Made by a program: the position numbers and the translations under genes. Shown here piece after piece: positions 1 to 14,463 of a stretch of DNA of 14,463 nucleotides. Each line of letters starts with the position of its first letter. Within the stretch, counting starts at the first letter, position 1. The notes beneath the pieces were generated by a model that did no database searches, was not told the DNA's origin, and was given only the letters and a program-made list of their open reading frames with translations. The stretch is taken from positions 29,961 to 44,423 of the forward strand of contig CAZOYD010000025.1 in NCBI GenBank assembly GCA_964583985.1, given 5' to 3'. Source of the stretch: an uncultured archaeon. Lineage in GTDB: Archaea; Asgardarchaeota; Lokiarchaeia; Sigyniarchaeales; SOKP01.

Positions 1-1
1 C

Positions 2-895
2 TAAGTAATTAGTATAGCAATGGTAAGGCATAACACCACGAGAATATAATTGGAAAATTCCACAGCAGCATGAACAACAATTACAGATGGCTTCCTCATC
101 CAATTCAGTATTTAAATGAACGTGAAATGCTTTGTGGACCAGACCTTCATCAGATGCTTTCTTTATTATTCTTTTAGCTTCTTCTTTTGATATAGGATTT
201 GCAAACTTGTGTTCTATTGCAAATTGTGCACTCTTTCCTAAGAGGAAACAATTTTCCCTTTCATCCGTGATTTTACACGGTTGATCCAACAAATCTCGAG
301 AATGTCGACAGTAACAATGAGCAAGAGCGATGTCATCATACTTGTCAACTATTTTTGATACTTCTTCGTGTGGTATAACCATATCAATTGGGACATCTCC
401 AATTTCTTCTTCGACGGGAACTATTCTTACTACTGGAGGAAAATGTTCAAATTGCCTAACGAAATTATCGTAATTGTTTTGCGTTCCTTCTCTCATTTTA
501 ACAAAAATGTTTTCAAAAAGATGAGCTATTTTTTTATGTTTCTCATCAGTTTCACCTTTAAGATTAGTATATTCAAACATTCCTGGAAATGGTCCTAAGA
601 GCCTATAAACCATCATACCGGTTCTTCTGCTTGGAAGTCCAACAATAACACCATTATCCATCAGAATTTTCAGCATGTTGTCTAATTGAGTGCTATTTAG
701 AGTTGTATTTGACTTGATTTGATCACTGTTTAAAGAGGGTTTTTTAAACACTGACGAAATGAATTGAGCTTGTTCCTCCGTTATTATGTTCTGTATGAGT
801 TCGATTAATTCTTCACTAATTGGCATTGGCATTTGACCTGCTTTTACGATTGTCCTAGCCACTTTATACCATATTTTATCTTGGGGTTCTGTCAT
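2..895 (-). CDS. Cys-rich iron-sulfur protein (CNCCxCCC family, usually annotated '4Fe-4S binding/dicluster domain protein'); 3' end lies beyond the left edge
   Basis: Manual translation from ATG at 895 gives 298 open codons to the window edge: MTEPQDKIWYKVARTIVKAGQMPMPISEELIELIQ...IALAHCYCRHSRDLLDQPCKITDERENCFLLGKSAQFAIEHKFANPISKEEAKRIIKKASDEGLVHKAFHVHLNTELDEEAICNCCSCCCGIFQLYSRGVMPYHCYTNYL. The motifs CxCR, PC, NC, GLVH and ICNCCxCCC are typical of this anaerobe family, whose ferredoxin domain normally follows just downstream. GGTGTGA lies 5 nt before the ATG. Absent from the ORF track because there is no stop in the window. Confidence 0.88.
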   Translation of the reverse strand, partial: MTEPQDKIWYKVARTIVKAGQMPMPISEELIELIQNIITEEQAQFISSVFKKPSLNSDQIKSNTTLNSTQLDNMLKILMDNGVIVGLPSRRTGMMVYRLLGPFPGMFEYTNLKGETDEKHKKIAHLFENIFVKMREGTQNNYDNFVRQFEHFPPVVRIVPVEEEIGDVPIDMVIPHEEVSKIVDKYDDIALAHCYCRHSRDLLDQPCKITDERENCFLLGKSAQFAIEHKFANPISKEEAKRIIKKASDEGLVHKAFHVHLNTELDEEAICNCCSCCCGIFQLYSRGVMPYHCYTNYL

Positions 896-900
896 ATATT

Positions 901-907
901 TCACACC
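901..907 (-). promoter_or_regulatory. Shine-Dalgarno-like site (GGTGTGA) of the Fe-S protein gene
   Basis: The minus strand reads gatGGTGTGAaatatATG, resembling the archaeal GGTGA-type RBS at a normal spacing. Confidence 0.6.
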
Positions 908-1005
908 ATCTCTAATTTAACTCGCATTACACACGAAATCATGTAATAATTAGATAAATAATCCTAAATTATCATTAGATTTTTAATAATATAAATATGA
1001 AAATT

Positions 1006-1422
1006 TCAAAGAGGTTCTCTTACCAAATAATATATTTTTTCCGAATTGCACTTTACACAATTACCTTTTTTACCTATAGAAGCAGTTACATCTTCCCATT
1101 CATGATTACAATTCAAACAACCAAAACCTATGAAACTTTTTTTATAATCAACGTTACCGCCATGAATCGTAATTTTTTTCCCCTCTATCAAAGCTTGCGT
1201 CATTTTTTTATGTGCATTTTCTAGAATCCGTGAAAAAGTTGGTTGTGAGACGCCCATTGTTGAAGCTGAAGTTTGTTGAGACAGATCAAGATAATGTTTT
1301 AATCTCATTGCTTCAAATTCTGCAAGACTTAATTTAATCATTGATAGATCATCCTTAAAAGGATGGAAATAAAAGTTATTTGGGGGGTGTTTAATAAATC
1401 TCGTTTGCGTGCTACGTCCCAT
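1006..1422 (-). CDS. DUF134 (UPF0251) domain protein: predicted HTH DNA-binding protein with a C-terminal zinc ribbon
   Basis: MGR..R.I...P...YF.P N-terminus, then LSLAEFEAMRLKHYLDLSQQTSASTMGVSQPTFSRILENAHKKMTQALIEGKKITIHGG, which matches the DUF134 pattern (EAxRL...xxQ..AA..MGVSxxTFxRxL..A..K...ALxxGKxxxIxGG). C-terminal CLNC...HEW...CVKCNS gives two CxxC pairs. Confidence 0.92.
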   Translation of the reverse strand: MGRSTQTRFIKHPPNNFYFHPFKDDLSMIKLSLAEFEAMRLKHYLDLSQQTSASTMGVSQPTFSRILENAHKKMTQALIEGKKITIHGGNVDYKKSFIGFGCLNCNHEWEDVTASIGKKGNCVKCNSEKIYYLVREPL

Positions 1423-1545
1423 ATTACATCAATTATTTAGCGGATAGGAAATATATTTATTTACAATTTTTATAATTATTTATTCATAATTAGAATTTTT
1501 CATTATAATAAAAAGGAATTTATCAAATAAAGATTGGAAAATTAA
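1423..1545. promoter_or_regulatory. Divergent, very AT-rich promoter region between the DUF134 and aminotransferase genes
   Basis: Head-to-head genes flank a very AT-rich spacer with several TATA-like runs (e.g. TTTTTATAA near 1467-1475). Individual boxes cannot be assigned firmly. Confidence 0.5.
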
Positions 1546-1554
1546 GTGAGTATT

Positions 1555-2730
1555 ATGAAAATAGAATACGCGGAAAGAATTCAGACACTCCCTCGATATA
1601 TTTTTGCTGAAATTGAACAGTTGAAAATGAATAAAAAGAAACAAGGCGTCGATCTCATCCCTTTAGGGATTGGAGATCCTGATTTAGAGACACCAAAGGT
1701 GATTTTGGATGAGCTCATAAAACAAGTAAAACTGCAACCGAATCAGAATTATCCCTCAAGCATGGGTGAAGCAGATTTTAGAGAAGCGATCCAGAAATGG
1801 TATGCCGTAAGATTTAATTTGGATTACAATTCCGAAACCGAGATCACGGGATTAATAGGAGGTAAAGAAGGGATTGCCAATATAGCTCGAGCATTTATCA
1901 ATCCCAAAGATATCGTTTTGGTTCCAACTCCCGGATATCCCGTATATGAAAACGGAGCGACAAAATTATGCGATGGAATCCCCTATTTGATGCCATTGAA
2001 TGAAGAAAATAATTTTTTGCCTGATTTAGATAGTATCGATACTAAAATTCTCAGAAAGGCTAAAATGATGTATTTAAATTACCCTAACAATCCAACAGGC
2101 GCAATTGCACCAAATTCTTTTCTGAAAAAAGCGACAGATTATGCGGAAGATTATGATTTTTTTATCGTGTATGACAATCCTTATTCAGAATTTACTTTCG
2201 ATGAATATATTGCCCCTTCATTGCTTGAAATCAATAGAGATCACGTGGAAATTAATAGTGCATCTAAAATGTTTAATTGTACAGGATTTCGTTGTGCTTG
2301 GGCTGTTGGAAATGAAAAAATTATAAATGGGATACGAAAAGTGAAGTCTCAAATAGATTCAGGATGCCCGATTTTCATTCAAAAAGCAATTATTAGAGGA
2401 TTGAATGATTACACTTCCAATAAAAAACCAGAAATTGTCAAAAGAACTGTTCAAGTTTATCAAGAACGGAGAAATGTTTTAGTTGATGGGTTGAATCAAA
2501 TTGGATGGAAGACTGAAAAGCCCAAAGCAACATTTTATGTCTGGACACGTATTCCGAAAGAAGGCATGAATAGCATGGAATTTGTCAAGGAACTTATTAA
2601 TGTAGGTGTTATTCTAACCCCTGGTACTGGTTTTGGTCAATATGGTGAAGGATACGTTCGATTTGCTTTAACACAACCAATAGAACGGATAAAAGAAGCT
2701 ATCGAAAGAATTAATACTCTATTAAATTAG
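1555..2730 (+). CDS. dapL: PLP-dependent class I/II aminotransferase, most similar in pattern to DapL2-type LL-diaminopimelate aminotransferase
   Basis: N-terminus AERIQTLPRYIFAEI...GVDLIPLGIGDPDLETP, then LIGGKEGIA, PGYPVY, YLNYPNNPTGA, YDNPYSE, PLP lysine in SASKMFNCTGFR (codon 2266-2268), IDSG, KATFYVW and TPGTGFGQYGEGYVRFAL. The fold assignment is near certain; DAP specificity is inferred. ATG 1555, preceded by GTGAG, is preferred over GTG 1546. Confidence 0.68.
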   Translation: MKIEYAERIQTLPRYIFAEIEQLKMNKKKQGVDLIPLGIGDPDLETPKVILDELIKQVKLQPNQNYPSSMGEADFREAIQKWYAVRFNLDYNSETEITGLIGGKEGIANIARAFINPKDIVLVPTPGYPVYENGATKLCDGIPYLMPLNEENNFLPDLDSIDTKILRKAKMMYLNYPNNPTGAIAPNSFLKKATDYAEDYDFFIVYDNPYSEFTFDEYIAPSLLEINRDHVEINSASKMFNCTGFRCAWAVGNEKIINGIRKVKSQIDSGCPIFIQKAIIRGLNDYTSNKKPEIVKRTVQVYQERRNVLVDGLNQIGWKTEKPKATFYVWTRIPKEGMNSMEFVKELINVGVILTPGTGFGQYGEGYVRFALTQPIERIKEAIERINTLLN

Positions 2731-2756
2731 AAAATAAGAAATTAAAAAGAATTGTG

Positions 2757-3170
2757 TCATTTTGAATATTTTTGATATTTTTTCCTTAAATATGCCATTT
2801 TAGTCAGATCTTCTGATTCTATAGCTCCAGGATATTCATAATAATTATCCAAGACCATCATTACTGGGCTATTTTCAGAACTCCAATCTTTATAATAATC
2901 TAATATAACTTTTGGATCAAATCCTTCTGCATATTCCTTTTGCGTTTTTTTCACCTCCACTCTTTTTTAAATCTCACGCAGATAATTAATCCAGTTCTTT
3001 AGTCCTATTTTATATTCTGTGGGAAGTAATAATGTCAAGAGAACAAATCCTACAAGGTTATAAAAAGGAGTAAAAGAAAAGGATTCGTTCTCTCTTCATA
3101 ATACTACGGGAATAATGGCTCTCTTATAGCCAATACGAGTGCATGTAGTATTATGATGTGAAATAAACAT
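2757..3170 (-). pseudogene. Probable decayed gene of unknown function (138 codons with two internal stops); the track's 67-aa ORF is its 3' part
   Basis: One frame from ATG 3170 reads MFISHHNTTCTRIGYKRAIIPVVL*RENESFSFTPFYNLVGFVLLTLLLPTEYKIGLKNWINYLREI*KRVEVKKTQKEYAEGFDPKVILDYYKDW...KYQKYSK*, with TGA at 3098-3096 and TAA at 2969-2967. TTTATAAA (3200-3207) lies about 30 nt upstream, and the minus strand is T-rich after the stop (2731-2750). Confidence 0.45.
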
Positions 3171-3325
3171 TATGTTCAAAAAGATCAAGGGAGAATTACT
3201 TTATAAATTTTATGGGAGTTTTTTCCCATTCATCAAGTTTTCCTACCCTCATAATTTCAAAATAAGGTGTAAATTCTAATTTTTACCCTAAATCCTTGAT
3301 ATCTTCTTTTTAAGCTAAAAAATCT

Positions 3326-3348
3326 AATGTGATATGTTGCATAACATT
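3326..3348. promoter_or_regulatory. Nested inverted repeat upstream of the giant ORF; candidate operator
   Basis: AATGTGAT-N7-ATAACATT (7/8 match, 3326-3348) overlaps a perfect ATGTT-N4-AACAT (3334-3347), about 55-75 nt before ATG 3401. An SD-like GAGGG is at 3389-3393. Confidence 0.35.
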
Positions 3349-3400
3349 TTTGTATGAGTTTTGTCTTATAACACAAGAATAAAAAAATGAGGGTTTTAAA

Positions 3401-6400
3401 ATGAAATCTAAAGGAACAGAAAATTCTCAAGAGAGAATTGTAAAAGCAACGGAATCTTTATGGAAATTTTTGTGGTTTTTGGTTTATATCATTTTCATTC
3501 CGACTTTAGTTGCAGTGTTGTTTTTCTTTCTTTTTGGGTTTGTTATAACTTCTATTTTCGGAGTTTCTGATTTTGTCATACCCCTCGCTCTCTCTGCTAT
3601 TATGTTTCTTGTGTCAATTCTCATATTTTACAGACCCTTTGACAAATATCGGAATAAATCAATATTTCAAAACAAAATAAACAATCCAAGAGTCAGGATC
3701 CATATCTTATTCTTGATAACCTTAATTTCGCTTATATACACTCCGGTGTTTTTGTTATTTGTTCCACAATATTATCAAGATCAATTAAATTTACTACCAT
3801 TGATCACCTTCGTTTTAACATATAATAGCATATATCTTTATTTTTTTTCACAACCAATAGACTTTTTCAGCATTTCTGATTCGAGCTTTAAACATTTTAA
3901 TAGGTTTAAAGATACGATAAAACAACCATATAATCTTATAATCCTTATGAACTACGCAGTTCATATAGCTTTTTTATCCTTCACTTTTGAAATGCAACTA
4001 TTGAATATTAACATATCTTGGTCATTTGCTTTTATTACTAACCTTTTATTTTATATAATAGCGTTAAGAACGACTAAACCATACGTTAAAAAGATTGAGT
4101 ACGCAATATCTAATCAAGGTGGTTTTCTTGAGGATTTAGTCCTCTATAAACAAGCTTTCGTAAAATCCATTGTCAGAATGGATTTTCTCATATTAATTCA
4201 AATTCCTTTTGGAATTCTATCAGTTTTCTTCAGGTCGATTGGACCTAATTCATTAATTAATGCGTTCTTCATAACAATTCTTCTTCTAATCTTTAATTTT
4301 AAAATTGATATTTATCTGAAATCTTATTATTTCAATCAGTTAAATCGATTAAACCCAGAAAAGTATCCTTCTCGTGAGCTTGGAGTAAAGTGGAATTTTT
4401 TTTTAACTGTTTTAATTATGATATTGATTCCTTCTTATATCTTCTACTATTCTTTCAGTATCCCAGAAGTACTATACTTTAATTTTCTAGCTTTAGTTAT
4501 TATTTTTACAATTACAAGAGTAGAAGAAAAATATAAATATCTTCCAAAAAGTTATGCTAGGCATCTGCATCTAATCAACACCATTTTCCTTTTAGCAATT
4601 ATATCCTTTCAAATCCTTTCAGTTCTAGATCCTTTCATCCAATTTGCTATATTTTTAATTTCTTTGTATTTTGGTTTAGAAATCTTTACAAAATATGAAT
4701 ATTATAGCAAAAAGAATGTTCTAATTGTCCAAAACATCCTTGCGATTTCAGGTTTTTATTGTATCGCGTATATATTTTTCAAAGAGATAGCCTTTGGAAC
4801 AACACCTATAGATAGTATTAACAATTTCATAGTACATTACATCCTTCCAGGGTTAATTGGCTCCCTATTTTCTCTATATTTACTTTATTTCCGGCATTTT
4901 TACAATAAATCGTGGAAAACTTTAAGAACAGGTTTCATAATCAATTGTTTAGCCATAATTGGACTTGCTTTTTATTTATTCAATCTAAATTTTGATTTTA
5001 ACACCATGGTTGCTTATGTAATTGGTTTTTCCATTTTATATATCATTTTTTCAGGGTTTAATTACATCATACAACTTTTCACTAAGGAAAATTTAGTAAA
5101 TAATATATATAATACAATTTGGTTGTTAGATTTCAGTATCTTCTCTGTACTGTTAGTTAATACGTTGAAAAGTGGAGTTACGCTTTTTACAATAATTCCC
5201 GATTTCTTTATCCTATCTATCTTGATTCTCTTCACAGTTTGGTTTGGTAAAAAAGTCGGTAGATTGAGTGAAGATACATATTTCAAACTTTTTAATTTGA
5301 ATGGATTTTTGCTAATCATTGAAATTTTTATATTATCATCACAATATCTCATTGAAAAAGTCTTTTTAGATGAAATCGAATTTAAGATTTTAGCCTATTT
5401 TTTATCTACATGCATTATATCATTAATTATAAATATAGCGGCCCCTTCAAAATCACCTTTAATTAAGAAAGTAAAGGGTTTTCTTAATATTTTCACTGTC
5501 ATGTTCGGATGGTTTGTCTTAGAAATGTTTTATTTCTTGACAAATTACCAAAATCTCTATTACCTTTATGGTTTAATCATTTTCTCTTCAATTGTGACCA
5601 CACTTCCAATAGGGTTCTTAGTAATTGCAAAACTTATTGATAAAAAGAAATTTGTTGATTATCTATATCTCGTGTTAAATGTCATTTGTTTGACTTCGTT
5701 CTCTTTTATTATTCACTTCATATTGTTAACCAATATTGTTGATCTTTTTTTTGGAATTAATTTCATACTTTTATCATTAATCATTTGTTATATTGGAATA
5801 GGTAAGTTAGGAGTTAAATTCGGATATGTTTCTGAAGAATTTTATATAAAATTTGTAAAGTTAATGTATTATCCAATTGGTATACTACTGTTCCTCGTGT
5901 TCTTTAGCTTTACTTTATCAACCACTGGTGATAATTTTCTCTCCTTCCTAATTGCCTCGTTAATTTTATCAGCAATGACTAATTTTGCGAGTTTACGCTT
6001 TAAAACGATTAATTTAATTAACTTGCGCATCACATCATTTACGCTTTTTTTTGCTGCGATTTACGTGTCTATATTTTTATTTCAATCATTTATAATTATC
6101 CCATTTTCAACATTATCCCTTTCTGAATGGTATGTTAATCTTTATGCATCTGTAATGTCTATTCAAGTCATTTTTTACATCCCTTTCGGATATTTAGCGG
6201 CGAAAAAAGTCATAAAAAGGGAAGTATACTATAGATATAGCTATTATTCAATGTTTAGCTTGATGCTTTTATTGTTTCTCTTCATAGTATCATTCTTTTA
6301 TAATTTGTTTTATTCTTCCATGGTATTTTACATTCTTGCCTTTATTGCAGATCTGATTTATATAACCATAACTCTCTATAATCATATCAAGAGAGGGTTA

Positions 6401-9400
6401 GCAAAAAAATACCTTCCCATAATTCACCTAACACAGAAATCTGCGATTATCCTTTATACTACGCTTTTTACTGAATTTTACTCATTTCTATTAACCATAA
6501 TACTTCTGTTTTTTCCACAACCATTGCAGTTATGGCAGATGTGGTTTTCGAGTTATTTCGCATTCATTTTAATAACATTAGTGATAATGGCTTTAGCAAG
6601 TAAGTTGATTATTTTTTCTACTGATTTCAGTCGAAGAATAAACCTGATATCTTTAATCTTCACTTCAGTTACTTTTTCATACTTTATCTTAAATCTTGTA
6701 AATAGTATTTTCAATAACTTGTTTTTGCAATGGGACATTACAATAATAAGCTTTCTTACCTTTTTACTACTTCCTTTATATCATTCAATTAAAAGAAAGA
6801 TGTTTCAGCGATTTCTGAGTAAAAATTATGTCTACATCAACGGAATTTTAATTTCACTTTTTATAATAGCTCTACCAGCATTGTTCGCTTATGAATTTTC
6901 TCTTTTTGAAAACTATTTACCCTATATCATCATATCTTCAATTGTATTAGTATACTGTTTTTTAAAGTATTTAGAGTACACATTTGATGAATTAAAAGTT
7001 GGTCAAGGTCGAATTATTGCTTTAAAGACTATCCAGTTGATTAGTTGGAATTTATTATCAATTATCGCATCTAATACTATCTTTATCACATTTGCTCCAA
7101 TGTTTATTGATCAGTTGTTCTATATGGTGTTAATGAGCTCATTTATTACATTTTTCATAATAAATCTGAACAGCCTTACGATAATAGAAGATATAAAGCA
7201 AAGAGTCTTTGAAAACGAGGATCTTAAAATTGATTATTACAAAGTTTATAAAATCTATGAATTTTATAAAAACATTAGCTTTTTCGCATTCATTTTCTCA
7301 ATATCAGGATTAATTTCTGCCTTCTTATCGCCTATTTCATATATAATTGAAGATCTGATACCATTACTATTTTTATCACCAGAAATAATTCAGTTCGAAG
7401 TGTTCTTTTTACTTACACTTTTAATTCTTTTAATCACGCAGAAAATCGAGATAGAATATCAAAAAATTAGAACTTGGATTATTTTAATTTCTTGGGTTAT
7501 AATAAAGGGCACGATATGCGTGTATATGTATTTTTATTTTATAGATACTCCAATCATAGCTTGGAGTATATCAATATTGATATTCTCGGTATTAAGCCCT
7601 ATTACGATGAATTTTATTAAGAATATAAGGTTAATTTTTGGCACCACAAAAAAGATTATCAAAAGCACCCTTGTAAGTTCATTTTACATTTCCTTGATCA
7701 CGCTTTATCTTCTATATTTCTGGAATCTTAGGATTAGTCCTTTTTTCACAGAAAATCTACTATTATTTTGGTTTTTACTAATAAGTAATATCATTATTTA
7801 CTTTGATTACGTTTTTATAAGATTGAAAGACGTTTTTGAAGCAAATTTTGAATTTAATTTATTAAAACTCTATTTCAAATCTGCACTAGTCTTATTTCTA
7901 TTTATTTTCATTGATTTTTATTTAAACCTGATATTATGGTTTATTGCTGCGATTGTTTTGCTAAATCGCAGGAATCATAGTATTATTATTAGGTGGGTAA
8001 TTTACATGTTGTTTACACTTTCATTATACATCTATATAACAATAGATTTTTCAATTTTGCTTACCTTAGGGGGGAGATATCTTTATATTATATTAACCGG
8101 GTCCCTTTTATCCGTGTTATTCATTTCAATTTTAACTAATTACGAGAAAGTTAATGACATAGAAAAGTTTAGTGTTTATTTAATTCTGTCGTTCCTATCA
8201 TTTATAGCATGTTCGCTGATCCCTGGATTTTTCGTTATTCCTGGTTTACTCTATAACGGCACTTTTTCATTATTGATTTTCTTGGTTTTAACTGGTAATC
8301 ATTATTATCAAAAGAGAGATAATAGATACAAATTATTTATCAGACCTTGTGTTGTTTTGGCAGTATTTGATTTTACTAGCTTTTTATTTTATGGAATGCT
8401 CTTCAATAACACTCCTTATAGCCCCGTATATCAACCGATTCTGAGTTTTACTTCCACTTTTAGTTTGACAGGATTTGCGTTTGTATCTCTTTATAATCAA
8501 TCTCCTCAGAGGTTTAGAAAATTATCATTCTTTATCGTTTTACCCCTCTTGATTTTAAGTGTTCCCATTTTCGTATATTATTTCACTTACGCAACGTTTC
8601 CCTTACTTAGAACTTCAGTATTACCTTTAACTATTTCTTTAAACATAGGAATTTTCTTTTTCTTTATAGCAATTGGACTATATCAATGGAAATTTTCAAG
8701 AGCGATTTGGAAAACGGGATTTTGGGCCTGGATTTTATTTCCAATAATAAATTATGCTGTAATTGATCAATCTTTGGCAAATTTGAGTTTACGAACTTTA
8801 GAGCTTTTTGGTTTTATCAATATTCCTGCCTCAACCCTATTAGCGATTACAATCTGTATTATTTTATCCTTTCCGTTTTGGTATACTTGGATAAGAGCTC
8901 ATTTTACTACGGTCTTGTTTGCTGCTTGGATATTAAATCTCGGTTTACTCTATTGGTTTAGCCAATCCTTATTCTTTGGAAGTGAATTATTGATAAATTC
9001 TTCATTTCTAATTTTTTCATTCATATTGCTCATGCCATTAGTTTATAAACTTAAAATTTGGAGAGTATTGATGGCGTTCTGGATCCTTTTTACAATAATT
9101 ACTATTTCCTTTATTGATTTCACCTTTATATCAATGGGGTTCGATTCTACTACTGTTTTATCTATTGATATCAGTGTAATAGGTTTATCCCTTATCTTTT
9201 TATCATATTTCCCCAATATGAGGAATAAGAGGAATCTTTCATTAATCATAGCTTATTTTACATTAATAACAGGGATTTCCATAATGGTATATCAAATTAT
9301 TCTCATCGCTACTGTTTTTAGAGGTGATCCAATAGGAGCTCTATATTTAACAGTGATTATAATCTCTGCTTCATCATTTTCGTCTAGAATACTAAAGATT

Positions 9401-12400
9401 AACAAAATTCTTATGAATTTTTTAATTTCGTGGGCGTTAGTTATTTCATTTGCTCTTATGTCTTTCCATATTTATAGTAAATTATTTCCATATGATATTG
9501 GAGCATTGTATATAGCATTAAGTGTTGGTGGTTTAACTTTTTTTATTTTTAATCGCTATAAAATGCTTTGGGGTTCTTATGAAAACTTTATGCCCGTTTC
9601 TTCCATAATTGCATTTATTGCAATTTCATTAGGAACTTCGCTTTCAATTTCATCCATATTGTTGAATTATTTAATATTAGAAAATCCTTGGTTCCTAATC
9701 ATATCCGTATTCCTATTCACAAATATTATATTTCTTTCATTTAAACTAAAAATTTACCAATTTATCTTAGCTTATTTACTTCCGATCCCTATAACCTCAT
9801 TAATTCTCCACTTATTAGTGCTTTTTAATCCATTGATAAATGCTCTGATTCTATCCATACTAGGTATCTTCATTTTTAGTTTCCTCAATCAATTCATGAA
9901 AGTAAATATAACTTTTAAAGCAATTTTACGTTTAATTTTATACCTTGACAGCTTTGCCCTATCACTTCTACTATCAAATATCCCAGATCCGTCATTAAAT
10001 CTCTTTATTTCATTATTAATTTTATTTGTATTAACATTCTTTGAAAATCTCCTAGTGAAAAAACGTAAGTACTGGTTTAATGTTCTCTTAAACCTCGTTA
10101 GTTATGTATCTTCAACTGTGTTCTTATATTGGTATTTGAATGGTATATTTTTAGAACAGTATGATTACATGATATGGTTAAATACGTTTATTTTTATATT
10201 ACTTCAAAAGTATACAGTTTATATCGCCTATACAATTTTAAAATCCTTGAATAAATATGATCTGGAAAAACTTATGCGATATAAGTCAATTTTGAATTTC
10301 ATGTTATCAAATTTTCTATATATCCTTATAAGTCTTTATGGTTCTTTAAGCCTTGGCTCTATAATTCCTGCAATTTTCTCTCTAGTTGAAATCGCATCAA
10401 TCTTCTTGGGTTTAACTTTATTCTGTTTATTCTATTTTATTCTTATTAGCGTTTTCAATAAAAAACTAAAAGGTAAAATTAGGAGTTTTACAAGAATGGG
10501 CTTATTTTTGGCTTTTCAAGGTAATTTATTCGGATTATGGGCTTTTAGTCTTGGTTTATCTGATCTATTTTATTTAATGTTCATATTGATTATCGAAACG
10601 ATATTATTATATTACACTTTTAGCTTGATCTCTCTATCAATAAAGAAGGAGGGTAAAGAAAGGGTATTAAACTACGCTCCACCTTTAACTTACCTTTTAT
10701 ATGTTGAAATCTCAATATTGAGTTTTGCTTGGTTTAATATTTTAGCATTATATCAATTATATTCAAGTATCTTGACCATCTTGGTCTTTTTTATCTTGAC
10801 TGTTATTGATTTGGGAGTTGTTAAAAAGGTCAATATTAAGTTGATGAAACTCAGTCATTTTTTTAGTTATACTACTTTATCTATGCTTATTTTTATTCAA
10901 GCCTTTGACTTTCTATTTGGCCAGATTAACACCATTATCTTCAACTTTATCATAATCTTTTTCCTTGCCATGCAGTTTTATACGATACGATCTCTATTTT
11001 CATTCTTAAGTCATTATCAATGGTTCAATAATATTAAAGCGTTAAGAATTAAGCAAATGATCAATAACATCTTGATAAATTCGATTTTTGTATTATTAAG
11101 TTTATTAGGCACACAGTTAGTCACAGATTATATTTTTCAATTTAATAATCTATATTTGTATTTATTATCGTTTTCTTTCTTTATTTTCTTTTTAAATGGA
11201 ACCGTCAACAGAACTATTGAAAAATCTTTAAGAGTCAAATTCTTACTTGTCCCCTCCTTTATTGCCTTGCAGGTATTTTCACTTGCTTTTATGGTTAATA
11301 TAATGATTTTGAGTGATATTAACCTCTACTTCTTTTGGTTGAGTTTAATTACTCTCATCGAAACCGTTTTAAGTGTTTATCCTCTAAATATTGCTAGAAA
11401 ATATATGATGAATGAAGCAAGAAAATTATTAATTTCAAGATTGTTTAAAGTGGTTGACTTTTGTTTGTATCTTGAAATTACTATGTTAAGTTTTGGATTA
11501 TTTTATTTCAATTTAAATCAAGATCCATTCCAGAGCTTATTATATTCCCAATTGGTATTGTTTGGACTAAGCATTTTAGAAATAGTTACTTTTAAGAGAT
11601 TAAAGGAAAAATTTGGATACGTTATACATCTTCTAAGTTACCTCGTTATTTCAGCTTCATTAATCTATATAATATACTTATTATCACTATCAGAAATTTT
11701 TTACCTAATAGTTATTTTGATGCAGTTCTATTCTAATTACGTTTATTACAGAATGAAGCGTGATATAACCCCCACCAAGGCTGAAAATTACCAATATGGG
11801 GCTGTAAGGAGACAAAGAGTAATTGGAAATGCTTTCTATATTGTGTTAGTCTTTTTAGTTTCTCGATTTCTCTTAATTTTTAGTGGTTTCGATATTTTAA
11901 CTTCATTTTTCTTGATTAGTTTACTACTCCATTTAATCTCCCTACTTGACAGGGCGATATTAATATTCCTTGGTCGCTTATCAATGCCACTAATTGTCAT
12001 TTCACTAATATTTATCAATATTTTTTCAATTCCATCGCTATTGACATTTATTTTTAGTACAGGACTTACTTATACTTTGATTCCCTTAGTGATCCTCATC
12101 GTAGAATTAGAGTTATTCTATTTAACTAAACTTATCAGTAAATGGCAAACCTTTAGAAATCTGATTATATCCATTTTATATTTCAATATTTCATCGTGGC
12201 CTGTTTATTTTGTGAGCATTGAAGTTACACTTCAAACAATATTGATAAATTTTAACTTGATACTATTGTCTTTATTTTTATTATTCATAATGGTAAAAAT
12301 TGACAAGAAAATTAATGCTTTAAGCATAAAAATGTCGAAAGGCATCATTTCTACATCATTAGTTATTCTTGGGTTTGGAATCCCAATAGATATTTTTATT

Positions 12401-13234
12401 CTATTACAATCATACCTCCAAGCGCAATTTCCGCTAAATGTTGCATTTTCAGCTTTTATTGGCACGATTGAGTTGGGGATCATCAAAAAACCCTATAAAA
12501 AAAAGAGAACCATCTCATTCTTCTATACGCTTTCACTTCTCATCGAATTGTTAGTTATCACTGATCAAATAAATATTCCTGCATTAGGATACAGTATATT
12601 AGTGCTTGGGACGCTTATTTATCTCTATACTTTCTTGTTAGAAGAATTGAGGGAATTTTTCAGCCATATCGTTGATTATATCTCAAAATTCTTTAAAGCT
12701 ATAATTTCCTTCATTAACTCGATCTTGAATTCAATTTACAATTTCTTAAGGAGGAATTACGTCACACTTAAAATACTTTTAGCTGCTACCATCGGTAGTC
12801 TATTGGGATATGTGTCGTCTATAGTTCCTATATTTCTCCCCGTTCCTTTGAGCGTAATTAATCCTCCTCATGCGCCTTTATTTGGTTTAGCCGTATTCGG
12901 TTTAATTGTCGGACTTTTTCCTGGAACGAAATCTGAAGATCCAGATATAATCTTTAGAACACGAATGATTCGATTTAGTACAGCTTGGTTCGGAATTACA
13001 ATTGTGATTGTTACACTTATATTACCTATAATTAGCGATGATATCATTCTACAAGCATTCTTAGTACTCTCATCTTTCGTGATCTTAGGCTTAATCCTTG
13101 CGATTTATGTGTGGAGGATTGAGAAAAAGCAAAAAATTTCAATTAAATGGCGATTTTATATTACCATAACATTAATAGTAATGCTAGTGATTTGGGGAAT
13201 TTTGATATTTATGTTATATCTCGGTCCTTCATAA
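3401..13234 (+). CDS. Giant polytopic membrane protein (3277 aa, about 100 TM helices by eye, internal repeats), function unknown
   Basis: A 9834-nt open frame in AT-rich DNA cannot be chance. SD-like GAGGG precedes the ATG and a T-rich tract follows the stop. Hydrophobic 17-24 aa segments run end to end, separated alternately by short neutral or acidic loops and K/R-rich loops. No Walker motif, signal-peptide-plus-ectodomain or catalytic motif recognised. Confidence 0.95.
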   Translation: MKSKGTENSQERIVKATESLWKFLWFLVYIIFIPTLVAVLFFFLFGFVITSIFGVSDFVIPLALSAIMFLVSILIFYRPFDKYRNKSIFQNKINNPRVRIHILFLITLISLIYTPVFLLFVPQYYQDQLNLLPLITFVLTYNSIYLYFFSQPIDFFSISDSSFKHFNRFKDTIKQPYNLIILMNYAVHIAFLSFTFEMQLLNINISWSFAFITNLLFYIIALRTTKPYVKKIEYAISNQGGFLEDLVLYKQAFVKSIVRMDFLILIQIPFGILSVFFRSIGPNSLINAFFITILLLIFNFKIDIYLKSYYFNQLNRLNPEKYPSRELGVKWNFFLTVLIMILIPSYIFYYSFSIPEVLYFNFLALVIIFTITRVEEKYKYLPKSYARHLHLINTIFLLAIISFQILSVLDPFIQFAIFLISLYFGLEIFTKYEYYSKKNVLIVQNILAISGFYCIAYIFFKEIAFGTTPIDSINNFIVHYILPGLIGSLFSLYLLYFRHFYNKSWKTLRTGFIINCLAIIGLAFYLFNLNFDFNTMVAYVIGFSILYIIFSGFNYIIQLFTKENLVNNIYNTIWLLDFSIFSVLLVNTLKSGVTLFTIIPDFFILSILILFTVWFGKKVGRLSEDTYFKLFNLNGFLLIIEIFILSSQYLIEKVFLDEIEFKILAYFLSTCIISLIINIAAPSKSPLIKKVKGFLNIFTVMFGWFVLEMFYFLTNYQNLYYLYGLIIFSSIVTTLPIGFLVIAKLIDKKKFVDYLYLVLNVICLTSFSFIIHFILLTNIVDLFFGINFILLSLIICYIGIGKLGVKFGYVSEEFYIKFVKLMYYPIGILLFLVFFSFTLSTTGDNFLSFLIASLILSAMTNFASLRFKTINLINLRITSFTLFFAAIYVSIFLFQSFIIIPFSTLSLSEWYVNLYASVMSIQVIFYIPFGYLAAKKVIKREVYYRYSYYSMFSLMLLLFLFIVSFFYNLFYSSMVFYILAFIADLIYITITLYNHIKRGLAKKYLPIIHLTQKSAIILYTTLFTEFYSFLLTIILLFFPQPLQLWQMWFSSYFAFILITLVIMALASKLIIFSTDFSRRINLISLIFTSVTFSYFILNLVNSIFNNLFLQWDITIISFLTFLLLPLYHSIKRKMFQRFLSKNYVYINGILISLFIIALPALFAYEFSLFENYLPYIIISSIVLVYCFLKYLEYTFDELKVGQGRIIALKTIQLISWNLLSIIASNTIFITFAPMFIDQLFYMVLMSSFITFFIINLNSLTIIEDIKQRVFENEDLKIDYYKVYKIYEFYKNISFFAFIFSISGLISAFLSPISYIIEDLIPLLFLSPEIIQFEVFFLLTLLILLITQKIEIEYQKIRTWIILISWVIIKGTICVYMYFYFIDTPIIAWSISILIFSVLSPITMNFIKNIRLIFGTTKKIIKSTLVSSFYISLITLYLLYFWNLRISPFFTENLLLFWFLLISNIIIYFDYVFIRLKDVFEANFEFNLLKLYFKSALVLFLFIFIDFYLNLILWFIAAIVLLNRRNHSIIIRWVIYMLFTLSLYIYITIDFSILLTLGGRYLYIILTGSLLSVLFISILTNYEKVNDIEKFSVYLILSFLSFIACSLIPGFFVIPGLLYNGTFSLLIFLVLTGNHYYQKRDNRYKLFIRPCVVLAVFDFTSFLFYGMLFNNTPYSPVYQPILSFTSTFSLTGFAFVSLYNQSPQRFRKLSFFIVLPLLILSVPIFVYYFTYATFPLLRTSVLPLTISLNIGIFFFFIAIGLYQWKFSRAIWKTGFWAWILFPIINYAVIDQSLANLSLRTLELFGFINIPASTLLAITICIILSFPFWYTWIRAHFTTVLFAAWILNLGLLYWFSQSLFFGSELLINSSFLIFSFILLMPLVYKLKIWRVLMAFWILFTIITISFIDFTFISMGFDSTTVLSIDISVIGLSLIFLSYFPNMRNKRNLSLIIAYFTLITGISIMVYQIILIATVFRGDPIGALYLTVIIISASSFSSRILKINKILMNFLISWALVISFALMSFHIYSKLFPYDIGALYIALSVGGLTFFIFNRYKMLWGSYENFMPVSSIIAFIAISLGTSLSISSILLNYLILENPWFLIISVFLFTNIIFLSFKLKIYQFILAYLLPIPITSLILHLLVLFNPLINALILSILGIFIFSFLNQFMKVNITFKAILRLILYLDSFALSLLLSNIPDPSLNLFISLLILFVLTFFENLLVKKRKYWFNVLLNLVSYVSSTVFLYWYLNGIFLEQYDYMIWLNTFIFILLQKYTVYIAYTILKSLNKYDLEKLMRYKSILNFMLSNFLYILISLYGSLSLGSIIPAIFSLVEIASIFLGLTLFCLFYFILISVFNKKLKGKIRSFTRMGLFLAFQGNLFGLWAFSLGLSDLFYLMFILIIETILLYYTFSLISLSIKKEGKERVLNYAPPLTYLLYVEISILSFAWFNILALYQLYSSILTILVFFILTVIDLGVVKKVNIKLMKLSHFFSYTTLSMLIFIQAFDFLFGQINTIIFNFIIIFFLAMQFYTIRSLFSFLSHYQWFNNIKALRIKQMINNILINSIFVLLSLLGTQLVTDYIFQFNNLYLYLLSFSFFIFFLNGTVNRTIEKSLRVKFLLVPSFIALQVFSLAFMVNIMILSDINLYFFWLSLITLIETVLSVYPLNIARKYMMNEARKLLISRLFKVVDFCLYLEITMLSFGLFYFNLNQDPFQSLLYSQLVLFGLSILEIVTFKRLKEKFGYVIHLLSYLVISASLIYIIYLLSLSEIFYLIVILMQFYSNYVYYRMKRDITPTKAENYQYGAVRRQRVIGNAFYIVLVFLVSRFLLIFSGFDILTSFFLISLLLHLISLLDRAILIFLGRLSMPLIVISLIFINIFSIPSLLTFIFSTGLTYTLIPLVILIVELELFYLTKLISKWQTFRNLIISILYFNISSWPVYFVSIEVTLQTILINFNLILLSLFLLFIMVKIDKKINALSIKMSKGIISTSLVILGFGIPIDIFILLQSYLQAQFPLNVAFSAFIGTIELGIIKKPYKKKRTISFFYTLSLLIELLVITDQINIPALGYSILVLGTLIYLYTFLLEELREFFSHIVDYISKFFKAIISFINSILNSIYNFLRRNYVTLKILLAATIGSLLGYVSSIVPIFLPVPLSVINPPHAPLFGLAVFGLIVGLFPGTKSEDPDIIFRTRMIRFSTAWFGITIVIVTLILPIISDDIILQAFLVLSSFVILGLILAIYVWRIEKKQKISIKWRFYITITLIVMLVIWGILIFMLYLGPS
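5048..6970 (+). repeat. Degenerate protein-level tandem repeat, about 190 aa (6 TM), at least 3 copies
   Basis: FGKKVGRLSEDTYFKL (S623) vs LGVKFGYVSEEFYIKF (S811). LPIGFLVIAKLIDKKKFVDY (P736) vs IPFGYLAAKKVIKREVYYRY (P928) vs LPLYHSIKRKMFQRFLSKNY (P1125). Spacings are 188, 192 and 197 aa. Confidence 0.7.
9920..12175 (+). repeat. Degenerate protein-level tandem repeat, about 254 aa (8 TM), 3 copies plus a possible partial fourth
   Basis: LYLD/LYVE/LYLE at aa 2180/2433/2689 (then LYFN at 2926); LVSY/FFSY/LLSY; LQKY/MQFY/MQFY at 2268/2524/2774; IIET/LIET/IVEL with E at 2399/2654/2902. Spacings among the three full copies are 248-256 aa. Confidence 0.85.
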
Positions 13235-13242
13235 ATTCATAA

Positions 13243-13260
13243 CTTTTCTTTCTCTAATTT
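13243..13260 (+). terminator. T-rich tract after the giant ORF; possible archaeal-type terminator
   Basis: cttttctttctctaattt starts about 8 nt after TAA 13234; no hairpin seen. Confidence 0.4.
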
Positions 13261-13344
13261 ATACTAATATTCAGTAGAGTTAATATAATAAACGTATTAA
13301 AAGTATGGATAAATTTAAAAAAGAGTACATCTAAATAATAATAA

Positions 13345-13578
13345 TTATAAGTTAGTTTCTTTCCAATTCTTTAGAAATTCATTGAAATCATTTTTAGAAA
13401 GCCCTAAAGAATTTTTTTCATTGGATAGCAATGAATCTTCATTTGAGTTTGGAGTTAAGCTTTTTTTGAACCCTAATGACCAATCATAATAAGAAACTGC
13501 TTTTGATGACATAATATATGATCATAAGATCAAGAAAATAAAGACGAACAGAGTGAAGATTTTCTAATAAATTTTCAT
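13345..13578 (-). pseudogene. Possible remnant of the 5' end of a secreted-protein gene
   Basis: The minus frame from ATG 13578 reads MKIY*KIFTLFVFIFLIL*SYIMSSKAVSYYDWSLGFKKSLTPNSNEDSLLSNEKNSLGLSKNDFNEFLKNWKETNL*. It has a signal-peptide shape (basic n-region, hydrophobic h-region, SKA cleavage-like site) broken by TAG 13566-13564 and TGA 13524-13522. A 55-aa open stretch remains (ATG 13512 to TAA 13345). Confidence 0.35.
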
Positions 13579-13791
13579 AAATTACTATAAAAAAGCTCCT
13601 AAATATAATCCAATTGTGAGAACAAAAAAAGAGTCTAAAATTCGTTAAACTAATTAATTCCATTAATTGAAGTAGCTTCTTGCATTTTCTTCTCTTGAAC
13701 ATTTTTTTTGTGCATTATATCGATTTAATGCTGAATCATAGTTTGAATTGAAAGCAATTTGTAATTTACAAATAGGTTAAAATAGAGAATA

Positions 13792-13807
13792 GGGAAAATT
13801 TTTATAA
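13792..13807 (+). promoter_or_regulatory. Archaeal BRE + TATA box for the 182-aa membrane protein gene
   Basis: GGGAAAA followed directly by TTTTTATAA, about 40-50 nt upstream of ATG 13846/13855; matches a purine-rich BRE plus TTTAWA. Confidence 0.6.
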
Positions 13808-13845
13808 CAGTAAAGTGAAGTATAGTTCAACAACTTTATAAAATA

Positions 13846-14394
13846 ATGATAAAAATGGAAACCAAAGAAGAAAAACTCAACGTCAGAGATTGGATCACTC
13901 TGAGTACTGTAATGATAGGCGCAGTATTAACCATCCTTGCGTTAATTTGGCAAAATGTCCCTAGTAATGGAATTGTAACTGTAACTTTCCTCCTAATGTT
14001 AGGGTTCATTTTCTTTGTAAATTCCGTATCAACTAACTCTAAGGCTAAATTTGAATCAAAGTTAAAGAATGTGGATAGAAAGAAAGTGAATCAATTCGTA
14101 GCGTTTGCAGAATATTCTTTTGGGCTCGGATTTACATTCGTAATAATCGCATTTGCATTCCTTGGCTACAAATACTTGTTAGACTTTGTTGGACGTAATT
14201 TAATGACATTTCTACTGCCAATCGTATTCTTGTTGACAGCTTGGATAATTATAGTTATCTATAATATTATAAATTTTTCAGGAAAAGCATTCAAAAGTTT
14301 TAGAAGTTTAAAGCGAAGTATCTGGATGCTCTTAGAGTTAATAGCTTTAGGGTTTATTGTATTAGATTTCTTTGGAATTATTATAATTCCTTAA
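13846..14394 (+). CDS. Hypothetical integral membrane protein, about 5 TM helices
   Basis: 182-aa ORF (alternative start ATG 13855) with hydrophobic segments WITLSTVMIGAVLTILALIW, IVTVTFLLMLGFIFFVNSV, YSFGLGFTFVIIAFAFLGY, LMTFLLPIVFLLTAWIIIVIYNII and IWMLLELIALGFIVLDFFGIII. Promoter-like element upstream and oligo-T downstream. Confidence 0.88.
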   Translation: MIKMETKEEKLNVRDWITLSTVMIGAVLTILALIWQNVPSNGIVTVTFLLMLGFIFFVNSVSTNSKAKFESKLKNVDRKKVNQFVAFAEYSFGLGFTFVIIAFAFLGYKYLLDFVGRNLMTFLLPIVFLLTAWIIIVIYNIINFSGKAFKSFRSLKRSIWMLLELIALGFIVLDFFGIIIIP

Positions 14395-14407
14395 TTTTTT
14401 TTTCTTT
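14395..14407 (+). terminator. Oligo-T tract; probable archaeal intrinsic terminator
   Basis: T9-C-T3 directly after TAA 14394, between convergent genes. Confidence 0.6.
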
Positions 14408-14409
14408 CA

Positions 14410-14463
14410 TTATTCTATAATTGAATAAACTCGTTTTGGTCTTCCTATCTCTCCTTGAATTAT
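14410..14463 (-). CDS. 3' end of a gene entering from the right; probable winged-helix DNA-binding protein
   Basis: The minus strand reads ...IIQGEIGRPKRVYSIIE followed by TAA (14412-14410) and TGA. GRPxxxY just before a C-terminus is typical of the wing of wHTH regulators. Only 17 codons are visible. Confidence 0.5.
   Translation of the reverse strand: MIQGEIGRPKRVYSIIE

Follow-up and report, generated by a model that had tools for sequence, protein, structure and literature searches.

In the window (the whole stretch of 14,463 nucleotides that was analysed), a single gene appears to encode one polypeptide of about 100 membrane helices, which would be arranged as about 50 hairpins with a cytoplasmic N-terminus, K/R-rich cytoplasmic loops and short outer loops. 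The gene is read as a genuine, single-copy, apparently monocistronic Lokiarchaeial gene restricted to one order, and its product as three modules joined by two arms, the length of which varies between species by gain and loss of helix blocks; we put the probability of this description at about 0.9. We know of no characterised protein in which a single chain carries about 100 membrane helices and hardly anything beyond the bilayer; how a chain of this kind enters the membrane, folds and serves the cell therefore becomes a question of its own. The features are listed in Table 1.

Table 1. Features of the giant gene, in window coordinates.
Feature	Position	Strand	Description
Giant ORF	3401..13234	+	3,277 aa plus stop, intact; about 100 predicted TM helices
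Putative Shine-Dalgarno-like motif, GAGGG	3389..3393	+	7 nt upstream of ATG; read off the sequence
Conserved N module	3401..5500	+	aa 1-~700; BLAST coverage map
Variable N arm	5501..6727	+	aa ~701-1109; weak ~190-aa internal repeats
Conserved core	6728..9880	+	aa 1110-2160, ~34 helices; alignment A1, AF2
Hub	8168..9595	+	aa 1590-2065; most conserved part; alignment A2
C-arm 8-TM unit, copy 1	9986..10750	+	aa 2196-2450; iterated HMM, i-E 8e-51
C-arm 8-TM unit, copy 2	10751..11518	+	aa 2451-2706; iterated HMM, i-E 7e-50
C-arm 8-TM unit, copy 3	11522..12232	+	aa 2708-2944; iterated HMM, i-E 1e-48
Conserved C-cap	12233..13231	+	aa 2945-3277; alignment A3

Integrity and constraint of the giant gene

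An earlier note on this DNA had described an intact, solitary reading frame, and the frame indeed reads through to its stop without a break. The region has a GC content of 27%; since stop codons are AT-rich, a run of 3,277 codons without a stop far exceeds what chance would leave. The start codon is supported because many homologues align from residue 1, and the GAGGG upstream of it may serve as the Shine-Dalgarno motif. Profile search found the gene in a single copy in a genome scored 100% complete, and its product scored 1069 bits against the core profile (A1). The dN/dS ratio was 0.12 over the whole length against a 69%-identical orthologue, 0.35 against a 96%-identical allele and 0.07-0.35 across ten pairs. 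On these comparisons of sequence, the gene is judged to be real and under selection. Nothing was found in the upstream spacer by Rfam or ARAGORN, and none of the loci compared had a conserved operon partner, such as an ATPase or a binding protein, beside the gene, in agreement with the earlier description of it as standing alone.

The gene could in principle be an artefact, whether a frame left open by chance in AT-rich DNA, an assembly error or a false fusion of several genes; a GC content of 27% favours F, I, L, K and N codons, and composition alone yields about 68 pseudo-TM segments. Such an origin is extremely improbable in view of an ω of about 0.1-0.35 along the entire ORF and of colinear full-length ORFs of 3,270-3,277 aa in three independent assemblies (NCBI and JGI), which also speak against the chimeric assembly that the earlier note had considered. 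In addition, matches were obtained in 57 of the 300 genomes sampled from the phylum, and the complete matches lie in open frames of about 2,500-4,300 aa with no internal stops.

Number and topology of the predicted membrane helices

Leucine (16.6%), isoleucine (15.1%) and phenylalanine (11.7%) together make up 43% of the protein, and its mean Kyte-Doolittle hydropathy is 1.01. A strict greedy 19-mer rule gave 92 hydrophobic segments, a two-pass rule 102 and peak finding 99-106; taken together, the counting rules place the approximate number, which may be even or odd, at 92-105. The roughly 100 segments first counted by hand are thus borne out, against 68±3.4 (maximum 79) in 200 composition-matched shuffles, which implies that composition explains about two-thirds of the count and the order of residues the rest. 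The AlphaFold2 model of aa 1110-2160 (1,051 aa; pLDDT 80, pTM 0.48) contains about 34 hydrophobic helices that are 15 aa or longer; at this density of one per 31 aa, the full protein would have about 106. Both AF2 models, of the core and of the hub, are nearly all helix.

The arrangement in hairpins was likewise upheld. The positions of K and R recur with a period of 61-62 aa (autocorrelation r = 0.40), and K/R-rich loops (median 17 aa) alternate with K/R-free loops (median 6 aa). The alternation begins with a K/R-rich N-terminus, as expected for the cytoplasmic N-terminus proposed before. TM segments hold 59% of the residues, the outer loops (median 6 aa) total only 297 residues, and the longest non-hydrophobic stretch is 40 aa, within the bound of about 45 aa given in the earlier note.

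Three conserved modules and two variable arms

In the BLAST coverage map of the homologues, three conserved modules (N, hub and C-cap) are set apart by two variable arms. The first ~316 aa of the N module are absent from family members of 2.5-2.7 kaa. The N arm was aligned by only 12-21 of 95 homologues. Its ~190-aa repeats gave pairwise E-values of 0.007-0.009 and an ungapped score of 62 at lag 192 (shuffle maximum, 52); an iterated HMM for this repeat did not grow, and pairwise support for it is weak.

The core alignment (A1) comprises 76 sequences with a mean column identity of 48%. Its first ~125 aa form a 4-TM unit that stands in tandem in many relatives, as judged from upstream matches to A1 positions 2-125, and no second copy of this unit (aa 1111-1234) was found in the window protein. 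No internal duplication was detected by hhalign among 200-aa blocks of the core; an ungapped signal at lag 446 in the protein was not confirmed. The hub, aligned over 95 sequences (A2), was modelled with a pLDDT of 89.4 and a pTM of 0.69, and the model shows broken helices and one short beta-hairpin near aa 1799-1809. Invariant hub residues are mostly W, P, N and F, which Y, G and S join at a conservation of at least 90%; R1706 and K1832 are the only charged residues at that level. A mid-helix lysine just upstream of the hub, K1369, is 96% conserved, a mid-helix aspartate within it, D1657, is 76% conserved, and several conserved Asn lie deep in helices. Complex prediction with two copies of the hub scored 0.00, which argues neither for nor against self-association.

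The C arm has a period of 256 aa by self-BLAST. Conserved in the consensus of its 8-TM unit are an MQFYT motif, a Pro, a Tyr (99%) and, within the membrane, a Glu (82%); 0-6 copies of the unit, most often 2-3, were detected per family member. Free-standing 8-TM relatives were sought among proteins of 115-468 aa, and the search yielded only a fragment of another giant. In the C-cap (A3; 64 sequences, 46% column identity), an E-E-L-K-E-F motif opens an amphipathic stretch; there is also a block of helices rich in Gly and Pro, and a cytoplasmic motif, I-S-I-K-W-R-F-Y, is nearly invariant. Its invariant residues are D24, P87, E137, F241, E297, S303 and R307 (A3 numbering), and it terminates no more than 5 residues from the C-terminus of the protein in 66 sequences.

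An order-restricted family without recognised relatives

Homologues, fragments included, number about 130 at 1.9-3.8 kaa; 95 full-size homologues were recovered, and lengths across the family span 1.9 to about 4.3 kaa. All named homologues belong to Promethearchaeota, Lokiarchaeia or 'Hodarchaeota', which fits the Asgard host that had been suspected, and from the sequences recovered the family is confined to one Lokiarchaeial order. A profile search of 1.84 billion representatives returned 64 sequences at E <= 1e-10, all of them giants or fragments; separate small genes, which the earlier note had considered as possible homologues, did not appear as a family matching the core profile in this exhaustive search.

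Pfam gave no family at E <= 0.1 for the whole protein and, for nine overlapping fragments, nothing at E <= 1 apart from chance rows. The PDB sequence profile search with the hub had 0 matches at E <= 10. The AlphaFold and Foldseek route proposed earlier supplied the helices of the middle 1,051 aa and no convincing fold match: Foldseek, VIA-align and ESM-Atlas returned for the core and hub models only generic helix hairpins and bundles (the highest Z-scores, 9.3 and 9.1, covered partial ranges; Foldseek E-values were >= 0.04 and ESM-Atlas TM-scores <= 0.34). ESM-Atlas feature searches with the hub and two C-arm units produced no usable match, and literature searches found no description of a giant Lokiarchaeial family. 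The family is thus undescribed, as the earlier note had surmised, matching no known sequence family and, in these searches, showing no convincing match to a known fold.

Fast evolution and probable allele exchange at the locus

The giant gene evolves several-fold faster than its syntenic neighbours. Branches of the hub, the best-conserved part of the protein, are about 3-5 times longer than those of the adjacent aminotransferase, and hub identity is 35-45% where aminotransferase identity is about 70%. Within a single genus, the gene occurs in five length classes at the same syntenic locus. The hub tree groups the window with L002, the flanking-gene tree groups it with L005 and L007, and both splits are strongly supported; this conflict implies allele exchange at the locus. 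The two splits were incompatible in AU tests (p = 6e-5 and 2e-4), tests that are weakened because the clade groups were chosen after the identities had been seen. A single exchange event was observed, and hub and flank trees otherwise agree. No sharp recombination breakpoint was found within the 5' end, the first 120 aa of which are only 55-67% identical to class B alleles.

Constraint differs between the faces of the protein. The ω values were 0.07-0.26 for cytoplasmic loops, 0.11-0.32 for helices and 0.19-1.33 for outer loops, and identity to the 69% orthologue was 73% in inner loops, 71% in TM segments and 51% in outer loops. By these substitution patterns the cytoplasmic loops are the most constrained part and the outer loops the least. 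In the closest pair the outer-loop ω reached 1.33 (Fisher p = 0.0025 against the rest); none of the other nine pairs exceeded 1, and the value derives from 24 versus 5 changes.

Whatever it does at the molecular level, the protein might be pictured as an envelope component exposed to viruses or syntrophic partners, contact with which would drive its diversity, as in phage receptors or surface antigens swapped between strains. The long hub branches, the low hub identity, the five length classes, the incompatible splits and the fast outer loops would all suit such a role. Nevertheless, outer loops this small offer little to recognise, the elevated ω comes from that one pair, the trees conflict at one event only, and the AU groups were picked with the identities known. 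We regard this role as quite unlikely.

Possible functions

Our leading guess, held tentatively, is that the protein works as a structural in-plane ribbon of the membrane, a predicted transmembrane alpha-solenoid. In such a ribbon, the conserved polar residues of the repeat units (Q/Y/T, Glu, Tyr) would zip neighbouring helices together, the W/P/N/G-rich hub would form a fixed architectural joint, and the constrained basic cytoplasmic loops would serve as the working surface to which anionic lipid or a cytoplasmic partner binds. Such a ribbon would act on the membrane itself, by stiffening, bending or partitioning it; catalysis and solute pumping would not be its task. Several observations are consistent with this proposal: the K/R period and the alternating loops suggest a row of hairpins; the arms are stretchable, by the variable number of 8-TM units and the tandem 4-TM unit of relatives; the cytoplasmic face is the most constrained; no conserved operon partner accompanies the gene; and hub invariants are W, P, N and F, with no enzyme or transporter signature in Pfam. 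The nearest Foldseek rows, HEAT, TPR and designed toroid repeats at a TM-score of only about 0.1-0.2, would favour a solenoid over a globular bundle. The ribbon shape itself is suggested by these weak rows and by a core model with the low pTM given above. Against the proposal, part of the pattern comes cheaply, since composition alone gives rise to about 68 apparent TM segments; the low constraint on the outer loops may mean no more than that they are short linkers; and K1369, D1657, the unit Glu and the broken hub helices would suit an ion or substrate path equally.

These same residues could belong to an ion- or solute-conducting machine, either a Piezo-like mechanosensitive channel, in which the long repeat arms would sense tension in the membrane and gate a pore in the hub or C-cap, or a chain of ion-binding modules like the antiporter-like subunits of complex I or Mrp. 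The deep-helix charged and polar residues, the one conserved Glu with Q/Y/T in each 8-TM unit, the kinked or broken helices and beta-hairpin of the hub, and the Gly-rich helix block and conserved cytoplasmic motifs of the C-cap would fit conduction, and the layout of repeat arms and conserved modules recalls Piezo. VIA-align also listed weak matches of ~80 aa to small 3-TM subunits of the NuoK/ND4L/MrpF type (Z 7.5-8.7), which are within noise; the fold matches fall under the tool's stated noise level for helical bundles. Pfam has no match to Piezo, Proton_antipo or any channel family, the invariant charges are few, no energy-input partner gene lies nearby, and the variable regions sit between conserved modules, not distally as in Piezo blades. 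Conduction is doubtful, though it is the likeliest of the alternatives to a ribbon. Lipid handling, as a scramblase or a lipid-repair or lipid-organising factor functionally like DUF2339/Arc3A, appears improbable. In its favour, the ESM-Atlas shape search with the hub ranked a DUF2339 cluster first (TM-score 0.34 across 232 residues), with DUF2157 next, and the hub is rich in Trp, Tyr and Asn that could line a lipid-facing groove. That TM-score is nonetheless below the 0.5 usual for a shared fold, Pfam is empty for the protein and its fragments, PF10101 finds nothing genome-wide at E <= 0.01, the giant ORF included, while control genomes do match, and the family is limited to a single archaeal order, the listed DUF2339 cluster being bacterial.

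Returning to the structural ribbon, its boldest form, which we hold to be unlikely, would be a new class of membrane protein: an alpha-solenoid of about 50 hairpins forming an in-plane ribbon or closed corral tens of nanometres in size, with an arm length tuned by 4-, 6- and 8-helix blocks and basic cytoplasmic loops docking to the cell interior, that shapes, stiffens or partitions the Lokiarchaeial membrane. The Lokiarchaeial order includes cultured Asgard archaea with elaborate membrane protrusions; if a ribbon or corral is true, it would bear on membrane shaping in the archaea closest to eukaryotes. The fixed hub, the stretchable arms and the fast evolution with allele exchange make the problem approachable by comparative structure prediction, cryo-ET and genetics.

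Comparison with known systems

Piezo1 and Piezo2 have 38 TM helices per chain, with nine 4-TM repeat units per blade. The giant protein resembles them in its very many helices per chain, in repeated small bundles that form long arms and in conserved non-repeat modules. Its helices, however, outnumber theirs about 2.7-fold, large extracellular or cytoplasmic domains are lacking, and its variable parts are internal rather than distal. Piezo Pfam domains were matched neither in the whole protein nor in the nine fragments, and no Piezo chain was among the Foldseek and VIA-align rows listed for the core and hub models. The membrane arm of complex I and the Mrp antiporters, like the predicted giant protein, line up many helices in the plane of the membrane, some of them broken, and have conserved Lys/Glu inside the bilayer; they are multi-subunit assemblies of 14-TM antiporter-like folds, whereas the giant is one chain with no redox or other coupling partner near its gene, and their large subunits (Proton_antipo_M) had no Pfam or fold match to it. 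GT-C glycosyltransferases and polymerases likewise had no Pfam match in the protein; GT-C enzymes are marked by a conserved acidic motif in the first outer loop, and the hub invariants of the giant are nearly all uncharged.

DUF2339 (PF10101)/Arc3A proteins are large and almost purely polytopic, like the giant protein, yet bacterial and several-fold shorter. They are many-helix bacterial proteins preventing lysophospholipid build-up, and Arc3A of Pseudomonas aeruginosa is a large polytopic protein acting in membrane lipid homeostasis (PMC8926400). The closest counterparts are other giant 'hypothetical proteins' of Promethearchaeota, which match the hub, C-cap and 8-TM profiles with E-values down to 0. 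They have the three-module plan in common and, within the genus, the syntenic locus too; in its genus, the window allele falls into the longest class (~3,280 aa), and it has three C-arm units.

The earlier placing of Piezo among the highest TM counts needs qualifying, as a 2026 preprint predicts 147 TM helices for an Omnitrophota protein of 147,155 aa (doi 10.64898/2026.06.07.730766). These giants and the present one are alike as prokaryotic proteins with very many predicted TM helices. However, giant Omnitrophota proteins consist mostly of soluble domains, with about one helix per 1,000 aa (bioRxiv 10.1101/2023.11.21.568195; 10.64898/2026.06.07.730766), whereas the Lokiarchaeial giant has 59% TM residues and no loop longer than 40 aa. 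What is unusual in the latter is the density of its helices, about one per 31 aa, not their raw count.

The giant ORF is a genuine gene

The giant ORF is a genuine, conserved gene under selection. It is single and intact and, since stop codons are AT-rich, so long an open frame is beyond chance in a region of 27-31% GC. A Shine-Dalgarno-like GAGGG lies 7 nt 5' of its ATG, and alignments to many homologues begin at residue 1. The earlier note had named a chimeric assembly as an objection; against it stand colinear ORFs of 3,277, 3,277 and 3,270 aa in independent JGI and NCBI assemblies. The dN/dS was 0.07-0.16 across all 400-codon blocks against a 69%-identical orthologue, and 0.35 against a 96%-identical allele, for which dS is unsaturated. 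The host genome (3.8 Mb, completeness score 100%) holds one copy. That the ORF is an artefact is hardly credible.

Membrane topology

Leu, Ile and Phe make up 43% of the protein, and its mean hydropathy is 1.01. Hydrophobic segments numbered 92 by a strict greedy rule (19-mer, Kyte-Doolittle >= 1.5), 102 when a second pass at >= 0.95 was added, and 99-106 by peak finding. The strict rule gave 68 ± 3.4 segments (maximum 79) in 200 shuffles of the giant's residues, so composition explains roughly two thirds of the segments counted and residue order the remainder. An AlphaFold2 model of aa 1110-2160, built from 76 homologues, was nearly all helix (pLDDT 80, pTM 0.48). Counting hydrophobic helices of 15 residues or longer, it contained ~34, or one every 31 aa; at that spacing the full protein would have ~106. 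The earlier hand count of about 100 transmembrane helices agrees with both estimates.

The K/R positions are autocorrelated at 61-62 residues (r = 0.40), and K/R-rich loops (median 17 aa) alternate almost without a break with K/R-free loops (median 6 aa), indicating ~53 hairpins. The N-terminus is K/R-rich and thus, under the positive-inside rule, cytoplasmic. The hairpin pattern and orientation first read by eye were thereby recovered, and the longest non-hydrophobic stretch, 40 aa, is in keeping with the statement that no loop exceeds about 45 aa.

Modules, hub and arms

The giant is a membrane protein of great length built from hairpin repeats, its hub fixed and its arms stretchable. BLAST coverage over the family delimits three conserved modules, N, core and C, separated by variable stretches.

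Features of the giant protein and its locus (aa, residues of the giant; other positions, nucleotides of the window)
Feature	Position	Strand	Remarks
Ferredoxin-like gene, 5'-truncated	2-904	-	Weak TFIIE_alpha and CtsR_C rows; Fer4 in L005 and L007 homologues
DUF134 gene	1006-1422	-	E 8e-23
Small ORF	2776-2960	-	
Conserved non-coding element	3037-3155		Stem-loops 3038-3050 with 3081-3095, 3097-3107 with 3145-3155
TATA-like block and hairpin	3200-3235		~195 nt 5' of giant's ATG
Second conserved block	~3337-3359		
Giant ORF	3401-13234	+	3,277 aa
N module	aa 1-~700		First ~316 residues missing from 2.5-2.7 kaa forms
Core module	aa 1110-2160		30-37% identity
Hub	aa 1590-2065		
C module	aa ~2600-3277		
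Variable stretches between modules	aa ~700-1110, ~2150-2600		
C-arm 8-helix units, three in tandem	aa 2196-2450, 2451-2706, 2708-2944		i-E ~1e-50 each, iterated profile
C-cap	aa 2945-3277		
Membrane protein gene	13846-14394	+	182 aa

The hub is the best-conserved part (50% column identity over 95 sequences), and its ten invariant positions comprise four Trp, four Pro, one Asn and one Phe. Modelled by itself (pLDDT 89.4, pTM 0.69), it is predicted to have one short beta-hairpin among its helices, several of which are kinked or broken. Conserved charges deep in the giant's helices are few (K1369, 96%; D1657, 76%), and several Asn are found there as well. The 8-helix unit of the C arm conserves an M-Q-F-Y-T motif, a Pro, an intramembrane Glu (82%) and a Tyr (99%); family members carry 0-6 copies by profile detection, mostly 2-3, and no free-standing relative was found. 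A 4-helix unit making up the core's opening ~125 residues is present once in the giant and in tandem in many relatives, and the N arm contains weak ~190-aa repeats. In the C-cap, conservation runs to the last residues, with E-E-L-K-E-F, a Gly/Pro-rich helix block and a near-invariant cytoplasmic I-S-I-K-W-R-F-Y.

Distribution of the family

A word-indexed search returned 95 homologues of 1,870-3,754 aa, none with a Pfam domain; all named ones come from Promethearchaeota, Lokiarchaeia or 'Hodarchaeota' MAGs. The core profile, run against all 1.84 billion cluster representatives, matched 67 proteins, all giants or their contig-end fragments, and no small-protein family, which answers the objection that homologues might be separate small genes. 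Among 300 sampled genomes from the host phylum, the core was matched in 50 of the 67 from the window's family, in 6 of the 7 from a sister family in the same order, and in 0 of the 226 from the 28 other families searched. Complete matches in these genomes are open frames of ~2,500-4,300 aa, uninterrupted by stops.

Evolutionary rate and constraint

The giant changes far faster than its syntenic neighbours. Where a genome's aminotransferase shares ~70% identity with the window's, the hub shares only 35-45% and the C-cap 32-38%, and hub-tree branches are ~3-5 times as long as the matching aminotransferase-tree branches. Length classes of ~2,540, 2,720, 2,830, 3,010 and 3,280 aa occur at one locus within one genus.

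The basic cytoplasmic face is constrained, and the outer face is minimal and fast-evolving. Over ten pairs, ω was 0.07-0.26 in cytoplasmic loops, 0.11-0.32 in helices and 0.19-1.33 in outer loops, where replacements were significantly enriched in six pairs; identity to the 69% orthologue was 73% in inner loops, 71% in helices and 51% in outer loops. Since ω exceeded 1 in outer loops of the closest pair only (24 versus 5 changes), positive selection is not demonstrated.

Compared with the 96%-identical allele at locus L025, the C arm (~9700-12400; aa 2100-3000) shows 23, 19 and 32 amino-acid differences per 300 aa, a density 3-4 times that of the first two thirds (6-10). Either relaxed constraint or gene conversion between 8-TM repeats might explain this excess.

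Genomic context and upstream spacer

The locus is syntenic across the genus, with two ferredoxin-like genes, a DUF134 gene and a class I/II aminotransferase gene upstream, and genes for a ~180-aa membrane protein and a GyrI-like protein downstream; the window's ferredoxin-like and DUF134 genes both belong to this upstream block. Distant relatives have other neighbours, uronate isomerase genes in one case and a GH4 gene with an ABC transporter in another. The gene appears monocistronic, and the earlier remark that it stands alone is upheld, no partner gene being conserved across the loci compared.

The downstream 182-aa membrane protein has ~4-5 hydrophobic segments and a sub-threshold Peptidase_M50B-like match; throughout the genus it is conserved 3' of the giant, with 93% identity in L005. 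The small ORF lies between the aminotransferase gene and the non-coding element, and 64-67-aa genes without Pfam matches occupy the same place in L002, L005, L006, L007 and L025.

The non-coding element, between the aminotransferase and giant genes, forms two long stem-loops, the second enclosing a GGCT/AGCC hairpin. It is detectable across the genus, with 92-93% identity in close relatives and 79% in L002; in L004 (76% over 80 nt) it adjoins the aminotransferase, not the giant. Compensatory changes occur at 4 of 25 predicted pairs, and neither Rfam nor ARAGORN returned a match. The element may encode a small RNA that has escaped annotation, or act as a palindromic operator. Beyond it, a near-invariant, archaeal TATA-like TTTATAAA is followed by an ATGGGA...TCCCAT hairpin; nearer the giant's start are a second conserved block, ATGTTGCATAACATTTTTGTATG, and a TATA-like CTTATAAC. 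Either TTTATAAA or CTTATAAC is a candidate promoter element for the giant gene.

Probable allele exchange at the giant locus

By its aminotransferase, its DUF134 gene and the downstream gene, the window groups with L005, L006 and L007 (85-93% identity). For the giant, identity to these three loci drops to 43-45%, against 69-71% to L002 and L008, where the flanks match at 57-74%. The aminotransferase tree gave (window, (L005, L007)) and the hub tree (window, L002), each with support 100/99. In AU tests on groups chosen after the identities were known, either data set rejected the other's grouping (p = 6e-5 and 2e-4). The split conflict holds under any rooting, and the trees are concordant apart from the window's placement. 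No sharp breakpoint was found inside the gene. The simplest reading of these sequences is that a divergent allele replaced the whole giant gene by recombination within the conserved flanks.

In L022, the 182-aa membrane protein is 86% identical to the window's and the aminotransferase only 71%, possibly reflecting a second exchange at this locus.

Possible function and comparison with known systems

We favour, at a probability of roughly 35%, a structural role: the giant would lie as a ribbon in the membrane plane, its polar intramembrane residues zipping helices together and its cytoplasmic loops serving as the working surface. This is preferred because a catalytic or transporter signature is absent, because the invariants are mostly aromatic, Pro, Gly and Asn, and because of the repeat build and solenoid-like fold-search rows. 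We consider a channel or ion-chain somewhat less likely; it would suit the broken helices of the hub and the Lys, Asp and Glu conserved in mid-helix. An Arc3A-like lipid-handling protein and an exposed, exchange-prone envelope component are both improbable.

Pfam gave no match to the whole protein or to nine overlapping fragments, and no PDB sequence matched the hub profile at E <= 10. Foldseek against PDB returned HEAT/TPR-type alpha-solenoids and a designed toroid (best E 0.04-0.16, TM-scores 0.1-0.2), and the best VIA-align scores against 48,161 chains (Z 9.3 and 9.1, partial ranges) fell below the tool's stated noise level for helical proteins. ESM-Atlas feature searches yielded no usable match, and its shape search gave TM-scores of 0.34 for DUF2339 and 0.24/0.32 for DUF2157. 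Searches of the literature turned up no account of the family. Together these results support the undescribed status suggested in the earlier note.

The DUF2339 lead gave a weak shape row and no PF10101 profile match; that model had zero matches anywhere in the host genome. We found no parallel to the giant's helix density, with 59% of its residues in TM segments. Its raw helix count is no record, since 147 helices are predicted in a 147,155-aa Omnitrophota protein (2026 preprint, doi 10.64898/2026.06.07.730766).

Follow-up and report, generated by a model that had tools for sequence, protein, structure and literature searches.

How can a single archaeal protein consist of almost nothing but membrane helices, and what are the three consecutive stretches (U1, U2 and U3) in its C-terminal third that appear to repeat the same eight-helix pattern? 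The locus lies in a 14,463-nucleotide stretch of DNA from an uncultured archaeon, which we analyzed as a whole and refer to as the window. The window is AT-rich (G+C 27–33%) and its sole long ORF encodes the protein in question, P0001 (Table 1), which has about 100 transmembrane (TM) helices, contains no soluble domain and matched no entry of Pfam or NCBIfam. To our knowledge, no precedent has been described for a conserved family whose members have about 100 membrane helices and lack a soluble domain; the usual record holder is Piezo, with 38 helices. A literature search likewise found no description of these giant Asgard proteins. When compared with other sequences, the N-terminal 2,173 residues of P0001 matched 75 proteins of 1,900–3,600 aa with E-values from 0 to 1e-42, and all 75 bear the annotation "hypothetical protein." The named homologues come from Promethearchaeota/Hodarchaeota (Asgard) MAGs, such as EU533_00715 and ACFE94_02905. 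By homology, P0001 is assigned to an uncharacterised family of giant all-TM Asgard proteins.

The relatives share the architecture of P0001, in which repeat zones of variable length flank a conserved core. When 17 full-length homologues are aligned, conservation peaks at residues 1600–2000, and two zones of low occupancy are found at residues 800–1100 and 2400–2650, the latter corresponding to U2 (residues 2401–2600 are occupied in just 16–17% of homologues). The neighbouring genes that are kept by synteny have metabolic or transport roles and comprise an aminotransferase, a GH4 glycosidase (in relatives) and a Liv-type ABC transporter. The synteny analysis revealed no partner gene and drew no functional hint from these neighbours, and a GH4 remnant that we looked for in the 670-nt upstream gap is absent.

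Table 1. Coordinates of the giant ORF, its modules and their halves within the window.
Feature	Position (nt)	Strand	Description
Giant ORF P0001	3401..13234	+	3,277 aa, nearly all TM helices; host of the modules
U1	9920..10678	+	aa 2174-2426; type A; 8 TM; HMM envelope 2174-2424; key residues Y2181, D2183, S2204, E2215, K2220, K2221, N2231, S2234, Y2235, Q2269, Y2271, T2272, N2304, Q2373, E2399, Y2405
U1 first four-helix half	9920..10252	+	TM1-4; carries the putative main polar cluster
U1 second four-helix half	10253..10678	+	TM5-8
U2	10679..11446	+	aa 2427-2682; type A; HMM envelope 2427-2679; key residues Y2434, E2436, D2470, K2475, K2476, H2486, S2489, Y2490, Q2525, F2526, Y2527, T2528, N2560, N2599, Q2624, E2654, Y2660
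U2 first four-helix half	~10679-11020		
U2 second four-helix half	~11021-11446		
U3	11447..12175	+	aa 2683-2925; type B; HMM envelope 2683-2920; key residues Y2690, E2692, S2716, E2727, K2732, H2743, S2746, Y2747, Q2775, F2776, Y2777, S2778, D2850, E2904, Y2907
U3 first four-helix half	~11447-11770		
U3 second four-helix half	~11771-12175		
Possible degenerate module remnant	12176..12508	+	aa 2926-3036; weak HHalign similarity

A preliminary description of this DNA had proposed that the three stretches are tandem 8-TM modules, and comparison with shuffles, natural segments and orthologues establishes them as true homologous repeats. Every motif quoted for them is present where it had been placed, with residue 2174 encoded from nucleotide 9920 and residue 2925 ending at nucleotide 12175. 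Smith-Waterman alignment of the units gave z-scores against 200 shuffles of 10.7 (U1-U2), 6.0 (U1-U3) and 3.1 (U2-U3). As a second control we used 100 natural 254-aa pieces of P0001, which share its composition and helix spacing, and obtained z-scores of 9.2, 5.1 and 2.75 for the same pairs; the observed unit-unit scores were reached by none of the 100 natural segments, nor by any shuffle. BLASTP with composition adjustment aligned the unit pairs in register (E = 1e-3, 1e-4 and 7e-4). Matches between the units and those of orthologues were also found, with U1 aligning to the second unit of P0003 (E = 5.6e-9), U2 to the first unit of P0005 (E = 1.4e-14) and U3 to the three tandem units of P0006 (E = 1e-10 to 1e-17). 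A self dot-plot of the whole protein, one of the checks suggested in the preliminary description, places the strongest off-diagonal signal in the module region at an offset of ~250, and an HMM built from 11 units finds exactly three copies in P0001 and nothing else in its 3,277 residues. No DNA-level repeat was found among the modules or at the putative fourth unit (see below), as expected at 23–31% identity between the units at the protein level.

A protein of which Leu, Ile and Phe make up 43% could produce such similarities by composition and regular TM spacing rather than by homology, and HMMER bias correction does strip ~40–50 bits from the intra-protein unit-unit scores, leaving 5.5 to −18 bits; this explanation, which we consider to have next to no chance of being correct, is nevertheless ruled out by the natural-segment, BLASTP, orthologue (1e-9 to 1e-17) and profile controls, and the conservation of polar columns over 86 modules likewise argues against it.

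We employed the module profile to survey where such units occur. It matched 87 of 399 Asgard genomes, with matches in 83 of the 133 genomes of the window's own family and in three more of the same order. Orthologues identified in this search keep an open frame at 2,500–3,340 aa, and the genomic matches always lie in open frames of ~2,000–3,340 codons or in contig-truncated pieces. Among 1.84 billion representative proteins, the profile found 49 matches, all of them giant Asgard proteins or fragments; no stand-alone module was present, every short match being cut at a protein end. The module is located only in giant proteins, near their C-terminal third, and its number varies across relatives from one to four tandem copies.

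A maximum-likelihood tree divides the modules into type A, which occupies the first position, and type B, which occupies the last (SH-aLRT support of 95% family-wide and 100% within the genus). A-B is the ancestral order of the two types, which are 19% identical within one protein, and mean pairwise identity is 40% for type B and 32% for type A. P0001 is among the few family members with three full modules, which follow the order A-A-B with U1 and U2 both of type A; the extra copy, U2, is limited to the lineage of the window and G270 (the source of P0003). The duplications had been described as old, which holds for the family-wide A/B split but not for U1 and U2, as these derive from a later, genus-level duplication of type A. 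G259 duplicated type A on its own account; in the sister genus and in P0006, it was type B that was duplicated. In all, at least three independent duplications took place. U1, U2 and U3 are each 65–72% identical to their G270 counterparts, a value equal to that of the whole protein. The window copies are thus as conserved as the rest of P0001, and therefore all three have been maintained.

The AlphaFold2 model of U1 displays eight helices (pLDDT 89.1, pTM 0.78), and that of an A-B pair displays 16 (pLDDT 83.6, pTM 0.64). Lys and Arg residues are concentrated in alternate loops, with 2.1, 5.3, 1.2 and 3.5 per module in the loops after TM2, TM4, TM6 and TM8, respectively, compared to 0.00–0.05 per module in the remaining four loops, which are only 2–5 residues long. 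This bias fixes the topology of the module as N-in/C-in, with almost nothing exposed outside the cell. When the two halves of the module were compared by HHalign, they aligned in register over 117 columns (probability 94.3%, E = 1e-7) with a score of 46.8, versus 16–18 for reversed and 6–12 for column-shuffled controls. The halves TM1-4 and TM5-8 are homologous, and hence the basal unit is a four-helix block of ~125 residues; judged by these profile comparisons, each 8-helix module is a duplicated 4-helix unit. Matches obtained with VIA-align likewise divide the U1 model at residues 111/112. A helical conservation-moment test for buried faces was significant for no helix.

The preliminary description could assign the domain to no known family, and searches of Pfam, NCBIfam, PDB sequences, Foldseek, VIA-align and the ESM atlas bear this out. 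None of the 86 modules that we collected matched Pfam, the best hit of a profile search against PDB sequences had E = 2.5, and the ESM atlas returned nothing above 0.82. Foldseek against the PDB gave best E-values of 0.67 (module) and 0.034 (A-B pair), with TM values of at most 0.32. VIA-align against 48,161 chains gave best Z-scores of 9.4 (module) and 10.8 (pair) over ~100 residues, which is in the noise range for helical bundles. Thus, the 8-helix module is an orphan domain with no convincing family or fold match and constitutes a new domain family. The least-bad Foldseek rows for the A-B pair are alpha-solenoid/TPR and designed solenoid repeats, not transporters (E of 0.03 or higher, TM values of at most 0.24).

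To define the polar skeleton of the module, we examined an alignment (A2) of the 86 modules, which come from ~40 genomes. In TM1, Tyr17 is present in 74% of modules and position 19 is Glu in 83% (Glu or Asp in 86%). TM2 carries a Ser (85%) and ends on the cytoplasmic side at column 56, which is Asp or Glu in 100%, followed by Lys61 (84%) and then by Lys or Arg (76%). TM3 contains His or Asn at column 72 (81%), Ser or Ala (88%), an aromatic residue (98%) and Ser or Thr (91%), and TM4 contains Gln113 (86%), Phe114 (92%), Tyr115 (85%) and Thr or Ser at column 116 (97%). Further conserved positions are Asp or Asn at column 201, at the end of TM6 (86%), and Tyr276 in TM8 (83%). The Asn of TM5 and the Gln of TM7 are found in 41% and 45% of modules, respectively, and the Glu of TM8 occupies either column 270 or column 273. 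The skeleton seen in three units is therefore kept across 86 modules, except that the TM5 Asn, the TM7 Gln and the TM8 Glu, which are real, are type-specific. The accompanying observation that hydrophobic positions drift (~19–30% identity) with the polar and acidic skeleton retained holds as well. The 86 modules show no intramembrane Lys or Arg partner that is conserved.

Type B modules keep the skeleton almost without change, and part of it is gone from one type-A lineage, in which Glu19, Lys61, His72, Gln113 and Tyr115 are altered jointly and Asp56 is retained. This joint change of five polar positions, although essentially one evolutionary event, is suggestive of a coupled site. In two members of the genus (L009 and L012), Glu19 is lost alone and the rest of the polar set is retained. 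The TM1 Glu is in the middle of its predicted helix, and the polar residues of TM2, TM3 and TM4 lie within one to three turns of the cytoplasmic ends; these positions make it plausible that a single polar cluster forms in that half of the first bundle which faces the cytoplasm.

A fourth partial unit had been suspected to start at residue 2926. The HMM does not detect it, and what persists of the proposal is a weak similarity by HHalign, with P = 1.3e-3 for residues 2954–3036. When the region following the last module was aligned across homologues and compared to the module, the genus alone gave P = 2e-3, and pooling with the sister genus, which has a clearer partial module, gave E = 1.9e-5; reversed controls gave 0.14–0.19. 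Residues 2926–3036 are at best a degenerate module remnant. An iterated HMM also indicated a remote extra copy near residues 1150–1450 of some orthologues, and HHalign marked residues 1196–1419 of P0001 as a possible remote copy; with a clean profile the scores are just 6–16 bits, and we regard this candidate as a hint.

What might be the role of such an array? The reading that we favour, to which we give a probability of roughly 0.45, is that the modules serve as self-contained structural repeats from which a membrane arm is built and can be extended, and that each has a polar core centred on carboxylates. The A-A-B array adjoins the C-terminal side of the best-conserved core and represents one of the two length-variable arms of the protein. 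The modules would form a row of membrane-embedded helical hairpins, and tandem duplication would add or remove them with the giant protein left unbroken. The polar core would consist of the mid-TM1 Glu/Asp, the acidic end of TM2, the His/Asn-Ser-Tyr of TM3 and the Gln-Phe-Tyr-Thr of TM4; it would keep the first four-helix bundle together and may, in addition, accommodate a cation or proton. A structural role is consistent with the variation of copy number from one to four, the duplications (at least three), the absence of U2 from most homologues and the maintenance of the module copies, as well as with the solenoid-like character of the least-bad Foldseek rows. Those rows are, however, far from significance, and the conservation-moment test is not significant. 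The mid-membrane carboxylate that is near-invariant in type B also speaks against this reading, as such a residue is the usual sign of ion or proton handling rather than mere packing.

That residue is central to the main alternative, which we consider possible but rather unlikely. Each 4-helix unit would be an ion or proton site repeated along the arm, by analogy to the carboxylate sites in ATP-synthase c-subunit hairpins or in the small Glu-bearing subunits of complex I and Mrp. From the mid-membrane TM1 carboxylate, a ladder of residues (Ser, Tyr, His/Asn, Gln and Asp/Glu) would lead to the cytoplasm, and H+, Na+ or another cation would be bound or conducted by the array. Such a site would account for an acidic column 56 in 100% of the 86 modules, for Glu/Asp at position 19 in 86% (essentially invariant in type B) and for the conservation of H/N72, S75, Y76, S80, Q113, Y115 and T116 at 81–98%. 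The joint loss in one type-A lineage, in which the fold and Asp56 are retained, would fit an inactive-partner copy, but it is in essence that single event, and the loss of Glu19 alone in L009 and L012 also speaks against this alternative. Likewise, VIA-align recovers MrpG, MbhC, ND4L/NuoK, NuoJ, NdhG and c-ring hairpins, yet with Z-scores (8–9.4, over ~60–105 residues each) that are helical-bundle noise. No transporter or ATPase family was matched by sequence, no conserved intramembrane Lys or Arg partner accompanies the carboxylates, and free variation between one and four copies would be unusual for a coupled transport machine.

Considerably more doubtful is the possibility that the modules are lipid-handling or enzymatic units that bind or flip, for example, archaeal lipids or polyprenyl-linked sugars, with the cytoplasm-side polar cluster serving as a catalytic site or as a site for head groups. 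Without a soluble domain, the protein could act only on membrane-borne substrates, and the acidic, His and Tyr residues that are conserved beside Lys-rich loops at the cytoplasmic face of the membrane would suit this role. Nevertheless, the modules have no similarity to GT-C, flippase, scramblase or acyltransferase families or folds, the outside loops of 2–5 residues leave no space for an external active site, and duplication and loss as free as that seen here are rare for catalytic sites.

Defining the module isolates a tractable building block, either the 250-residue module (pLDDT 89) or the 500-residue A-B pair, through which an otherwise intractable protein of 3,277 residues becomes expressible, reconstitutable and solvable. 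It also narrows the targets for mutagenesis to a few invariant polar residues, and the new domain family could enter databases.

Several known systems invite comparison with the arm and its polar core. The NOX/STEAP ferric-reductase TM domain supplies the top VIA-align rows for single module halves (NOX5, Z = 9.4 over 102 residues, rmsd 3.1; cyanobacterial NOX5 TM domain, Z = 8.7 over 127 residues), but these matches each cover half a module, either the first or the second, with Z-scores in the helical-bundle noise. The paired haem-ligating His residues are absent from the module, in which one His/Asn column (column 72) is conserved. The Complex I/Mrp antiporter-like family (Proton_antipo_M) was not matched in Pfam or NCBIfam; its subunits are built from two 5-TM repeats in inverted orientation, in which helices are broken and Lys and Glu residues are conserved in mid-membrane, whereas the Asgard module has eight unbroken predicted helices, arranged as two direct 4-TM repeats, and conserves acidic residues but no intramembrane Lys.

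Glu ion sites are found in ATP-synthase c-subunits, NuoK/ND4L and MrpG-type small subunits, and the likeness of the modules to c-subunits, NuoK and MrpG lies in a conserved mid-helix Glu amid Gln, Ser, Thr and Tyr in antiparallel TM helices. Chains of the c-subunit/NuoK/ND4L/MrpG type recur in VIA-align with Z-scores of 7.8–9.4 over 60–105 residues, which is noise for helical bundles. The ATP-synt_C family has no Pfam match, and its VIA-align matches are those of a generic hairpin (Z ~8, ~62 residues). The modules have no sequence relationship to these subunits. Furthermore, c-subunits, NuoK and MrpG are small separate subunits of known complexes, whereas the Asgard modules are arranged in tandem in one giant chain.

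The blades of Piezo1 and Piezo2 comprise nine tandem 4-TM helical units per protomer, and the Asgard proteins resemble them in being very large polytopic proteins made of tandem four-helix TM units, two of which form each module. A bolder extension of this likeness, which we consider improbable, is that the modules act as autonomous four-helix units, bearing carboxylates, in an arm that can be extended; module number would tune the length of the arm, its repeated acidic sites would bind or relay cations or protons, and the arm would be an independent archaeal analogue of Piezo-type blades. If such an arm exists, it might be a membrane-shaping scaffold, a force sensor or an ion sensor. Among known organisms, the Asgard archaea are the nearest relatives of eukaryotes, and ideas on the origin of eukaryotes draw centrally on their membrane biology, including protrusions and remodelling. 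There are also differences from Piezo. Neither P0001 nor the 86 modules match Pfam, the search of PDB sequences gave no match, no Piezo chain is among the Foldseek and VIA-align matches listed for the module or pair model, where weak matches may not appear, and P0001 has no recognisable pore or cap module. The Asgard units also stand apart from Piezo in their conserved skeleton of acidic and polar residues and in a number that varies among close relatives.

Some homologues of the giant protein carry partial or apparently altered forms of the 8-TM module. At locus L039:7903-10572 of G280, a genome from the same order as the window but another family, two full modules flank three short repeats spaced by ∼120 aa, each matching only the first 70–110 positions of the module profile (TM1-2/3). 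Sub-module pieces can evidently undergo amplification as well. In three loci of the sister genus (L034, L048, and L051), a partial third module directly follows the last full one, matching profile positions 4–78 and 150–249 with the middle portion (TM3-4) missing, and is a 6-helix variant. Protein P0004 (2,036 aa, 68% identity across the repeat region) has overlapping first two modules, with profile positions 2–222 aligned to aa 1059–1285 and positions 72–249 to aa 1260–1446. This overlap looks like the removal of ∼80 residues, either by unequal crossover or by assembly collapse.

We aligned profiles of the two module halves (half 1, TM1-4; half 2, TM5-8) to the window protein using HHalign. 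Half 1 matched aa 1196–1268 (P = 0.01) and half 2 matched aa 1276–1419 (P = 7e-4), in the correct order, and the equivalent place in orthologues scores 6–16 bits with the module profile. These matches are no more than a hint that a further, remote module copy may lie here. The latter half of the module profile also yields weak matches (4–11 bits) at the extreme N-terminus of many orthologues (aa 1–160 of L032, L037, L046, and others); the window protein gave no match of this kind above 0 bits.

A second repeat class, weaker than the modules and with an offset of ∼200 aa, occupies aa ∼500–1100 of the giant protein (window 4900–6700), where the segment pairs 601/801, 701/901, 551/751, and 501/701 give z values of 2.9–3.6. 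Because residues of this zone are present in just 35–53% of homologues, it looks like another length-variable arm of the protein.

Coordinates of the candidate module copy and of features flanking the giant gene
Feature	Window position	Strand	Remarks
Candidate remote module copy	∼6986-7657 (aa 1196-1419)		Far upstream of array; HHalign, half profiles
Gap, aminotransferase gene to giant gene	2731-3400		670 nt
67-aa ORF within this gap	2757-2960	-	
Multi-pass membrane protein, downstream of giant gene	13846-14394	+	182 aa

In 12 related loci, the interval upstream of the giant gene is occupied by a GH4 glycosidase gene; a search of the corresponding gap in the window found no GH4 remnant. The downstream membrane protein keeps its position in seven loci of the genus, and its sole Pfam match is a weak one, below the cutoff, to Peptidase_M50B-like (E = 0.0085).
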